A stretch of DNA of 64,000 nucleotides from an uncultured Chloroflexia bacterium. Its GTDB lineage: Bacteria > Chloroflexota > Anaerolineae > JAAYZQ01. Made by a program: the position numbers and the translations under genes. How positions within the stretch are numbered: the stretch's first letter is position 1; each line of letters opens with the position of its first letter. The stretch covers positions 192,001 through 256,000 of the forward strand of contig CAVOXA010000009.1 in NCBI GenBank assembly GCA_963700285.1, given 5' to 3'. This document shows, piece by piece, positions 1 through 64,000 of the stretch. The notes beneath the pieces were generated by a model that ran no database searches, was not told the DNA's origin, and saw nothing but the letters and a program-made list of their open reading frames with translations.

Positions 1-456
1 TTTGACTTTCGCCTGCGCGACCTCTACGGGCCTTTTCCCTTCGCGCCGGAGGCGACGGTCCATTTCCGTCCCCGGGGTAGCCTGCGGGCCTTTTTCAAGC
101 AGTATTACCAGTACGCGCGCGGTGATGGCAAGGCCGACCTGTGGCGCAAGCGGCATGCCATCCGCTATGCGATCTACCTCGCGGCCGGCCCCGCACTGGT
201 GCTGCTGGCCCTGTTCCACTTGCCCTGGTGGTGGTTGGTCCTGCTGGGCGGCGCGGTGGCCTATACCGCCACTCCCTACCGCCGGCTGTGGCCGATGCTG
301 GAATCTTTTGGTGTCTGGGGCCGGCTAAAGGCGATGTTCCTGGTACCGGTCATCCGCGTCGTGGGCGACGTGGCCAAGATGATCGGCTACCCGGTGGGAC
401 TGGCCTGGCGCTGGCGGAACCGCAGCCGCCCCGAGGTTCATTGGCGACGGGGGTGA
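1..456 (+). CDS. Glycosyltransferase family 2 protein, C-terminal part (5' truncated by window edge)
   Basis: Frame 1 is open from base 1: FDFRLRDLYGPFPFAPEATVHFRPRGSLRAFFKQYYQYARGDGKADLWRKRHAIRY..., followed by a hydrophobic tail ending at TGA 454-456. Resembles GT2 C-termini. Confidence 0.65.
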   Translation, partial: FDFRLRDLYGPFPFAPEATVHFRPRGSLRAFFKQYYQYARGDGKADLWRKRHAIRYAIYLAAGPALVLLALFHLPWWWLVLLGGAVAYTATPYRRLWPMLESFGVWGRLKAMFLVPVIRVVGDVAKMIGYPVGLAWRWRNRSRPEVHWRRG

Positions 457-539
457 GTGGCCCCGTCTCCGCTAGGCGCATCAGCGAGGAGCGGTGCGCC
501 TGGTTGCTGTAGGAATGACCAGCTAGGCGATCAGGGTAC

Positions 540-2540
540 TCACTCGCCGAACTGATAGATCTGGACCGCGTCGTTGGGGAGTGGCTGGCCCTGACTGTCG
601 AAGGCCGGCAGCCGCTGGCCTCCGGCAGGGTCGTACCAGCCAGCGACGACGACATAGTGCCCCGGTGCCAGGTCCTCGGGAAGTTCCACGCGGCGTATGT
701 CGCGTATCAGGTCTCCTGGCCGCCAGTACCGGGGGGGAAAGAGGCCTGCGACGGGGTAGCCGTCGCCCTGGGCGACCAGTTGTCCTGCCCCATCGTAGAC
801 GTGTAGAAAGACGGTCGGATCCCCTGTTGGGGTCTGGGGGCTGTACCACCACAGGGTCAGCACGAGCTCATCCTGGGCGGTGGCGGTCTGAACGTCCGAC
901 AGCCAGATCTTGTCGTCGAAATGGGCCAGCGGCGTGTAGCCCTGTTCCTGTGAGCCGGTGTCCTCCAGGGCACCAGCCGCGACAAAGCGCAGGTCGCCGG
1001 GCGCGTAGGTTGTCAGGTAGACGCCATCAACCCACCGGATGGCGTCAGCCAGCACATCCCAATCCAATCCCTCGCCGGCGTAGCCGATATAGTCGGGCCA
1101 GTCCTGTTTGGCAGGGTCAAACATCGCCGCCTGGATCTCTGGCTCCTTGCCACTGTTCACATATACAAAGTCCTGGGGACGCACGTATTCGGGGATAAAG
1201 GTTAGTCCTTCGGTGCCGACGCGGTAGGTGGCCTGCTTGGGCGCGATCCAGGCCGGCACATTGAGGTAGAGCAGCGTGTCGTCCTCGTCATAACCATCGA
1301 TGGCCTGGGCTGCTTGCCACAGCGGGGGGGCAACTGTGGTGGCCAGCGCCATCTTGTCGCGAACGTAAACGGTGTTGAAGGCCAGCATGGCCAGCGCTCC
1401 AGCCAGGGCCAGGGCCTTGGCCCACCAGTGGCTGGGCAGGCGGGTCCACAACAGGACCGGCACGCCCGCCCAGAGCAGGGCCGCGCCCACCGCGCCCAGG
1501 TAGAGGAGGCGCGGGCTGGTGATGACGTAGGCGAAATCGAGCGCTATCCACAGCGGCAGCAGGCCGACGACGAACCAGGACAGGGCGTACAGGAAGAGTT
1601 TGATCTGCTTCACCCACCAGTAGAAGGCCATGAGCGCGGTGAACCCCAGCAGGACCACGGCGGTCAGCAGCAGGTACTGGTCTACTGCCGAGGCTCGCGC
1701 CAGCGGAGTGACGATGGGACTGATGGGGAAGAGCAGCGCCTCCAGAAAGTAGATGCCGTTCTGCCACAGCGAGTGAAGGCCTGGCAGGCCCAGGGATGCT
1801 CCGGTCTCAGGTTCGGCCAGGATGACCAAGGGCAGGGCGATACCCCATACCAGGAGCACGTAAAGCAGAGGAAGCCAAGAGAAGTGTCCGAACTCGCGCC
1901 GCAGGTAGGCATAGGCTTCGACGCTCAAGATGGCTAGGGGCACCATCACGCCGCTCTCGTAGGCAAAGGGCGCCAAAAAGCCGGCCAGCAACGACAGGAA
2001 AATCAGCCACCTTGCGTTCCGGCGGCGGCCTTCCCAATAGAGCAGCGCGCTGGCCAATACCAGGGTGGCGATGAGTGGTTTGGACAGGGAGCTGGTGGAG
2101 GGTACGGCCTGGTAGCTGAAGGGAAAGGTCAAGAAGAGCAGTGCCGTGAGCAGGGCATAAGCCTGGCGCCCCCGGCCCCAAAAAGCGCGCCAGCCGACAT
2201 AACCTGCCAGCGCGGCGTTCAGACCGTGCAGCAGCAGGCTGAGGAGATGGAGCCTCTGCGGATTGTGGTCGCCCAGCAGCAGTTGCTCGACCTTCCAGAT
2301 GCTCATGGTCAGCGGGCGGTAGTAGCCCAGCCCTTCGGCCGTTGTCCATACTTCCGGTAGGGAGTGCCACTCCAGCCAGCGCAGGTGGACCATGTCATCG
2401 AAAAAGAGGGGCAGCCCCACAGCTTCGTGGTACAGGAGCAGTGAGCCGCCCAGAGACAGGGCGATGAGCAGCACCACAAAAAGGGCGCTGCGCAGGCCTG
2501 GCCTGGGAACTGGCCGATCAACCTGTCGAGTGCCCGTCAT
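540..2540 (-). CDS. Polytopic membrane protein, putative GT-C fold glycosyltransferase, with extracellular C-terminal domain
   Basis: 666 aa with ~11 TM segments. N-terminal 'FFDD...YYRP' loop typical of GT-C/PMT-like enzymes. C-terminal 'LTLWW...VFLHVYD...QGDGYP...W.PG..IRD...LP..L.PG.Y' domain. Start overlaps the stop of the upstream gene. Confidence 0.65.
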   Translation of the reverse strand: MTGTRQVDRPVPRPGLRSALFVVLLIALSLGGSLLLYHEAVGLPLFFDDMVHLRWLEWHSLPEVWTTAEGLGYYRPLTMSIWKVEQLLLGDHNPQRLHLLSLLLHGLNAALAGYVGWRAFWGRGRQAYALLTALLFLTFPFSYQAVPSTSSLSKPLIATLVLASALLYWEGRRRNARWLIFLSLLAGFLAPFAYESGVMVPLAILSVEAYAYLRREFGHFSWLPLLYVLLVWGIALPLVILAEPETGASLGLPGLHSLWQNGIYFLEALLFPISPIVTPLARASAVDQYLLLTAVVLLGFTALMAFYWWVKQIKLFLYALSWFVVGLLPLWIALDFAYVITSPRLLYLGAVGAALLWAGVPVLLWTRLPSHWWAKALALAGALAMLAFNTVYVRDKMALATTVAPPLWQAAQAIDGYDEDDTLLYLNVPAWIAPKQATYRVGTEGLTFIPEYVRPQDFVYVNSGKEPEIQAAMFDPAKQDWPDYIGYAGEGLDWDVLADAIRWVDGVYLTTYAPGDLRFVAAGALEDTGSQEQGYTPLAHFDDKIWLSDVQTATAQDELVLTLWWYSPQTPTGDPTVFLHVYDGAGQLVAQGDGYPVAGLFPPRYWRPGDLIRDIRRVELPEDLAPGHYVVVAGWYDPAGGQRLPAFDSQGQPLPNDAVQIYQFGE

Positions 2541-4459
2541 CGCTCGCGCACCTCGAACTCTGCGCCTATCGCTATTTCACTTCCAGTGTCTGCCACCTTT
2601 AGGCTCTCCCAGCCGCCTTCTGGCAGCAAACGATAGAGGATCACGCCCCAGCGATAGATACCGGGCGCCAGTTCGCCGGGCAGTTGGATCTCGTAATAGT
2701 CGCCCACCACCTCGCCGGCTGCCCACTGGGAGGTGGGAAAAGTACCCAACACCGGGTGCTGGCTGTCTATTTGGAAAACCTCCTGCCCCGCCTCGTCGAT
2801 CAGGCGCAGCGAGACGGCATAGTCGTATGGGGGATCCTGGAGTGCCCGCCAGAACAAGGTCACCGGTACCACCGTCGCCGGGTAGAAATCAGTATCACCG
2901 TAGACAAAGCCCACAAGCTCGAAGGCGTCGTCCAGGTGGATGCCGAGGGGAATGATGCCCGCAGGCGGTTTGCGGACGGGTTCGGGGTTGAGCGCGATCA
3001 GTGGACCGGTGGAGGATGGGCTCCAGCGATCAGCCAAACTGGGTTGGTTGCGGCTGATGTACAAGGGCCGGCCGCTGGCCGCCGCCTCGTCCAGACGCTC
3101 GACGGGATAGACAATGTCCACGTCAGGGCGCAGGCCCTCGACCTGCTGGTAGTACCACAGCGGGGTTGCCTGCTCCCAATCGGCGACGATGACGGCATCC
3201 TGGTCGACGAGTGCTATGGCACTGCCGATTCGCTCCCCCATCCGTCCCACCTTGAGGGCCTGCCGCCATACGTCGAGCGTACCCTGGCCGTAATGGATGT
3301 CGCGAAATGACTGGTACCGTTGGCGGACTGGGACCAGTGGCAGGAGGATCATGGTCAAGGCCAGCCCGACGGTCAGTACGGTGCCGAGTTTTCCCCATTT
3401 GATGCGCAGCCGCTCAAAGCCGATCCATACTGCGCCCAACGCTTCTCCGATCCACAGCGCATAGATCATGAAAGATGGGATAAAAAAGGTCCATTGGCGG
3501 GGCAGGTGGTGGTTGGCGGCCAAGAAAGCCTGCAGGGAAAAAACTACCAGCAAAAAGATTGCGTCGGCCGGCCGGCGGCAGAACTGCCAGGCCAATCCTC
3601 CCAGCCCCAGCAGAACGCCGATCCAGGTGAAATCGCGCTGCAGGGTGCGGGTATAGAAGAGAAGCCGCTCGCCCAGGTCGGCCGGGTCGACGTAGAGATA
3701 GCCGATCTGGCCGGTATCCATGAGATAGTGGTACCAGTCCTCCAGCGTCCGTGGGTGCCAGGTCCCAGGGGGCAGGTTGCGTGACTCCGCCCAAGGGAGA
3801 TAGAGGTAGAAGAGCAGGGGGGCGGTGAAAAGCGCGGCCAGTCTCAGCAGGCGGCGCCAGTCGCGCCATAGCGTGCTCCCTTCGATCCACCAGATATAGC
3901 CCAGCAGTGCCGGCGCAAAGAGCACCATGGTGCGGTGGTGCGTCAGGCTCAGGCCGTAAACCAAAGCGAGCAGGTTCAGTGTTGCTGGCGAGCGCGTCGT
4001 TCCCCAGCGTAGGGTCAGGTGGAGTACCAGGGCTACCAGAAGCGCGTTGAAGGCATACTTGTCGGCCATCGTGGCCTGTTCCCAGAATACAGGGCCAAAG
4101 GCAAAGAACAAGGCCGCCGACAGTGCTGGTATCACGCGCCTTGTGTTCCAATAGGCAATCTGGTATACTAGGAACACGGCTAGGCTGGCAGCGAGGGCTG
4201 ATAGCAGGTTCATCCGCCAGGCCACGCTGGGTCCGAGGGGCAGCAGGCTCCACAATTTGCCCAGGAGAATGTAAAAGGGCGTGCCCGTGGGGTGGGCCAG
4301 GCCGAGAATGTGCGACACGAACTGCAACTCACCGATGTCGCCGCCCAGGACGCCAGGGTTCAGGGTCAAGATGTAGACGGTCAGCACTCCGGCCAGGAGC
4401 AGAATCCCGACCAAGGTACGCCCGTGTGCCCTGATAGATAAACTGATTTCACGTGCCAT
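2537..4459 (-). CDS. DUF2723 (TMEM260-like) membrane protein, putative protein O-glycosyltransferase
   Basis: 'GDIGELQ...LGLAHPTGTPFYILLG', 'W.QAT.A..Y' and 'LSLTHH' are DUF2723 hallmarks. Same C-terminal domain as the downstream gene. ATG at 4459 chosen over the ORF-track start. Confidence 0.8.
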   Translation of the reverse strand: MAREISLSIRAHGRTLVGILLLAGVLTVYILTLNPGVLGGDIGELQFVSHILGLAHPTGTPFYILLGKLWSLLPLGPSVAWRMNLLSALAASLAVFLVYQIAYWNTRRVIPALSAALFFAFGPVFWEQATMADKYAFNALLVALVLHLTLRWGTTRSPATLNLLALVYGLSLTHHRTMVLFAPALLGYIWWIEGSTLWRDWRRLLRLAALFTAPLLFYLYLPWAESRNLPPGTWHPRTLEDWYHYLMDTGQIGYLYVDPADLGERLLFYTRTLQRDFTWIGVLLGLGGLAWQFCRRPADAIFLLVVFSLQAFLAANHHLPRQWTFFIPSFMIYALWIGEALGAVWIGFERLRIKWGKLGTVLTVGLALTMILLPLVPVRQRYQSFRDIHYGQGTLDVWRQALKVGRMGERIGSAIALVDQDAVIVADWEQATPLWYYQQVEGLRPDVDIVYPVERLDEAAASGRPLYISRNQPSLADRWSPSSTGPLIALNPEPVRKPPAGIIPLGIHLDDAFELVGFVYGDTDFYPATVVPVTLFWRALQDPPYDYAVSLRLIDEAGQEVFQIDSQHPVLGTFPTSQWAAGEVVGDYYEIQLPGELAPGIYRWGVILYRLLPEGGWESLKVADTGSEIAIGAEFEVRER

Positions 4460-4562
4460 GGATTCCCTATGAACGCCCCGTGGAGATGCGATCGGGAAAA
4501 GTGTACCACAGATAGCTGGCAGGGGCAAAAGATCATGGGAAGGCGATGCCTGCCATCTCAAA

Positions 4563-4604
4563 CGATACCTTGTATCGCACGTGATACCTTGTATCGTACG
4601 TGAT
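4563..4604. repeat. Tandem 19-bp duplication of a palindromic unit (GATAC-CTT-GTATC) between divergent genes
   Basis: gataccttgtatcgcacgt at 4564-4582 and gataccttgtatcgtacgt at 4583-4601. Confidence 0.85.
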
Positions 4605-4619
4605 CCAGTCCGGTTTTCT

Positions 4620-4646
4620 GGAACAATGCAGACGGGGATAGCGTCC
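4620..4646 (+). promoter_or_regulatory. Candidate ECF-sigma promoter (GGAAC-N17-CGTC)
   Basis: ggaac 4620-4624, 17-nt spacer, cgtcc 4642-4646, upstream of the DUF4349 lipoprotein gene. Confidence 0.35.
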
Positions 4647-4736
4647 TAGTACCAGATTGCCATCCACCCGCTGGTCCGCAGGTCTGCTATCCCGGCGGGT
4701 GAATCGCCATCACAGACAAAAAAGGAGCAGGGAGAA

Positions 4737-5699
4737 ATGAAAAAGAGAGCAAAGGTTGGCCGCAGCCGGATTGTCACGGGTCTCGTCGTGGGAGTAATGC
4801 TTCTCCTCTTCCTCCTGGGATGTGGAGGTGCTTCTTCCGCACCCGAGCCGGCACTGGACCAGATGGTTGTCAGGGAGGTGGTGGTAGAGTCGGAAGAGTC
4901 CGCCTACAATGCGCCGGTTATGCCGCAGGGTACCGCGGCACCGGATCTGTTTGAGAAGTCCTCAGGGGATTCTGCACCCGTGACCGAGCGCCTGATCATC
5001 CGCACAGGCCGGGTGACCATGGTCGTGGAGGATACGCGCGCGGCCCGGGCAGCCATTGAGGGCCTGGTGGCCGAGATGGCCGCCCAAGGGGCTTTCATCG
5101 TCTCTGGCGACGAGTATGGTGGTACCGGAGGGGCTCAGCCCCACATCACAATGAGTATTCGCGTCCCGGCGACCAGCTTTGGCCAGACGATGGACTGGCT
5201 GGCCGATATGGCCGTGGAGGTCACCAACAGGAACGAGTCAGCCCAGGATGTCACCGAGGAATATGTCGATCTGGAGGCGCGCCTGGAGAGCCTGGAAGCA
5301 GCCAGGCAGCGATTGCTACAGATCATGGAAGAGTCCCGATCGACCAAGGATCTGCTGGAAGCGGAGCAGCAACTGACCCAGCGCGAAGCCGAGATCGAGT
5401 CGATCAAGGGGCGGATGAAGTACCTGTCCCAATCGGCCCAACTGAGCAGCATCTGGATAGAGCTGGAGCCCAACATCCTGAGGCAGCCGGTCGATGACGG
5501 CTGGCGGCCTGCCGAGACCGTCCGCAGGGCAGTGCAAGCGCTTCTGGCCGGTCTGCAGGGCTTTGGCGAGTTCCTGATCTTCTTTGTCATCGCCATCCTG
5601 CCCTGGCTGGTCCTGGTGGCGTTGGTGATCGGGGTAGTCGTGTGGTTTGTCAGGAAGAGGGCCCGGTCAAGCGGGCGCAAGGACGCTGACGAAGGCTAG
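4737..5699 (+). CDS. DUF4349 domain lipoprotein
   Basis: Lipobox LLGC; 'RLIIRTG', 'IRVPA', 'QDVTEEYVDLEARL...IESIKGRMKYL'; C-terminal TM helix; AGGAG/GGAG RBS. Confidence 0.9.
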   Translation: MKKRAKVGRSRIVTGLVVGVMLLLFLLGCGGASSAPEPALDQMVVREVVVESEESAYNAPVMPQGTAAPDLFEKSSGDSAPVTERLIIRTGRVTMVVEDTRAARAAIEGLVAEMAAQGAFIVSGDEYGGTGGAQPHITMSIRVPATSFGQTMDWLADMAVEVTNRNESAQDVTEEYVDLEARLESLEAARQRLLQIMEESRSTKDLLEAEQQLTQREAEIESIKGRMKYLSQSAQLSSIWIELEPNILRQPVDDGWRPAETVRRAVQALLAGLQGFGEFLIFFVIAILPWLVLVALVIGVVVWFVRKRARSSGRKDADEG

Positions 5700-5732
5700 T
5701 CGCCTGATCGGGACTGCTCCAAGACTCGTGCT

Positions 5733-5761
5733 AAAACGGGCGCCCCTTGGGCGCCCGTTTT
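5733..5761. terminator. Bidirectional intrinsic terminator
   Basis: AAAACGGGCGCCC-CTT-GGGCGCCCGTTTT between convergent genes. Confidence 0.85.
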
Positions 5762-5799
5762 GACATGTGCATCTGGCGGTTTCCGGAAAAGGGCGGAGT

Positions 5800-7227
5800 C
5801 TAGCGAGCAAGTTCCTCCTCGGGCTCCATGTGAACGAGAACCTGGGCGATGCCGGGTACCTGGGCGTGAAGGCGTTTCTCCGCCTGGTCGGAAAGGCGGT
5901 GGGCTTCCTGGACCGGGAGGTCAGGCCTGGCCAGACAGTGCACCACGACGTCGTATCCGTCGGGGCTGGGCCGCAGGTAGAGGTTGTGCCAGCCGCGTAA
6001 GCCTGGAAGCTCTTCCAATATCGCCAAGATCTCGGCCCGCAGCCGCTTATCCTCTTCGGGCTCCAGGGCAGCCGGCCCTACCGGGACGGCTATGGGCTCA
6101 ATGTGGCTGTGAATGTCATCGACGTGGGGTAGCTCTTCCCGGATTACCCCTTCCAGGCGAGCGACCTGCTCGTGCGCGTCAACCAACGTCAGATCCGGCG
6201 GCACCTCGACATGCAGATCCACAAAGGTCCGGCCCTGTCCCTCGTGGGCATGGACGTTGTGCACGCGCAGACCCTGTTGGGCGGCAATGGCACGCACGGC
6301 CTGGGGCAGGCTCTCGCCGGCCTGCCGCACCGGGTCTACGTGGACCACCACGTCGCCCTCATCTATCAAGGCGCCGATACGCTTTTCCACTGCCGTGGCG
6401 ACCTGGTGGGCTTCTTCCAGGGAAGCGCTGCGCTCGACCTTGATCGTCAGGTCTACAAAGGTGGCAGATCCTGCCGGGCGGACGCGGACTGTGCTGACGT
6501 CGCGCACCCCTGGCATTGCTTTTGCCTCGGAGGCGATCTGGTCGGAGAGGCCCCTAGGCGCGGCATCGAGCAGCTCGCTGACAGCGCGCCAGCCCAGGCC
6601 AAGGCTAACCCGCAGGACGAAAAGGGCGACGACTATCGCTGCCAAGGCATCGGCTTTCATCAGCCATGTCCATTCGGGTCCAAGACGAGTTCCAAGCCAG
6701 GCGAGCCCGAGCCCCAACAGCACGACCGAAGAACTGAGTACGTCAGCACGAAAGTTGAGGGCGTTTCCCTCCAGCGACTGGCTGCGATAGCGCCGGGCTA
6801 CCCCCATCAGGTAGGTCGAGAGCCAGAGGCTGGCAACGATGGAGAGTACCATCACGGCGATGCCCCACAGTCCGGACTGGATGGCCACTGGAGGGGCAAG
6901 GAGCCGCTGGATCGCTTCGTAGATGATCCAGGCGCTGGTGAGTAGCAGCAGCAGTGACTCGACAAGTCCGGCCAGATTCTCAACTTTTCCATGGCCGTAG
7001 GGGTGCCTGGCATCGGGCGGCTGGGAGGCAGCGCGCACGGCAAACAAGGCCACGATCGCAGCCACCAGGTCCAGAACCGAATCAGCGACCTGGGCCAGGA
7101 TGCCCAAGCTTCCGGTGGCGAGGCCCACAGCTACTTTCAGAATGATGAGCCCCAGGACCACCGCTACGGAGATCAGCGAAGCGCGTCGTTTTGTGCTCTC
7201 AGCTTGCGAGTCAGCGTTCGTCATCAT
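5800..7227 (-). CDS. Cation diffusion facilitator (CDF) transporter with triplicated C-terminal dimerisation domain
   Basis: 'DSVLD', 'PPDARHPYGHGKVE' and 'D...S' CDF motifs. Three 'H.....E...HxEP/HVDP' C-terminal repeats. ATG at 7227 overlaps the upstream TGA (ATGA). Confidence 0.9.
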   Translation of the reverse strand: MMTNADSQAESTKRRASLISVAVVLGLIILKVAVGLATGSLGILAQVADSVLDLVAAIVALFAVRAASQPPDARHPYGHGKVENLAGLVESLLLLLTSAWIIYEAIQRLLAPPVAIQSGLWGIAVMVLSIVASLWLSTYLMGVARRYRSQSLEGNALNFRADVLSSSVVLLGLGLAWLGTRLGPEWTWLMKADALAAIVVALFVLRVSLGLGWRAVSELLDAAPRGLSDQIASEAKAMPGVRDVSTVRVRPAGSATFVDLTIKVERSASLEEAHQVATAVEKRIGALIDEGDVVVHVDPVRQAGESLPQAVRAIAAQQGLRVHNVHAHEGQGRTFVDLHVEVPPDLTLVDAHEQVARLEGVIREELPHVDDIHSHIEPIAVPVGPAALEPEEDKRLRAEILAILEELPGLRGWHNLYLRPSPDGYDVVVHCLARPDLPVQEAHRLSDQAEKRLHAQVPGIAQVLVHMEPEEELAR

Positions 7228-9728
7228 TGCCCACATTGATGGGTTGGCAGATAGCCCGGACTGGGATAGGGCCAATCCCGAAAGTCGCTGCTGCAGTCAT
7301 CGGTGTCCAGCCAGGCGGGGACGCGCTCCAGCGAGTGGCCGTAGGCCACGCCTGGATGGGGCACCACCCCTGGAAAGGAGCCCAGGCCATAGACCAGGAC
7401 GTCCACAGCCCGGTCCTTCCCGTCCAGGATCAATACTTCGTCGCCGCCGTTGTTCAGGCCCCAGTCCCCCTCGCCCCTGGTGGGATAGTTTAGCATGTCA
7501 GGTACCTGCGGGTCTGTATCCAGGATCTCATAGTCTGGCTTGCGACCCACAAAATCCTTCTGAAACCCGGCGGTGGTCACGGCCACGACCAGCACCTGGT
7601 CGGGCTGGATGGAAGCGCCGGATGGAAATTGGTACGTGCCCTCATAGTCATCGCTATGGACGGCGTCCCCGACTTTGTAAGCCGAGAGGTCAATTGACCG
7701 GTTGGTGGGGTTATAGATCTCGACCCATTCTTGCACGGGAGCCGCGCCATAGTATACCTCGCTGACGAGCAGATGGCCGGCTGGACGGGGTACCTCGTGC
7801 TGGCTGGCCAAAAGGGGTAGATAAGCAGGGGGTGTGGCGATGCGCCAATCGTATTCAAACACACCCTGCAAATACTCGTAGGCGCCGGTCGGATTGCACC
7901 TGGAGGGCGATCTCACGATTGATCTTGAAGGACGCCTCATTTCCGTTGATGCTGCCAACGTGCACGTAGCCTCGCCCGCCGATGTGGGCCAGGACCATCT
8001 TGTTGTGCAGCCCCAGGAAGGTAGGGTTGGCCAGCCGGGCTGCCAGATCCAGGTTCTCGGTCCGAGCTGTAGCTTGCAGGTAGCCCACCGTCGCAGCGTT
8101 GTCGTCACCCTCATCCAGGTGCGCATCCAGGAGGATGCGAACAACCGCCCCCCGACGGGCAGCGTCCAGGTAAGCGACCAGGCGAGGGTTGGGATCGCTC
8201 TCGGGCGTGCTCTGACTGGACCCCCAATTGAGCCTTTCGGTGAGCTGTTCCACCAGGATCGTATCCCCTGGCCCAGCCCGGCCCAGTAGCCCCAACAAGC
8301 CGTCCCGGGTCCGTAGGCTGTTTTCTGGAGATTGGATCACCTCAAAGGCAAAGGTCCCCTGCCACGTCTGCGGGGTGGGAAACTGAACCGTGTAGGTCAT
8401 CCAGTCGGGCGTCGGATCCGGCTCGAAGCCGGCCGGCGGCGTACAGAGGCCGGGAGCCTGTGTCGCAGCCCGCGATGTCCAGGTGCCGGGCCGGGTCGGC
8501 GTCGGCATCAAAGATGGCCCGGGCGCGGGCTGCCACACCGGGAGCATCGGTGATCAGATAGACTCCCCGCCGCCCCGCCGTACCGTTCCCCTTGCCGTCG
8601 GCCGGCATGCTGGGATAGCTGAGGTTCTCAGACCCGATGAGGACCGTACGTGCCGTCCACGATCATCAGTTTTGCATGCTGATTTTTGTAGCGATCGTGG
8701 ATCCGATTGACACTGTCATTGACCATGAACAGGACCTGGGCGCCACTGTCGTGCAACTGCCGGACAATCCACTTTTCCTGATCCGTCACTCCCCCAAAGG
8801 CAGGCGCCCCCTCCAACAGCAGCGTGATGCGCACGCCCCTGTCAAGGCGATCCAGCAGCACACTGGCCAACTCCTTGCTGCGAAGAGAGTAGCTCGCAAT
8901 CTGGATGCTCTCCTGGGCGCCTGACAAAAAGCTGGCGATGGTGTCAAAGAGGTGGTCGGGGGCGATGGCTACAGTCAGCGTAGCTGTCTCGGTCAAACGC
9001 CCGGTAAAGAAAAAGGAGTCGAGATCCCAACCAGGATAGCGGACCCGGCGGCCGTCCACGTGGTCGTCGGGGTCCTGGGCCCAGTCGGCAAGGCTGCCGG
9101 TGTCAGGTATGGGCAGGCCAGTGGCTTGATCGCGCTTACGGTAGAGGATCTGTCCCTCCGCGGCAAAGGTACTGCTGGGTGTCCAGGGTTCGAGGGCCGG
9201 GCCGCTCCAGCCACCGGTGGATGCATCCCCTCCCCGATAAACCAGGGCATCCACGGTTTCGCCCTTGTCGTCCAGCAGCAGGCACTCATCGCCGGTGTTG
9301 GCAAAGCGAGGCCATGAGCCGCTCATCTGCGGAACGGTGGGGTCGGTGGAGCCGAGTTCAAGGTCGGCGTTGGTGCCAAAGTGACGGCGAAAGGCGGCTG
9401 CTTCCCTGGTACACCAGATGGCCTGGCCGGGTGCCAGGTTGGTGCCATCCGGGATCTCAACCGAGGACTCCAGGTCGGTCACGCTCCAGCCGCCGATGTC
9501 GACAGGTTTGTCGGAGACGTTCATCAGCCGGACGGCCTCGTCCGGTTCCTGTGACTCGTAACCGTCATAGTGCAGCGCCTCGATGAGGACGCCACGGGAC
9601 TCCGCTGCGTCGCGCAGTTTCGCTCCAGCCGGGAGGGCTGCAGCCTCGATCCCAACACTGCCCAGCAGCGCGGAGGCGACGACAAGGCCGATGATAACAA
9701 AGCTCAGAGGGATCCAATCGGTTTTCAT
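7224..9728 (-). CDS. Secreted lamin-tail-domain / phospholipase D (two HKD motifs) protein, split by frameshifts
   Basis: Signal peptide from ATG 9728; LTD ('EAVRLMN..DKPVDIGGW'); HKD1 'HAKLMIVDG...GSENL'; HKD2 'HNKMVL...GSINGN'; C-terminal LTD ('EWVEIYNPT..IDLS'). Reading frame changes near 8645, 8550 and 7890. Confidence 0.8.
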
Positions 9729-10039
9729 ACCCTCTCGCATCGAGTGGTCTGTGACCAGCATATCATATCCGCTTGGGACTGTCAACTGCGGTCCGGACAT
9801 ACCGTCTGGGATTCCAGGGACCGTGGATGTGGTTCTTGCCGGTCTCACGCCTTCGGGGTTGCGAGCCCAAGGCCCAACGGAAGCCCTGGCGATCTGCTCA
9901 AGGTGGAGGAGGCGCGTTGATCCCACTGCATACTTGTATGCCTTGTGGACGGTGGCGGACCGGCATTTGCCAGTGCCGTCTACCCGTGTTACACTGGCTG
10001 CCATTCTACTCTCAAGGGGCACAATCAGGCGTGGACAGA

Positions 10040-11410
10040 ATGACCAGCACCAAACATAGACTGCCAGCGCTGGCCCTCCTGGCAGCCATTGCCCTGCTTG
10101 TGACCGGCCTGGCGCCTGTAACCGCTTCACCGTCAGCCCTGCCGGGGGAAGGTCTGGCATCAGTCGCTTCAAACCCTGTACCTGGGTTTGGTTTGGCCGA
10201 TGCGCTCCAGCCGGATCCGCAGATCGAAGCGATGATCTCCCAGGTGGATGTGGCAACTTTGCGCCAATACGAAGAGTGGCTGACCGGCGAAGCAGCCGTC
10301 GATATTGGCGGCGAAGCCTATACCATTGCCACGCGGTACACCCACAGCGGTGTGCCTATTCAGAAGGCCACCCAGTTCGCCTATGAACACCTGGCTGCAT
10401 TGGGGCTTGAGGTAGCGTACCATCAATGGGAGGGCGACACCTACCCCAATGTCATCGCCACCAAAGAGGGTTTGACCAATCCGGAGCAGATCTATATCCT
10501 CAGCGCTCACCTGGACAGCCTGCCTGCAGGTACGGCTGCACCGGGGGCCGACGACAATGCCAGCGGCTCGACGGGCGTTCTGATGGCGGCTGACATCTTG
10601 AGCGAGTATGACTTTGGCTGCACCCTGAAATTTGCCCTGTGGACCGGCGAGGAGCAGGGCATGCGCGGCAGCGCCGCCTGGGCAGAATGGGCCAGTGACC
10701 AGGGCCTCGACATCCGCGGCGCTCTCAACGTGGACATGATCGCCCACGACTCGGATGATTCGCCGGTGGTAGATCTGTACGCCCGAAGCCTGGTGCCCGG
10801 TTCGGTTGAATTGGCCAATGACTTTGCTGGCGTGGTAGACCTTTATGAGTTGGACCTCGTGCCAGACGTGCTGGTCGACAACTGGTTGGGCAATCATAGC
10901 GACAATCGCTCGTTCTGGGACGAGGGCTATGCGGCCATCCTGGCCATCGAGGACTATGATGACTTTAATCCCAACTATCACACTGTCGATGACAAGCTTT
11001 CGGCTTTGAACCTGACCTATATGGCCGAAATCGTCAAGGCATCTTTGGCGACCTTTGTCCATACCAGCGGCTGCCTGCTCGACGAGGGTGTTGGTTACCT
11101 GGGTGGGCATGTCACTGTCAGCAACGGGCAGCTGCAGGTAGAGGGCGCGCCCGTCGCCGGGGCAACTGTCAGCATGCGCAGCGATACGGGCGGGACCATT
11201 TGGACCGCCACGGATGGCACTGGTTATTATGCCCGCACCCTGCCCGCCGGGACCTATACGGTGACGGCGTCTGCTGATGGCTACCGACCTGCCATCGCTG
11301 CGGGCGTGGCTATCCTGCCCGACAGCGTGACCAGCCAGGACTTTGCGCTGGCGCTGCTCCCGCATATCGGTCAACGCCTTTACCTGCCCTTGATCCAAGA
11401 TCGGGAGTAA
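10040..11410 (+). CDS. Secreted M28 family metallopeptidase with carboxypeptidase-regulatory-like domain and C-terminal 'LYLPLI' motif
   Basis: Signal peptide; 'SAHLDS', 'GADDNASG', 'GEEQG', 'NVDMI', 'SDN.SF', 'YHT..D'; ends RLYLPLIQDRE. Confidence 0.9.
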   Translation: MTSTKHRLPALALLAAIALLVTGLAPVTASPSALPGEGLASVASNPVPGFGLADALQPDPQIEAMISQVDVATLRQYEEWLTGEAAVDIGGEAYTIATRYTHSGVPIQKATQFAYEHLAALGLEVAYHQWEGDTYPNVIATKEGLTNPEQIYILSAHLDSLPAGTAAPGADDNASGSTGVLMAADILSEYDFGCTLKFALWTGEEQGMRGSAAWAEWASDQGLDIRGALNVDMIAHDSDDSPVVDLYARSLVPGSVELANDFAGVVDLYELDLVPDVLVDNWLGNHSDNRSFWDEGYAAILAIEDYDDFNPNYHTVDDKLSALNLTYMAEIVKASLATFVHTSGCLLDEGVGYLGGHVTVSNGQLQVEGAPVAGATVSMRSDTGGTIWTATDGTGYYARTLPAGTYTVTASADGYRPAIAAGVAILPDSVTSQDFALALLPHIGQRLYLPLIQDRE

Positions 11411-11419
11411 ACGGCGCAC

Positions 11420-11805
11420 CAGGTGGACGGAACCAGATTGCACTGATGAGGACATAGGCGATCAGGACGCCCAGCGCGGTTTGCAGACCGTGCTAGGCGG
11501 ACGCCATAAGAACGGGCGGGGTCAAAGCAATCCAGAAGCCGATCGAAACAGCAGAAATCGCCAGCAAAGCGTGACCCATTGCCTGGGGGATATTCACCAG
11601 GGCAAAGGTCAGACCTGCCGTCAAGTCTGTAGTCAGGTGCTTCTTTTCGGGTTTGATCATGTTCGCCATTTTCGTTGTCGAGACCGCGCTCACAAACAGG
11701 GCAACTGGGGTCTTTGCTCCGCTGCGGTCGTTGGCGGCCGATTAGGGGAGGCTGGAGCCGGTTGGGAAGCCCTGGAACAACCCAGCACCCAGGTTGGCAG
11801 CATCG
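11420..11805 (-). pseudogene. Mosaic remnant: SulP internal fragment + SulP N-terminus + AI-2E fragment
   Basis: The minus strand encodes 'ANLGAGLFQGFPTGSSLP*SAANDRSGAKTPVA' (SulP core), then 'DLTAGLTFALVNIPQAMGHALLA' (SulP N-terminus) fused to 'SIGFWIALTPPVLMASA*HGLQTALGVLIAYVLI'. The last piece matches the AI-2E gene at ~12155-12260. Confidence 0.75.
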
Positions 11806-11811
11806 TATGGC

Positions 11812-12948
11812 TCACTCAGCATCGTCGTCCGACTTGGGAACAATGCCCTCGGACTCGCGATTGGAGCCGAAAGACCCCCTCACTCTTCCCCACAAGCCCT
11901 TGACATCTCTCGCCGCCTCATTCCTTTCTTCTTTCTTCTCCTCACCTGTGTAACGCATCAAGATCGCCAGAGTGCGTGTGCCTTCGAAATTCTCCATAAT
12001 GATCAGCACCAGCAGGGTCATCGGCACGGCCAGGATGGCGCCGATCCCACCTAACAGGTATCCCCAGATGAACAGCCCGACGAACACAACCACTGGCGAG
12101 ATCTTTAGCCTCTGGCCCATGAGCTTTGGTTGGACAAAGTTCTGTACCCCCCCATTAATGAGGACGTAGGCGACCAGAACAACCAGTGCAGTTTGGGGAC
12201 CGTACTGAGCGTACGCCATGAGGACGGGCGGGATCAAGGCAATCCAGAAGCCGATGGAGGGAATGTAGCCCATGAACCAGGCCAGCAGCCCCCACAGAAG
12301 AGCGTAGTCGACTCCCATGATCGCGAGGAGAATCATATCACCCAGGCCCACCAATAGGTTGATCCCAGTCAGGATGGTCATGTATTTGCGCACATCGTCG
12401 GTGAGAGCAGTCACTCGCCCGATGTTCGGCGCATTCGGATCCAGTCCCAATCGGGAGGGTGTAGGCAATGCAAGGGCGGCGCTGATCATGAAAAAGAAGA
12501 TCACCAGGGCCAGCCCGAATTGAACCAATAGGTCGAGCACACCTGCCAGCACGCTCTCCGCGAGCGGACCTAGGGAGGTGGTCACCTGGTCGATCTGTAT
12601 ACTCGGCTCAGAATCCGTTGTCGTAGAAAGGTCCGAGCTGGCTTGCTGCGAAGCGCCTGCCAGATAGGTCGGCAGTTCGGTGGACAGTTTGGTGACGGAG
12701 AAGAAAACCGTCGCGATGACCAACCCCAAGAGGACGACGACCATCAGGATGCTCAGCACCAGCGCCAGCCAACCGGGGATACCGCGCTTCGTCAGCCTGC
12801 TGGGGACCGGCAGAACCGTGATGGTGATGACGGCAGCCAGCAGGATCGGGTTAATGATGTAGGCAGAGCTGCGGATCCCGCCCAAAATCAAAAAGATGCT
12901 GGCCAGAGCTACCAGATAAATGACCAATCGGCTTGGTAGATTGTTCAT
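11812..12948 (-). CDS. AI-2E family transporter
   Basis: 'YIPSIG', 'NFVQPKLMGQRLKISP', 'WGYLLGGIGAILAVP'; AAGGAGG RBS before ATG 12948. Confidence 0.92.
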   Translation of the reverse strand: MNNLPSRLVIYLVALASIFLILGGIRSSAYIINPILLAAVITITVLPVPSRLTKRGIPGWLALVLSILMVVVLLGLVIATVFFSVTKLSTELPTYLAGASQQASSDLSTTTDSEPSIQIDQVTTSLGPLAESVLAGVLDLLVQFGLALVIFFFMISAALALPTPSRLGLDPNAPNIGRVTALTDDVRKYMTILTGINLLVGLGDMILLAIMGVDYALLWGLLAWFMGYIPSIGFWIALIPPVLMAYAQYGPQTALVVLVAYVLINGGVQNFVQPKLMGQRLKISPVVVFVGLFIWGYLLGGIGAILAVPMTLLVLIIMENFEGTRTLAILMRYTGEEKKEERNEAARDVKGLWGRVRGSFGSNRESEGIVPKSDDDAE

Positions 12949-13160
12949 GCTGCCTCCTTTCAAAGAAGTTGGGCCTTGCCTGTGGATCAAGCGTTGCCCC
13001 CCGTTTACCAGCCGACAAACGTTGGAAACGAGAGCAACACCGACAACGCTGTCACCGGATGCGACAAGTACGGTATCGGTGCTGCCCTCGTCCCAGCATT
13101 GACTCGAGCTGGTTCACTGCCGCACCATGGTGGTTTTTGAGTCTGGTCCGGCATCAAGCG

Positions 13161-13469
13161 CTAGGGATAGCTCTCCTGGTAGCCTGGCACGCCACGCCTG
13201 TTGTTGGCGATCTGGGCCCACTTCATGATATCGAGCAGCACGCCCATGCCGAGCCACATCCAGTCCCAGCCGACGATGCCGGCAGGACTCCAGACCAGCA
13301 GGTACATGATGGTGGTGTAGGGCAATAAGATGATGCCCAGCAGTGGCCAGAACCAATTGCCCCCCCAGACGGCATTCCACCTGGAGCCAAAGATCCAGGC
13401 CAGGATCAGCACCACACGCGGAGCGAAAGCCGCGCCCATTGCCAAAAGACATCCACATCCTAAGAACAT
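13161..13469 (-). CDS. Small Trp-rich membrane protein (hypothetical)
   Basis: 102 aa with ~3 TM segments ('APRVVLILAWIF...WPLLGIILLPYTTIMY...W.WLG.GVLLD'); AAGGAG RBS. Confidence 0.8.
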   Translation of the reverse strand: MFLGCGCLLAMGAAFAPRVVLILAWIFGSRWNAVWGGNWFWPLLGIILLPYTTIMYLLVWSPAGIVGWDWMWLGMGVLLDIMKWAQIANNRRGVPGYQESYP

Positions 13470-13846
13470 CGTATTCTCCTTTACTGCTTGATTATTGTCC
13501 ACCGGAGCGACGCTCGCGCACATCGGCTCCGGGAAGCCGATGGCTTCTTTGCGCTCCTGTTGCAGACCTTCTGCGATTCTGATTTGGTGTACACGTCTGG
13601 GTCGCCGCAACCCGGACGAATCCCCCGCATTCGAGACCCCGACACCGTGACCACCTGTATTTGTCGTCTTGAAAACAGGGATATCAGGGCGCTCGATGCG
13701 GGGCAGGTCACTGGTGGGTCGTTTCGTACCTACCGGCGTCGACTGGTGCGCCGGCTGGTGCGGCGCGAAGCACGTCTTACCGTCCTGCGTGGGGCTGGCA
13801 TATTATCACCTCCTCTCCCAGGTTGGTCCGGTCAGTCCCGGCAGGT

Positions 13847-14584
13847 CTAGTCCTCTTCTACATCGGCAGCGCCCAGCTCAGCCGCCCCCTCGGCAATCTC
13901 GGCAACGCCTTCCGCTGCGACCTCCCGAGCCTCTTCGCCAAGTTCCAGCCCTACCTCTGCTTCGGCCAACCCTATCTCCGTCAGCTCGGCTCCGGCTGCT
14001 GCCAACTCCCTGCTCCTTAAAGCCAGGCCGGCCGAGGCAGCCAAACGCGCCAGACCCTCCGCGGCCTCTTCCGTGCCGAGATCGGACAGCTTGGCCGCCT
14101 CCTCGCTCAGCGCCAGCGACAGCGCTCGCGTGCCGACGGCCTGGAGCATCACGTCCACGGCAGTGACCTGGAGCATCTCGCCCCGGCTTTCCAAAAAGCC
14201 GGCCAGGATGGGCATCTCCAGCAGGTCAACGACATCGCTGACGGCCCACATCTCGCCCGCGATACGGGCGATCTGCAGACCGTGCTCCAGGTCTTCTTCG
14301 CTCATCAGGCCAACCATGGAGCTCATCAAGTCGACATCGTCCGCTGACTCTAGCATTGCCAGACCCTCATCGACGTCCGTGATGCCGGCAGCGCTGACAA
14401 TCTTGCTCAGGCTGGCCACGCGGTCGGCGACGACCATGGCGTCCACGCCGCGCGTGACGTCGCTGGCCCCGGCCGCCAGCATCTCCTTACCGACATCCGC
14501 CTCGTCCGACGCTGCTTCCAGCGTGTCCAGGCCTTCCTCGAAGTCGGCCAACCCCTGCTCTTCCAGTTCGCTTTTCTTTGACAT
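13847..14584 (-). CDS. Acidic Ala/Glu-rich helical hypothetical protein
   Basis: 245 aa from ATG 14584 with an AGGAGG RBS. Very acidic, with only one Pro and one Trp. Confidence 0.75.
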   Translation of the reverse strand: MSKKSELEEQGLADFEEGLDTLEAASDEADVGKEMLAAGASDVTRGVDAMVVADRVASLSKIVSAAGITDVDEGLAMLESADDVDLMSSMVGLMSEEDLEHGLQIARIAGEMWAVSDVVDLLEMPILAGFLESRGEMLQVTAVDVMLQAVGTRALSLALSEEAAKLSDLGTEEAAEGLARLAASAGLALRSRELAAAGAELTEIGLAEAEVGLELGEEAREVAAEGVAEIAEGAAELGAADVEED

Positions 14585-14796
14585 TTCGTTCCCTCCTATG
14601 TTGGTTTTGTTTTGACACAATTGACATCCGTTCGCAATCACAATTTACATTTCTTCCCTCCTCCTTTTTGGATGCATAGTGGCACGCTGGTGATGAGTAG
14701 TACTGAAAAAACGATCCCGGCGATCGCATCTGCGCGCGGCGTTGTTATACACGATTGGACCAAGGGTGACTTTGGATTCATCCTAGTTTGTCCCCG

Positions 14797-15474
14797 CTAT
14801 GATATCAAGATATTGAGCGCTCCGCCGGCAAGGGCGGTCAAGGTGATGATCGAGATCGTGGATTGCAGCAGCATCAACAGCTTCGCTCGCCGGGTCAACG
14901 GCAGGGTATCGGTGGGACTGAAAGCAAAGCTGGTTGTAAAGGCCAGGTAAATGTAATCGGTATACCTGGGTGCCCAGGAGTCGTAGTGAGGCAAAGGTCC
15001 TGCCCGCTGCGCAAACAAGAAATCCCAAGGCTGATCATCCCGCGGGCTCTCTTCGACTCCCGGAGGATCGATGATCCAATACCAGATCGAAAAAACCAGG
15101 ATATTGGTTATCAACATAAACACGATGCCGACCAGGAGTGTCTTGATCGCCTCCGCCGAAATTCCCAGCAGCACATCTCCCAGTGCTGTCAAATTCATGA
15201 GCAATCCAATTGTCAGCAAGCCATTGAAATAGATGATCAATTTGAACAATGGGCGCTTTTTGTTCAAGAACCAAAGGATGAAAATCAGCAGCATCAGGGT
15301 AAACCGGAGCACCAGCCAGGCGCTTGCGATCAGAGGATGTCGGAAGCCCGGTATAAACTGTTCTAGTTTGCCAAACATCGAGCCATAGGAAACTCCTGCC
15401 TGCAGCAACAAGGTGATCAGCAAGATGAACACAACCATGGTGAGCGAGGCAGAGCGCGTACGAATAAAATTCAT
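14797..15474 (-). CDS. DUF1345-like membrane protein
   Basis: 'DFLF.Q......W.P...DY.YLAFT...AFSPTDT.PLTRRAK.LM..Q'; locally lower GC. Confidence 0.75.
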   Translation of the reverse strand: MNFIRTRSASLTMVVFILLITLLLQAGVSYGSMFGKLEQFIPGFRHPLIASAWLVLRFTLMLLIFILWFLNKKRPLFKLIIYFNGLLTIGLLMNLTALGDVLLGISAEAIKTLLVGIVFMLITNILVFSIWYWIIDPPGVEESPRDDQPWDFLFAQRAGPLPHYDSWAPRYTDYIYLAFTTSFAFSPTDTLPLTRRAKLLMLLQSTISIITLTALAGGALNILIS

Positions 15475-15685
15475 GTTGGTTTATTCCCTGGATTCCCGCC
15501 TTCATACTGATGAAGGTGAGAGTGGCAAACATCCTGGAATTCAATTTCCATCTGAATAGGCAGGCCTTGCTCTTGGAGCTTTCGCTTCATCGACTGTCTC
15601 CTTCAGCGCTTGGGAACCAGCCCGATCGACGGCTTCCGATTCGCCCGATAGACGACGATCTCCCAGCTTCGCCCCTCGGCAGGGC

Positions 15686-15718
15686 TTCCGCCGCCGGTTC
15701 TAGCCACTGGCGGCGGAA
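15686..15718 (-). terminator. Hairpin downstream of sulfatase
   Basis: TTCCGCCGCCGG...CTGGCGGCGGAA inverted repeat just after the stop; no strong U-tract. Confidence 0.4.
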
Positions 15719-15736
15719 ACCCGGTCGAATGTAAAC

Positions 15737-18643
15737 TCAGCCAGCGACACCGGACGCGATGCTATTTACTGCAGCATGGTGGTGCAGCATCTGCTCCGTC
15801 TCCATGTGCGCCGGTTTGAGGTCAAAGACAACCTGCTTCAAGTTGCCGGTGAAGGCGTAGGGCGCCTTGTCCTCGTAATCGAGGTCAACCACACCGCCGT
15901 TGTCACGGCCCATATCCATGCCGGCATACGTCGTGAAGAGCATGGCCACTGAGTGGGGCATCTTGCCCTCGCCGATCTGCTTATCATTGGCCCACAAGGT
16001 TACTGTGCCGCCGGCCCCCGGTTTTGGCTCGTCGATCTCGAACAGCATCTTTACGGTCACGTCGCCGGTCGGGATCGGTTCGGTCGAGACCTGCTTGTAG
16101 GTATCGACACCGAGGAACTGGTAGGTGTGGATGAGGTGGCCTTTCTCATCAACCCACAGCGAGAACCCACCGATAAAGTCGGCGAAGGCGCACAACACAC
16201 CCTCGGCGCCGCCTTCCGGCACTTCCAGTTCGGCCTCGATGGCGTAGGAGCGTCCGTAGATGCGGGGGATCACCGTAGTTGATACATTCTGGACATCACC
16301 GGCGAAGCTGTAGCGCCTGGTCATCTCCATCGGTGGCAAGATGCCAAAGAACACACAGAGGCCACCGAGCAACGGCAGTGCCCGGTTGCGCTCTGCTTCC
16401 TGCCAGAAGAGTTCCTTGAGTTCGGCCAGTTTCTCCGGCTTTTCTGCCGCCAAATCTTTGGCCTGGCTAAAGTCGTCTGGCAGGTAGTAGAGTTCCCACG
16501 GATCCTGGTCTGGATCATACCCGCTGCCCGGCCTGAACCGGTTGAGCGTGTCGGGCGAGAAGTCCCACGGCAGCTTGTCGAGCCGGGCGCAGGCCCACCA
16601 ACCGTCCTTGTAGATGGCGCGGCTGCCGTACATCTCAAAGTATTGAACCGTGTGGCGTTCAGCCGCTTCGGCATCGTCAAAGGTGTAGGCAAAGCTGGTG
16701 CCGTCCATCGGTTCCTGCTCAATGCCGTCGACCACCTTCGGCTCAGGGATCCCGATCGCTTCCAGAATGGTTGGAGCGACGTCAATGCAGTGTGTGAACT
16801 GACCGCGAACCTGACTGTCGGGCTTGATGTGGCCTGGCCAGGCAATGACCATCGGATCGCGCGTACCGCCCAGGTGGCTGGCCATCTGCTTGCCCCATTG
16901 GAAGGGTGTGTTGTTGGCGTGCGCCCAGGCCGCGGCAAAGTGAGGCGCCGTGTACTCGCCACCAAGCTCTTCGATGCCGCCCCATTTCTCGATCAGCGCC
17001 AACTGCTCTTCGGCATTCAGCACGATACCGTTGAAGAAGGTCGTTTCATTGAAGGAACCGGTGGTCGTGCCCTCCATGCTGGCGCCATTGTCACCCCAGA
17101 TGTAGACAATCAGGGTGTTGTCCAGTTCACCCATCGCCTCGATTTCGTCGATCAGCCGGCCGACGTTCCAGTCTGCGTTCTCGGAGAACCCTGCAAAGAC
17201 TTCCATCTGGCGCGCGTATAGATTCTTTTCTGCATTGCTGAGTGTGTCCCAGGCCGGGTACGGATCGGGCCGAGGCGCAAGCTCGGTATCCGGCGGGACA
17301 ACGCCCAGTTTCTTCTGGCGTTCGAGGGTTCTTTCCCGGTACTTGTCCCAGCCGTCGTCAAACTGGCCCTTGTATTTGTCAGCCCATTTCCTCGCGACAT
17401 GATGCGGCGCATGGGTAGCGCCGGTGGAGTAATAGACGAACCACGGCTTGTGGGCGTTGTGAGCGCGGACGCCATGGAGCCATTCGATGCTCTTATCGGT
17501 AATGTCATCCGGAAAGTAGTAGAGTTGCCCGTCCTCGCCTTGCGGAACGCCGAGAACCGAGTTATCTTGGGTGATAATCGGGTCATACTGGCCAGCCGCG
17601 CCGGTCAGGAACCCCCACCAGTGGTCAAAGCCCCAGGCTTGCGGCCAGTGTTCAAAGGGGCCGGCAGGGCCCATTTCGTGGCCCGGCGTCATGTGCCACT
17701 TGCCGAAACCGCCGGTGATGTAGCCGTTCTCCTTCAAGATGCGGGGGAGCGCGGTGCAAGTGCGCGGCCGCGTACCGGTGTAGCCGGGGAACGGCCCTGG
17801 AAACTCGGCGATGCCGCCCATGCCCACACGGTGATGGTTGCGCCCGGTCAGCATAGCCGCCCGGGTAGGAGAGCACACGGCCGTCACGTGGAAGGCGTTG
17901 TAGGTCAGGCCCATCTCTTGCACCCGCTCCAAAGTTGGTGTTCGAAGCTCGCCGCCGAAACATTCCGGACCGCCAAACCCGGCATCATCAATGAGAACGA
18001 GAAGCACATTGGGAGCGTCTTCGGGCGCCTTCGGGCCCGGGATAAAGCTATAGTCCGCAACGGCTTCGTCCATGGTGCGGGCAATCGCCCCGCCGAACTT
18101 GCGGTCGGGGATGGGCAGGACGGTGCGGTCGGGACTGAACTTGCCCCGGGCCTCATCCAGGGCGTCCCTGAGACCTTCCTTACCTTTCTTGTCGATGACC
18201 GCAACGGACTTGGCGGGCGAGTCCGCCATCGCCTGCTCGGCCGCCAGGCGGTCGTCTTCCTCCACGATGGCCAGAATGGCAGCCGTGCCTGGCTTAAGCT
18301 TGTCGCCGAGCCCGCTCTCGATGTTCTTCGTGACCTTGTTCTTGGCAAACTTGCCGATCATGGCGCCAGCCGCGGCGCCTACGGCGACCGAGGCCAGCAG
18401 TGGCGGGGCAAAGAGGCCCACCAGCAGGCCGACGCCGCCGCCCCAGCCCGCACCCTTGCGACCGAGGTGGTCGCCGGTCTCATTAACGCTCAAATTGCCT
18501 TCTTTGTCCCTCGCAACCAGGATCATGCCATCGCTTTTGATCTTTTTGTCCTTGACCAACTGCACGAGCTGGTCAAAGTCCTTGGTGGCCAGCTCGGCTA
18601 CCGGGTAGGCGGCGATGATGACAATATCATTTTTCTTGCTCAT
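15737..18643 (-). CDS. Arylsulfatase (Cys-type) with N-terminal DUF1269 domain
   Basis: N-terminal ~165 aa DUF1269-like ('GAGWGGGVGLLVGLF'). Then 'PNVLLVLIDDAGFG', CSPTRAAMLTGR (formylglycine motif), 'FGKWH', 'HAPHH', 'GDNG' and a C-terminal LamG-like domain. Confidence 0.92.
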   Translation of the reverse strand: MSKKNDIVIIAAYPVAELATKDFDQLVQLVKDKKIKSDGMILVARDKEGNLSVNETGDHLGRKGAGWGGGVGLLVGLFAPPLLASVAVGAAAGAMIGKFAKNKVTKNIESGLGDKLKPGTAAILAIVEEDDRLAAEQAMADSPAKSVAVIDKKGKEGLRDALDEARGKFSPDRTVLPIPDRKFGGAIARTMDEAVADYSFIPGPKAPEDAPNVLLVLIDDAGFGGPECFGGELRTPTLERVQEMGLTYNAFHVTAVCSPTRAAMLTGRNHHRVGMGGIAEFPGPFPGYTGTRPRTCTALPRILKENGYITGGFGKWHMTPGHEMGPAGPFEHWPQAWGFDHWWGFLTGAAGQYDPIITQDNSVLGVPQGEDGQLYYFPDDITDKSIEWLHGVRAHNAHKPWFVYYSTGATHAPHHVARKWADKYKGQFDDGWDKYRERTLERQKKLGVVPPDTELAPRPDPYPAWDTLSNAEKNLYARQMEVFAGFSENADWNVGRLIDEIEAMGELDNTLIVYIWGDNGASMEGTTTGSFNETTFFNGIVLNAEEQLALIEKWGGIEELGGEYTAPHFAAAWAHANNTPFQWGKQMASHLGGTRDPMVIAWPGHIKPDSQVRGQFTHCIDVAPTILEAIGIPEPKVVDGIEQEPMDGTSFAYTFDDAEAAERHTVQYFEMYGSRAIYKDGWWACARLDKLPWDFSPDTLNRFRPGSGYDPDQDPWELYYLPDDFSQAKDLAAEKPEKLAELKELFWQEAERNRALPLLGGLCVFFGILPPMEMTRRYSFAGDVQNVSTTVIPRIYGRSYAIEAELEVPEGGAEGVLCAFADFIGGFSLWVDEKGHLIHTYQFLGVDTYKQVSTEPIPTGDVTVKMLFEIDEPKPGAGGTVTLWANDKQIGEGKMPHSVAMLFTTYAGMDMGRDNGGVVDLDYEDKAPYAFTGNLKQVVFDLKPAHMETEQMLHHHAAVNSIASGVAG

Positions 18644-18780
18644 TTCCAGTCTCCTTTCGAATTTTGTCTTTTTCATTTCTCGTAAGAACCGACTGCGAGG
18701 ACTCTATCATTGGCGCGCATCTCCAACTTTCCCACGAATCCCCGAACGCTCTACGACCTCGCTTGAACCGACACAAACAA

Positions 18781-19239
18781 TCATTGAGATGCTGTACCTC
18801 CGTTCTCAAACATCATGCGCTGCTCACCGCCTGGCGTCTCCAGGGCCAGGCCGCCAGCACCATCTGGCCCGCCCGCTGCCACGCTTCCCAGCAGGGCCAC
18901 ATACTGTTGGTCCAGCGACGCCTCACCGCAGAACACCATCGTCGAGGCGCCCAGCCTAATGGTCAAGCCGTTTTCTTGTGAGTAGGTACCGGTGAAGGTG
19001 TTGCAGTCGGCTTTGCCATTGAGCGTGCCGTCGGCGTTGAACGTAATGGTATAGTTCTCTGGGTTGGGCACGGTAGTTGTCTCTTTTGTCGATTGATTGG
19101 TCAAACTTGTCCATTGCCAGTCGATGCCCTGGATCGAATCGGCCGGGGTGGAGGGTGCCGCTTGCTTGCAGGCGGCACCCAGCAGCATGACCGCGAGATA
19201 TGCCAGCAGTATTGCTGATCGGGACATTGTATTCATCAT
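18781..19239 (-). CDS. META domain lipoprotein (HslJ-like)
   Basis: Lipobox LGAAC; 'W.W....','YTITF..DG...G.ADCN...G.Y','ASTMVFC'. Confidence 0.88.
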   Translation of the reverse strand: MMNTMSRSAILLAYLAVMLLGAACKQAAPSTPADSIQGIDWQWTSLTNQSTKETTTVPNPENYTITFNADGTLNGKADCNTFTGTYSQENGLTIRLGASTMVFCGEASLDQQYVALLGSVAAGGPDGAGGLALETPGGEQRMMFENGGTASQ

Positions 19240-19323
19240 CCATCTCCATGCCTTGGCCCCGCCTTACGGCGAGATGGGTTTGTTGCAGGAGGCAGGCAAT
19301 TGAGTGTCATCACGAATTCCTTA

Positions 19324-19716
19324 CTATCTAGCTTCTGTGGCGCGGTCGGCGCTGCCTTCCATGCGCCGCGTTCGCACGATGCGGATTCGGTCGAACACGG
19401 CCAGCAGGATGACGATGCCATTGATCACATAGACAATCGTGAACGCTCGACCGAACTCTGTTTTGGGCACAAAGTCGCCGTAGCCAATGGTGGCCAGGCT
19501 GATGACGCAGAAGTAGAGCGAGTCGAGATAGTTCCAGCCTTCCAGCCAGTGATAGACCAGGGTCCCCAACAGCAGCGTAATCAGCGCCCAGGTCAACACC
19601 GGCCAGGAGTCAGGATCGCGCAGCACGTCTATCAAAAAGAGGCTGCGGATCGGGCGATAGATAGCGAGCTCCTTCTCCACGTGCTTGATGGGTGGCGGCG
19701 CTTCGGTTGGTTCCAC
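19324..19716 (-). CDS. Two-TM potassium channel family protein
   Basis: 'LDSLYFCVISLATIGYGDFVPKT' with the TIGYGD selectivity filter. Confidence 0.9.
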   Translation of the reverse strand: MEPTEAPPPIKHVEKELAIYRPIRSLFLIDVLRDPDSWPVLTWALITLLLGTLVYHWLEGWNYLDSLYFCVISLATIGYGDFVPKTEFGRAFTIVYVINGIVILLAVFDRIRIVRTRRMEGSADRATEAR

Positions 19717-19749
19717 GGGTTACACCTCCTCGGATTGGGCTCCGATACC

Positions 19750-21023
19750 TTAGTCCGCAGCGGGCCGCTGCTGCAACCATTTCTGGGCAGCCTCCCAGGC
19801 CACATTCTCGGCCGCAAGCACCCGCGCGGTCGCCGGGAAAACGTTTTCGGCTCCGAGTGTGTCCAGCGCACCGCTCTTCTTCAACGCATCCAGCACCGCC
19901 GGGTTGACATCTGCCAGCATCAAAACACTGCCGCCCGCCCTGAGGTCTTGCGAATAGCGTTCCAGCCACTTGATCATGGTGCTGGTGACATGCTGCACGT
20001 CACGCACGATGAGGACAACCACGGCCCTGGATATTCCGGCCGTGGGCGGCATTAGGTCCGCCAGCGCGGGGACTTCTGCAAAGAAATCCAGACCTTGCAC
20101 TACCAAGACTGTGGCCTGGTTGGGTGCCAGCGCTTCCGGCGCCTCGCGCATCTCCCAGCCGCCATCCTCCAGCCGCACAGCTTGCCGTAATGTGAAACTG
20201 CGTGCCGAAGCGCCGACATACAATAGCAACGACAGCAGTGCACCGAGAAATATCGTGTACTGCAACGGAATGAACAAAGCTGAGATCAAGGTCAGGGCAA
20301 GTGCCACGATCGGCCCCCACGCGCCGGTGCGTATCACTAGCCGTGCGCTGGGGACGCGTGCCACAATCAGTTCGATACCGATCACCACCAGCATCCCACC
20401 GATGACGGCCAGTGGCACTTTTTCGGCGGAACTGCCAAACAGAAGCAGGATCAGGCCCAACCACAGGCCGGCAAAGACACCCCCCCCAGCGACTGTTGGC
20501 ACCTGCTCCGACGCTGATACCTGTGCGGGAGAGTGATCCGCCTGTACCCATCGACTGGAAGAAGCTACCCGCCAGGTTGCCCAAACCCTCCCCTAAAAAG
20601 TCGCGCGATTGGCTGGCTTTGCTCCCATCCGGGTTGGGCACTGCTGTACTGATGCCCGCCCCTTGGGCCAATGCCACCAGCGCTACCGATACAGCACCCA
20701 GGGCGAGCTGTGGTATCAGGCTAAAGTTCGGCAGCATGAACGTGGGCAGTCCGTTGGGAATTGTGGCGATGCTGCTCACCAACTCTGTCTGGATACTGAA
20801 CACATTGACAATCACAGTGCCGACAATCAGCACTCAGGATTGTGCCGGTGCTGAGCGAGGCCACGATCGTGGCGACGATGCCAGAATACATGCCGTAGAT
20901 CGGATTTGCCCCGGCCAGCTGGGCGTAGGCCATACCTTCCGGAATGCTGAACAGACCGGTGGCCAACCCTGAGATGATATTCGGAACGAAACCTGAACGT
21001 TTAGACTTTGTTTCCGTGGTCAC
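19750..21023 (-). pseudogene. SulP/STAS anion transporter with internal deletion and frameshift
   Basis: SulP N-terminus 'SIPEGMAYAQLAG.NP.YG.Y' jumps out of frame at ~20835 to 'VLIVGTVIVNVF..IATIPNGLP'. A second frameshift lies in a G-run at ~20480, followed by the STAS C-terminus. About 425 codons versus 571 for the intact paralogue. Confidence 0.8.
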
Positions 21024-21039
21024 TGTCTCTCCTCGCGAT

Positions 21040-22515
21040 TCATATGCCTGTCTCAGCATTGACCCTATGATTCTCCACGGCAGCAACAAGCGCCTGGTAA
21101 TCGCGCTCATTCTGGTCCGCGTAGGCAACTGCAAACTCGGCCAGTGCCATATCGATGGCATCACGCTTCCCCAGGTAAGCGCCTATGGCGAAGCGGTCGC
21201 CAGTGCGGGCGTGGGCGCGGGCCAGCGTCCAGCCGCACATTTTCCCGAAAACCATCATCTCGTCAGGCTTCATGAGCTCGACATCCACTGAGATTTTCCA
21301 GTCCCATAGCTGCCGGATGTAAAAATCGTGGGGCTTGCCATCGAGCCCGGCTGGCGTCCGTTCCCAGCCCAGGAATATATCGCTCGATGCCTGCATCAGC
21401 CGTTGCCCCTCGATCACACGCTGGCCATGTTCTGCATAGACGGACTTGGTCAGGTAGGGCTCCAACACCGAGGCCTGGGCTTCCTTGACCTGAAGGAAAA
21501 GGGGATCGCGGTCATCGCGCCCCAACAGGAGCAAGATCCAAGTGAGGGTCCCAACGCTGCCAACGCCGACGACCTTGCGGGAAATATGAACGTAATGGAA
21601 GCTGTCCAGCAGGCGACGGTGGTCCGGTTGCAGGCTTGACCGGTAGTCGCGGATGAGCCCGCGCATTGTCTCCTCAAACTCATCCTGCTCCGCATCTGGC
21701 AGGAGGTCTTCAACCGGCACGACCAACGGTGGATTCGCAGCAATACGCAGTTGGCCATTGACCCGGGTGGTGAGTTTCTCAAAGGCGCGCAGATTGTCCC
21801 GGTGGGAAGCGTGAGCAAAGTCTGCATTCAGCGTCTTCATGACCTTGGGCTTTGCCGACGTTCCCCAGCGTGCCTGAATCGCCTCTGGGGTTAGGTACAG
21901 GTACCACAGGTCGAGATTACCCATCTCGGCGAATTCGCGCATGGCGCGGTGGTATTCGCCCACAGTCGCCAGCACCAGTCTGCGACGCGTCTTGGCCTTG
22001 AAACCGCTTTCACGGCCGGCAATCTCGAGGCTGGCTGCCAGGCGCTTCAAGTCCCATTCCCAGGGTCCGGGCAGCGTCTCATCAAAGTCGCTGATATCAA
22101 GAATCAGCTCCCGTTCCGGCGAGGCGAACCCGCCAAAGTTTGCCACGTGCGCGTCGCCGCACAGTTGTACATGCAGCCCCGTATTCGGCATCGTCGCCAG
22201 GTCAGAAGCCATGATCGCTGCTGCGCCACGGTAGAAAGCAAAGGGTGAGGCTAGCATGCGACCGTACCGTATTGGCACCAAGTTCGGTAGGCGCGTTGCC
22301 GCTTGCGCTTCCAGCAGGTCGATGGGATCCGGTCGATTCGCCGGTGGATACCAGGCAGCGTGGTCAGCGCAGGGAACTTTCGAACGTGCCGCCTTTCCAG
22401 TCGCTATCCGCTCAGCACGCGTTTCATGGCGAACGGCGCCCATCCCTGTTGGCGAGCCCAAAGGACTAGGCCCTAGGTTGGTCCTGGAGGATACTGCCTC
22501 CGGCTCTTGTACCAT
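21040..22515 (-). CDS. DUF2252 domain protein (kinase-like fold)
   Basis: 'RYGRMLASPFAFYRG', 'CGDAH..NFG', 'DFDE', 'KVVGVGSVG', 'LQVKEA', 'LARAHAR.GD'. Confidence 0.92.
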   Translation of the reverse strand: MVQEPEAVSSRTNLGPSPLGSPTGMGAVRHETRAERIATGKAARSKVPCADHAAWYPPANRPDPIDLLEAQAATRLPNLVPIRYGRMLASPFAFYRGAAAIMASDLATMPNTGLHVQLCGDAHVANFGGFASPERELILDISDFDETLPGPWEWDLKRLAASLEIAGRESGFKAKTRRRLVLATVGEYHRAMREFAEMGNLDLWYLYLTPEAIQARWGTSAKPKVMKTLNADFAHASHRDNLRAFEKLTTRVNGQLRIAANPPLVVPVEDLLPDAEQDEFEETMRGLIRDYRSSLQPDHRRLLDSFHYVHISRKVVGVGSVGTLTWILLLLGRDDRDPLFLQVKEAQASVLEPYLTKSVYAEHGQRVIEGQRLMQASSDIFLGWERTPAGLDGKPHDFYIRQLWDWKISVDVELMKPDEMMVFGKMCGWTLARAHARTGDRFAIGAYLGKRDAIDMALAEFAVAYADQNERDYQALVAAVENHRVNAETGI

Positions 22516-22577
22516 TGCTGTAGACTCCTGATTGGGGTGGGATGCGCCGCATCCACACCCACCCCAATGTGGCCGGG

Positions 22578-24293
22578 CTATGATTGATTGTCTGCGATCG
22601 CTGCGCGATAGGCAGCTTCTACGTCGCTGAGCGTCTCAAAGTAGGCATCTTGCCCAACCAGGTCGGTTACCTCAGACTGGTCCAGCTCGCCGCGGACGTC
22701 TTCTGTGATCTCGGCAAGAACCAGCCGGATGCCCTTCTCCTGCAACGTCTTGTAGGTCTCTCGCAGTGTAGCGGCCGCTGAAAAGTCGATCTCATCCACA
22801 GCAGTCGCATCAAGGCAGAACCAGGATAGGGGTGGCTGTGCGCTGTCCACCAGCTCGAGCACCTCCTCCGAGAAGTGTTCTGCGTTGGCATAGTACATGC
22901 TATGTTGGAAGCGATAGATCATCAGGCCTGGGATAACCTGGGCATGGCTGCTGACCGGAGCCAAGTGCTGTGTTCCGGAAGGATCGACTGTCAGCACGGC
23001 GTTCTTGGGCTTGTATCCATGCCGGGTATGGATCAGTATAGAGAGCACGATGGCCAGCAGGATACCCTGCTCGACGCCGACAAAGATCACTACCAGGGCC
23101 GTGATCAATGCGACCCAGAATTCAACCGGGCGCTGGGCATAGATCTTGCGCATCCCCAAGGTGTCGACCAGCTCAATCCCGATCAGGAAAACGACCGAGG
23201 AGAGCACTGCTTCCGGCATGTAAGCCAGGGGTTTGGTCAAGAAGAGCAATACGATTACGACGATGACGGAGGTGGTTAGCGTAGCCAGCTGGCTGCGCCC
23301 ACCTGCGCTGTCGACCATCTGAGTCTTGGTCGGGCTGCCGTTCACTACGAACGTGCCGCTGAACCCCGCACCGATATTGGCCAGACCCAGCCCTACCAGA
23401 TCAACGTTCTCACTAAACTTCTCGCTATAGCGGGTGGCATACGCCCGTGAGGTGGCTGCACTCTGCGCCAGGATGACGATGAACATCGAGAAAGCAGTCC
23501 CAAGGAGCAAAGAGATGGTGCTCGGGTTCAAGGTTGCACCCGAGGGAAGGCCGATTTTCGGCAGGCCACCGGGGACAGTACCCAGCACGGCGACACCATA
23601 GGATGAAAGATTCAACAGGTAGCTCACCACGATGGCGCCGACGACGGCTATCAAGGGGCCGGGGATCTTTTTATTGATCCTCCTGGCGCCCACGATGATC
23701 CCCAGCACTGCGATCGATACGGCCAGCGTATAAGGGTTGGTCTGGCCAAGCTGCTGGAAGTCGGTGATGAGGTTTTGTACCGGACCAGCCCCGCCGCCAG
23801 GGATGCCCAACATTCCCGATATCTGTCCAACCGCCACCTGGATGCCAACGCCGGTCAGGAAGCCGATCAACACCGTGCGGGAAAGAAAATCGGCCAAGAA
23901 CCCCAGCTTGATCAGGCGGGCAAGGATCAGAAGACCTGCTGCCATAAGCGCCAGTATTCCAGCGTAGGCGACATACTCCGGCGATGCGGCAGTAGCCAGC
24001 CCGGCCAAGCCGGCGGCCATGATGGCTGCTGTAGCCGAATCTGCACCTACAACCAGGTGTCTTGATGAGCCAAAGAGCGCAAATAAGGCTGTCGGGATCA
24101 AGATGGTGTAGAGACCGGTGACCACGGGCATGCCAGCGATCTTGGTATAACCCATCACCTCCGGTATCGCCAGAGCGGCCAGAGTGATGCCGGCAATAAT
24201 ATCAATGGAGATCCGCGATCGATCAATCGGCAGGATGCCAGCCATGAAATTTAGACTGCGCTCTGCTTTTTTCTGTGCAGGAATTGTTATCAT
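22578..24293 (-). CDS. SulP family inorganic anion transporter with STAS domain
   Basis: 'AGITLAALAIPEVMGY', 'GSSRHLVVG.DS', 'VNGSPTKT', STAS 'LDATAV..ID'. Confidence 0.95.
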   Translation of the reverse strand: MITIPAQKKAERSLNFMAGILPIDRSRISIDIIAGITLAALAIPEVMGYTKIAGMPVVTGLYTILIPTALFALFGSSRHLVVGADSATAAIMAAGLAGLATAASPEYVAYAGILALMAAGLLILARLIKLGFLADFLSRTVLIGFLTGVGIQVAVGQISGMLGIPGGGAGPVQNLITDFQQLGQTNPYTLAVSIAVLGIIVGARRINKKIPGPLIAVVGAIVVSYLLNLSSYGVAVLGTVPGGLPKIGLPSGATLNPSTISLLLGTAFSMFIVILAQSAATSRAYATRYSEKFSENVDLVGLGLANIGAGFSGTFVVNGSPTKTQMVDSAGGRSQLATLTTSVIVVIVLLFLTKPLAYMPEAVLSSVVFLIGIELVDTLGMRKIYAQRPVEFWVALITALVVIFVGVEQGILLAIVLSILIHTRHGYKPKNAVLTVDPSGTQHLAPVSSHAQVIPGLMIYRFQHSMYYANAEHFSEEVLELVDSAQPPLSWFCLDATAVDEIDFSAAATLRETYKTLQEKGIRLVLAEITEDVRGELDQSEVTDLVGQDAYFETLSDVEAAYRAAIADNQS

Positions 24294-24425
24294 GGTTTGC
24301 TCCTCACTTACTAATCGGTGTGCTTTGAAGACCGAACGCCGCTAAAGGCATTGGTGCCGATGCCGGATTCGGCGAAAGCATCCTGAAGGGCCGCATCGCT
24401 TGCAGGCAGCCAGATCCCCGAAGGC

Positions 24426-24740
24426 TCAGTTGGCCAGGAGTTTTTGCTTGGCAGCGGCAAACTCTTTGTCGCTCAGTTCGCCTGACTCGTGTAGCTCGGC
24501 GAGCTGCTGAAGCTGGGCCGTCAGATCTGGCGCAGGAGCTTGCTCAACCGGGGCAGTGTCCTGCTCAGCCTCGTCCTCGTAGTACTCTTCTTCCTGCATT
24601 GGCTGTTCTTCGGCGTCTTGCTGCGCCCACTTTTTATCCTGGTGGTGGTGCACCGCGCCGGCGGTGCCCGCCATGACCGCCGTTCCAACGGCAACTCGAG
24701 CTACACGCCTTCTTCTCATCATTCTTCTGGCTCTGGGCAT
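24426..24740 (-). CDS. SHOCT domain protein
   Basis: Arg-rich N-terminus, 'RVAVGTAVMAGTAGAV', C-terminal 'L.QLAELH.SG.LS..EF.AAK.KLL'; AGGAGG RBS. Confidence 0.88.
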   Translation of the reverse strand: MPRARRMMRRRRVARVAVGTAVMAGTAGAVHHHQDKKWAQQDAEEQPMQEEEYYEDEAEQDTAPVEQAPAPDLTAQLQQLAELHESGELSDKEFAAAKQKLLAN

Positions 24741-24772
24741 AGTAACCTCCTGATCGTTTTTAGGTTAGGGTC

Positions 24773-25213
24773 TCAACCCCCGGATGACTCGGCCTCGGCA
24801 AAGATCTCCAGCGTTTCATTGATGACCTCGAAGGGGATCCGTTCGTGCATTACCAGCCGGCCACTGGCACGGACGACAGCTTCTGCGAACTTGATCGCCC
24901 ACAGGTTTTCGATCAGCAGCACCGCCGCGGTGGTATTGTTCTCCATTTCCTCGGCGATCATGGCGATATCTTCAACCTGGACGATGCCACTGATTTCCAC
25001 TTCCAGCGGATCAAAGATAGTCAAAAGACCGGGATCAATCTCCTCCATTTCGAGCGCCTTGTGATGCCCACCCTGATCCTTCTGGATGATCACAAGATCG
25101 ACCACCCGTACGATCTTGTTTTGAACCAGCTCGAGCAACTCACCGATGATCTCACCTTTGAGTTGGTCGGTCTGGAACTCGAGCGCGATCAAGTCGATTG
25201 GACCATAAGACAT
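24773..25213 (-). CDS. DUF6325 / DUF1269-like protein
   Basis: 'MSYGPID...EF', 'IVRVVDLV...KD..G', 'AAVLLIENLWA', 'RIP'; AAGGAG RBS. Confidence 0.85.
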   Translation of the reverse strand: MSYGPIDLIALEFQTDQLKGEIIGELLELVQNKIVRVVDLVIIQKDQGGHHKALEMEEIDPGLLTIFDPLEVEISGIVQVEDIAMIAEEMENNTTAAVLLIENLWAIKFAEAVVRASGRLVMHERIPFEVINETLEIFAEAESSGG

Positions 25214-25298
25214 TGGATTTCTCCTTTCCATACTTGATAGATCTCCGGTCACACAAGTTTTCGAGGTTCTGGTGTGTGTAAGGAAGCAAATACCCGGT

Positions 25299-26591
25299 TC
25301 AACCCCCGTGCTCAGGTGCAGCAGCTTGTTGCCCTGCTTTCCCTGCTGACGCCCTTTTTTCTTTGCTTCCAAACAGGCCTTGAACGATGGCGCGAGCGAC
25401 CAATGCCGCCAGGATGACTGGCAGGGCGTTGGTTGGCGACATGCCGATAACGATTATGCCGATTACCACCAGCGCCAGCGGAATAGGCACAATGGCAGCG
25501 GGCACTGCCACTATCATGCAGCCGAAGGTCAAACCCGGCGGAAGTTGGGGAAAGAGAAGGTTGATGGCTGCCCCCAGGGCTGAGCCGACAAACAGGAGCG
25601 GGAAGATCGGGCCGCCGATGAAACCGAAGGACAGTGCCCCGCTCAAGGCCAGCAACTTGGCCAGAGCAAACACAAGAAGGAGGGCTACCCCGATTTCTGA
25701 CGCCTGTTGGTATACGTCAACCATTCCATTGGTGCCCAGACCAATCGTAATGGGCAGGGCGACGGCCAGCAAGCCCAGCAGAAACCCTCCCAGCGTACCG
25801 CGTATGATCGGTTGACGGTTGAGCGGCGCCACCAGGCGGCCGAGAATCTTGTTCAATACCGGAAAGAGTAGGCTCACAGGAACAGCGAGGATGCCCAACA
25901 CAATACCCACTCCCAGGTGCCACAGCTTCAGATCGTAGGCAGGTGGCGACAAAAGGCCCAGTAACGGTGAGAAGGTGTCTCCACCAAGAAAGTAAAAGAG
26001 GCCAAACCCCATCGCCGCCGCCAGTCCGGTGATCAACAGAACTCCAACGTAGGCTGGAGATTGGATGTGGTTCGATTCCAGCAGCATCAGCAGCATCGCA
26101 AACGGTGATGAAAACAGGCCGGCGTAGGCGCCCGAAACACTACTAAGGACATTAATTCGGGTGCCTTCGGCATCCATCTTGCGCCGCTTGGAGATCCAGG
26201 ATCCCAGGCCTGCGGCCAGCATACCGGAGGGCACTTCGGGGCCAAGGCTGAAACCACCGATTAGCGATACCAGTGATGCCAGCAGTGATGCTGGTACCGG
26301 CTTTGGGTCCATATACCCTTCATCCACCGCAGTAAATACATCCAGTTCGCTGGCTGATGTAAAGTGATGGATTAAACCTACCAGAAACCCGGCCACCGTC
26401 ATGATGACAACCATCACCCAAGGTCCGGAAAAGGGAGTCCAGTCTGTGATGCCGGGCGAGATTAGACTTTGGCCCAGGTTCATAAGGCCGAGGAAGATGA
26501 ACGCCCCTATCGCACTGAGCAAGCCAACCAGTAGGCCCCAGCACAGACGCTGCCAATAAGCTCTTGATCTTAAACTGAAGTCTTCTGACAT
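25299..26591 (-). CDS. Chloride channel (ClC-family) protein
   Basis: 'GGFSLGPEVP', 'LFSSP', 'GFIGGPIFP' ClC signature variants; ~11 TM segments. Confidence 0.88.
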   Translation of the reverse strand: MSEDFSLRSRAYWQRLCWGLLVGLLSAIGAFIFLGLMNLGQSLISPGITDWTPFSGPWVMVVIMTVAGFLVGLIHHFTSASELDVFTAVDEGYMDPKPVPASLLASLVSLIGGFSLGPEVPSGMLAAGLGSWISKRRKMDAEGTRINVLSSVSGAYAGLFSSPFAMLLMLLESNHIQSPAYVGVLLITGLAAAMGFGLFYFLGGDTFSPLLGLLSPPAYDLKLWHLGVGIVLGILAVPVSLLFPVLNKILGRLVAPLNRQPIIRGTLGGFLLGLLAVALPITIGLGTNGMVDVYQQASEIGVALLLVFALAKLLALSGALSFGFIGGPIFPLLFVGSALGAAINLLFPQLPPGLTFGCMIVAVPAAIVPIPLALVVIGIIVIGMSPTNALPVILAALVARAIVQGLFGSKEKRASAGKAGQQAAAPEHGG

Positions 26592-26778
26592 AATCCCATC
26601 TCCTCCACGGGGCCGCCCTCGTTCTCGATCCAGGAATCATCGCCGATGCTTCACCTTCTGGCGCATCTGATAGCGGTTGCCCCCGCCCCCCCGGTCGCCC
26701 GAGTTACCGACCGTCCCTCCGTTCTTCTCGTCTCCCTTGTCCCATGTCTATTTCCTATCTACCGATTCCGCTTCGCAC

Positions 26779-27180
26779 CTATTCTTCTTTCAATGCACCG
26801 GGAACCTGACCGCAGGCTGCAGCGTGCCGCGCACGGCTCTGCCGGATGGCAGCCATCAGGTCGCTCGGCGTGTCGCCGGACACGACAAAGGCATCGGCGC
26901 CGGCAGCCAGGGCCTCTTGCCGGGCGCCTTCGTCGCGGCCAAGCACGATGACTTGGGGCGAGGGCCTGGGGCGCTTGATCTCGGCCAGCAGAGGGATGGG
27001 GGCGTAGCCCGGTAGATCCCAATCGAGGAGGACCAGATCCGGGTACGCGGTCCGCAGCAGCGCCCGCAGGCTTGCCGCTTCGGTTACCGTGCCGACCACG
27101 AACAGGCCGGGCTCAGCGTCAAGGTACAACTGCAGTGCCAGCTGTAGATCGCGGTGTTGAGCGGCCAAAACTACTTGCAT
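26779..27180 (-). CDS. Single-domain response regulator receiver (atypical)
   Basis: 'PDLVLLDWDLPG', 'ALAAGADAFV'; lacks the N-terminal acidic pair and the conserved Lys. Confidence 0.75.
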   Translation of the reverse strand: MQVVLAAQHRDLQLALQLYLDAEPGLFVVGTVTEAASLRALLRTAYPDLVLLDWDLPGYAPIPLLAEIKRPRPSPQVIVLGRDEGARQEALAAGADAFVVSGDTPSDLMAAIRQSRARHAAACGQVPGALKEE

Positions 27181-27444
27181 GCGGGGCACCTTTCTTCTCA
27201 GACCCAATCCCCAGATCTGGAGTATACTGAGGTTGTCACCGGTTGTGGCCGAACGCGCAAGGCCGCGCGGTGCCCTCTTGGACCAGGACCGACAATCCTC
27301 TAACCCCAGTGTACGGGCAATGACCGGCCGAGACAACGGTCATTGCTCATATCTTGACCTGGATACCCGTCATATCTTTGATGCGGACACCTGTCCGGGC
27401 AGGACAAGTACATATGTACAGGTATGGGCGTCTGGGGATGGGAA

Positions 27445-27538
27445 GAACGAGGATGGAGGATGGACAAACGACGAAGGACGATGGATGACCGGACCAACCT
27501 TGGGCGGTTATCGTCTATCGACCTTCGTCAATCGTCCC
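27445..27538. repeat. Inverted array of degenerate heptamers (GACGA(A/T)G / C(A/T)TCGTC)
   Basis: 'gaggatggaggatggacaaacgacgaaggacgatggatgacc' ... 'ggttatcgtctatcgaccttcgtcaatcgtcc'. Confidence 0.7.
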
Positions 27539-28181
27539 TGGGAACTAGCTTGTGCTGCAAAGCCAGGGTGGCAGCTTCGGTGCGGTTTTTTACCCCCAGC
27601 TTGGAGAGGATGCTGCTAACGTGCATCCGGACGGTGAGATGGCTCAAGGTTAGCGCTTCGCCGATCCCTTTGTTGGTCTTGCCGGCGACCAGCAGCGTGA
27701 GGATCTCTCGCTCACGGGGGGTCAGGTCCGTACCCAGGGGGAGCGACTGCCGGGCTGCCGCAGCAAGGACCCTGGCGGCGGCCGAGTCGATGGTCGGCTG
27801 CCCCCGATGCGCCGCCCGGATGGCCTCGGCCAGCTTGCCGGGATTGACGTCCTTGAGCATATAGCTGACCGCCCCGGCTTGAATGGCCCGCCGGATCAGG
27901 TCTTCCTCGACGAAGCTGGTTAGGGCGATCACCTGGACCTGAGGGTGGGCCTCACGCATGCGTGCTGTGGCTGTTGGGCCATCCAGCGTGGGCATAAGCA
28001 GATCCATCAGGACCACGTCCGGCCGGGCCTCGGCACACAGTTCGATGGCTTGGGCGCCGTCCTCTGCCTCGGCGACCACTTCAAGGTCATCATAATTCGA
28101 CAGAAACACCCTCAGCCCATCCCGGACCATCAGGTGATCATCCACGATCATGACGCGAATGGGAGTTGGTTCACTCATCAT
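27528..28181 (-). CDS. NarL/LuxR family response regulator
   Basis: REC 'IVDDH...PDVVLMD', HTH 'LTPREREIL..L..G.TNK.I...L......V..HVS.IL.KL.V.NRTEA'. Confidence 0.95.
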   Translation of the reverse strand: MMSEPTPIRVMIVDDHLMVRDGLRVFLSNYDDLEVVAEAEDGAQAIELCAEARPDVVLMDLLMPTLDGPTATARMREAHPQVQVIALTSFVEEDLIRRAIQAGAVSYMLKDVNPGKLAEAIRAAHRGQPTIDSAAARVLAAAARQSLPLGTDLTPREREILTLLVAGKTNKGIGEALTLSHLTVRMHVSSILSKLGVKNRTEAATLALQHKLVPRDD

Positions 28182-28193
28182 GGATCCTCTTTA

Positions 28194-28275
28194 AGATGAC
28201 GAATGACGACGATGGACGAAGGATCAAAGTGTCAGTTCATCTGCCTTTCGTCTTTGGTCGTTTGTCCTTCGTCTA
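28194..28275. repeat. Second inverted degenerate-heptamer array
   Basis: 'gatgacgaatgacgacgatggacgaaggatc' ... 'ctttcgtctttggtcgtttgtccttcgtc'; overlaps the histidine kinase 3' end. Confidence 0.7.
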
Positions 28276-30732
28276 CCGGCCAGGCCACGGCGACTGTCGT
28301 TCCGCGCCCCGGCGCGCTGTCGATGGTCAGCTTTGCGCCGATGGCCAGCGCACGCTCGCGCATGATCTGCAGGCCCATCTTGTCGCCACCAACCGAGGCG
28401 GGATCAAAACCGCGGCCATCGTCCTCGATGGACAGTATACCCTGTTCCACCTCTGGCCGCAAGGTCACGCGCACCCGCTTGGACCTGGCGTGCTTCGCAA
28501 TGTTGTTGAACGCCTCCTGGGCAATTCGATACAGGGCCACAGTAGTGTCCGCGGACAGCTCGTGCTCTCCGTGGATGTCCCATTCCACAGAAATGCGGGT
28601 CCGGCCGGTCAGGGTATCCCCCAGGTACTCCAGGAGTCTGCTTAGGTCAGTGGTCTCCAAGGTCCAGGGCCGCAGCTCGAAGAGCAAGGTACGCATTTCG
28701 GCCAGGGCGCCGCGCACCAACTGGCGAAGCTTGACCAGGTTGCGCTGGCCTTCCGCCGGATTGTGCGCCCATGTCTCCGGCAGGGCCTCAGCGATCAGCG
28801 TGGCGGCATAGATGGTTTGAGTCGCCGCGTCGTGCAGGTCCCGCGCCAGGCGGCTACGTACTTTGGCAGCGGCCGCTGCCTGTGCCTGCCGGGACAAGCG
28901 GGTGCTTTCGATGGCGGCAGCCAGGTCGACGGCAATGGTTTCGGCCAGGCGCACCTCGTCCGCCGTGAACAGGTGCCCCGGCTGGTCGCTGTGCGACCCA
29001 CAGCAGGCCTACGGCCGTTCCACGGATCACAAGCGGGATGAACATGATAGACTGGACCTGCCGGTGTATCAGCAACTCGCGCTCCAGGTCCGACTGCGGC
29101 AAGGATCGAACATCCGCGACGACCTGCGGTCTGGCTTCGCGCAGCACCTCGCCGATAACGGCCAGATCGTCCACAGAGACGTCCAACCGGGTGGGGCCGG
29201 ACTGCCCGGAACCGGGCTCACACCGGATATGGAAATAGAATCCCGCCTCCTCGCCTTCCCGCCAGAGGATGTGCACACAATGAGCGGCAAACAGGCCGGC
29301 TATGATCTTGCTGACTTGCGCCAGGGTAGCTGGCAGTTCGGTTGCGGCGGTCATGGTATGGGCGATACGGTTCAGCACGGTCAGCTCCTCGACGCGCCGC
29401 CGCAGCGTCTCCTCGGCCTCTATCCGCTCGGTGATATCGGTGCACACGGCAAGGCTGCCCCGGTAGTTGCCCTGGGGATCCAGGATCGGGCTGGCGGAAA
29501 TGAGCACGGGGACTGTGCCGCTGTCTCGGCGCCGGAAAACCGTCTCGTACGTGTCGGAAAAACCTGCTCTGCGCCGGGCGAGCCAGCCCAGGTGCTGCTC
29601 CTGGTCCTCAGCAGGGAAGATCTTGACCGACGCTTGGCCCAACAACTCGTCGCGCGCCCAGCCCACCATTGCACACAGGGAGTCGTTCACGTATGTCAAC
29701 TGCCCATCCTCGTCCACGACGGCCAGGCCCTCGCGCATGTTCTCGACGAGGAGCCTGTACCGCTCCTCGCTTGCCCGCAACGCCTCCTCGGCTCGTCTTT
29801 GCTCGGTGACGTCCAGGATCAGCGCCACACAGCCCGCCACGTTGCCCTGCTCGTCCAGGTGCGGAACATAGTTGCGCCACAGGACATAGGTCCGCCCATC
29901 AGCGCCTACGATCTCACCCTCCCACGACACGGCCTGCTGGCTGGCTGTGACTTGCTGTAGGTAGCGTGCGACTTCCGGATATGCTCTGGGGCTGGTGACC
30001 TCCTTCACCTTCTTGCCGACGATTTCCTTCTTGGAACGCCCCCAAAATCCTGCGTAGGCGCGGTTGGCGTGCAGGATGGTCCAGTCCGCATCCGTGTAGA
30101 CGACATAGGCCGGGACGTTGTCGATGATGAGGTCCAGTTGTTGTTGCCGGGTGCGAAGCTCTTGCTCGGCCTGCCTTTGCGCAGTGATGTCCAGGATCAG
30201 CACCACAAGGCCCTGCATGTCCCCCTGTTCGTCCATGTGCGGAACAGAGGTCACCCGTGCGAAAAGGCGCTGCCCCGTTGGACTTTCCTGCTGGAGCTCG
30301 TGCGTCAAGGTCTGCCGGCTGGCAACAGCCTGCCGAAGGTAAGGGGCGTTGCGCTCATACCCCGCGGGAGGGGCGACTTCCTCATAGTGCCTTGCCCACG
30401 ACCTGCTCCTTGGAATACCCCCACCATGCTGCCATGGCGTGGTTGGCGTGCAGGATGTTCAAGTCCGCATCCGCGTAGGCGATATAGGCTGGCACGCTGT
30501 CGATGATGAGCTCCAGTTCTTCCTGCGCCCGCCGCAGCTCTTCGTTCTGGATCTCCAGCTCGATCTGATGCACGCGCAGCTCGTGGATTAGGCGCCGGGC
30601 CTCCTCAAGCGAAAGCGCCTCCAGGTCCTGATCCCCGGTTGTCCTGGCTTTTTCCTCCGCTCGCTGGCGCAGGGTTGTCGGGTCCACCACGCGGTCGGCG
30701 CATTCTGTTCGTCCGTCATTCCGGGTCGCCAT
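28232..30732 (-). CDS. PAS(x3)-GAF-HisKA_3 sensor histidine kinase, frameshifted
   Basis: 'LIHELRVHQIELEIQNEEL', three PAS domains, GAF, 'RLARDLHDA', 'YRIAQEAFNNIAKHA', 'DDGRGFD', 'GL.IMRERA'. Frame breaks at ~30390/30360 (extra G's) and ~28990. Confidence 0.85.
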
Positions 30733-30920
30733 GCTGACCCTCCTGGGAGATCAAGATAGCGTTTTTTCCTTGCCCTGCTCCAAGGGCCGGGGGTGTGTGC
30801 CTGCCCGCTTATCATTGTATCAGCTTTGAGAAGCGGTGTCAACGTACAGGGCTGGGGTCTTGGGATTTGGGATTGAGGTCTATCAGACGCTGCCGGGCCA
30901 AGGCCGGCCGATTGAGGCCG

Positions 30921-31715
30921 CTACGTTCCCTCGGTGTGGGTCGAAAAGACGACCGTCCTTAGCACACCGTCGGCACCAGCGCCCGAGTAGCGGGTGTACT
31001 GGATGGCGATGCCGCGTTCCATCGGCTCTTGATGCACCCGCTGCATTTCCTTGGCGCCTTCGAGGGCGAAAGCGGCGATCGGTACGTCGGTGTCCTCCAC
31101 TTCGAAGCCGAGTCCCCGGATTCCTTGCTTGAGCTGCCGAGCGTTGGCCCAGATCCGCTCCCGAAACTCTAGATGTGACCGCACCTGCTCAACCCCGGCC
31201 AAGGTGGCCGCCGCCACTGGCGACGGCGGCGCACTGGCTGCGATCATGACAGGCCCGCTCCGTACCCGGTCGATGAACCCCTTCGGCCCCGGAATTACGC
31301 CGCCAAAACCGCCGAATGCCTTGGACAGGGTTCCCCCGAAGAGCAGCCGCTCGCCGACGAGACCATAGTGATCGTAGGTTCCCCTGCCGTGGGGTCCCAG
31401 GATCCCCACCGAGTGAGCCTCATCGAGCCATACTGTGCCGGCATAGGCTTCCAGGATCCGTATGTATTCGGGAACCGGCGCGATCCGGCCGAGGGTCGGG
31501 AACAGCCCGTCGGTCAGCAGGAGAGGCTTCGCGACGGTGCGAGGTTCTGCTCTAGCTGTATCTTCAGATCTTTGGGATCCATGTGGGCAAACCGATGGAC
31601 CGGCATACCGGTGGTCATGTCGTTGATACAATAGTGGGGCTGCTCGTCGACCAAGACCACGTCGAACACACCGGCCTCGTGCATCGCCTGTACCCCAGCC
31701 ATGTAGCTGAGGGTA
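30921..31715 (-). pseudogene. BioF/KBL-like PLP-dependent class II aminotransferase, N-terminally truncated and frameshifted
   Basis: 'LVDEQPHYCI', 'RFAH.D', 'LLTDGLF...G', 'LDEAHSVGILG..GRG', 'GTLSKAFG..GG'. The N-terminal region is missing and begins abruptly after the rhodanese stop; frameshift at ~31530. Confidence 0.75.
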
Positions 31716-31728
31716 GTCGTTAATTGAG

Positions 31729-32178
31729 CTACCGCTGCTCATCCAGTAGTTCATACCCGGCCGCCTTCCAGGCATTGAACCCACCATCTACCTCCAGCAC
31801 GTTGGTGTAGCCCAAGGCTGCCAGCTCTCGCGCTGCCGTGGTACTCATGTTACCACTGCGGCAGTAGAGCACGATCGGTGCATCTTTATCGGGCAGTTGA
31901 TCCTGATAGCCGGCAATCTGATCGAAGGGGATAAAGAGATCTGTCTGCTCGATCTCGCCCTCGTACGGAATGTGCACGTTGACCAGGGTAAAATCCTTGT
32001 CCTCCAGCATCCCGGCCAATTGCTCCACGTCGATGTCAGCATAGCCGTCCTCGTTCTTGGGGAATTCTCCGCTGGCTGCATTGCCCTCGGCTTCGGGGGC
32101 TGCCGGACCACAAGCGGTCACCAGTAAGGCCAGAACGGCCAGGAACCCAACCAGCGGCCATAGATTCTTCTGTTTCAT
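31729..32178 (-). CDS. Rhodanese-like domain lipoprotein
   Basis: Lipobox VTAC; active-site loop 'YCRSGNMS'; 'GGFNAW..AG'. Confidence 0.92.
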   Translation of the reverse strand: MKQKNLWPLVGFLAVLALLVTACGPAAPEAEGNAASGEFPKNEDGYADIDVEQLAGMLEDKDFTLVNVHIPYEGEIEQTDLFIPFDQIAGYQDQLPDKDAPIVLYCRSGNMSTTAARELAALGYTNVLEVDGGFNAWKAAGYELLDEQR

Positions 32179-32323
32179 CGTGATACTCCTCTGTTTGGTA
32201 TATGAACTGACAACGTCTCGAACTGCAATTCCACGCCATTGCCGGTGGGGTCGCGGACCAGAAGGTCGCTCTCAAACTCGCCATCACGCGGGTACTCGAC
32301 CCGAAAGCCGGACGCCAGCCTCC

Positions 32324-32782
32324 TCAAACTGGATCAGGGCGTCTTGAAAACTCTCCATTGGCAACGTCTATGGAAAATCTCAGGCCACCGCGGACCAGCG
32401 CGGCGACCAGTACGGCATGCGCATCAGACCCTGCTGGGGCGGACGCCTCCTGGGCGTCCGCAGACGAGGGCTCCTGGCTGCGTGCCGGTGCAAGTACCGG
32501 TTTGACTACTGTCCGATCCCCCCGCTCGTACAACGTGATGAGCCCCAATGGTCGCCGCAGAGCACCGGCTGCATAGAGCATTAGAACACTATAGCCTGGT
32601 TTCGCGCCGGTGGCTCCGCTGTGATCGGGTAAGGTCAGCGTGCCCCTGTCCCTCCTATCTGCCCCAACCACTGAACGCAGGCTGAAGGTACGCTGCACCA
32701 TCCATCCCTGTCGCTCCAGGGCCTCAACGATCTGCGCCTCGATCTCGTCGAACGGAAGGTCGGATGCAATCAGGTACTCCAT
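32324..32782 (-). CDS. Hypothetical protein
   Basis: GAGGTG RBS before ATG; 152 aa; N-terminus 'LE..G..VQRTFSL' weakly resembles DUF302. Confidence 0.55.
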   Translation of the reverse strand: MEYLIASDLPFDEIEAQIVEALERQGWMVQRTFSLRSVVGADRRDRGTLTLPDHSGATGAKPGYSVLMLYAAGALRRPLGLITLYERGDRTVVKPVLAPARSQEPSSADAQEASAPAGSDAHAVLVAALVRGGLRFSIDVANGEFSRRPDPV

Positions 32783-32919
32783 GACTCACCTCTGTGCCTC
32801 CAGTATACTCGGAGGACCCCCTTGGTGCAAGCGCACTTTGCCCCCTCTCCTCCAGGCTAAACAGCGCATATCACGGCGGCCTCACCATGGGCGAAATGGC
32901 CCATAGATTCGAACGCACA

Positions 32920-32949
32920 TTGACGCCGCGAGGAGATCTGTGGTAAGAT
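32920..32949 (+). promoter_or_regulatory. Sigma-70-like promoter
   Basis: TTGACG-N18-TAAGAT with TG-extended -10, upstream of the response regulator. Confidence 0.5.
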
Positions 32950-32996
32950 GAGAGACATGGGAAATCAAAGATCCAGCGAGTCTTCCGGAGGGAGCC

Positions 32997-33659
32997 GTGA
33001 CCGACGTCCAGCCGATCCGCGTTGTCCTGGCCGACGACCATGCTGTCGTTCGCAAAGGCATCCGCGAATTCCTCGAGGCCGAGGATGATATCCAGGTCGT
33101 AGCCGAGGCCGCCGATGGGGCCGAGGCCGTGTCCCTGGTTGCCGAGCACCGGCCCGACGTGGCCGTACTGGATATCCAAATGCCGGTAATGACCGGTATC
33201 GACGCCACGCGGCACATCAAGGCAAAACACCCGGATGTTCGGGTACTGGTTCTCACCGCCTACGATGACGACCCCTACATCTTTGCCCTCCTTCAAGCTG
33301 GGGCCAGCGGCTACATGCTCAAGACCGCGGACTCGAGAGAGCTGGTCCATGCCGTCCGGGCCGTGTACCGGGGAGAATCCGCCCTGGATCCAGCCGTGGC
33401 CCAGAAAGTGATCCAGCAGTTGACTTCTGGCCGGCCCTTGGGCGCCCAGGCCGCAGTTGAAGCGCTCACCGAGCGCGAGGTAGAAGTTTTGCGCCTAGCA
33501 GCCAGGGGCCTGACCAACAAGGCCATCGGGCAGGCGTTAGGCATCAGCGACCGGACGGTGCAGGGCCACCTGGCCAACATCTATGGCAAGCTCAACGCCG
33601 GCAGCCGGACGGAAGCGGTGACCGAGGCGCTGAAGCAGGGCTGGATCACCATCGAATGA
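32997..33659 (+). CDS. NarL/LuxR family response regulator
   Basis: 'LADDHAVVR', 'PDVAVLDIQMP', 'LTERE.EVL.L.A.GLTNK.I', GGAGG RBS. Confidence 0.95.
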   Translation: MTDVQPIRVVLADDHAVVRKGIREFLEAEDDIQVVAEAADGAEAVSLVAEHRPDVAVLDIQMPVMTGIDATRHIKAKHPDVRVLVLTAYDDDPYIFALLQAGASGYMLKTADSRELVHAVRAVYRGESALDPAVAQKVIQQLTSGRPLGAQAAVEALTEREVEVLRLAARGLTNKAIGQALGISDRTVQGHLANIYGKLNAGSRTEAVTEALKQGWITIE

Positions 33660-35453
33660 GCCGCGACGGGACTGAGGGGAACGCGGGGCAGGCTGGCCGG
33701 TCGAGAAGGTTGCCCCTCAGGCTGCGCGGGCTGACCTTCCAGATCGTGCTGTGGACGGTCTTGCCCCTGACGCTGGTACTCATCGGCGTGGCCTTTACCG
33801 GCGTCTACAGCCACGAGCAGTCCATGCGCCGACTGGTGCAGGAAAGGGACCAGGCGCTGGCGGCAGTCAGCGCTTCCCAGGCCACGGACCTTCTGCAGAT
33901 CCGGACAGAGGCACTGGCCAGGCTGGCGGCAGAGCAGCCTTTCCACCACCAGGATTACGCGACTGTCGAAAGCTTGCTGGCCGAGGCCGGAGACCTGGAT
34001 GGGCTGTTTGCGGATTCCGCCGTCCTGGTGGACGAGAGCGGCGATCTGATTGCCAGCGTGTCCTCCCCGCCCCCGTGGACGCAGGACGAACCACTGCCTG
34101 CATTGGCCCGCACCGCAATGGCCCAGCAGGACATCGCCATCACGCCTCCCTTTGAGACAGCCCTGGGAGAGTCCGTGGTGCTGATGGGCCTGCCGATCCA
34201 AGACGAGGCGGGAACGACCTATGGCGTATTGGCCGCCGTGGTGGCGCTAGACGGCCTGGAGCTGGAGAGCTTGTTGAGCCAGGTACGGGTGGGGGAACGA
34301 GGCGCCGTCTACCTGGTGGATGGTTCGGGGCAGATTCTGGCCAGTACCCCGGCGGACAAGGCCCGTTCCAGCTTTGCTGGGCCACAGCGGCCTCAAAGTA
34401 GCACTCCAGGATAACAGCCCGGGCGCTACCCTGTGCCACGGACCGGATGGCGAGCGGATGACCCTGGCCTATGCGCCGGTGGACTATGGTGGTCTTGGCT
34501 GGCGGGTACTCATCGAAGAACCCTGGCAGGAGGTGGTCGGTCCGGTACTCCGCTACTCCCAGTTTGTGCCCCTGGTGGCCGTGCTGGCGGCCATCGTTTC
34601 GGTTCTGGCGCTCTACTATGGCCTGCGGTCCATCGTCCGGCCGCTGCAAGCCCTGGGCCAGCAGGCGGAACGTGTCGCCTGGGGAGATTTCGAGGCTACA
34701 GGCTCGCCCGTAGGCGGCGTAGAGGAGATCGAGGATCTGCGCCGGACCCTGGACCAGATGGCCGGCCGCATCCAGAGCTACCAGCACGGGATGCACGACT
34801 ATATCGCCGCCATGACCGAAGGCCAGGAGGAGGAACGGAAGCGGCTGGCGCGCGAACTGCACGACGACACTGCGCAGTCCCTCATCGCCTTGAACCAGCA
34901 GGTGGAGATGGCCCAGAGGCTTCTGACCAAAGATCCGGATCGTGCCGCTGAGCGGCTAGCCTCCATGCGAACCATGCTCACGGAGACAATCGAGGCCGTG
35001 CGTCGTTTCAGCCGCAACCTGCGGCCCATCTACCTGGAGGACCTGGGCTTTATCCCGGCTTTGGAGATGCTGACGCGGGAGGCAGACCAGAGGGAAGCCG
35101 TCACCCTGCATTTTGTCACGGCCGGCGCGATACGCCGCCTGATGCCCGACCTGGAATTGGCCGCCTATCGCATCGTCCAGGAAGCGCTCAACAACGTGAT
35201 CCAGCACGCCAGGGCAAGCGAAGCCTGGGTCGAGGTGCGCTTTGAGGACAGTCAACTGGTTCTAGCGGTTCGGGATGACGGCCGGGGGTTCGAGGCCCCC
35301 GACCTGCCCGATGCCCTGGCCCGCCGGGGACACTTTGGCTTGATGGGCATTCAGGAACGGGCGCTGCTCTACGGCGGCCAGTTGACAATCCGCTCCGAGC
35401 TGAATGGCGGTACAGAGCTGATCGCCAGCCTTCCCACCCGCACTCCAGGATGA
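33656..35453 (+). CDS. Cache/HAMP-HisKA_3 membrane sensor histidine kinase, frameshifted near 34380
   Basis: TM1, Cache-like domain, TM2, HAMP, 'EERKRLARELHDD', 'YRIVQEALNN', 'DDGRGF', 'FGL.GI.ER'. Two overlapping ORFs join into one protein. Confidence 0.88.
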
Positions 35454-35525
35454 TCCCCCCGCGCGAGTAAAGATCTATCCTTCTTGTACCGTTATGCTAC
35501 ACCTTTCGTCTGCTTGCTGTCCGGC

Positions 35526-35768
35526 TTATTCACCCCCATCCTGCAATGCCTTGCGTAGAGGTGCCCCGACAAATGGCAGCCCAAAGAGCGGAGCAAAGAC
35601 ACACCGGTCAAAGATACCGGCAAGCAGAGGCACGAGGCCGATGATGGCCAGGATCCAGCCCACCGTGCCCTGGACGACCAATGGCCCGATCAGGACCAGA
35701 GCCAGGCCCACCACGATGCGCGTGATGCGTCCAGCCGGACTTGCCAAAAATCTAAACAATCCTTTCAT
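35526..35768 (-). CDS. DUF2892 (YgaP-like) small membrane protein
   Basis: 'GRITRIVVGLAL...IIGLVPLLAGIFD.C...PLFG'; AGGAGG RBS. Confidence 0.8.
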   Translation of the reverse strand: MKGLFRFLASPAGRITRIVVGLALVLIGPLVVQGTVGWILAIIGLVPLLAGIFDRCVFAPLFGLPFVGAPLRKALQDGGE

Positions 35769-35867
35769 ACTTCTAGACCTCCTGTGAGTTTCCTTCTAGA
35801 ACCTCCCCTATAAGCCCTCAGTGCGGGTTGGAGCTATGGCCTCGCACGCAGTGCACTCTCTAAGTTC

Positions 35868-35896
35868 ATTATAGTCTGAAGTCAGACCTTTGTCAA
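35868..35896 (-). promoter_or_regulatory. Consensus sigma-70 promoter with palindromic operator in spacer
   Basis: Minus strand reads TTGACA-aaggtctgacttcagac(17)-TATAAT; the spacer holds GTCTGA-N2-TCAGAC (35874-35887). Confidence 0.85.
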
Positions 35897-36082
35897 TTCA
35901 CCAACGACACGCACTTCCGGGCGTCACCCAAAATCGAGTAAGCGCCAAACATGCCACCTACTACTCTGCAAGGGCGACCTGACCCCGCCAGATGGCGGGG
36001 TGAGAACGCGCCGTTCGGCGCTGTTGTCTCCTGCACGGGCCTGCTATACTCTGCCTGGTATCCCATCTACATGGAGGCAACG

Positions 36083-36724
36083 ATGACCGAATCGAAAGGT
36101 ACCAAGTCAAAGGCATCCCGCAGCGCCAAGCGTGCTCGTTTCGCTGAGCCGGAGGCAAAGTCAGGCGGGGCCTCGCCGGTGGTCCTGATCGCCGGCCTGG
36201 TTGTGGTCCTGGCTATTATTGGCGGGATCGCTCTCTTGCTGGCAGGCTCGTCCCCAACGGCCGCCGAACCTGCCGCCGGCTCTCCTTCCAATACTTTGAC
36301 CAGCAATCGGACGGGCAGCCAGGGCCTGCTGGTCAGCGCCGCGACACAGGGCCACGATCCGTATCCCCTGGCCGTGGCCGAGAATGGCCAGGTACGGCTC
36401 CCGCTCTCCACCTTTGACGACTATGAAGCCCACTATTACACCTATATGCACGAAGGCAACTCCATCGAGTTCTTTGTCCTCAAGAGCCAGGACGGCACCG
36501 TTCGAGCGGCGTACAATGCCTGCGATGTGTGCTTTGCAGCCAAGAAGGGCTACACCCAAGATGGCGACGAAATGATCTGCAACAACTGCGGGCGCCGATT
36601 CCCCGCCGACCAGATCAATGTGCTACAGGGCGGCTGCAATCCCTCTCCTTTGACCCGAACTGTGGAGGGGGATACACTGATCATCCAGGAAGCGGATATT
36701 CTGGCCGGCATGGGCTACTTTTAG
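36083..36724 (+). CDS. DUF2318 domain (Cys-rich, putative Fe-S/metal) membrane-anchored protein
   Basis: 'RAAYNACDVC', 'GY.Q.G..MICNNCG..F', 'GGCNP.P'; one TM helix; GGAGG RBS. Confidence 0.9.
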   Translation: MTESKGTKSKASRSAKRARFAEPEAKSGGASPVVLIAGLVVVLAIIGGIALLLAGSSPTAAEPAAGSPSNTLTSNRTGSQGLLVSAATQGHDPYPLAVAENGQVRLPLSTFDDYEAHYYTYMHEGNSIEFFVLKSQDGTVRAAYNACDVCFAAKKGYTQDGDEMICNNCGRRFPADQINVLQGGCNPSPLTRTVEGDTLIIQEADILAGMGYF

Positions 36725-36736
36725 GGGGTGCCAACG

Positions 36737-37894
36737 ATGCGGTTGAGAGATGTAACCCTACGCAACCTGCGTCGCCGCAAGGGACGCAAACTTTTGCTCG
36801 TTGCCGGCATGTCCATCGGGGTGGCGACCGTCGTAGCCCTGATGGCCATCACGACGACGATGCAGGCTGATGTCGCCACCAAGCTGGACGAGTACGGGGC
36901 TAACATTCTGATCGTACCCAAGGCCAATGATCTCTCCTTGTCCTACGGCGGCGTTGCCGTCGCCTCAGCAGCCTACGACGTCGGCGAACTGACCGAAGCT
37001 GATCTGGACCGCATCCAGACCATCAAGAACGCGCGCAATATCAGCGTCGTCGCGCCCAAGCTTCTGGGGGCCATGCCCATCGGCGGCCAAACGGTGCTGG
37101 TGGCCGGCGTGAGATTTGACGACGAACTGCGACTCAAGCAGTGGTGGGACATGGAGGGCGCTGAGCCAAACTCCCAGGACGAGGCTCTGGCCGGACTGCG
37201 CCTGGCTCGCACCCTGGATCTGGGCGCTGGCGATGACGTCAACATAGACGGCCATACCTTTCGAGTGACAGGTATCCTGGCCGAGAACGGATCCCAGGAT
37301 GACGACATCCTCTTCATTGACTTGGGTGCTGCCCAGCAAGTCATGGACAAACCCCAGAGCGTGAGCCTGGTGGAGGTGGCCGCTCTCTGTACCGAGTGCC
37401 CGGTAGAGGATATGGTCGAGCAGATCGGCGGCGTGCTACCTCAGGCGCGCGTAACTGCCCTCAGGCAGGCCGTGACGCTTCGTATGGAGACGGTAGGGCA
37501 GTTGAGCCGCTTTGCCCTGGCCGTGTCAGCGGTCGTGGTCGCCATCGGTGGATTGGTGGTACTGACCACCATGCTGGGTGCCGTGGCCGAGCGGCGACAG
37601 GAGATCGGTCTGTTTCGGGCGCTGGGATTCCGCCGGCAGCACGTGATGAATATTGTACTCGGCGAGGCTGCCTTGGTCAGCCTGGCAGGGGGCATCGTGG
37701 GCTGGTTGGTGGGCATGGCCGCAGCCATCGTATTGTCACCACGCTTGGCCAGCCTGACTTCCGCTGTGCAGTGGAATCCTTGGCTGGCCTTGGGCGCAGT
37801 CGGCGGAGCACTGCTCGTCGGCCTTCTGGCCAGCCTGTACCCTGCCATCAGCGCCTCACGGTTGGATCCAACTACCGCGCTGCGGTCCTTGTAG
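36737..37894 (+). CDS. MacB/FtsX-type ABC transporter permease
   Basis: 'RNLRRRK', extracytoplasmic domain containing ALCTECP, 'ERRQEIGLFRALG', 'YPA..A.RLDP..AL'. Confidence 0.92.
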   Translation: MRLRDVTLRNLRRRKGRKLLLVAGMSIGVATVVALMAITTTMQADVATKLDEYGANILIVPKANDLSLSYGGVAVASAAYDVGELTEADLDRIQTIKNARNISVVAPKLLGAMPIGGQTVLVAGVRFDDELRLKQWWDMEGAEPNSQDEALAGLRLARTLDLGAGDDVNIDGHTFRVTGILAENGSQDDDILFIDLGAAQQVMDKPQSVSLVEVAALCTECPVEDMVEQIGGVLPQARVTALRQAVTLRMETVGQLSRFALAVSAVVVAIGGLVVLTTMLGAVAERRQEIGLFRALGFRRQHVMNIVLGEAALVSLAGGIVGWLVGMAAAIVLSPRLASLTSAVQWNPWLALGAVGGALLVGLLASLYPAISASRLDPTTALRSL

Positions 37895-37908
37895 GGAGGG
37901 TATGGGGC

Positions 37909-38580
37909 ATGATCGAACTTCAGAACCTGACCAAGACCTACAATGGCGGCAGCGTGCCCGTCCATGCCCTGCGGGACGTGACTTTCCACGTCGACGAAGG
38001 CCAGTTCGTGGCCGTCATGGGACCTTCGGGTTCGGGCAAGAGCACGCTGCTCACCGTCCTTGGGGCGATGAATCCACCGACACGGGGCCGGGTACAGGTC
38101 GACGGAATCGACGTCTATGGCCTCCCGCTTGAACGCCAGGCTGATTTTCGCCAGGAATATGTAGGATTTGTCTTCCAGCAGCTCCAGCTCTTGCCCTACC
38201 TCACTGCCCAGGAGAACGTGCTGCTGGCTTTGGCCATCGCCCGCTTGCCCAAGCAGGAAAAACTGGCGCGCGCCCGCGAGGCAATGGAGCGGGTGGGGCT
38301 GCAAGGCAAAGAGGACCGGCTTCCCAGCCAGCTTTCGGGCGGGGAACAGGGCCGGGTCGCGGTGGCGCGAGCCATCGTCAACCAGCCGCCGCTTCTCCTG
38401 GCCGATGAGCCGACCGGCAACCTGGACCAGGCTACCGGCACACAGGTCCTGGACCTGTTGCGGGATCTAAACAGTGCGGGCCAAACCGTGATCATGGTCA
38501 CCCACGACCTGCAGGCTGCAGAATATGCGAGTCGCAAGGTAAACATCCTCGACGGCCGGATCGTCGGCGATCACCAGTAG
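37909..38580 (+). CDS. ABC transporter ATP-binding protein (LolD/MacB type)
   Basis: GPSGSGKST, GFVFQ, LSGGE, LLADEPTGNLD, VTHD. Confidence 0.95.
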   Translation: MIELQNLTKTYNGGSVPVHALRDVTFHVDEGQFVAVMGPSGSGKSTLLTVLGAMNPPTRGRVQVDGIDVYGLPLERQADFRQEYVGFVFQQLQLLPYLTAQENVLLALAIARLPKQEKLARAREAMERVGLQGKEDRLPSQLSGGEQGRVAVARAIVNQPPLLLADEPTGNLDQATGTQVLDLLRDLNSAGQTVIMVTHDLQAAEYASRKVNILDGRIVGDHQ

Positions 38581-38677
38581 TCCCATTCGACGCAAGAAAG
38601 AGCGCCAGCCATGTGGGCCATAGACCCGGGCTGGCGCTGAAGCGCCTACTACGAACCTGTGCTCACCTACCGCGCAA

Positions 38678-39493
38678 CTACTGCTCCGCCTGGTAGCGCT
38701 CCACGATTTCGCGGACTGTGGAAACCTCGATGCCCAATTGACCGGCCAGATCGCGCATCCGCAAGTGGGTATCCACTTCCTCGGGCAACCCCAATTCGGC
38801 GATCAGAACCTCCAGCGGCACCTGGCACAGGTCGACGACCTCCTGCAGGGTCATCCGGCCTTTGATCTGGGAGCCGGGGAGTGGGCTGCCGTCCTCGGGC
38901 GGCAGTACTCCCGACCCGGCACCATCGCCCAAGCCCTGCCCCTGATCGCCGCCCGCACCAGATCCCTGGGGCACATGGTCATCGCCGGCCTCAGGGGTCA
39001 CAGGCTGCTGTGCAGGTACCGCAGTGGGCACGGCTGGCGCAGCAGCGGGCTCAGCTGGAATCGGAGTCGGCTTGAGAGGAGCCCGAGACGGCGCCGACTC
39101 AGGCTCTTCCACTGCCTCAGGAGCCTGTTGAGCATCACCAGGAATCCACGTTCCACCGAGGTAGGCAGCCACAGCAATCCTGAGGGCCCACACTTCCGTG
39201 CCCGGCACCAATTTCTCCAGCTCTTTCAGCTCTGTTTCAGGAGGCACTGTCTCATCGGCGCCGATCATTGTATAGAGGACGTCCAGCGGGATGTCATAGG
39301 TTTCGGAGACGGTAGCCAGCGTCATCCAACCCTTGATGCCAGCCGGATCGGCCTGGCCGCTTTCGTCCAGCATGACTTCGCCCCGGCCGCTGGTCTGCCA
39401 GACACCGGCAGCCTTGGCGATCCATACGCTGCCCAGAAGAGTGAGTACAACCAAAACCGGCATCAGGTACTTGTTCACCTTGATGGACTTCAT
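38678..39493 (-). CDS. Membrane-anchored hypothetical protein with two 'IKGxMTL..V' repeats and Pro-rich linker
   Basis: Start overlaps the polyferredoxin stop; one N-terminal TM helix; duplicated ~55-aa module. Confidence 0.75.
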   Translation of the reverse strand: MKSIKVNKYLMPVLVVLTLLGSVWIAKAAGVWQTSGRGEVMLDESGQADPAGIKGWMTLATVSETYDIPLDVLYTMIGADETVPPETELKELEKLVPGTEVWALRIAVAAYLGGTWIPGDAQQAPEAVEEPESAPSRAPLKPTPIPAEPAAAPAVPTAVPAQQPVTPEAGDDHVPQGSGAGGDQGQGLGDGAGSGVLPPEDGSPLPGSQIKGRMTLQEVVDLCQVPLEVLIAELGLPEEVDTHLRMRDLAGQLGIEVSTVREIVERYQAEQ

Positions 39494-40362
39494 ACTACAC
39501 GCTCCTTCTTGCTGGGCTTCAGTGCTCCCGGTAGGGCGGGCCCCAGCGTGACACTTAGGGCTCCGTGCCGGGGACAGACGTCCACACACTCCAGGCAGCC
39601 GATACAGTCGGCCGAGACTGCCAGATCGGCCTGGGCCACGTCGATCTTGACCGGGCACTTCAAATTGCACACGCCGCAGCCCAGGCACTGGCTTTCCTCG
39701 CGCCGGATGCGCAGCAGGCTCAGGTTGCCCATGATGCTGATGGCTCCACCCAGAGGGCAGAGGTAGCGGCACCAGGAGCGCTCGATCAAAACAGCACCGG
39801 CCGTGACAACAAGGGCCACGGCGTAGGCCGGCCAGTGCTCGGCCAGGTTGAACTCAAAGATCCAACCCAAGCCAAAGATCGTACGGTAGGGGTCATAGTC
39901 CGCGAACCACAGTCTGACGGTGGAGACGGTGGCATAGAGGATGAGGGCCAGGGTCAGGTAGCGACCGTAGGTCAAAACGCGATCTAGCCGGGCCGGGACC
40001 TTGATCTCGGGCAGGTGCAGCTTCTTTCGGATCCAGTTGAGCAGGTCCTGGAAGGCGCCAAAAGGGCAGATCCAGCCGCAAAAGGCACCTCCGGCCAGGA
40101 TCACACCGGCGATCAAGCCCAGCAGCAGGACCAGGTTGGACTGGTGGGTCTTTTGGACAAAGAGCCCTCCGCTGCTCAGCCAACGCCACAGCGTCTCAAA
40201 ACCGCCAAAGGGGCAGTAGGCGTCGATAGAAGCCAAATGCTCTGTCGTGATGACATTGTGGCGGATACTGCTGACAATGATAAAAAGCCCAAAGCCCACC
40301 TGGGTCATGCGGCGAAGCAGTTGGGTGCGAGGCCACTGGACCTTCCTGCTGGCAGTTGCCAT
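39490..40362 (-). CDS. Membrane polyferredoxin (NapH/MauN/RdxA-like 4Fe-4S binding protein)
   Basis: 'CPFGG', 'FCGWICPFG', 'WCRYLCPLG', and two CxxCxxCxxxCP motifs. Confidence 0.92.
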   Translation of the reverse strand: MATASRKVQWPRTQLLRRMTQVGFGLFIIVSSIRHNVITTEHLASIDAYCPFGGFETLWRWLSSGGLFVQKTHQSNLVLLLGLIAGVILAGGAFCGWICPFGAFQDLLNWIRKKLHLPEIKVPARLDRVLTYGRYLTLALILYATVSTVRLWFADYDPYRTIFGLGWIFEFNLAEHWPAYAVALVVTAGAVLIERSWCRYLCPLGGAISIMGNLSLLRIRREESQCLGCGVCNLKCPVKIDVAQADLAVSADCIGCLECVDVCPRHGALSVTLGPALPGALKPSKKERVV

Positions 40363-40405
40363 GATGGATCCCCCCTTGCCACGTGTTGTTCCCCCGAACT
40401 TGGCC

Positions 40406-40459
40406 AGTGTAATGGCAGACTGTGAAGAAGTTGTGAAAAAGAAATGCATAAACTGTGAA
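40406..40459 (-). promoter_or_regulatory. TTCACA-N5-TTCACA direct-repeat box plus -10 (TACACT)
   Basis: tgtgaa at 40421, 40432 and 40454 (11-bp phase); -10 element 9 nt downstream on the minus strand. Confidence 0.65.
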
Positions 40460-40683
40460 GGCCCAGCAGCCCTCGCATGCCTATTTGGCAGCATGGATCT
40501 GTGATAGACCATGGGCAGGAAGGTCAATGAAGCGTGGGGCAAGCGCACGGTTCTCGTGGCCTCGAGGGAGTTGACACCTGCCAATTCCTATACTACACTC
40601 TTTTGAATATAGAAACTGTGAGGATACCCGTATCCGTCTGGGCAGAATTCCGTTAGAGTGATTAGTTGATAACCATTGCTTCC

Positions 40684-41244
40684 ATGCCTGCGGACGAGAA
40701 GGCTCTGATCCAGTCAGCTCAGCAGGGCGACGCCGAGGCCTGCACTGTGCTGTACAATCGTCATTATGATGCTGTCTATCGCTACTGCTACTACCGGGTA
40801 GGCGATGTACACCTGGCTCAGGATCTCACAAGCGAGGTCTTTGTACGCATGGTGGACAAGCTGGACACATTCAGAGTACGTGGGCGGCCACTGCTGGCCT
40901 GGCTGTACACCATCGCCCGCAATCTGATCACTGACATGCAACGCCGGCAGGGAAAGGCGGCCCTCATGCCGCTGAACGAAGCATCTGAGTTCCACATGGG
41001 TGACGAGGCAGATCTCACCAGAGACGTGGAACGGAAGCTCGAGGCCGACTGTCTGGCAGCCGCTCTCCGGCATCTGACCGAGGAACAACGCCAGGTGATA
41101 CTGCTCAAGTTCATGGAAGACCTGGATAATGGCCAGGTTGCCCGCCTGCTGGGCAAGACCGAAGGGGCCGTAAAGTCGTTGCAACACCGGGCGCTAGGAG
41201 CATTGCGCCGAGCCGTCACGAAAGAACGCTGTTATGAAGCATGA
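40684..41244 (+). CDS. ECF-family RNA polymerase sigma-70 factor
   Basis: 'AQDLTSEVF', 'AWLYTIARN', 'L..EQRQVILLKF', 'VA.LLGKTEGAVKSLQHRAL..LR'. Confidence 0.95.
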   Translation: MPADEKALIQSAQQGDAEACTVLYNRHYDAVYRYCYYRVGDVHLAQDLTSEVFVRMVDKLDTFRVRGRPLLAWLYTIARNLITDMQRRQGKAALMPLNEASEFHMGDEADLTRDVERKLEADCLAAALRHLTEEQRQVILLKFMEDLDNGQVARLLGKTEGAVKSLQHRALGALRRAVTKERCYEA

Positions 41245-42616
41245 CCTTGATACCGCACTGGACCAATGTCTGGTCAATCTGCGCGGTGGGATGGACATCG
41301 AGAGTTGTCTGGCACAGTACCCAGAGGATGCCCACAAGCTGCGGCCCTTGCTGCAGTTGGTGACGCAGGTAGGCGGGGTGATCATCCCGGCTTCGTCCTC
41401 TGCAGCACGCGCCGCGGGGCAGGAGCAGATGCTGACCGCGCTGGCCAGGAGGCGCGAGCGGGAAGGCGCGACCGATCGGTTCGTCCGTGCCATCAAACGG
41501 ATGGCAATTGGGCTTGTCCCAGGAAGACTCTGGGGCCCGGCGCCAGGTTGGAGCCTGACAGCCGCCGCACTGCTGGTCATCGTGCTGGTTGTGGCTGGCG
41601 GAGTGACTGTCAGGGCCTCAGCAGAAAGTCTGCCGGGTGGAACTCTTTACCCACTGAAACTGGCCAGCCAAAGGTTACAAGTGGCGCTCACCTTCGATGA
41701 GGCGAGGCAGCAAGGACTGGAGGTACAGTTTGAAGCCCAAAGACGACTGGATGTGCAGGCGGTGCTCAAGGGTGGCCAGCAGGCGTCCGTCGAATTCCAG
41801 GGAGTGCTCCAGCGCATGGAGGGAGACATCTGGGTGGTGGGCGGCCTATCAGTCACTTTGCAGGACTCGACCGAGATCTTGGGGCAGCCTCAGCGGGGGG
41901 CCCTGGTCCGGGTGCGGGGCAGCCTGCCCGGCAACGGTAGCCTGCTGGCCACCTGGTTGCACGTGGAGCCAGGCATAACTCAGGAGCCCAGCCAGACACC
42001 ATCGGCAACGGCAACAGAAACGGTGGTTCCGTCTGAGACACCAGAGCCAACCGACACGCCGCAACCGAGCGACACACCACAACCAACAGAAACTGCTGAG
42101 CCAATCGAGACGCCTGAGCCAAGGAGCTCCCCAGAGCCAAAGGAGACGGAAGGGCCGGACGAGACTCCCGAAGCAGGCGAAACCAGTGAGTCCGAGGCGA
42201 CGTCAGAACCGGTCGAGACACCAGAAGCTAAGGGCACACCGGAGCCCGGGGACGAAGCGGAACCCACCGAAGCACCAGAGCCCGAGGATACTCTAGAACC
42301 CGGAGGCGAACCGGACCCGACCGACGCGCCAGAGCCCGAGGATACTCCGGAGCCCGAACACAAACCGAAGCCAACCGATGCGCCAGAGCCCGAGCATACT
42401 CCGGAGTCCGAACACAAACCGAAACCAACCGATGTGCCAGAGCCCGAGCATACTCCGGAGCCCGAACACAAACCGAAAGCAACCGATGCGCCAGAGCCCG
42501 AGCATACTCCAGAGCATGAGGACGAAGCGGAACCGACCCACGCACCAGAGTCGGACGAGGCGCCAGAGGCTGGCAAAGCAGGTCAGGGTGAGCTAGCCAT
42601 ACCGCCTGACGATTAG
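41234..42616 (+). CDS. Putative anti-sigma factor, DUF5667 + DUF5666-like domain with acidic Pro-rich repeat tail
   Basis: Overlaps the sigma gene; 'LDQCL..L', TM helix, 'SLPG..LYPLK...', OB-like 'F.G......W.VGG..V', EPE/TP repeats. Confidence 0.85.
   Translation: MKHDLDTALDQCLVNLRGGMDIESCLAQYPEDAHKLRPLLQLVTQVGGVIIPASSSAARAAGQEQMLTALARRREREGATDRFVRAIKRMAIGLVPGRLWGPAPGWSLTAAALLVIVLVVAGGVTVRASAESLPGGTLYPLKLASQRLQVALTFDEARQQGLEVQFEAQRRLDVQAVLKGGQQASVEFQGVLQRMEGDIWVVGGLSVTLQDSTEILGQPQRGALVRVRGSLPGNGSLLATWLHVEPGITQEPSQTPSATATETVVPSETPEPTDTPQPSDTPQPTETAEPIETPEPRSSPEPKETEGPDETPEAGETSESEATSEPVETPEAKGTPEPGDEAEPTEAPEPEDTLEPGGEPDPTDAPEPEDTPEPEHKPKPTDAPEPEHTPESEHKPKPTDVPEPEHTPEPEHKPKATDAPEPEHTPEHEDEAEPTHAPESDEAPEAGKAGQGELAIPPDD
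42270..42550 (+). repeat. Intragenic 54-bp tandem repeat (18 aa: EPE(H/D)TPEPEHKPKPTDAP)
   Basis: About 5 copies, three near-identical, e.g. ccagagcccgagcatactccggagcccgaacacaaaccgaa. Confidence 0.85.
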
Positions 42617-42719
42617 GCAGCCTGACCGGATCCTCAGGGTTCAAACCCGGAAGTCTTGCGCCTGGATAGCAGAACCTGACAGGCGACAGTAGCACAAACT
42701 GCAAGTGGAGAGGTGACCA

Positions 42720-43694
42720 ATGGATCTTCGCGCGACCAGCTTTGAGGGGCGTCTTGCCCATAACCACGTCAGCCGCAGGCAGTTTCTCAAGTTCTGCGGA
42801 CTGATGACGGCCACGCTGGCCCTGCCGGCCCACTATACCGGCCGCGTTGCCAAGGCCCTGATGACAGCACCACGCCCGCCCGTGGTCTGGCTCGAGTTCC
42901 AGGACTGCACCGGCGACACCGAATCGTTCCTGCGGGCCAGCCAGCCGGGGGTGGACGAGCTGCTGCTGGACATTCTTTCCCTGGACTATCACGAGACACT
43001 CATGGCACCGGCCGGTGCCATGAGCGAGAAATCGCTGCAGGACACGATGAGCCAACTTTCCAGGCCAGTACCTCTGCGTCGTGGAGGGTTCGATCCCCAC
43101 CGCCGCCGGCGGCATCCACTGCATGATCCGCGGCCGGACGGCGCTCAGCATCGCCCAGGAGGTATGCAACAACGCCCTGGCAACCCTCGCCGTGGGCACC
43201 TGTGCCTGGGATGGCGGCCTGGCCGCCGCCGCCGCCCAACCCCACCGGGGCGGTTGGCGTCAGGGATGCCGTGCCCGGGCTGCAGCCCGCTCATCAACCT
43301 GCCCGGCTGCCCGGCCAATGTCGTCAACATCACGGCGACGATCATCCACTTATCTGACCTTCAACGAGTGGCCGCAGACCGACAGTTCGGGGCGGCCCCA
43401 CTTTGCCTATGGCGAGGAGATCCACGACGAGTGCGAACGGCACGACCACTATGAGCACGAACGGTTCGTGCTCGGCCTGGGGCGACCAGGGACACCAGCA
43501 AGGCTGGTGTCTGTTCAAGATGGGCTGCAAAGGACCGGAAACCCACCACAATTGCCCCTCAGTCAAATGGAATGACGGTACCTGCTGGCCCATCGAGGCC
43601 GGGCACGGCTGTCGTGGGCTGCGCCGAAGCGGGCTTCTGGGATCGGATGACACCCTTCTACGTGCCGCTGAACGACGATGAGCATGATGACTAG
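42720..43694 (+). CDS. Group-1-type [NiFe] hydrogenase small subunit (Tat-exported), multiple frameshifts
   Basis: SRRQFLK Tat motif; '[16 protein letters not shown]', 'YHETLM', 'VEGSIP', 'GTCA..GG', 'PGCP', 'HDEC', '[17 protein letters not shown]...WN...[11 protein letters not shown]....FWD'. Ends [12 protein letters not shown] with no TM anchor. Confidence 0.9.
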
Positions 43695-43798
43695 CGTCAA
43701 GCGGCTGGAACTGAACGCTACCTCGTGGCAGGGTGGACAGGATCCAAACCAGGGAAGCTTCCCCCACGAGAACCAAACATACGGAAGGAGAAACCGGT

Positions 43799-45608
43799 AT
43801 GTCCGATCCAACGCCCAATGGGGCGAATAAGCTTCATCTGCCGCTCATACAGGGCCATGATACCTCGGGGAGAGGCGTGCCGCCGGCCTCACAGAGGATT
43901 GCCATCGATCCCATCACGCGGATCGAGGGACACCTGCGCCTCGAGGTCCAGATCGAGAACGGCCAGGTCACCGACGCCTGGAGCGCGGGCATGATGTTCC
44001 GGGGCATCGAGCTGCTGCTGCCGGGGCGGGATCCCCGGGATGCCTGGGTCTTTGCCCAGCGCATCTGCGGCGTCTGAACGACGGTTCACGCCATCTGCTC
44101 CGTGCGAGCAGTTGAAAACGCCCTGGGCATCACCATTCCCGACAATGCCCGCATCCTGCGCAACCTGCTTGAAGGCGCCCAGTTCGTCCAGGACCACGTG
44201 ATTCACTTTTACCATCTCCACGCCCTGGACTGGGTGGACATCGTCAGCGCCCTGTCCGCCGATCCGGCGGCCACCAGCCACCTGGCCCGGTCCATCTCGG
44301 ACTGGCCCAACTCCAGCCCGGCCTACTTTCAGGGGGTGCGGGATCGCCTGCAGACCTTTGTGGACAGCGGCCAACTGGGCCTTTTCGCCAACGCCTACTG
44401 GGGCCATCCCGCGCTACAAGCTGCCGCCCGAGGCCAATCTCCTGGCCGTGGCCCACTACCTGGAGGCGCTGGACTGGCAGCGCGAGATCATCAAGATGCA
44501 TGCCATTCTGGGCGGCAAGAACCCCCATCCGCAGACCTACCTGGTGGGCGGCATGGCCATTCCGGTCGACCCGAACAGCCAGCATGGCATCAATCCGGAG
44601 CGGATCGCCCAGCTGAAGCATCTGGCCGCCCAGGCTCTGGAGTTTGTGCAGAAGGTCTATCTCCCCGACCTGCTGCTGATCGCCTCCTACTATACGGAAT
44701 GGGCCGGACCTGGGCGAGGGAGTGGGCAACTATCTGGCCTATGGCGACTTTCCCGCCGACACTAGCGGCAATCCGGCTGCCCTGTGGCTGCCACAGGGCG
44801 TCGTCTGGAACAAGGACCTCGGCAGCACCGCCAGAAGCCCTGGACCACAACCAGATCCGGGAATATGTCACCCACTCCTGGTACAACTATGCGGAGGGAG
44901 ACGGCGCTGGCCAAGCATCCGTGGGATGGAGAGACGGACTGGAACTATACCGGGCCGCAGCCACCCTTCGACCAACTCGATACGGACGGCAAGTACTCCT
45001 GGCTCAAGGCGCCGCGCTACAACGGCCAGCCCATGGAGGTCGGACCGCTGGCGCGCATGGTGGTGGCCTATGCCGCCGGCCACAGCCGCGTGCGAGAGCT
45101 CGTTCGACTCAGGTGCTCGACCAGCTGGGCGTTGGACCTGAGGCCCTCTTCTCGACGCTGGGCCGGGTAGCGGCGCGGGGCATCGAAACGCTGGTCATCG
45201 CCGAAAAGCTGCAGGGCTGGATCAGCGAACTGGAAACCAACATGAACAGCGGAAACCTGGCCATCCACAACGGGGCGCAAGTGGGATCCCAGCACCTGGC
45301 CGGCCCAGGCCATGGGCTGGGGCATCACCGAAGCGCCGCGCGGTGCGCTGGGCCACTGGGTGCGCATCGAGAACGGGACGATCGCCAACTACCAGTGCGT
45401 CGTGCCCAGCACCTGGAACGGCTCGCCCCGCGACGCCCTCGGCCAGCGCGGCCCCTGGGAGAAGGCGCTCATCGGCACGCCGGTGGCCGATCCGGAAAAG
45501 CCGGTCGAGGTGCTGCGCACCATCCATTCCTTCGATCCCTGCATGGCCTGCGCCGTGCACATCGTCGATCTAGATGGTCGCGAGCTGACAAGGATCCAGA
45601 TCGTATGA
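43799..45608 (+). CDS. Group-1-type [NiFe] hydrogenase large subunit with in-frame UGA in L1 motif (putative Sec); several frameshifts
   Basis: AAGGAG RBS; '[11 protein letters not shown]', 'FRGIE', '[14 protein letters not shown](TGA)TTVH', '[10 protein letters not shown]', 'GGKNPH', '[10 protein letters not shown]', '[10 protein letters not shown]', 'YQ.VVPSTWN', L2 '[12 protein letters not shown]' plus a 15-aa C-terminal extension. Confidence 0.92.
44075..44114 (+). other. In-frame UGA and candidate bacterial SECIS hairpin
   Basis: TGA at 44075-44077; stem CTGCTC (44095-44100), loop CGTGC, GAGCAG (44106-44111). The loop starts 24 nt after the UGA with G at loop position 2. Confidence 0.65.
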
Positions 45609-45631
45609 AACAAGTACCGGGAGCAAGATAG

Positions 45632-45895
45632 ATGTGCCTGGCCATTCCAGCACAGATCAGGTCTATTGACGGCTTTGAAGCACAAGTGGAGATCGGGGGG
45701 GTGAGCCGCACCATCAGCGTGGGGCTCACCCCTGATGCCTCGGTCGGCGATTACGTGTACGTCCACACCGGCTTTGCCATCAGTGTGGTTGACGAGGCTG
45801 AAGCCCAAGAGAGCCTGCAGTTGCTGCGGGAACTCGCCGATACCTACCCGGTGGAAGAGTTGTTCCTGTCTACCGGCGACCTCGCCCCGCCGTAG
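45632..45895 (+). CDS. hypC: HypC/HybG/HupF hydrogenase maturation chaperone
   Basis: MCLAIPA N-terminus; 'VGDYVYVHTGFAI'. Confidence 0.95.
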   Translation: MCLAIPAQIRSIDGFEAQVEIGGVSRTISVGLTPDASVGDYVYVHTGFAISVVDEAEAQESLQLLRELADTYPVEELFLSTGDLAPP

Positions 45896-45919
45896 CTGAC
45901 AAGGACGGCGTTGGACACT

Positions 45920-45948
45920 TTTACACCCAGTGAGAAATGTGGTAAAAT
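45920..45948 (+). promoter_or_regulatory. Sigma-70-like promoter of cytochrome gene
   Basis: TTTACA-N17-TAAAAT with TGTG extended -10. Confidence 0.55.
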
Positions 45949-46066
45949 AATGGGGCAGCCATCTTGCGGATGCATCCGGCGGAATAAGCTTAGAACAAGC
46001 GCACGCGGTTGATCTTGGGCCTACGACAGGCCCCCTTACAGAACGTTCAAGGAGGAGGTAGCAACT

Positions 46067-47416
46067 ATGGATGTTGTTAGGTCGAAATGGCTGATAATCA
46101 GCGTCTTGTTCCTGGCTGGCCTCTGTGCCAGCATCGTCGCACTCAGCGCCTGGACCGAACCGGCTGCCGCCGCGCCCGAACTGGGTGCGACGGGGCCCGG
46201 TCTTGAAACCGGCTCTCCGGCTGCTGGCAATTATGTCGTTCTAACTTGGAACGATCTGGGCATGCACTGTTACAACCCTGACTTTCAGGACATCGGCGTC
46301 CTGCCTCCCTGGAATACCCTTTGGGCGCAGGTTGTCCGGGTGGGGAACCCGCCCCAGATCGTCAGCAGCGGCATCAAGGTGACGTTTGAGTTTCCCGACA
46401 ACACCTACTCGGTTGGCAAGTCCGACTTCTGGGACCAGAGCCCCTACCGGAGCGGCCAAAACGCTGAACTGCTCTTCAATCTGCCCCAGCCCTTGCCGGC
46501 AAACGTAGGCTTGACCGGTACTGGCTTGGCAGGTGAGATGGAGCTGCGCGGAGATCACTTTGTGGCTGAAGGAATCCCGTTGACAGAGTACCGGGACAGT
46601 GCCCCCTCAACTCCCTACCCCTACCAGTTGGCGACGGTCATCGCCCGTGACGCCAGCACCGGCCAGGAACTGGCCCGTACCGTGACCGTCGCGCCAGTCT
46701 CGACAGAGATGCACTGCGACAACTGTCACTATGACAATGGCCCTGGCAATGAGGATTTCGCCACAGGGGTAGTGGAGCAGAACATCCTGTCCCAGCACGA
46801 TGAAGAGAACATGGACAAGTACCCAACCGGTCACCAGGGAGCATTGATGAACCGGCGGCCCGTTCTCTGCGCCGAATGCCACGCCTCGAACGCGCTGCAA
46901 GCCCCCGGTGCGCCGGGCGTCCCGAACCTGTCGAAGGCCATCCACGACAAGCACGAGGGCAAGGTCCCCGACACGCTGGCGGGCTGCTACAACTGCCATC
47001 CAGGCCCCCAGACCGAGTGCCTGCGCGGCGTCATGTCGGACCAATATGACATGGATTGCATGGACTGCCACGGCGGCATGGATGCCGTCTCCAAGAACCC
47101 CAATCCCTGGCTCAACGAACCGCGCTGCGACAACGCAGCCTGCCACGGCAGCGCCTACCAGCAGGACCAGCCCCTGTACCGGATGTCCAAGGAGCACGGC
47201 GGCGTCTATTGCGAGGGTTGTCACGACAGCACGCATGCCATCGCCCCCAGCGCCGAACCGAATGACGCCATCAAGTTCATCGCCTGGCAGGGGCACGCGG
47301 GCACGCTGGACACCTGCACCGTCTGCCACGCTTCTCAGCCTTCGGGTGGGGGTCCGCACGGCTCCGAGCCGTCACAGCGTTGGTACCTCTACCTGCCGCT
47401 CGTCGTGCGGAACTAG
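46067..47416 (+). CDS. Secreted multiheme cytochrome c (6 CxxCH + 1 CxxxxCH) with C-terminal 'YLYLPLV' motif
   Basis: Signal peptide; N-terminal 'WNDLGMHC' domain; CDNCH, CAECH, CYNCH, CMDCH, CDNAACH, CEGCH, CTVCH; AGGAGG RBS. Confidence 0.92.
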   Translation: MDVVRSKWLIISVLFLAGLCASIVALSAWTEPAAAAPELGATGPGLETGSPAAGNYVVLTWNDLGMHCYNPDFQDIGVLPPWNTLWAQVVRVGNPPQIVSSGIKVTFEFPDNTYSVGKSDFWDQSPYRSGQNAELLFNLPQPLPANVGLTGTGLAGEMELRGDHFVAEGIPLTEYRDSAPSTPYPYQLATVIARDASTGQELARTVTVAPVSTEMHCDNCHYDNGPGNEDFATGVVEQNILSQHDEENMDKYPTGHQGALMNRRPVLCAECHASNALQAPGAPGVPNLSKAIHDKHEGKVPDTLAGCYNCHPGPQTECLRGVMSDQYDMDCMDCHGGMDAVSKNPNPWLNEPRCDNAACHGSAYQQDQPLYRMSKEHGGVYCEGCHDSTHAIAPSAEPNDAIKFIAWQGHAGTLDTCTVCHASQPSGGGPHGSEPSQRWYLYLPLVVRN

Positions 47417-47545
47417 GCATGCAAGTCGCTCCAGGTGAAGGGAATGCCTGTCGCGGCGCCGCTATGTCGGGCTAGGTTGGGCCTCGAAGGCCTGGAGGAG
47501 TTCTGCGGGGGTTCGCTGGGATCGTAACAGCAGAACTCGCAATGA

Positions 47546-47578
47546 AAAGCGGGAAGGAGCCAAGCTCCTTCCCGCTTT
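47546..47578. terminator. Bidirectional intrinsic terminator
   Basis: AAAGCGGGAAGGAGC-CAA-GCTCCTTCCCGCTTT, a perfect 15-bp stem between convergent genes. Confidence 0.85.
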
Positions 47579-47601
47579 GTACCTGATCGACTTGCTTTTC
47601 G

Positions 47602-48603
47602 CTAGCCGCCCCGCCGTCCCCCGCCAGCCCACAGGGGCCGGCCGTTCTCCTCACGGATGAGCACACTCTGGCCGGTGCTGGCGTTGTCGATCTGACCGAT
47701 CTCGAGGTCTTCGCCCTCATAGAAGCCGGTTAGTGTCAGGTTGTCACCAACCTGGACCTGGAAACCCTGTTCCTGGACGAAGCGCCAGGCGCGGCCATCT
47801 ATGACGATCTCTTGCCCATCCACAGCCTGCACGACCAGAGCGTCGCTCGCTACACTGGAAACGCTGCCCTGGACCTCCAGCCAGCCGTCAACCTGGGCCT
47901 GGCCGGTGCCACTTCCATCGCCAGATACCTCTGCCTGGCCCAGCCCACCAGAGCCGCCCTGGCCGCGTCCACCCTGACCACGCCCACCTTGACTCGCAAG
48001 CGCCTGCTGCTCGGCAGCACGCTGGCCGCTACCCGACCAGGCCGGCCGGCCATCGTCGTCACGGAGGCTGATGGTCTGGCCATCAGCCAGCCTCGTCACC
48101 TGGGTCGCCTTCAGTTCATCGTCCTCCCAGTAGCCCGCCACCTGCACCCGGTCGCCGGCCGCAAGCGTGAACCCCTGGGCCTCCATGTAGCCCGGCCCCG
48201 TGCCTACTACAATCTCCTCGCCACCATCCGTCTTGACGACCAGATCTACTCCGGTTGCTGGAGCCTGTACCACGGTCCCTTCGTAGGCAATCTGCTCACC
48301 CGAGGGAGCTTCAAAGTTGGGATACTGCCGCTCGGCAACACCAGCGCCCTGCCCATAGCCACCGCCGCTATACCCCTGGGTATCGACCCCTGCGCTCCGG
48401 CCCCGGCCATAGCCCTGACCGCCTGCCACTGCCTCGCCTGCCAAGTCTCCTACCTCGACCCGGCCCTGACCGTAGCCCCGGCCCTGTGCCTCGGCCACAT
48501 TCTCTGTCTTGTCCAGTGTGCGAATTATACCTCCCGCCACCAGGACCCCAATCAACCCCACCAACAGCGTTCCCAACACGATTTTCTTAATCATCTCGTT
48601 CAT
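47602..48603 (-). CDS. Exported Gly-rich protein with two OB-fold-like repeats
   Basis: N-terminal TM/signal, GxGxG linkers, two 'G.V......L.V....G.EI.......QGF.....GD...V.G..E........LR...GRP.W' modules. Confidence 0.75.
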   Translation of the reverse strand: MNEMIKKIVLGTLLVGLIGVLVAGGIIRTLDKTENVAEAQGRGYGQGRVEVGDLAGEAVAGGQGYGRGRSAGVDTQGYSGGGYGQGAGVAERQYPNFEAPSGEQIAYEGTVVQAPATGVDLVVKTDGGEEIVVGTGPGYMEAQGFTLAAGDRVQVAGYWEDDELKATQVTRLADGQTISLRDDDGRPAWSGSGQRAAEQQALASQGGRGQGGRGQGGSGGLGQAEVSGDGSGTGQAQVDGWLEVQGSVSSVASDALVVQAVDGQEIVIDGRAWRFVQEQGFQVQVGDNLTLTGFYEGEDLEIGQIDNASTGQSVLIREENGRPLWAGGGRRGG

Positions 48604-48696
48604 CCTTTCAGTCAGTCTGTTCTCTTTGTTTCGAGTCCCAACGTTTCCAAGTGTACCTTCACGTGATTGTCTTTGAAGTACGAATTTCGTTCCGCC

Positions 48697-49371
48697 CTAT
48701 ACTTGATCACTACTGGCCAGAACAGCCTTGCCTGGCACTTGCGACGGTCCAGTCTGCGGCTGGGGCAGCAGCGAGAGGAAAAACCGGGCGGTCACATTCT
48801 TGACCCAGCGCCAGTGGATGGCAAAGTGAAGCACCGCTGCTACGATCACGACTACTCCGCTCCAGGTGTGGATCAGGTCCCAGGTAGTCCGGCTGAAGAG
48901 AAAGCCTGGATCCCAGTTTGGATTGCGCCCGCCCTCAAAACCACCGGAAGGGCCAAAGACAAAGTAGATGCCCGACAGGGCGCAGAGCAGAAAGCTAATG
49001 GCAATCACGAGGTTGATGGCGACATTCACTTTGGCTCCCTTGGAAAGCTTGGGGCCCTGTGGCCGCATGCCGCTCACCATACGCCCGCTCATCCTCTTGA
49101 CCCACTGCCAGTGGATGGCGAAATGGACGACGATTGCCACGATCATCAGCAGGCCACCCCACAGGTGCAGGTCACTCCAGGTGTGGCGGCCGAACAGGAT
49201 GGTGAGGCCATAGGTCGCATTGCGCCCGCCCTGGTAGCCGCCCGAAGGCAAGAAAAGAAAGTAGACTCCCGTCAGGGCAGCCACGATACCGCCTATTAAT
49301 ACGGCGAGATCGATGAGCCAGTTCTGTCGTGTTTGCATCGACATTCTAATGGGTTTGGGATTCTTCATCAT
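48697..49371 (-). CDS. DUF4405 tandem-domain membrane protein (possible b-heme binding)
   Basis: Two repeats of 'LTG.Y.....R.TW..(L/I)H.W.G......HFAIHW.WVK'. Confidence 0.85.
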   Translation of the reverse strand: MMKNPKPIRMSMQTRQNWLIDLAVLIGGIVAALTGVYFLFLPSGGYQGGRNATYGLTILFGRHTWSDLHLWGGLLMIVAIVVHFAIHWQWVKRMSGRMVSGMRPQGPKLSKGAKVNVAINLVIAISFLLCALSGIYFVFGPSGGFEGGRNPNWDPGFLFSRTTWDLIHTWSGVVVIVAAVLHFAIHWRWVKNVTARFFLSLLPQPQTGPSQVPGKAVLASSDQV

Positions 49372-49425
49372 TTCACCTCGGGTTCTCCCTCAAGTAGTCG
49401 TCTTGTTCCCGCAATTTCTGGCCCC

Positions 49426-49468
49426 ATTATGACCGAGAATCGTGAAGAAGCTGTGAAGGACTTTTGAA
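49426..49468 (-). promoter_or_regulatory. Second TTCAC(A/G) 11-bp-period box plus -10 (CATAAT)
   Basis: cgtgaa 49441, tgtgaa 49452, tttgaa 49463; -10 element 9 nt downstream on the minus strand, same geometry as at 40.4 kb. Confidence 0.65.
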
Positions 49469-49695
49469 AGTTTCATGTGGACGCTGCTGCAGCAGGCTAA
49501 CCAGCCACACAATGCGCGTGCCTATCCTTGACCGGCCAGACGAATAGGCCTTTACTTGGGACACCCAGGAACGAATCATCCTCTCTATTTCCTCAAGAGA
49601 CGACTGGACAGCGAATGCCCGATGTGCTATAATCGTGAATGCCGGAACAATCTTGGGTGAGCGATTCACCCCAATTCAAGGAAGGAGTTGCCGAG

Positions 49696-51320
49696 ATGAA
49701 CAAGATACTGAGCGACAGACGCCTGGTACTTGCCCTTGCCGGTACCTTACTGCTGTTGGCCCTGGTGGTCAGCGCCTGTGGGCCTGGGGGTGGCACTACG
49801 GAGACCCTGGTCGTATTGATCGACAACGATGAAGGGCCGATCACACCAGCCAACTTTAACACCTTCATTGGCTATTATATGGGCGGCTGGGTATATGATC
49901 AACTGTTCGTCCGCTCAACGGACCTGATCTCAGTGCCCGCCCTGGCCACGGAGGCCGAATCAGAGCGACGATGGGCTGACCTGGGAGTATCACCTTGCGC
50001 GAGGACGTCAAGTGGCACGATGGCGAGCCCTTTACGGCGGATGACGTGGTCTTTACCTACAACTGGCTCAAGGCAGCCGGCCGGGCCCCAGCCCTGGAGG
50101 TGATGGACACCATCCAGGCCAACGGTGAGCATGGGGTGACCATCAGCCTGCAGGAGCCAAGTCCATTCTTCCTCGACGAGGCTCTGGCCCAGTACTATAT
50201 CATGCCCGAACACGTCTGGAAGGATCAGGAACCGGTCAGCGGGGAACTGAGCCAGTTCCAGGGCAAGATCGGCACGGGGCCTTACAGACTGCTGGAGATC
50301 GTTCCCGGTGAGTCATACACCTTCGAAGCGAACCCCGACTATTACCGCGGGGAACCACTGGTACAAAACCTGATCGCCAAGATCGTAAAGGACCGCACCC
50401 AGCAGTTCAACCAGCTTAAGGCTGGTGATGCGTCCGCTGTCCTGTCCTCAGTCCCCCCGTCGCTGGTGGAGGAGCTTGCCGGGACAGAAGGCATCGACCT
50501 AGCCCAAGGATCCGATTTCTTCAACTATGTGTTCTATGCCAACGGCTCCCGGCCCCCATTCGACAATCCAAAAGCACGGCAGGCCATAGCCCTGGCCATC
50601 GATGCCCAGAAGCTGGTGGATACCGTGTTGCTGGGACAGGGCATCCTACTGCCCGTGAGCTACTACCACCCGGACCTGCCCTGGGCCATAAACATTCCTG
50701 GTGAGTACAACCCGGAGGCGGCGAAGGCTTTGCTGGACGAAGCGGGTCTCGTGGACTCTGATGGCGACGGCATTCGGGAGGTCAATGGTGGGCCGGCCAG
50801 CTACGAGGTCCTTTGCGATATCAACAACACCGTAGAAGTGCGATCCACTGAGCTGATCGTTGACATGCTGAAGGACGTCGGCATCCAATCAGAGCAGCGC
50901 TGCATGGACATTGACACCGCGGTGACCTACATCTGGCCCAGCTTTGTGGCCGTGCCCGACCCCGAGTATGGCCTCGGAATCTGGGGCTGGTCTTCTGCCC
51001 CCCAGATCCAGCGCGGGTTCCTGCGTTTCCTGACCAACTGCAATCTCGAAGAGATTGGCTGGGCAAACTTGACGGGAACCTGCGACCCCACGCTGGACGA
51101 GCTTTTTGCCGAGTATGTGACCAACCCCGACCCGGCCCGGCAGGAGGAGCTGGCGAAGGCTATCCAGGAGCAGTTTGCCGAGACGCTGGTCTTTATCCCG
51201 ATCATGTCCCCCGGAGGCAATTTTGCCTATCGTCCTGCCGACTATGATGGCTGGCAGTATATGAAGGGGACAGGGATCATGACCCTGTGGTCCTTCTTGC
51301 CGGACGACGCGGCAGAATAG
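49696..51320 (+). CDS. Peptide/nickel-type (family 5) ABC substrate-binding lipoprotein, frameshifted near 49960-49995
   Basis: Lipobox VSAC; 'YDQLF...P.LA', 'LREDVKWHDGEPFTADDVVFT', 'IGTGPY', 'R.AIA.AID'. Confidence 0.88.
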
Positions 51321-51342
51321 GCGCGCCTGGTTTGCAGCCTAC

Positions 51343-52362
51343 GTGTCGAGCCTGACGCTGCGCTCGTTGAGAGAGGTCATCGATCCACAGATAAGTGGGT
51401 TTGAGGACTGCCTGATCAAGACCAGCGCAAGCCCGAGTACCGTCCACCGGGTGGCCCTGTCCTATCCACAGGGCCACCCGGGTGTGCGGTCGGTGATCGT
51501 CAAGTCGATCGCACCGGTCTGGTCCGGCGATCCCCACGGCCCGGATCGGGAAGCTGGCTTCTACACCAAACTGTTGCCTTGTCTGGATGTAGAATCCCCG
51601 GACGTGTATCATGTTGGTATCGAACCGAGGAGCCAGCGCCGCCTGATCGTGATGGAGGACATTTCGGCGAGCCACCGCTTCCCGCCGCCGACCCACCACT
51701 GGAAGCCAGACGAAGCGGAGTACATGGTCAAGGCCTACGCCCGGCTGCACGTGAACGGCCAGCGCTGCCTGCCACCAGAGAATGAGCGAGACTGGATGTG
51801 GCGCATGGCGCTCCACGAAAGAGATTGGGAGCCCGAGACACTGGCGGGCATGGTCTATGAAATCGCCGTCCAGGGGATGTGGGCGCCTGTGCCACGGATA
51901 GAGAAACTGATCGAGCGAACGCTGGCCGATCTCGCGCATTTTGCTCGCCATGCGCCGACCCTGCTGCACAACGACGTCTATCCACCGAACGTCGCGCTGC
52001 CGCTTGACCCAGGGGGCAAAGCAACACTTCTCGACTGGGAGATGGCTGGCTGGGGGCTGGCCGAGCTCGACCTGGCTTTTATGTTCCTGCAGCCGTTTCG
52101 TAGCGCTCAGTACCTCGATCGGGGCAAGGTGCTAGGCAACTACTGGGCGCAGCGCCAGGCGCTGGAGGGGGCATGTCCGCCTTTCGAGGAGCGGCAGGCT
52201 GTTCAGAGTCACGCCGACGCATTGTGGGCCCTATCTCTGATTCCAGTGGCCCACAGAGTGGCAGCCAAGCCATACCCCACCGGGTCCGCGCCCCAGGTCT
52301 ACTGGGAATCGATGTTTGGTGTGCTGCATGAGCGGTTATCCGACCTCTGTGGTAGGCTCTAA
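51343..52362 (+). CDS. APH/choline-kinase-fold phosphotransferase
   Basis: 'VK', 'RE..FY', 'LIVMED', Brenner-like 'LLHNDVYPPNV', 'LDWE'. Confidence 0.85.
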   Translation: MSSLTLRSLREVIDPQISGFEDCLIKTSASPSTVHRVALSYPQGHPGVRSVIVKSIAPVWSGDPHGPDREAGFYTKLLPCLDVESPDVYHVGIEPRSQRRLIVMEDISASHRFPPPTHHWKPDEAEYMVKAYARLHVNGQRCLPPENERDWMWRMALHERDWEPETLAGMVYEIAVQGMWAPVPRIEKLIERTLADLAHFARHAPTLLHNDVYPPNVALPLDPGGKATLLDWEMAGWGLAELDLAFMFLQPFRSAQYLDRGKVLGNYWAQRQALEGACPPFEERQAVQSHADALWALSLIPVAHRVAAKPYPTGSAPQVYWESMFGVLHERLSDLCGRL

Positions 52363-52403
52363 CCAAGCTGCCGACAACGCAGCGACAGACTGAGATTGAT
52401 CCT

Positions 52404-53384
52404 GTGATGAGGAACCCCTTTCGCCGGCCAATTGTATACGCCATCACTTTTTTCCTGGCCATTACCCTAAATTTCTTCCTGCCGCGCCTGATGCCTGGGG
52501 ATCCGCTAGCGCTCATAGCTGGCAACGCCGTCCGCCAGATGAACGCCGAGCAGATCGCCAAGCTGCGCGACGTCCATGGGCTGGACAGACCGCTGGGCGA
52601 GCAGTACCTACGCTACCTGGGCCGGCTGGCTCGGGGCGACTTGGGCCAGTCCTATCGCTACAGCGGCGGTAAGACGGTGCTTCAGGTCCTGGCCGAGCGC
52701 TTTGTCTGGACCTTCTTTTTGGTGTCGGTCAGTCTCACCTTAGCCCTCGTCATCGGTTCCGCCCTGGGCGCGTGGGCTGCCTGGCAGCGGGGCCGGGCCA
52801 GCGACCTGGGTTTGCTGACCGGTCTTTTCACCCTGCGCGCGATGCCCAGTTTTTGGCTGGCCATGATGCTGATCCCTATCTTTGCCATCAGCCTGCGCAT
52901 CTTTCCCGCCGGGGATTCCTATTCATTCCCGCGCCCTACCGGTTGGGTGGCTGTGGCCGATGTACTGTGGCACGCGGTGCTGCCCATCACGGTCCTCATG
53001 CTGGCCTATATCCCGACGGCCTTTGCCATCATGCGCTCCTCGCTGCTGAGCGTGCTCAGCGGTACCTATGTACGTACCGCGCGGGCCAAGGGCCTGCCCG
53101 AAAGGACAGTCCTGTATCGCCACGCCATGCGCAACGCCCTGCTGCCCGTGCTCACAGCTTTTGCGCTGGACTTTGGGCAATTGCTGGGCGGCGTGCTGCT
53201 CATTGAAACGGTCTTTAACTACCGGGGCATGGGCAACATGATGTTTGAGGCTGTCAAGAGCCGGGACTATCCCTTGCTCCAGGGCGGGTTCCTGGTCTTT
53301 ACCTTGGGCGTGCTGATCATCAATTTGATCACCGATTGGCTATACACACGCTTGGACCCCCGCTTGAGAGGGGGTCGCGCATGA
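52404..53384 (+). CDS. ABC transporter permease (OppB/DppB-like)
   Basis: 'LPRLMPGDP', 'GDLG.S', 'YVRTARAKGL....V.YRHA.RNA', 'RDYP..QG', 'LDPR'. Confidence 0.95.
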   Translation: MMRNPFRRPIVYAITFFLAITLNFFLPRLMPGDPLALIAGNAVRQMNAEQIAKLRDVHGLDRPLGEQYLRYLGRLARGDLGQSYRYSGGKTVLQVLAERFVWTFFLVSVSLTLALVIGSALGAWAAWQRGRASDLGLLTGLFTLRAMPSFWLAMMLIPIFAISLRIFPAGDSYSFPRPTGWVAVADVLWHAVLPITVLMLAYIPTAFAIMRSSLLSVLSGTYVRTARAKGLPERTVLYRHAMRNALLPVLTAFALDFGQLLGGVLLIETVFNYRGMGNMMFEAVKSRDYPLLQGGFLVFTLGVLIINLITDWLYTRLDPRLRGGRA

Positions 53385-54283
53385 GCGATGGTAATGAAAG
53401 GAGGGGTTGGTCGCTCTTGCCTCGCCGGCCAACCTCTCCGTCCCAGATCGAGCAGCGGATCCCGCGCCGGTTGTCCAGTTACGCTGGCATTCTCGGTTTT
53501 GCGACACTCACAGGGTTGATCCTGCTCGCGGTCGTTCCCGGCCTGGTGGCGCCCTATGATCCGGCAGAAACGGTAGGACGCCCCTTGCAGAGGCCCAACG
53601 GCCAGTTTCTATTGGGTACGAACGACATTGGCCAGGATCTGTTGAGCGAGCTGATCTGGGGCACCCGCGCCTCCCTCGCCATCGGCATCATCGTAGGATT
53701 TCTGGCCGTAGTTACGGGGACGATAGTGGGGCTGGTTGCCGGCTACACATCGGGAGTGCCAAGCGCCCTACTGATGCGCCTGACCGACCTCACCCTCGTC
53801 CTGCCCTTCTTGCCGCTGGTCATTCTGCTCAGCGCCTACGTGGGACCCAGCCAGGGCAACGTGATCCTGATCCTGGCCTTTGTATCCTGGGCCGGACCCG
53901 CACGCCTGATCCGATCCCGCGTGCTGTCCCTGCTCACTGAACCCTACATCGAGGCGGCCCAAGCCATAGGCTGTACGAGCCGGAGGATCTTGATGATTCA
54001 CGTCTGGCCTGGCGTGCGGTTCATCGCTCTGGTGCAGTTGCTCCTGGTCGCCAGCGCCGCCATCCTGGCCGAGGCCAGTCTCAGTTTTCTGGGTCTGGGC
54101 GATCCGTCGGCCAAGAGCTGGGGAACCATGCTCTATTTTGCCCGGGCCAGCGGTGCGTTCCTCACCGATGCCTGGCGTTGGTGGGTGCTGCCCGCCGGTG
54201 TGATGATCACCTTGACGGTCCTCAGCCTGGCACTCATTGGCTATACCGCCGAAGAGGTCCTGGAGCCAGGGTTGCGCACATAG
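53381..54283 (+). CDS. ABC transporter permease (OppC/DppC-like)
   Basis: 'LGTNDIGQD..S.L..G.R.SL', 'YIEAA..IG', 'EASLSFLGLG.P...SWG.ML'. Confidence 0.95.
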   Translation: MSDGNERRGWSLLPRRPTSPSQIEQRIPRRLSSYAGILGFATLTGLILLAVVPGLVAPYDPAETVGRPLQRPNGQFLLGTNDIGQDLLSELIWGTRASLAIGIIVGFLAVVTGTIVGLVAGYTSGVPSALLMRLTDLTLVLPFLPLVILLSAYVGPSQGNVILILAFVSWAGPARLIRSRVLSLLTEPYIEAAQAIGCTSRRILMIHVWPGVRFIALVQLLLVASAAILAEASLSFLGLGDPSAKSWGTMLYFARASGAFLTDAWRWWVLPAGVMITLTVLSLALIGYTAEEVLEPGLRT

Positions 54284-54466
54284 CCAGTCCATGCTAACAT
54301 GACCACGAGACCGTTGGAATGATGCTGTATGCAAGCCGGTGGGAAAATCATTTTTGCCCATCCGATCTGTCATGTCCTCACTGGCGGACATGACAAGCGA
54401 TCTTGTGGTTGTTCCGCCGAACTTGATACGCTACCATTGGAGAAGAATGGAGAGGCCCTGAACAAA

Positions 54467-55801
54467 ATGTCCAAGCCCGCAGCCACCTGTCATTTGACCC
54501 CTGAAGAGGACTTTCTCTGGAACTGTGCTCGCCAGTGGCGTGCCCCGTCGATGCCTGCGTGTACTGCCCAGCTTGATTGGCAGCGACTCATCGAGATGAG
54601 TCGCTGGAATCGGATGCAAATCCTCCTCCATAGGGTACTCGCTGGAACCGGCCTGCTGGATGACCTGCCAGCCGGGGCAATGGCGCTGCTCCGCGAGGAC
54701 ATCGACCGCTATACAGAGAATGCCGAAATCCTGGGGCGGGGGCTGCGACGCTACTTATCCCTTGCGGGACAGCGGGGCGTCGAAACCGTGGTCCTCAAGG
54801 GGCTCTCCGTCTCGATCAAGATCTACGGCGATCCGTCCATACGGCCGGGCGGTGACGTTGATCTCCTGGTCCGCAAGGATCAAGTGGACGCCTGCGTGGC
54901 TGTGCTGGAGGAAATGGGGCTGGGTCGCTATTGGCCCCATCTCATGGACGACGCCTACTATGGGCGCCATCACCTCCACCAGCAGAGGTGCTCGAAGGAC
55001 ACCAAGATCTGGTTCGAGGCCCATTGGGCCCTGGATCATCCCTACACGCTGCTGACCATCGACTACGAAGCGCTGATGGACAGAACCACCCCGGGCGAGC
55101 TGCTGGGAGGTTCTGTGCGGGACCTGGCCCCCCCTGATCTGCTGCTGAGCCTGGCCGCGCACCTGGTCAAACACGCCGTTTACCTGCCCAGCGCAGTGGA
55201 TCGGCCCGATCTACGCCGCATCATCCTGGCCGACGGCATGCTGATGTACTTTGTGGATGTCGCCGAGGCCGTCAAGAGGTACGACGATGAGATCGACTGG
55301 CCCTTCCTGATAGCGCTGGCCCAAGCATCGGGGGCAACCACGATCCTGGGTTCGGTGCTCCGCATCTGCCGCGACCATCTGGAGGCCGCCGTGCCCGGCT
55401 TTGTGGTGGACGAGCTGCCGATACGCGCGCCCAAGGGTTTAACGGCCCGGATGATGAAACGGCTGATCGACTATCAAGTGGCGACGCACCAAGGGCAGGA
55501 TCGCAGCCGCTTCTGGGATTTTATGTTGATGACCGACGAGTCCTTCATCCTGCGCCCCATTCGCGCACTGGATACGGCAGCCTACTTTGTGCCTGGTTCG
55601 GATTTCCTGGAACGCCGCTACGGAGGAGCATCGTGGGCACACGCGGCTGGCCACGTGGCCCGGGCTACAGAGCAATACGCCCGCCTTGGTGTAGACACCG
55701 CCTACTACAGTTGGAGACGGAACCGGCGCCGCAAATCCCTGGCCCAGAGCGCTCCAGCGGCTGACGTGCCATCAGGCGATCCTTTGGCCGGCAGCGACTA
55801 G
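54467..55801 (+). CDS. Nucleotidyltransferase family protein (NTP_transf_5-like)
   Basis: 'VVLKG...YGDP..RP..DVDLLV', 'E.HW', 'L..H..KH', 'D......IDW'. Confidence 0.85.
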   Translation: MSKPAATCHLTPEEDFLWNCARQWRAPSMPACTAQLDWQRLIEMSRWNRMQILLHRVLAGTGLLDDLPAGAMALLREDIDRYTENAEILGRGLRRYLSLAGQRGVETVVLKGLSVSIKIYGDPSIRPGGDVDLLVRKDQVDACVAVLEEMGLGRYWPHLMDDAYYGRHHLHQQRCSKDTKIWFEAHWALDHPYTLLTIDYEALMDRTTPGELLGGSVRDLAPPDLLLSLAAHLVKHAVYLPSAVDRPDLRRIILADGMLMYFVDVAEAVKRYDDEIDWPFLIALAQASGATTILGSVLRICRDHLEAAVPGFVVDELPIRAPKGLTARMMKRLIDYQVATHQGQDRSRFWDFMLMTDESFILRPIRALDTAAYFVPGSDFLERRYGGASWAHAAGHVARATEQYARLGVDTAYYSWRRNRRRKSLAQSAPAADVPSGDPLAGSD

Positions 55802-55818
55802 GAGAGCCAGCAACCATC

Positions 55819-57138
55819 GTGGCAGCGCTCAAGGGCAGCATTCTTGGTGCCTGGAGGCTTGTCTCGCCTGCAGCCCGGCAGACAGCCTTTCTCTTTGGTG
55901 TAGACTCGTTCACCAACATCGTGGACTATGGATTTCACGTCTTTCTGAGCAGGGCGCTCCTGCCAGGACAGTTTGCTGTCGTGCAGACCATCAATGCGGT
56001 CTTTCTCATCCTGGTCACAGCTTTTGGCGTGACGCAGCCGGTGATGGCCCGCTTTGTGGCCGAATCGGAAATAGGGGACGATGGCGCAGCCACTGCCGGC
56101 GGTCCACCGAGCCGGGTCATCTTCCAGCGCTTTTTTCGCTTCAGTGCTATTCTGGGCCTGCTCTTGGCGGGTTTGGTCTGGCTGGGACGGCATCCGGTGG
56201 GTCAGTGGCTGAACGTGCCAAGCGCTGCGGTGGGCTTGGGGGCGACCATGATCTTGCTGGCTCTACTGCGACCCGTGGTGGGCGGCATGCTTCAAGGAGC
56301 ACAGCGCTTCGTGGCCTTTGGCTCGACGCGCTCCATCCACGCCGTGGGCCGTCTTGTGACAGGCGTGATCCTGATCAGTCTGGGCGGTGGCGCCCTGGCT
56401 GCCATCGCGGCTTTCCCCATCGGCGGCGCCCTGGCCTTGTTGGGGGGGCTGCTCTTCCTGGGCATGGCGGTCTGGCGGCCGGGTGCCCCGCCACAGAAGC
56501 AACTCTGGCGCGACGTCTTTCGACTATCCGCCGCCGCCTTCGTCGCCTTTGCGGCTTATATGAGCATGATGAACAGCGATCTGATCTGGGTGAACCGCAG
56601 TTACTCGGGTGAGATAGCCGGAGCCTATGCTTCCGCCGTCCTGTTGCGTAGGGTCATGGCTTTGTTGCCTGGCGCGGTTTTGGTGGTCATGTACCCACGG
56701 GTAGTGACCCGGGTGAGCAATGGGCAACTGCCAGACTCGATCTTGTGGAAGGCGAGTGCCGTGATCTGCGCATCCACTCTCGCGCTCACCGGACTTTATG
56801 TCTCCTTCGGCCCAACCATCATGACCGCCGCTTTCGGCCAGGCATACGGCACTGCCGCCCCCTTGCTAGGATGGATGGGGGTGGGCATGCTGGGCTATGG
56901 ACTGGCCTCCATCTGGATGAACCTCTACCTGGCGACGCGGCCGCTACCTTATGTGAGCCTGTTGGCAGCGATGGCCGTAGCGCAACACCTTCTGCTGGCA
57001 AGTTTCCAGGAGAACGTCCGCCAGGCAACGGCCATCTTTGTATCAAGTGGCTGGGTACTGGCCTTGGGCGGCCTGCTGATCTACCTGTTTGTGCTGCGCC
57101 CGCACCTGATCCGGACACCAAGCGAAGGCAAGTCTTGA
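55819..57138 (+). CDS. Oligosaccharide flippase (Wzx/MOP family)
   Basis: ~12 TM segments; 'R.L.P..F', 'G.LQG.QRF', 'N.D...V...', 'AG.Y..A', 'V.YP', 'FG..Y..A.P.L'. Confidence 0.82.
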   Translation: MAALKGSILGAWRLVSPAARQTAFLFGVDSFTNIVDYGFHVFLSRALLPGQFAVVQTINAVFLILVTAFGVTQPVMARFVAESEIGDDGAATAGGPPSRVIFQRFFRFSAILGLLLAGLVWLGRHPVGQWLNVPSAAVGLGATMILLALLRPVVGGMLQGAQRFVAFGSTRSIHAVGRLVTGVILISLGGGALAAIAAFPIGGALALLGGLLFLGMAVWRPGAPPQKQLWRDVFRLSAAAFVAFAAYMSMMNSDLIWVNRSYSGEIAGAYASAVLLRRVMALLPGAVLVVMYPRVVTRVSNGQLPDSILWKASAVICASTLALTGLYVSFGPTIMTAAFGQAYGTAAPLLGWMGVGMLGYGLASIWMNLYLATRPLPYVSLLAAMAVAQHLLLASFQENVRQATAIFVSSGWVLALGGLLIYLFVLRPHLIRTPSEGKS

Positions 57139-57141
57139 AAC

Positions 57142-58185
57142 ATGGATATTGACACACTTTACGACAGCCACAAGGATCACCTGGAGGATTTCTGGTCGCG
57201 ACGGCAGAACCGGGCCCGTTTTGTCCGGAAGGTAATGCTGTTCGACCGGACCGTTGTACTGCGCAGCAATGATGAGCCGGTATTGGCCGCTATTGAAACC
57301 TGCCTTCCCCAGTACTCCAGGGCGCGCCAGGCAGGGCTGCCAGACTTTTCTATCCAGATCGTGGTTCACGCTGCCCCCCAGAGTCCTGGCGCCGCACCCG
57401 ACGATCTAATCGACTACATACAGTATACAGGCAACGAGCAATGGCTCGCAATGCAATTGGGTGCCTGGGGACACTGCCATGTAGACCTGGCCCGAGGCGA
57501 AGCGGTGGCAGTTCTGACCCCCCAACTGGCCCAGCGGCCCGACCTCGTCGGCCGCTGTCTGCTCAACACGATTATCACCAACTTTTTCATCGCCAGCGGC
57601 TACGCGATGCTGCATGCATGCTGTCTCTATCATCAGGGGCGGGCTGTGCTCTTGATGGCTACCCACAACAGCGGAAAATCGACGACCGCACTACGTCTGG
57701 CCCTGGCCGGCTACCCGTTGCTGTCGGACAGTATGATCTTTCTGACGCCGGGCGGTGACAGGCCGCAGTTGCTGGGCTTTCCGGTGGGCCGGATCAAGCT
57801 GCGCCGGGATATGGTGCCCGCTTTTCCAGAAGTAGAAGCTCTGCTGGCGCCGGAAATGGTTCGTGGTGAGACAAAGTACAGTTTTGACCTGCGCCAGCTT
57901 GACCCAGCGCTGGTCTGCGAGGAAGCGGCTACCCCTGCCGCCATGGATCTCTGCCTGCTGACCCGCGGCAGCGGCAGCGACACCCAGCTATCGCCAGCCT
58001 CCAGGCAAGCCGTAGAAACCAGCATCATGGAAAATAGCTTGTTCTACGATACGTGGCAGGTCTGGCGCCGAAACTTGGTCAGCATCGAGCAGATCGTGGA
58101 CGTGGCAGGGTGGCACCATCTGGTCATCGGCAGAGACCCGGAGCAGGTCGTCGCAGCGGTTCGAGGTTTGTGGAGAGCGCCTTGA
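57142..58185 (+). CDS. HPr kinase-related P-loop protein
   Basis: 'MLHA.C......A.LL....SGKSTT...L...G..LLSDS' HprK-like signature. Confidence 0.75.
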   Translation: MDIDTLYDSHKDHLEDFWSRRQNRARFVRKVMLFDRTVVLRSNDEPVLAAIETCLPQYSRARQAGLPDFSIQIVVHAAPQSPGAAPDDLIDYIQYTGNEQWLAMQLGAWGHCHVDLARGEAVAVLTPQLAQRPDLVGRCLLNTIITNFFIASGYAMLHACCLYHQGRAVLLMATHNSGKSTTALRLALAGYPLLSDSMIFLTPGGDRPQLLGFPVGRIKLRRDMVPAFPEVEALLAPEMVRGETKYSFDLRQLDPALVCEEAATPAAMDLCLLTRGSGSDTQLSPASRQAVETSIMENSLFYDTWQVWRRNLVSIEQIVDVAGWHHLVIGRDPEQVVAAVRGLWRAP

Positions 58186-60140
58186 ACGCCTTTGCCCGAC
58201 TGCACCAGCGCCTCGTGGATTCTGGAGAAGCTGGGTCACCTGGTCCTTTGTCCCGGCAGCGATTCTTTGTTCTCCTGGTCATAGGCTGCGCGCTCCTGGT
58301 CTTTGTGATCACCTACTTTGCACGGGTTTCCTACTCGAGATCGGATCCTCTACCCAGCCTCCTGGTATCCCAAGCCATATTGCAGCAACACACAATCAGA
58401 CTCGATGCCTACATGGACTCGCCAATCCTGGAGCGGCCGGGATTTACCGCAAAAGCTGAAAATGGACACAACTACTACTACTGGCCCCTCGGTCCCTCCG
58501 TCTATTCGATCCCCTTTGTGTGGCTGGCGAATCTGTATGGAAAGGATATGGCTGAGCCTAACCAGAACGATTGGGTACAGAACCTGATCGCTGCTGGCCT
58601 GTGCTCCCTGGTATTTGTCATCCTCTACAAGATCTGCCGGCGATTTGTCAGCCCTGGGGCCAGCCTGGTGATAGCAGCGGTCTCCACGTTCGGGAGTGCG
58701 CTCATCAGCACCATGGGGACAGCACTCTGGAACATTGACTATGCCGTGCTCTTTATCGCGCTGGCCCTCCTGCAGCTTATCTACCTCGAAACGGGAGAAC
58801 CAGAACAGACCAATCCTACCCTTCTCGGCGGGCTACTCTTCTGCGCCTTTTTCTCCCGACCTTCTACCTTGACTTTTATCTTGGTTACCCTCGTCTTTCT
58901 GCTGCTCAGACACCGCCGGGTCTTTGCCAAGGCCGCAGCCGTGGCCCTTGTTCTGCTGGTCGGCTTCCTGGCATTCTCCTGGCTGGAGTACGGGCAACCC
59001 TTCCCCGACTATTACTCGGTGGGCAGGCTGCAGGTAGATAGGGGCCCGCTCTGGGTGGCCCTTTACGGGCATTTCCTCAGCCCTTCGAGGGGCATTTTGA
59101 TCTACAGTCCTTTTTCCGCCCTGCTGCTGGCCGGTGTTTTGGCATCCTTCTGGAGCCTGCGCCGGGATCCCTTGTTCTGGTTCGGCGCTACCTGGTTTGG
59201 CCTGCACATTGTCGTTGTCTCGAGGTCCACTATCTGGTGGGGGGGACATTCCTACGGGCCCAGGATCCTGACGGAGGTGATCCCGGCCCTGGTTCTGTTC
59301 ACAGCCCTCCTGTGGCGCGCCGTCTCCCGGAAGTACAGCCTGCGCGTGCAGAAAGCCGTTGTGGCCAGCTACATCCTCCTTGGACTGGCCGCGGTATTCA
59401 TCAACAGCTATCAGGGCCTCTATAATCCCAGTACACAGCGCTGGAATGGTACGGGACTGGATCCCAACGTGGCCTATTCTGCCTACGTACTCGATTGGCG
59501 ATATCCACAGTTCACGGCTACCTACCCAGCCATTTGCGCTCGAAATCGCGAACTTTTGTCCCACGCGCTCGAACGCGGCGCCTTTGACCTGGCAACCTAC
59601 AAACCGGGCGACACGATCACCTATGCCAGCGGCATCGACATCATCCCTCCCACACCAGTCATGTCGACGGAGGCCGTGAGCCAGGTTCCGGACGAGTGGC
59701 TTGTCCCCCACTCGCACCAGGTCTTGCTCCCTGCCATCTCTTTTGCACGAGAGAATGCCATCTTTGTTGGCTGGTCAGAGGCGAGGAATGGTACTCGCTG
59801 GTCCGAATGTACGGAAGCTGGCATCGTCTTTGAGCTCGGAGAGGTGGATCTTGAGGATCAGCCATATTTGCTCGAGATCTCGGCCGGGTCGCTGGGTGTG
59901 CAGAGGGCGAGCGTCTACCTCAACGGGGTTGGCATCGGTAATCTCGTCTTCCCGGGACCTGTGACGGCGCCCAGCAGGCGCACGATCCCGTTCGATGGGG
60001 CGCTTCTTGACCCAAACGGCCTGAACGAAATCAGATTCCACCTGCCCGACGCCAGGTCGCCAAACAGACGCGACCCGCGCATTCTGGGTTTGACCTTGAT
60101 GGACCTGCGCATTGACACTACCAGCGAAGTCGAGCCATAG
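58182..60140 (+). CDS. Polytopic GT-C-like glycosyltransferase with extracellular C-terminal beta domain
   Basis: TTG overlaps the upstream TGA; 'SD..P', 'YYWP.G', 'SPSRG..IYSP', 'WWGG.SYGPR.L', C-terminal 'GWS..E...RWS....A...F...D.R.LG'. Confidence 0.7.
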   Translation: MNAFARLHQRLVDSGEAGSPGPLSRQRFFVLLVIGCALLVFVITYFARVSYSRSDPLPSLLVSQAILQQHTIRLDAYMDSPILERPGFTAKAENGHNYYYWPLGPSVYSIPFVWLANLYGKDMAEPNQNDWVQNLIAAGLCSLVFVILYKICRRFVSPGASLVIAAVSTFGSALISTMGTALWNIDYAVLFIALALLQLIYLETGEPEQTNPTLLGGLLFCAFFSRPSTLTFILVTLVFLLLRHRRVFAKAAAVALVLLVGFLAFSWLEYGQPFPDYYSVGRLQVDRGPLWVALYGHFLSPSRGILIYSPFSALLLAGVLASFWSLRRDPLFWFGATWFGLHIVVVSRSTIWWGGHSYGPRILTEVIPALVLFTALLWRAVSRKYSLRVQKAVVASYILLGLAAVFINSYQGLYNPSTQRWNGTGLDPNVAYSAYVLDWRYPQFTATYPAICARNRELLSHALERGAFDLATYKPGDTITYASGIDIIPPTPVMSTEAVSQVPDEWLVPHSHQVLLPAISFARENAIFVGWSEARNGTRWSECTEAGIVFELGEVDLEDQPYLLEISAGSLGVQRASVYLNGVGIGNLVFPGPVTAPSRRTIPFDGALLDPNGLNEIRFHLPDARSPNRRDPRILGLTLMDLRIDTTSEVEP

Positions 60141-60176
60141 CGCGCTCGTCTCTGTCTGGAATGGAGGAGGCAGACC

Positions 60177-60578
60177 ATGACCGTACAACTGGACATTCGT
60201 ACCCGGACCCAGAGCGAGCTCCAGGATATCACGGCTGAAGTGCAGCGCGCCCTGGCTGAGACCGGCGTACAGCAAGGGGTCTGCCACATCTTTGTGCCCC
60301 ATACGACGGCGGGGGTAACGCTCAACGAGAACTGGGACCGTGATGTCAGGGGCGACCTATTGCGCGCTTTGGTGGCGATGGTCCCTGATGTGCCCTACCA
60401 TCACGGCGAGGGAAACTCGCCGGCGCACCTCATGTCCACGCTGGTGGGGGCCAGCGAGACGCTGCTGATCGAGGGGGGCAGGCTGGTACTCGGGAGCTGG
60501 CAAGGGGTGTATCTGGCCGAGTTCGACGGTCCTCGCCAAAGGCGGGTGTTGGTCAAGATGGTACCTGACGTATCGTAG
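60177..60578 (+). CDS. yjbQ: YjbQ family protein (UPF0047)
   Basis: 'PHTTAG..NEN.D', 'H.EGNS.AH', 'LG.WQG..L.EFDGPR.R'. Confidence 0.92.
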   Translation: MTVQLDIRTRTQSELQDITAEVQRALAETGVQQGVCHIFVPHTTAGVTLNENWDRDVRGDLLRALVAMVPDVPYHHGEGNSPAHLMSTLVGASETLLIEGGRLVLGSWQGVYLAEFDGPRQRRVLVKMVPDVS

Positions 60579-60580
60579 GC

Positions 60581-61216
60581 TCAGTCAAAGACGACGACCT
60601 CTTTGCCGTGTAGCTTTTCCAGCACCCGGCTGGCGATCAGCTCCAGGTGCAAGTTCACGGCCACGAAATTGAGATCGTCCGTCGGGATCGTCAGGACAGG
60701 GCACAGCGAAAAGCCATCCACCCAGGCATCGTATAGCTCGTTAAGCTGGGTAAGGTACTCCGGGGCAATCTGTTGCTCATAGTCGCGCCCCCGCTGCCGG
60801 ATCCGCTCCTGCAGCACAGGCACCGAAGCCTGCAGATAGATGACCAGGTCGGGTGGGGGCAGGATGGTGATGACCGTCTGGTATAGGTCCCAGTAGCTTG
60901 CCCAGTCTCGTTCACTCATATGTCCTTGCAGATGCAAGTTTCGGGCAAAGATCTCGGCATCCTCGTATACGGTGCGGTCCTGGACGACCGTACCGGGCCG
61001 GTCGATGATCTGGCGGTGATGGCCCAATCGTCGCGACAGAAAATAGACCTGGGAGTGAAAGCTCCAGGTACACATATCCTTGTAGAAATCGGCCAGGTAG
61101 GGATTGTCGTCCACCGCTTCGTAGAAGGGTTCCCAGCAGAGGTACTCGCTCAGCTTGCCCGTCAGCGTGGACTTGCCCACCCCCACGTTGCCGGCCACGG
61201 CAATGAACTTTTTCAT
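60581..61216 (-). CDS. Deoxynucleoside kinase
   Basis: 'IAVAGNVGVGKSTL', 'NPYL.DFY', 'QDRT.YED..IF', 'PDL.IYL', 'RGR.YE'. Confidence 0.95.
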   Translation of the reverse strand: MKKFIAVAGNVGVGKSTLTGKLSEYLCWEPFYEAVDDNPYLADFYKDMCTWSFHSQVYFLSRRLGHHRQIIDRPGTVVQDRTVYEDAEIFARNLHLQGHMSERDWASYWDLYQTVITILPPPDLVIYLQASVPVLQERIRQRGRDYEQQIAPEYLTQLNELYDAWVDGFSLCPVLTIPTDDLNFVAVNLHLELIASRVLEKLHGKEVVVFD

Positions 61217-61317
61217 GCTCCTGTCTCTCCTCTCGGTCTCCGCTGGGGCTCGGTCGAGGACCTCGCCCAACCGACGCGCTGATGAACTTTGACAACTTGG
61301 TCGGGTCATTCCGTGAC

Positions 61318-61425
61318 CTCGTCATTCTGAGCGCAGCGAAGAATCTCTTCTTCCCTTTTCAGGTGATTCCACTTGAGTAGGTGGAGATTCTTCGCCTCCA
61401 CTACGCTCCGGCTCAGAATGACGAG
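61318..61425. repeat. REP-like GTCAT-type inverted-repeat element
   Basis: CTCGTCATTCTGAGCGCAGCGAAGAATCTC ... GAGATTCTTCG...GCTCAGAATGACGAG; 15-bp perfect terminal IR plus an inner 11-bp IR. Confidence 0.85.
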
Positions 61426-61525
61426 CCTATGGGAACCGCCTATTCAGCTCGGACCCCACTACCGATTTAGGTTGTCAACAAGCATAAGCGCGCATCACGA
61501 ACCAGACGATTGTCGGGGTTGGGGC

Positions 61526-63553
61526 CTAGTTGTCAGAGATGGCCGGGCTGGGTCGTCCGGCAGCGGTAAAGACCAGCTCGGTGCCCAGGTAGAGCTGGTC
61601 TCCCCACCCGGCTTTAACCAGTACGTCCCGGTCTTCCCTGGTCATCTGCACTTCCACCTGGGCGGCACCCACCTTCCGGGCCAACGCCTCGATCCAGGGT
61701 ACCATCTGTTCCTGGGCGAAGGCTATCGCCTCATCCAGGTCATAGAAATCATGGATCCCCTCCGGCAGGTGAAGGCGCAGCAGCTCGCCATCCTCCATGG
61801 GCGCAATGAGCACGCGCTGGCGCTGCACGACGCCACCGGCCACGGCACCGACGGCGTTGGCCACTTCGGCGTAGGGCGGAATGATCAGATCCGTGTTTAG
61901 CCGTTCAGCGACCCGAGGCATGTAGGCTTCCACCGGTGCGCCGATGGCCACGATGGGCTGGCGCAACGTCAGGGAAAAGCCCAGGTCGCTCCCGTGCCCA
62001 TCGTCCAGCGCCCGCTCCAGGAGCGCTGCCGCCGTGGGCTCTTGATCCCAATCCGGGAGACGGCACTCATCGCTCAGTACCTTGCTCACCAGGGCCGTCG
62101 CAGCCCGCCGTGACACGCCTTCCACCACATCGCGGCAAAAGTCATCCGGAGCACGGCGGCCATGAGCCGCCAGTACCCGGGCGCCCAGCCTTGCCGCCTC
62201 GGCATCCCACAGATCGAGGCGGCCCAAGGCATGCAGGGCATCCGTGGGCGTGAAACCAGCCTGCTGCACCAGTCGCTCGGTAACCAGGCGCTCAATGCGG
62301 CGCAGTACCAGAGCGCCATAGCGGGACTCTTGCACAAGCGCCGGCAGAGATGCAGGCCCCCGGGCCAGCCGTTTCAGGATGGCGGCTTCGTCGTCGTCCA
62401 ACGACCGTGTAGGGTGCCGGCGCGCCAGCAGGAACTGAACCGCGACATCGTCGCGCGGAGGCACCGTGGCCTGGCTGCGAAGCTCACTGACCACCTCGGG
62501 ATACTGGCTGGCCAGCAAGCTGAGTGGCACCACCCGGCGCGGACCGATGACAAGACGTCGGTCGGGCGTCACCCGCACATGGCTATCGCCGCCCAACCCC
62601 TCGGTGTAGACATCCACGGCCTCAACCATCGTCCGCCAGCGTCCCACTTGGGCGCCCTCGGGATTCACCTGGGGCCGGCCCTCCCGCAGCCCAGCGATGT
62701 CCGTGGTCGTTCCCCCCACGTCTATCGCCCACAACCGGCCATCCTGGAGATCGCCATTGGCATGCTGGGCCAGTTGCCAGGCGCCTACCGCGCTGGCTGC
62801 CGGTCCCGACAGAATGGTCTCGATGGGCCGCTGCATGGCCCACTCGGCGCGCACCAGGGAACCGTCGCCCTTGACAACCATCAATGGCGCCGCAACCGAT
62901 CGCTCCGATAGGGCCTGGCGCAGCGTATCGATCAGCTCCCGCAGCAAGGGCACGAGCCGGGCATTGAGGGCCACGGTCGTAGCCCGTCGCACAGAGTTCA
63001 GACGGGTGGTCAGGTCGTGGCCGCAGGTAACGGGCAACCCAGTCCGCCCTTCGATCAGCTCCCGGGCCCGCAGCTCGTGGGCCGGATTTCGCACGGCGAA
63101 ATAGCCCGACACGGCAAAAGCTTCAACCCGCTCCCGACGGGCCAGGACGGCCTGGAGCAAGGTGTCCTCGTCCAGGGGCGCGGCTTCATCGCCGTGGATG
63201 TCGTGTCCGCCCTGGATATAGACTACGTCGTCGGTGACCAGATCCTGCTCAAAGCCGTACTGCTGGATCAGATCGGGATCGTAACCGATGAGGATCAGGC
63301 ACACAGGACTGCCCTGCCCCTCCACGATGGCGTTGGTCGCCAGCGTGGTGGACAGGGCCGCCAGGCCCACGTCCCCTGGCGGAGGCGCCCCAGGGCGCGC
63401 AAAAACTGCGTCGACCGCCTCACCGATGCCGATGGACAGGTCCCGCCGCGTCGTCAGGGCCTTGGCCGAGCAGAGGACCTGGCCGCTGTTGTGATCAATC
63501 AGCACGGCGTCAGTATACGTGCCTCCTGTGTCGATGCCTAGTGCAATGGTCAT
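61526..63553 (-). CDS. Hydantoinase/oxoprolinase family protein
   Basis: 'GIDTGGTYTDA', 'STTLATNA', 'R..T..LNA.L', 'TILSGPAAS', 'DVGGTTTD', 'PTDA', 'VANAVGA'. Confidence 0.92.
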   Translation of the reverse strand: MTIALGIDTGGTYTDAVLIDHNSGQVLCSAKALTTRRDLSIGIGEAVDAVFARPGAPPPGDVGLAALSTTLATNAIVEGQGSPVCLILIGYDPDLIQQYGFEQDLVTDDVVYIQGGHDIHGDEAAPLDEDTLLQAVLARRERVEAFAVSGYFAVRNPAHELRARELIEGRTGLPVTCGHDLTTRLNSVRRATTVALNARLVPLLRELIDTLRQALSERSVAAPLMVVKGDGSLVRAEWAMQRPIETILSGPAASAVGAWQLAQHANGDLQDGRLWAIDVGGTTTDIAGLREGRPQVNPEGAQVGRWRTMVEAVDVYTEGLGGDSHVRVTPDRRLVIGPRRVVPLSLLASQYPEVVSELRSQATVPPRDDVAVQFLLARRHPTRSLDDDEAAILKRLARGPASLPALVQESRYGALVLRRIERLVTERLVQQAGFTPTDALHALGRLDLWDAEAARLGARVLAAHGRRAPDDFCRDVVEGVSRRAATALVSKVLSDECRLPDWDQEPTAAALLERALDDGHGSDLGFSLTLRQPIVAIGAPVEAYMPRVAERLNTDLIIPPYAEVANAVGAVAGGVVQRQRVLIAPMEDGELLRLHLPEGIHDFYDLDEAIAFAQEQMVPWIEALARKVGAAQVEVQMTREDRDVLVKAGWGDQLYLGTELVFTAAGRPSPAISDN

Positions 63554-64000
63554 GAAGGATCCTCCCGTCGCCGCCAGCAGGTCTTTTGTAGGGCACAGTA
63601 TTTGCAGGCCGACCCCACCTTGTTCGTTTCATACTCTGGTCCCAGCCCAATGATGCCCGAGGCTGACTTGTGGGGTTCCAGAACGCAATGGGAGTTGAGT
63701 TCTACGCCAATGGACTCCAGGGGTAGCAGGCCGCACAGTTCCCGCTGGCCCCGCAGTGACCAGCCCACCAGTGACCCAGGGCTCAGAGAAGGACTCACGC
63801 CCCAGCCCATGTCCGCAGCCGTCTCCTCGGCCAGACAGCGGATCGCTTCGCCGACAGCGCCCAGCGCTACTACACCAGCATTGTCCAGCATGTACGCCTT
63901 CAGGGTCTGGCGCTCATTGTGAAGCTCGTGGACTCGCTGCCCCAAGGCCGGGCCAATGGTCGCCACAGTCACTAGAACTCGCTGGGCACCCTTCATAAGG
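63550..64000 (-). CDS. Methionine synthase activation-domain-like protein, C-terminal part (truncated by window edge)
   Basis: 'ATIG', 'LD..G', 'SPG', 'W....Q', 'IGV.L......P.KS.S..IG', 'C..C....C..R'; stop overlaps the hydantoinase start. Confidence 0.75.
   Translation of the reverse strand, partial: LMKGAQRVLVTVATIGPALGQRVHELHNERQTLKAYMLDNAGVVALGAVGEAIRCLAEETAADMGWGVSPSLSPGSLVGWSLRGQRELCGLLPLESIGVELNSHCVLEPHKSASGIIGLGPEYETNKVGSACKYCALQKTCWRRREDPS

What the first reader, a model, noticed from the sequence alone, without database searches (positions are those of the whole stretch)
42720..47416. Possible surface-displayed hydrogenase-multiheme cytochrome module linked by a shared Chloroflexota sorting-like motif
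Seen: the small subunit has a Tat signal but ends in an acidic tail with no TM anchor. No HyaC/HybB-like cytochrome b, HybA or maturation protease gene adjoins it. The large subunit has an extra ~30-aa N-terminal extension containing KLHLPLIQG (43829-43855). The same motif type ends the adjacent heptaheme cytochrome (WYLYLPLVVRN) and the M28 peptidase (RLYLPLIQDRE). Known: (Y/F)LP(L/I)(I/V) motifs are common at the C-termini of secreted Chloroflexota proteins. Inference: in a probable monoderm, hydrogenase and cytochrome may be co-anchored outside the membrane, coupling H2 turnover to extracellular electron transfer rather than directly to quinone. The motif may have moved to the N-terminus because the large-subunit C-terminus is cleaved during maturation.
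Basis: partly seen in the sequence, partly recalled or inferred. Interest (0 to 1): 0.82.

Follow-up and report, generated by a model that had tools for sequence, protein, structure and literature searches.

The report
Hydrogenase swaps membrane anchor for tag
A branch of hydrogen-oxidising enzymes in Chloroflexota has lost both its membrane anchor and its membrane cytochrome partner and instead carries a short surface-protein tag at the front of its catalytic subunit, so it is likely clipped into the cell envelope; this copy also likely uses selenocysteine at an unusual metal-bridging site.

Summary
Real, and wider than this genome. The window's small- and large-subunit genes carry 12 frameshifts that are probably assembly errors; a same-genus genome holds them intact. 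The large subunit belongs to one well-supported clade (100/99) nested among group 1f-like Chloroflexota enzymes. In it, 111 of 122 large subunits carry an N-terminal YLP-box (NCBIfam's unexplained putative sorting motif), 21 of 21 scoreable small subunits lack the C-terminal helix, and 0 of 20 loci have cytochrome b (113 of 138 outside). The heptahaem cytochrome is adjacent in only 3 of 33 clade loci and has its own promoter-like site, so a dedicated module is weakly supported; genome-level co-occurrence is enriched. Extracellular electron transfer is untested. The tagged hydrogenase clade was not found in ten paper searches or in scan notes.

The parts
40571..40599 (+). sigma-70-like promoter site in front of the ECF sigma gene
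   Evidence: TTGACA-17-TACACT, 10 of 12 matches; 2 sites found against 0.9 in shuffles; function inferred
40666..41244 (+). ECF sigma factor, conserved upstream of the hydrogenase in this family
   Evidence: Pfam Sigma70_r2/r4_2; sigma plus anti-sigma upstream in 7 of 25 clade loci with enough flank, an eighth with a sigma hit only
41234..42616 (+). probable membrane anti-sigma factor (DUF5667, DUF5666, Glu/Pro-rich tail)
   Evidence: Pfam; anti-sigma role inferred from position and one helix
42720..43694 (+). [NiFe]-hydrogenase small subunit, Tat signal, no C-terminal helix; 6 frameshifting insertions in this assembly
   Evidence: intact G001 copy hits TIGR00391 above cut-off and TIGR01409
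42771..42791 (+). twin-arginine motif SRRQFLK
   Evidence: present in 111 of 120 best hits; TatC in the genome
42906..42917 (+). proximal-cluster motif CTGD: Asp in place of the second Cys
   Evidence: Asp in 116 of 120 best hits
43662..43691 (+). short acidic C-terminal tail of the small subunit, where relatives have a membrane helix
   Evidence: 117 of 120 best hits acidic, 0 of 120 with a helix
43799..45608 (+). [NiFe]-hydrogenase large subunit with N-terminal extension; 6 frameshifting insertions in this assembly
   Evidence: intact G001 copy PF00374 E 1.5e-227
43829..43855 (+). N-terminal YLP-box-like motif KLHLPLIQG, followed by a Pro-rich linker (41 residues longer in G001)
   Evidence: orthologous motifs hit NF053834 above cut-off in 4 of 12 N-terminal pieces; the window's own does not
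44075..44077 (+). in-frame TGA at the second Cys of RxCGxC; likely selenocysteine at a Ni-Fe bridging position
   Evidence: conserved in G001 and 32 distinct CxxU and 68 UxxU sequences; unchanged in short-read contigs that span it
44095..44111 (+). SECIS-like hairpin, 6-bp stem, G-U in the loop, 17 nt behind the TGA
   Evidence: 6 of 6 pairs in 78 of 100 TGA forms, 0 of 104 Cys forms
45534..45605 (+). C-terminal nickel motif DPCMACAVH (no selenocysteine) and 15-residue extension of the protease-cleaved type
   Evidence: cleavage inferred from family knowledge and the adjacent protease in 14 of 20 clade loci
45632..45895 (+). hypC maturation chaperone
   Evidence: PF01455, TIGR00074
45920..45948 (+). 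sigma-70-like promoter site of the cytochrome gene
   Evidence: TTTACA-17-TAAAAT with TG before the -10 box; function inferred
46067..47416 (+). exported heptahaem c-type cytochrome (N-terminal beta-sandwich with NDLGMHC, haem domain, C-terminal YLP-box 47381-47413)
   Evidence: no solved relative by sequence or clear fold match
11375..11407 (+). C-terminal YLP-box of the M28 peptidase (gene 9773-11410); same tag, unrelated cargo

Best explanation
This is a group 1f-like uptake [NiFe]-hydrogenase from a Chloroflexota clade that lacks the small-subunit membrane helix and the adjoining cytochrome b gene and carries a YLP-box at the N-terminus of the large subunit, which likely tethers the Tat-exported enzyme in the cell envelope, where it would pass electrons to envelope c-type cytochromes. 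Steps: (1, shown) anchor loss, cytochrome b loss and tag gain mark one clade. (2, inferred from family knowledge) the two subunits fold and mature in the cytoplasm, the large-subunit C-terminus is clipped, and the pair leaves through Tat on the small subunit's signal. (3, inferred) the tag on its Pro/Thr linker binds non-covalently, probably as the missing first beta-strand of domain 1 of a four-repeat exported protein (G000 C10:832404-833783). (4, inferred, weakest) H2-derived electrons go to a shared pool of envelope cytochromes, of which the neighbouring YLP-tagged heptahaem protein is a likely but not dedicated member, and from there to membrane modules encoded elsewhere, much as soluble periplasmic hydrogenases use cytochrome c3. 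(5, strongly inferred) in this copy the bridging ligand of the N-terminal nickel motif is selenocysteine. The frameshifts are probably assembly errors.
For: Clade support 100/99 in IQ-TREE on 40 rows, 0.999 and 0.897 in FastTree on 168 and 301 rows. Tag in 111 of 122 clade tips, often 3-8 residues behind the initiator Met. Small subunit without helix in 21 of 21 scoreable clade loci, with helix in 110 of 111 scoreable loci outside (48 of 180 not scoreable by that pattern, inspected). Cytochrome b downstream 0 of 20 against 113 of 138; the sister enzymes have helix and cytochrome b. Tag consensus matches C-terminal tags of exported proteins and the first strands of repeats 2-4 of the candidate dock; repeat 1 begins directly after the signal peptide without that strand in 28 of 28 aligned rows and has seven strands against eight in the model (pLDDT 92). 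Dock homologues in 16 of 20 other clade genomes. Cytochrome present in 5 of 6 clade genomes against 2 of 16 others in this family and 10 of 11 against 29 of 126 in a second family. Selenocysteine. Purifying selection dN/dS 0.115 and 0.131, as in intact neighbours.
Against: No binding, localisation or expression evidence exists here. The window's own tag is divergent (matrix score 9.3; no NCBIfam hit). Eleven of 122 clade tips lack a recognisable tag, among them L075, whose genome has a dock homologue. The dock was not found in 4 of 20 clade genomes (incomplete assemblies). The small-subunit tail and the cytochrome are both acidic (mature pI 4.9), which does not favour docking through that tail. 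This genome has really lost its membrane-bound paralogue, leaving a decayed remnant, so decay of this copy too cannot be fully excluded. Engineered Sec at the equivalent position of E. coli Hyd-1 (C79U) gave 13% activity and lower O2 tolerance (PMC8020662, passages), so the benefit of the natural form is unclear.
Confidence: 0.55

Rival explanations
1. One reading: hydrogenase and heptahaem cytochrome are a dedicated, co-anchored pair on the outer surface that couples H2 to extracellular acceptors or donors (minerals, humics, partner cells).
For: Adjacent in two different arrangements (downstream in the window and G001, directly upstream in L158) and in 0 of 70 well-flanked loci outside the clade; enriched co-occurrence per genome; both carry the tag; weak Pfam similarity to MtrC/MtrF haem domains below cut-off.
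Against: Adjacent in only 3 of 33 clade loci; own promoter-like site; 38 of 401 class genomes hold the cytochrome and the tagged hydrogenase was identified in only 3 of them among the matches inspected; cytochromes in two other clade genomes end without a tag (L354, L355); clade genomes G006, G409, G411, G413, G419 gave no cytochrome hit; both partners acidic.
Confidence: 0.17
2. The tag is a release or loose-retention signal with some other partner; the enzyme acts as a diffusible or particle-bound extracellular hydrogenase (H2 scavenging, or H2 formation from reduced minerals) without a fixed cellular acceptor.
For: No membrane partner is conserved in the locus; tag-less clade members exist; dock not found in 4 of 20 genomes; the NCBIfam models call the motif only 'putative'.
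Against: Strand-for-gap match between tag and dock repeats; a released enzyme is costly; variable Pro/Thr linkers are typical of tethered enzymes (own knowledge).
Confidence: 0.14
3. The window's copy is a pseudogene; the clade is real but this genome no longer makes the enzyme.
For: 12 frameshifts in 2.2 kb, none in hypC or the cytochrome; not at long homopolymers; the paralogue in this genome has decayed; contigs lacking the extra bases are about 91% alike, so other strains.
Against: All 12 are insertions, no nonsense codon other than the conserved TGA; dN/dS as in intact neighbours; similar patches occur elsewhere in both assemblies, including hyp and group 3 genes and selD.
Confidence: 0.08
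4. The TGA is decoded as cysteine (tRNA-ReC type recoding) or serves as a selenium-dependent on/off switch, so the active site holds sulfur.
For: PMC13582414 (parts 1-4 of 6 read) describes such tRNAs, mostly with UxxU forms; many clade members use Cys; SelD only partial in G000 and not found in G001.
Against: SelA, SelB and a canonical tRNA-Sec are present in both genomes; that paper found tRNA-ReC in only about 2% of CxxU/UxxC genomes. I did not search for tRNA-ReC here.
Confidence: 0.06

Closest known systems
HydDB group 1f [NiFe]-hydrogenases ('oxygen-protecting'; Roseiflexus enzyme called 1f in 10.1101/457697, passages; group listed in PMC5037454 Table 1)
   Same: Large subunit falls in one supported branch (97/99) with Roseiflexus and other Chloroflexota enzymes; Tat small subunit, non-Cys second ligand of the proximal cluster, cleaved C-terminus.
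   Different: No small-subunit helix, no cytochrome b, N-terminal YLP-box on a Pro/Thr linker, Asp rather than Asn at the proximal cluster, CxxU in part of the clade.
YLP-box putative sorting motif (NCBIfam NF050076 sort_motif_YLP, NF053834 ultrashort_CTERM)
   Same: Same consensus; cytochrome and M28 peptidase tails pass NF053834's cut-off; 4 of 12 large-subunit N-terminal pieces do.
   Different: Here it is at the N-terminus of a protein that has no signal peptide of its own and leaves as a Tat passenger, which a C-terminal cleavage-and-attach mechanism cannot explain.
N-terminal CxxU/UxxU [NiFeSe] variants (group 4: PMC13582414; two group 1 CxxU sequences credited there to Baltazar et al. 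2011, not seen by me)
   Same: TGA at the second Cys of the N-terminal motif, SECIS with G in the loop, Sel genes present.
   Different: Group 1 enzyme, exported, in a clade that mixes CxxC and CxxU; common in relatives rather than rare.
Soluble periplasmic group 1a/1b hydrogenases of sulfate reducers with cytochrome c3 (PMC8020662, passage)
   Same: Anchor-less small subunit, multihaem c cytochrome as likely acceptor.
   Different: Different branch (about 40 solved chains score well below the clade, best is 3MYR); host lacks a classical outer membrane (PMC13319060, passages), so retention needs a tag. The lipid anchor on the N-terminus of the D. vulgaris [NiFeSe] large subunit is a recalled parallel; two papers checked did not mention it.
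Extracellular Tat-exported hydrogenase of corrosive Methanococcus maripaludis strains (recalled, no call)
   Same: Hydrogenase working outside the membrane without cytochrome b.
   Different: Archaeal, unrelated attachment module; no evidence here for action on solid surfaces.

Membership tests
Group 1 respiratory [NiFe]-hydrogenase | Large subunit with RxCGxC and DPCxxCxxH motifs, closest to group 1 models and structures | tested here: met
   (second Cys of the first motif is TGA)
Group 1 respiratory [NiFe]-hydrogenase | Small subunit with Tat signal and three Fe-S cluster sites | tested here: met
HydDB group 1f | Large-subunit phylogeny with 1f references | tested here: inconclusive
   Groups with Roseiflexus-titled enzymes (97/99), which 10.1101/457697 calls 1f; HydDB classifier and reference set were not available, and the defining paper is not held
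HydDB group 1f | Membrane anchor on the small subunit and adjoining cytochrome b (as in the sister loci; as a group trait recalled) | tested here: not met
   0 of 21 with helix, 0 of 20 with cytochrome b
Canonical [NiFeSe]-hydrogenase (group 1a, HysA) | Sec in the C-terminal DPUxxC motif | tested here: not met
   DPCMACAVH; NF045518 410 bits against cut-off 780
N-terminal CxxU selenoprotein | Conserved in-frame TGA aligned with Cys of homologues | tested here: met
N-terminal CxxU selenoprotein | SECIS-like hairpin with loop G, specific to TGA forms | tested here: met
   78 of 100 against 0 of 104, with compensatory pairs; stem defined on the window's sequence; folding z only -1.6
N-terminal CxxU selenoprotein | selA, selB, selC, selD in the genome | tested here: inconclusive
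   selA, selB, tRNA-Sec found; selD only a partial, broken match in G000 and none in G001
N-terminal CxxU selenoprotein | Selenium shown in the protein | not testable with these tools
   needs mass spectrometry
YLP-box protein (NF050076/NF053834) | Score above the curated cut-off | tested here: inconclusive
   cytochrome and peptidase tails pass NF053834 but not NF050076; window and G001 large-subunit pieces give no hit; 4 of 12 orthologous pieces pass NF053834
YLP-box protein (NF050076/NF053834) | Exported protein | tested here: inconclusive
   export as Tat passenger is inferred from the small-subunit signal and TatC
Sortase-type C-terminal sorting signal | Motif followed by membrane helix and basic tail at the C-terminus | tested here: not met
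   no helix follows the motif in either protein; five sortases exist in the genome but need such a tail (own knowledge)
MtrC/OmcA-type outer-surface cytochrome | Pfam above cut-off and fold match | tested here: inconclusive
   PF22113 26.4 bits against 30; MtrC domain I at Z 6.4, rmsd 3.4, 101 aligned, among unrelated beta-sandwiches

The most novel reading that the evidence does not exclude
Chloroflexota run a plug-in surface redox platform: a four-repeat envelope protein captures any cargo that offers a YLP strand, and so holds a selenium-bridged hydrogenase next to YLP-tagged multihaem cytochromes outside the membrane, giving an H2-to-mineral or cell-to-cell electron route with no outer-membrane conduit and no quinone-coupled cytochrome b.
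Probability: 0.2. Interest if true: 0.86.

Novelty: new variant of a known kind. Interest (0 to 1): 0.66.

Why it matters
Group 1 hydrogenases are normally either membrane-anchored or trapped in a periplasm. This clade shows a third solution in a phylum without a classical outer membrane, and it is common in sediment Anaerolineae. It also constrains an open question, how the YLP-box works: a tag at the N-terminus of a signal-less Tat passenger argues against C-terminal cleavage and for non-covalent strand donation, and it offers an assayable cargo (H2 oxidation) to test that. The clade mixes near-identical Cys and Sec versions at the bridging ligand, a natural pair for asking what selenium does there; gene callers truncate the Sec versions.

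Tried and rejected
Fold search of the dock gave only generic Ig-like rows, best per-domain match T. maritima TM1070. Cytochrome: no solved relative by sequence, no Foldseek hit at E 0.001, no Z of 8 or more; haem domain poorly modelled. No RNA holder listed. Paper searches that found nothing on the tag or on a tagged hydrogenase; none for NiFeSe with group 1f; scan notes had nothing on a YLP-tagged hydrogenase. Rejected: downstream start at GTG 43877 (not conserved; motif conserved behind strong starts); TGA as sequencing error; sortase substrate; protease absence as a clade trait; motif matches in L115 and L160-L162 (upstream of the true start). SelB presence does not separate Sec from Cys forms (3 of 5 against 4 of 5). 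The NapH-like gene at 39490-40584 is near the hydrogenase in only 4 of 33 loci and in differing positions, so it was not taken as the partner. L173, outside the clade, has a short small-subunit tail and was not examined further.

Full report
Observation. The region holds, on the + strand, an ECF sigma and probable anti-sigma gene (40666-42616), a hydrogenase small subunit (42720-43694), a large subunit (43799-45608), hypC (45632-45895) and an exported heptahaem cytochrome (46067-47416). Both hydrogenase genes are in pieces: against the same-genus genome G001, which has the same gene order with open frames, the window has 6 plus 6 frameshifting insertions between 43051 and 45277 and none in hypC or the cytochrome. 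All are extra bases; read in the G001 frame there is no stop codon except one TGA shared with G001; dN/dS is 0.115 and 0.131, against 0.125 and 0.15 for the intact neighbours. Short-read contigs of related strains, about 91% alike, lack the extra base at the sites listed (12 rows shown, 11 more not shown). Both assemblies have such patches elsewhere. I read the frameshifts as assembly errors, with the caveat that this genome has truly lost a membrane-bound paralogue present in G001, leaving a decayed 3' remnant beside hypE and the protease gene, and that the insertions are not in long homopolymers.

The tag. In this genome 45 of 6217 heuristically called genes end in [YFHW]LP[LIVMF][IVL] within 12 residues of the C-terminus, against about 5.6 expected; 31 of the 45 have an N-terminal hydrophobic stretch against 1511 of 6217 overall. 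Earlier scan notes pointed to NCBIfam's YLP-box; I confirmed that the cytochrome and M28 peptidase tails hit NF050076 and NF053834, passing the cut-off of the second only. The window's large-subunit motif has His at the aromatic position and gives no hit; contigs from two other samples have Tyr there, and 4 of 12 orthologous N-terminal pieces pass NF053834. No paper on the motif was found.

The clade. I collected homologous loci from the family, class, genome and metagenome collections (each scan returns only its best rows) and the best 120 of 7998 protein hits. Large subunits with the N-terminal tag form one clade: FastTree 0.999 on 168 rows, 0.897 on 301 rows, IQ-TREE 100/99 on a 40-row subset whose bootstrap had not fully settled; the variable N-terminus was cut off before alignment. 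Of 122 clade tips 111 carry the tag; 11 have a degenerate, missing or possibly mis-started N-terminus. The tag often sits 3-8 residues behind the first Met and is followed by a Pro/Thr linker of 5 to over 100 residues; 78 of 94 extensions score 8 or more on the genome's motif matrix, 3 of 1880 shuffles do. Named records in the clade are titled Anaerolineae, Chloroflexia, Thermoflexales or Ktedonobacterales. Of 180 loci, 132 could be scored for the small-subunit tail: 21 of 21 in the clade have no helix, 110 of 111 outside have one; the 48 others are contig ends or have a differently shaped tail or a membrane gene in between. The best 120 small-subunit hits all lack a helix, 117 end acidic, 111 show the Tat motif, 116 have Asp as second proximal ligand. 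Cytochrome b follows the large subunit in 0 of 20 clade loci and 113 of 138 others; a protease follows in 14 of 20. The nearest outside relatives, including Roseiflexus-titled enzymes that 10.1101/457697 (passages) calls group 1f, have helix, cytochrome b and protease. So one lineage lost anchor and cytochrome b and gained the tag; the order of events is not resolved.

The cytochrome. It has seven haem motifs, all-family invariants, an N-terminal beta-sandwich and no close solved relative; look-alikes occur in several phyla. It adjoins the hydrogenase in 3 of 33 clade loci: downstream in the window and G001, directly upstream in L158; 0 of 70 well-flanked outside loci have it. A sigma-70-like site lies just before it. 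It was found in 38 of 401 class genomes and 39 of 137 genomes of a second family, mostly without a tagged hydrogenase among the matches I inspected (about half of the class matches). Conversely, clade genomes tend to have it: 5 of 6 (one a contig-end fragment) against 2 of 16 in this family, 10 of 11 against 29 of 126 in the second (G418 was counted with the others though its small subunit later proved anchor-less). These genomes are kin and differ in size, so the p-values overstate. In five further clade genomes tested singly, 2 had it. Cytochrome and small-subunit tail are both acidic. I conclude that it is a plausible, not a dedicated, partner. The genome has 11 other multihaem reading frames, none with a tag.

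Selenocysteine. The second Cys codon of RICGVC is TGA in the window, in G001 and in many relatives; the set holds 32 distinct CxxU, 68 UxxU and 104 CxxC sequences, and the C-terminal motif never had TGA in the rows printed (one search's output was partly cut). A 6-bp hairpin 17 nt downstream is fully paired in 30 of 32, 48 of 68 and 0 of 104, with compensatory changes and G at loop position 2 in 100 of 100 against 61 of 104; on its own its folding is unremarkable (z -1.6). SelA, SelB and tRNA-Sec are in both genomes; SelD is partial in G000 and was not found in G001. PMC13582414 (parts 1-4 of 6 read; supplements not opened) reports N-terminal CxxU and UxxU forms in group 4 and credits two group 1 CxxU sequences to Baltazar et al. 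2011, which I could not see. PMC8020662 (passages) shows this position is a bridging ligand and that engineered C79U keeps 13% activity. Two reviews list only UxxC for large subunits (PMC13188914, PMC9312934, passages). The scan had noted this Sec form on other DNA. It is therefore real but not the new part.

How the tag may work. My motif scan had flagged an exported 446-residue protein (G000 C10:832404-833783) with internal tag-like strands; earlier notes proposed such a protein as a dock, and I took the idea from them. It has four repeats; repeats 2-4 begin with a strand whose consensus matches the tag, repeat 1 starts directly after the signal peptide without it in 28 of 28 rows, and the model shows seven strands in domain 1 against eight in domain 2. 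One larger homologue has a tag-like strand just before the first repeat (L347). Homologues were found in 53 of 121 class genomes with the single query and in 16 of 20 other clade genomes with the profile. It matches no Pfam family. The complex prediction could not be run, so docking rests on sequence and single-chain structure only. A tag that works at either end, or internally, and on a signal-less Tat passenger fits non-covalent strand donation better than C-terminal processing. Chloroflexota envelopes are multilayered without evidence of a classical outer membrane (PMC13319060, passages), so 'outside the membrane' need not mean exposed to the medium.

Verdict. Observation confirmed; anchor-for-tag swap shown as a clade-wide pattern; tethering likely; dedicated pairing with the heptahaem cytochrome and extracellular electron transfer unproven and weakly supported by synteny. 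A new variant of a known kind, not found in the ten paper searches or in scan notes; most subscription papers were not searchable.

Noticed in passing
G000:C10:558306-558420 against L235:8650-11758 (G001): The membrane-anchored CxxU group 1 hydrogenase that G001 has between hypE and the protease gene is deleted in this genome, leaving a decayed remnant of the large-subunit 3' end; hypA, B, F, D, E and the protease remain.
   Followed up: partly
L321:6447-7784 (G000:C10:832404-833783): Four-repeat exported beta-sandwich protein without Pfam family whose first repeat lacks the YLP-like strand; candidate dock for tagged proteins.
   Followed up: partly
L050, L084, L101, L172, L237-L243 and others: Membrane-anchored group 1 large subunits with TGA at both N-terminal cysteines (UxxU) in Anaerolineae, Nitrospirota and Methylomirabilota; 68 distinct sequences in my set.
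   Followed up: partly
L208:1-5118: Two hydrogenases in tandem: a cytochrome b-linked one with protease and hypC, directly followed by the anchor-less, tagged one.
   Followed up: no
window 40666-42616: ECF sigma and DUF5667/DUF5666 membrane protein precede the tagged hydrogenase in 7 loci of this family; possible control by an outside signal. No ECF promoter motif was sought.
   Followed up: partly
window 38678-40584 (-) and 47602-49371 (-): NapH-like polyferredoxin membrane protein with an unknown exported partner upstream, and a DUF4405 cytochrome b561-like protein with a Gly-rich exported protein downstream; both blocks also flank the G001 locus.
   Followed up: partly
window 45960-45990: Palindrome GGATGCATCC between the cytochrome promoter-like site and its start, conserved in G001; possible regulator site.
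   Followed up: no
G000:C1:551000-585000: Cluster of at least seven multihaem cytochrome reading frames (3-15 haem motifs), none with a YLP-box.
   Followed up: no
L309, L310, L313, L316, L320, L369, L370: A more distant group 1 branch (about 55% identity) in which an Isp2/HdrD-like Fe-S gene lies directly before the large subunit; no tag.
   Followed up: no
window 33656-35453 and 49639-51320: A histidine kinase and an ABC substrate-binding protein are also split by apparent frameshifts, in line with patchy assembly errors.
   Followed up: no

Follow-up and report, generated by a model that had tools for sequence, protein, structure and literature searches.

Likely selenocysteine at the predicted Ni-Fe bridging ligand of a group 1f-like [NiFe]-hydrogenase from an uncultured Chloroflexia bacterium

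Gene content of the hydrogenase locus

The DNA analyzed here (the window) is a stretch of 64,000 nucleotides from contig CAVOXA010000009.1 of an uncultured Chloroflexia bacterium, and it carries the small and large subunit genes of a [NiFe]-hydrogenase together with the neighboring genes listed in Table 1. In addition to the hypC gene of the locus, hypD and maturation proteases are encoded elsewhere in the genome. We infer an anti-sigma role for the DUF5667/DUF5666 protein. It and the sigma factor precede the hydrogenase, as does a DUF5666 protein or similar open reading frame in three relatives (L257, L258 and L259), which suggests dedicated regulation. Farther upstream, genes for an FtrD-like protein, an ABC transporter and a 4Fe-4S membrane protein (35951–40584) are possibly an iron uptake locus.

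Table 1 Features of the hydrogenase locus, with positions in the window
Feature	Position	Strand	Basis
ECF-type sigma factor gene, upstream of the hydrogenase genes	40666–41244	+	Domains
DUF5667/DUF5666 protein gene with Pro/Glu/Thr repeats, beside the sigma factor gene	41234–42616	+	Domains
Hydrogenase small subunit gene: Tat signal, CxxD, GCKGP, no C-terminal membrane anchor, 6 insertions	42720–43694	+	Homology, motifs
Large subunit gene of the group 1f-like [NiFe]-hydrogenase, assembled with 7 single-base insertions	43799–45608	+	Homology, same-genus comparison
HLPLI motif in the N-terminal extension of the large subunit	43835–43849	+	Translation, motif count
L1 motif R-I-C-G-V-U (CxxU)	44060–44077	+	Sequence, translation
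In-frame TGA at the second Cys position of L1, likely Sec	44075–44077	+	Translation, alignment to solved hydrogenases, TGA in relatives
SECIS-like hairpin, 6-bp stem (CTGCTC 44095–44100, GAGCAG 44106–44111), loop CGUGC (44101–44105), overlapping codons I-C-S-V-R-A-V	44095–44111	+	Fold, covariation, genome chance count
L2 motif DPCMAC, all Cys	45534–45551	+	Sequence
hypC, maturation chaperone gene	45632–45895	+	Homology
Multiheme cytochrome c gene, 6 CxxCH and one CxxxxCH, product ends YLPLVVRN	46067–47416	+	Domains; syntenic in same-genus genome

Type of hydrogenase

Over its first 168 residues the large subunit is about 79% identical (counted by eye) to the HydDB group 1f entry of Roseiflexus castenholzii, and the best match among solved structures, 3MYR, is more distant. 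On this by-eye identity we class it as group 1f-like; the tree described below contains no 1f reference, and a plasmid search for subgroup references returned none above 55% identity. The catalytic Glu, the canopy Asp and the Arg are retained. In HydDB the 1f rows (Roseiflexus, Acidobacterium and Frankia) show cytochrome b as a partner and no U at L1, whereas the enzyme of the window has a TGA at L1, the CxxD motif, an N-terminal LPLI extension, no small-subunit anchor and no adjoining cytochrome b gene, cytochrome b being in HydDB a predicted accessory and not the basis of the class. Other members of its clade (see below) do have cytochrome b beside them (L262), the anchored ones adjoining cytochrome b or HybA-like genes, and in the sub-branch of the window the missing anchor coincides with the LPLI-bearing extension of the large subunit.

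A classical HysAB enzyme would have DPUxxC at L2, and here the first L2 position is Cys; the intact orthologue from a same-genus genome scores 409.9 against NCBIfam NF045518 (cut-off 780) and 221.9 against NF045520 (cut-off 470). Nor do the findings point to group 4, as the best matches are to group 1, the small subunit has a Tat signal and no antiporter genes lie among the neighbors scanned. A single-sequence AlphaFold model of the orthologue had a pLDDT of 35 and was set aside.

The LPLI motif is concentrated at protein ends in this genome, with 60 matches in the last 10 residues of its proteins and about seven per 5-residue bin elsewhere. About 50 proteins end in a [YF]LPL[IV]xR-like motif, including the multiheme cytochrome c encoded two genes downstream of the hydrogenase (motif at 47390–47416). 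Searches of Pfam and NCBIfam yielded no name for this tag, which is possibly a surface-sorting signal.

The small-subunit proximal-cluster motif varies within the clade between CxxC, CxxD (as in the window) and CxxN (L031–L228). A link between Sec at L1 and CxxD or CxxN was considered and rejected, as all three motif types occur both with Sec and with Cys.

An in-frame TGA codon in the L1 motif

An earlier note on this DNA, made from the sequence alone, had claimed that a TGA replaces the second Cys of RxCGxC and that reading frame and homology continue past it. Both statements hold: the codon stands in R-I-C-G-V-TGA-T-T-V-H-A, with an open, hydrogenase-like frame continuing to about 44410, 110 codons farther on. 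In alignments to solved hydrogenase structures the TGA falls on this second Cys, which is conserved in homologs and is equivalent to Cys79 of Escherichia coli Hyd-1 (query residues 1–171 on chain residues 15–186, with a one-residue gap as in the Hyd-5 alignment). L2 is all Cys, as the note had read it; thus the motifs show the N-terminal CxxU arrangement of [NiFeSe] enzymes, with the Sec codon at the second L1 position and Cys at both L2 positions.

The note had also cautioned that the gene holds many indel errors, distinct in kind from the TGA substitution, and this is borne out. Relative to the intact same-genus copy, the large subunit gene has seven single-base insertions past the TGA and the small subunit gene has six, or 13 in about 2.9 kb of hydrogenase genes vs 109 in 111.6 kb of other aligned regions. 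That is about 4.5 times the density elsewhere, and the flanking sigma factor and cytochrome genes are nearly clean, which is what one would expect if the Sec codon were real and inherited but this copy were a decaying pseudogene with 13 genuine frameshifts. All 13, however, are +1 insertions and no new stop has arisen; the differences from the intact large subunit gene are mostly synonymous (125 synonymous and 53 non-synonymous, with 39, 21 and 132 changes at codon positions 1, 2 and 3); and selB and selD of the same genome are frameshifted too, with similar insertion clusters elsewhere. Contigs of relatives from four sequencing runs lack the extra bases near 44413, 44827, 44907, 45106 and 45277. 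Assembly error is the likely source of the 13 insertions, and a decaying copy is unlikely, keeping a small share of the probability because of the raised local insertion rate. None of the 24 sequencing runs listed (shares 0.05–0.08) carries the stretch itself and none is an RNA run. The codon is confirmed by its conservation and not by reads of the source sample.

The TGA codon in relatives and databases

The intact gene at the syntenic locus of the same-genus genome has the same TGA, as do close members of the family. A search of relatives gave a match in 25 of 61 genomes, and 22 of the 30 loci fetched have TGA at L1, as CxxU or UxxU. In an even sample of the class, 108 of 401 genomes have a group 1 match (124 matches in all); 57 of these matches, spread over 52 genomes, have one or two TGAs within their first 171 residues, and the TGAs lie at L1 ligand positions in 51 of 51 translated genomes of those 52. 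An alternation of TGA and Cys at this codon across Chloroflexota, which the earlier note had proposed to look for, is present in the class genomes, and it is found again in the clade tree below.

A pattern scan of GTDB DNA that required TGA at the second L1 position gave at least 118 matches. Among the 118 listed, 115 are hydrogenases (58 CxxU and 57 UxxU) and three are chance matches. Where the records listed are named, most belong to Anaerolineae or other Chloroflexota, to Nitrospirota or to Desulfobacterota, and a few to Bacillota, Myxococcota and other groups. A codon-blind metagenome search yielded 73 distinct loci (34 CxxC, 15 CxxU and 24 UxxU). UxxC did not occur in 180 distinct loci not chosen by pattern, a set that provides no frequency estimate because fetching covered almost every TGA row and only some of the Cys rows. 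L2 is CxxC in all 108 TGA-type rows in which it was recovered.

Could the TGA have arisen by sequencing error, or be a genuine stop codon that breaks up or inactivates the gene, with the hairpin (below) there by chance? The large subunit gene does contain many assembly errors, and database products that begin past L1 exist. Such an origin is nevertheless refuted by conservation, since the identical codon occurs in well over 100 other genomes and contigs, solely at metal-ligand positions and with frames intact through L2; moreover, the hairpin has a chance of about 1 in 8,000 per TGA, and it covaries. The probability left to error or a true stop is negligible, and by its conservation the TGA is a genuine codon.

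The expectation that gene callers split such genes proved correct, as 19 of the best 120 database homologs begin past L1. A full-length JGI protein that aligns with a TGA locus over 60 residues shows C at the site, so some pipelines may already read through. Five genomes each encode two TGA-type group 1 hydrogenases with differing partner genes (G001, loci L257 and L260; G006; G013; G153; G408).

A conserved and covarying hairpin downstream of the TGA

The hairpin described in the earlier note, a perfect 6-bp stem with its loop starting 24 nt past the UGA and G at loop position 2, is present (Table 1). G at loop position 1 or 2 is the rule for bacterial SECIS elements according to Takano et al. 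(2026; PMC13582414). Among the 196,014 TGA trinucleotides of the genome, 79 are followed by a perfect 6-bp/5-nt hairpin in the same register, 24 of them also with G at loop position 2.

A FastTree phylogeny was built, with the L1 and hairpin columns masked, from 150 large subunits, of which 149 are rows with more than 400 residues and a recovered L2 and one is the N-terminal fragment from the window. It places the window in a clade of 102 rows (support 86) comprising 62 UxxU, 27 CxxU and 13 CxxC sequences. All six pairs of the hairpin are present in 82 of the 89 TGA-type genes of this clade and in none of the 13 Cys-type genes; the other seven TGA-type rows have a stable hairpin variant, apparently bulged. 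The loop core GUG is invariant among the TGA-type rows. Within the clade pairing holds in 96.4% of cells with 59 double-sided changes, and the covariation score is 0.341 (0.104 when shuffled; 0.068 for the best slid control), all of these counts being inflated by relatedness. Double-sided changes occur at three pairs (U-A/A-U/G-C, G-C/C-G and C-G/U-A) and force paired changes in the overlapping residues (C/A, S/A, A/G and A/S). RNAalifold returns exactly those six pairs as the consensus and nothing more. A conserved lower SECIS stem is absent from this consensus and was rejected, and a UGA-containing 5-bp hairpin predicted for the window alone is unsupported by it.

Because relatedness inflates such counts, independent pairs were also counted on the tree: hairpin and TGA change in the same direction in 8–9 of 9 pairs (median p 0.008, with an energy threshold set from the data). 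In the codon-blind metagenome set the full hairpin is found in 14 of 15 CxxU, 12 of 24 UxxU and none of 34 CxxC loci. Conservation of the hairpin alongside the TGA, which the note had named as a check, is thus clear: the hairpin tracks the TGA state, and it covaries. The tree implies at least 16 changes between the Sec and Cys states. Several Cys-type rows sit within Sec rows and retain hairpin remnants, which suggests that they are reversions from Sec.

Selenocysteine machinery of the source genome and its relatives

The note had asked for selA, selB, selC and selD, and all four are encoded in the source genome, selB and selD being frameshifted in this assembly. Its tRNAs include one tRNA-Sec above cut-off, which has a UCA anticodon and a long variable arm, and a single tRNA-Cys of the ordinary kind, and other genes with a UGA and a downstream hairpin are selD, two formate dehydrogenase genes (loop CGGUC) and an MvhD gene. 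selA occurs in 55 of 57 TGA-type genomes and in 30 of 42 Cys-only genomes, and is so common in the latter that its co-occurrence is weak evidence. A tRNA-Sec was found in 50 of the 57 TGA-type genomes, among them all 33 of high quality and both of those without a selA match.

A UGA in SECIS context can also be decoded as Cys, by tRNA-ReC (SelC*); the hairpin would then recode the UGA as Cys and leave an ordinary all-sulfur [NiFe] site. Takano et al. (2026; PMC13582414) found tRNA-ReC enriched (about 56%) among genomes that encode UxxU enzymes of group 4 and caution that decoding of such UGAs may yield Cys. The tRNA complement of the source genome speaks against this. A general Rfam search found no tRNA-ReC in the source genome (89% complete) or among the 57 TGA-type genomes, all 13 weaker matches in the latter being tRNA-Ser or tRNA-Leu, and decoding as Cys is accordingly very improbable here, less probable still than decay of the gene.

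A relaxed ARAGORN tRNA search and motif regular expressions for other selenoproteins in the genome both gave noise only. On the plus strand at G000:C1:551570–551620 two close TGAs (RL-TGA-G-TGA-GLRW), with a strong CGU-loop hairpin after them, possibly mark an unannotated, frameshifted UxU selenoprotein gene. In one relative (L262, G041:C27) a tRNA-Sec gene and a UxxU hydrogenase gene are about 7 kb apart.

The predicted double-Sec form and a rare isoleucine codon

In the clade of the window, the Ile codon that precedes the first L1 ligand is ATA in 58 of 62 UxxU genes vs 3 of 27 CxxU and 1 of 13 CxxC genes; the background among Ile codons downstream in the UxxU genes is 236 of 1,563. The site falls within L1, an 18-nt motif counted from its Arg codon (for example in L038, L040 and L041). 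About 9.5 of 13 independent tree pairs agree in direction (median p 0.002), and the pattern recurs in the codon-blind metagenome set, where ATA occurs in 19 of 24 UxxU, 1 of 15 CxxU and 1 of 34 CxxC loci. The rare ATA may provide a context that aids decoding of the UGA more distant from the hairpin.

Taking these results jointly, we somewhat favor the reading that a large group 1f lineage in anaerobic Chloroflexota, Nitrospirota and Desulfobacterota has been overlooked, in which Se at the Ni-Fe bridge would be normal and most members would be double-Sec enzymes (a natural Se2S2 site), with one hairpin and the AUA codon serving to decode both UGAs and with the sub-branch of the window anchorless and surface-tagged.

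Comparison with known selenium-containing hydrogenases

Textbook [NiFeSe]-hydrogenases have Se at one terminal ligand, and engineering work marked the terminal ligand position as special. The classical group 1a HysAB enzymes of Desulfovibrio and Desulfomicrobium resemble the enzyme of the window in being exported soluble dimers with one active-site Cys replaced by Sec. Their Sec, however, is the terminal first ligand of L2, whereas here L2 is DPCMAC, the canopy Asp is kept and the medial motif is GCKGP.

The earlier note had called this a different kind of [NiFeSe] site. Sec at the bridging ligand is strongly supported, but the site type is not new: a bridging Sec was already predicted in the literature (PMC13582414), and HydDB includes group 3c entries from RefSeq that have CGVU. 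The caveat that databases might already contain L1-Sec proteins was justified. In the accessible parts of these sources, Baltazar (2011), as cited by Takano et al. (2026; PMC13582414), reported N-terminal CxxU, predicted to be bridging, for two sequences of group 1 and one of group 3; Evans et al. (2021; PMC8020662) cite the same review for a C-terminal bridging site, which disagrees with that citation. The HydDB supplement (PMC5037454) shows CGVU in three group 3c rows (Desulforudis audaxviator, Desulfotomaculum gibsoniae and Thermodesulfovibrio yellowstonii) and CGIU in one group 4g row, and its accessible portion has no UGVU row and no group 1 row with CGVU. The N-terminal CxxU enzymes of groups 1 and 3 are like that of the window in having the Sec codon at the second L1 position, the predicted Ni-Fe bridge; only two of the CxxU sequences cited from Baltazar belong to group 1, whereas here a large group 1f-like lineage has CxxU and UxxU.

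Takano et al. (2026; PMC13582414) report N-terminal CXXU, UXXC and UXXU in 47 of 23,473 group 4 sequences (0.2%), with groups 1–3 excluded, and in the text accessible they call UXXU previously unrecognized. Both sets confine Sec to the N-terminal motif and occur as CxxU and UxxU, and both have a G in the SECIS loop and a mosaic Sec/Cys tree. They differ in that the group 4 enzymes are energy-converting complexes and those described here are Tat-exported group 1 enzymes; for the latter, 57 of the 124 class matches are TGA-type, UxxC did not occur in 180 loci and no tRNA-ReC was found. As far as the accessible text goes, selenoproteome reviews (PMC13188914, PMC9312934) give hydrogenase large subunits as UxxC only, a Chloroflexi preprint (10.1101/2021.08.23.457424) notes group 1f variants in Anaerolineae with selenocysteine unmentioned, and PMC6776052, PMC10779653 and PMC9961374 hold nothing decisive.

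In the literature covered, outside of which lie most subscription journals, we found no Sec in group 1f, no large 1f lineage in which Sec is common, no group 1 UxxU enzyme, no rare AUA before a first UGA and no work on Sec at this ligand in an enzyme from nature. The lineage, its abundance and the double-Sec form in group 1 would then be the additions to a site type known from prediction, and the surprise is limited, since for other groups the idea has already been published.

Proposed function

Sec at the bridging N-terminal ligand, as the earlier note had it, is supported by a codon shared across phyla, by a covarying hairpin that tracks the TGA and by the Sec machinery. We are confident that the UGA at the second L1 ligand is real and consider it very likely to encode Sec at the predicted bridging ligand; that a selenolate would bridge Ni and Fe is predicted through the alignment to Hyd-1 Cys79 and by Takano et al. 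(2026; PMC13582414). In such a scheme SelB would bind the GU-containing loop of the hairpin 24 nt downstream and deliver the Sec-tRNA, directing decoding of the UGA as Sec, and the product would be a group 1f-like uptake enzyme whose Ni and Fe are bridged by one selenolate and one thiolate. The Tat signal would export the hydrogenase dimer, which, being anchorless, is likely held at the cell surface through its N-terminal LPLI tag. It would oxidize H2, with electrons likely passing to the adjoining multiheme cytochrome c. In this picture of an exported, surface-held H2-uptake enzyme, the electron partner and the surface tag are suggested solely by gene order and motif.

The Hyd-1 C79U variant, in which Sec occupies the same ligand position, differs in being artificial and built on an O2-tolerant group 1d scaffold. 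According to Evans et al. (2021; PMC8020662), it is active at 13% of native, the best of four variants; its KM for H2 is lower and it tolerates O2 less well. Because of these two properties a role of Se in tuning H2 affinity and oxidation under anoxic, low-H2 conditions is preferred over O2 protection, although we put it forward only tentatively.

Bridging-Sec enzymes with single or double Sec have Cys-type sisters at 80–90% identity, which makes the effect of Se testable position by position, and UxxU genes are a natural test of one bacterial SECIS element decoding two UGAs 9 nt apart. Because gene callers cut the genes ahead of L1, about half of the group 1 hydrogenases of this class may be overlooked or wrongly labeled in surveys of H2 metabolism in anoxic communities.

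Two further kinds of TGA-bearing hydrogenase were noted. A separate branch (L054, L087, L099, L113, L114, L117 and L135) has CxxU or UxxU at L1, an all-Cys L2 and mostly shorter large subunits (480–560 aa) that are apparently group 1a-like; it includes Desulforudis, Syntrophomonas and others and may include the two group 1 sequences of Baltazar (2011). A Myxococcota record (L118) has a group 3-like large subunit with CGVU at L1, which groups with the all-Cys group 3 enzyme of the source genome of the window.
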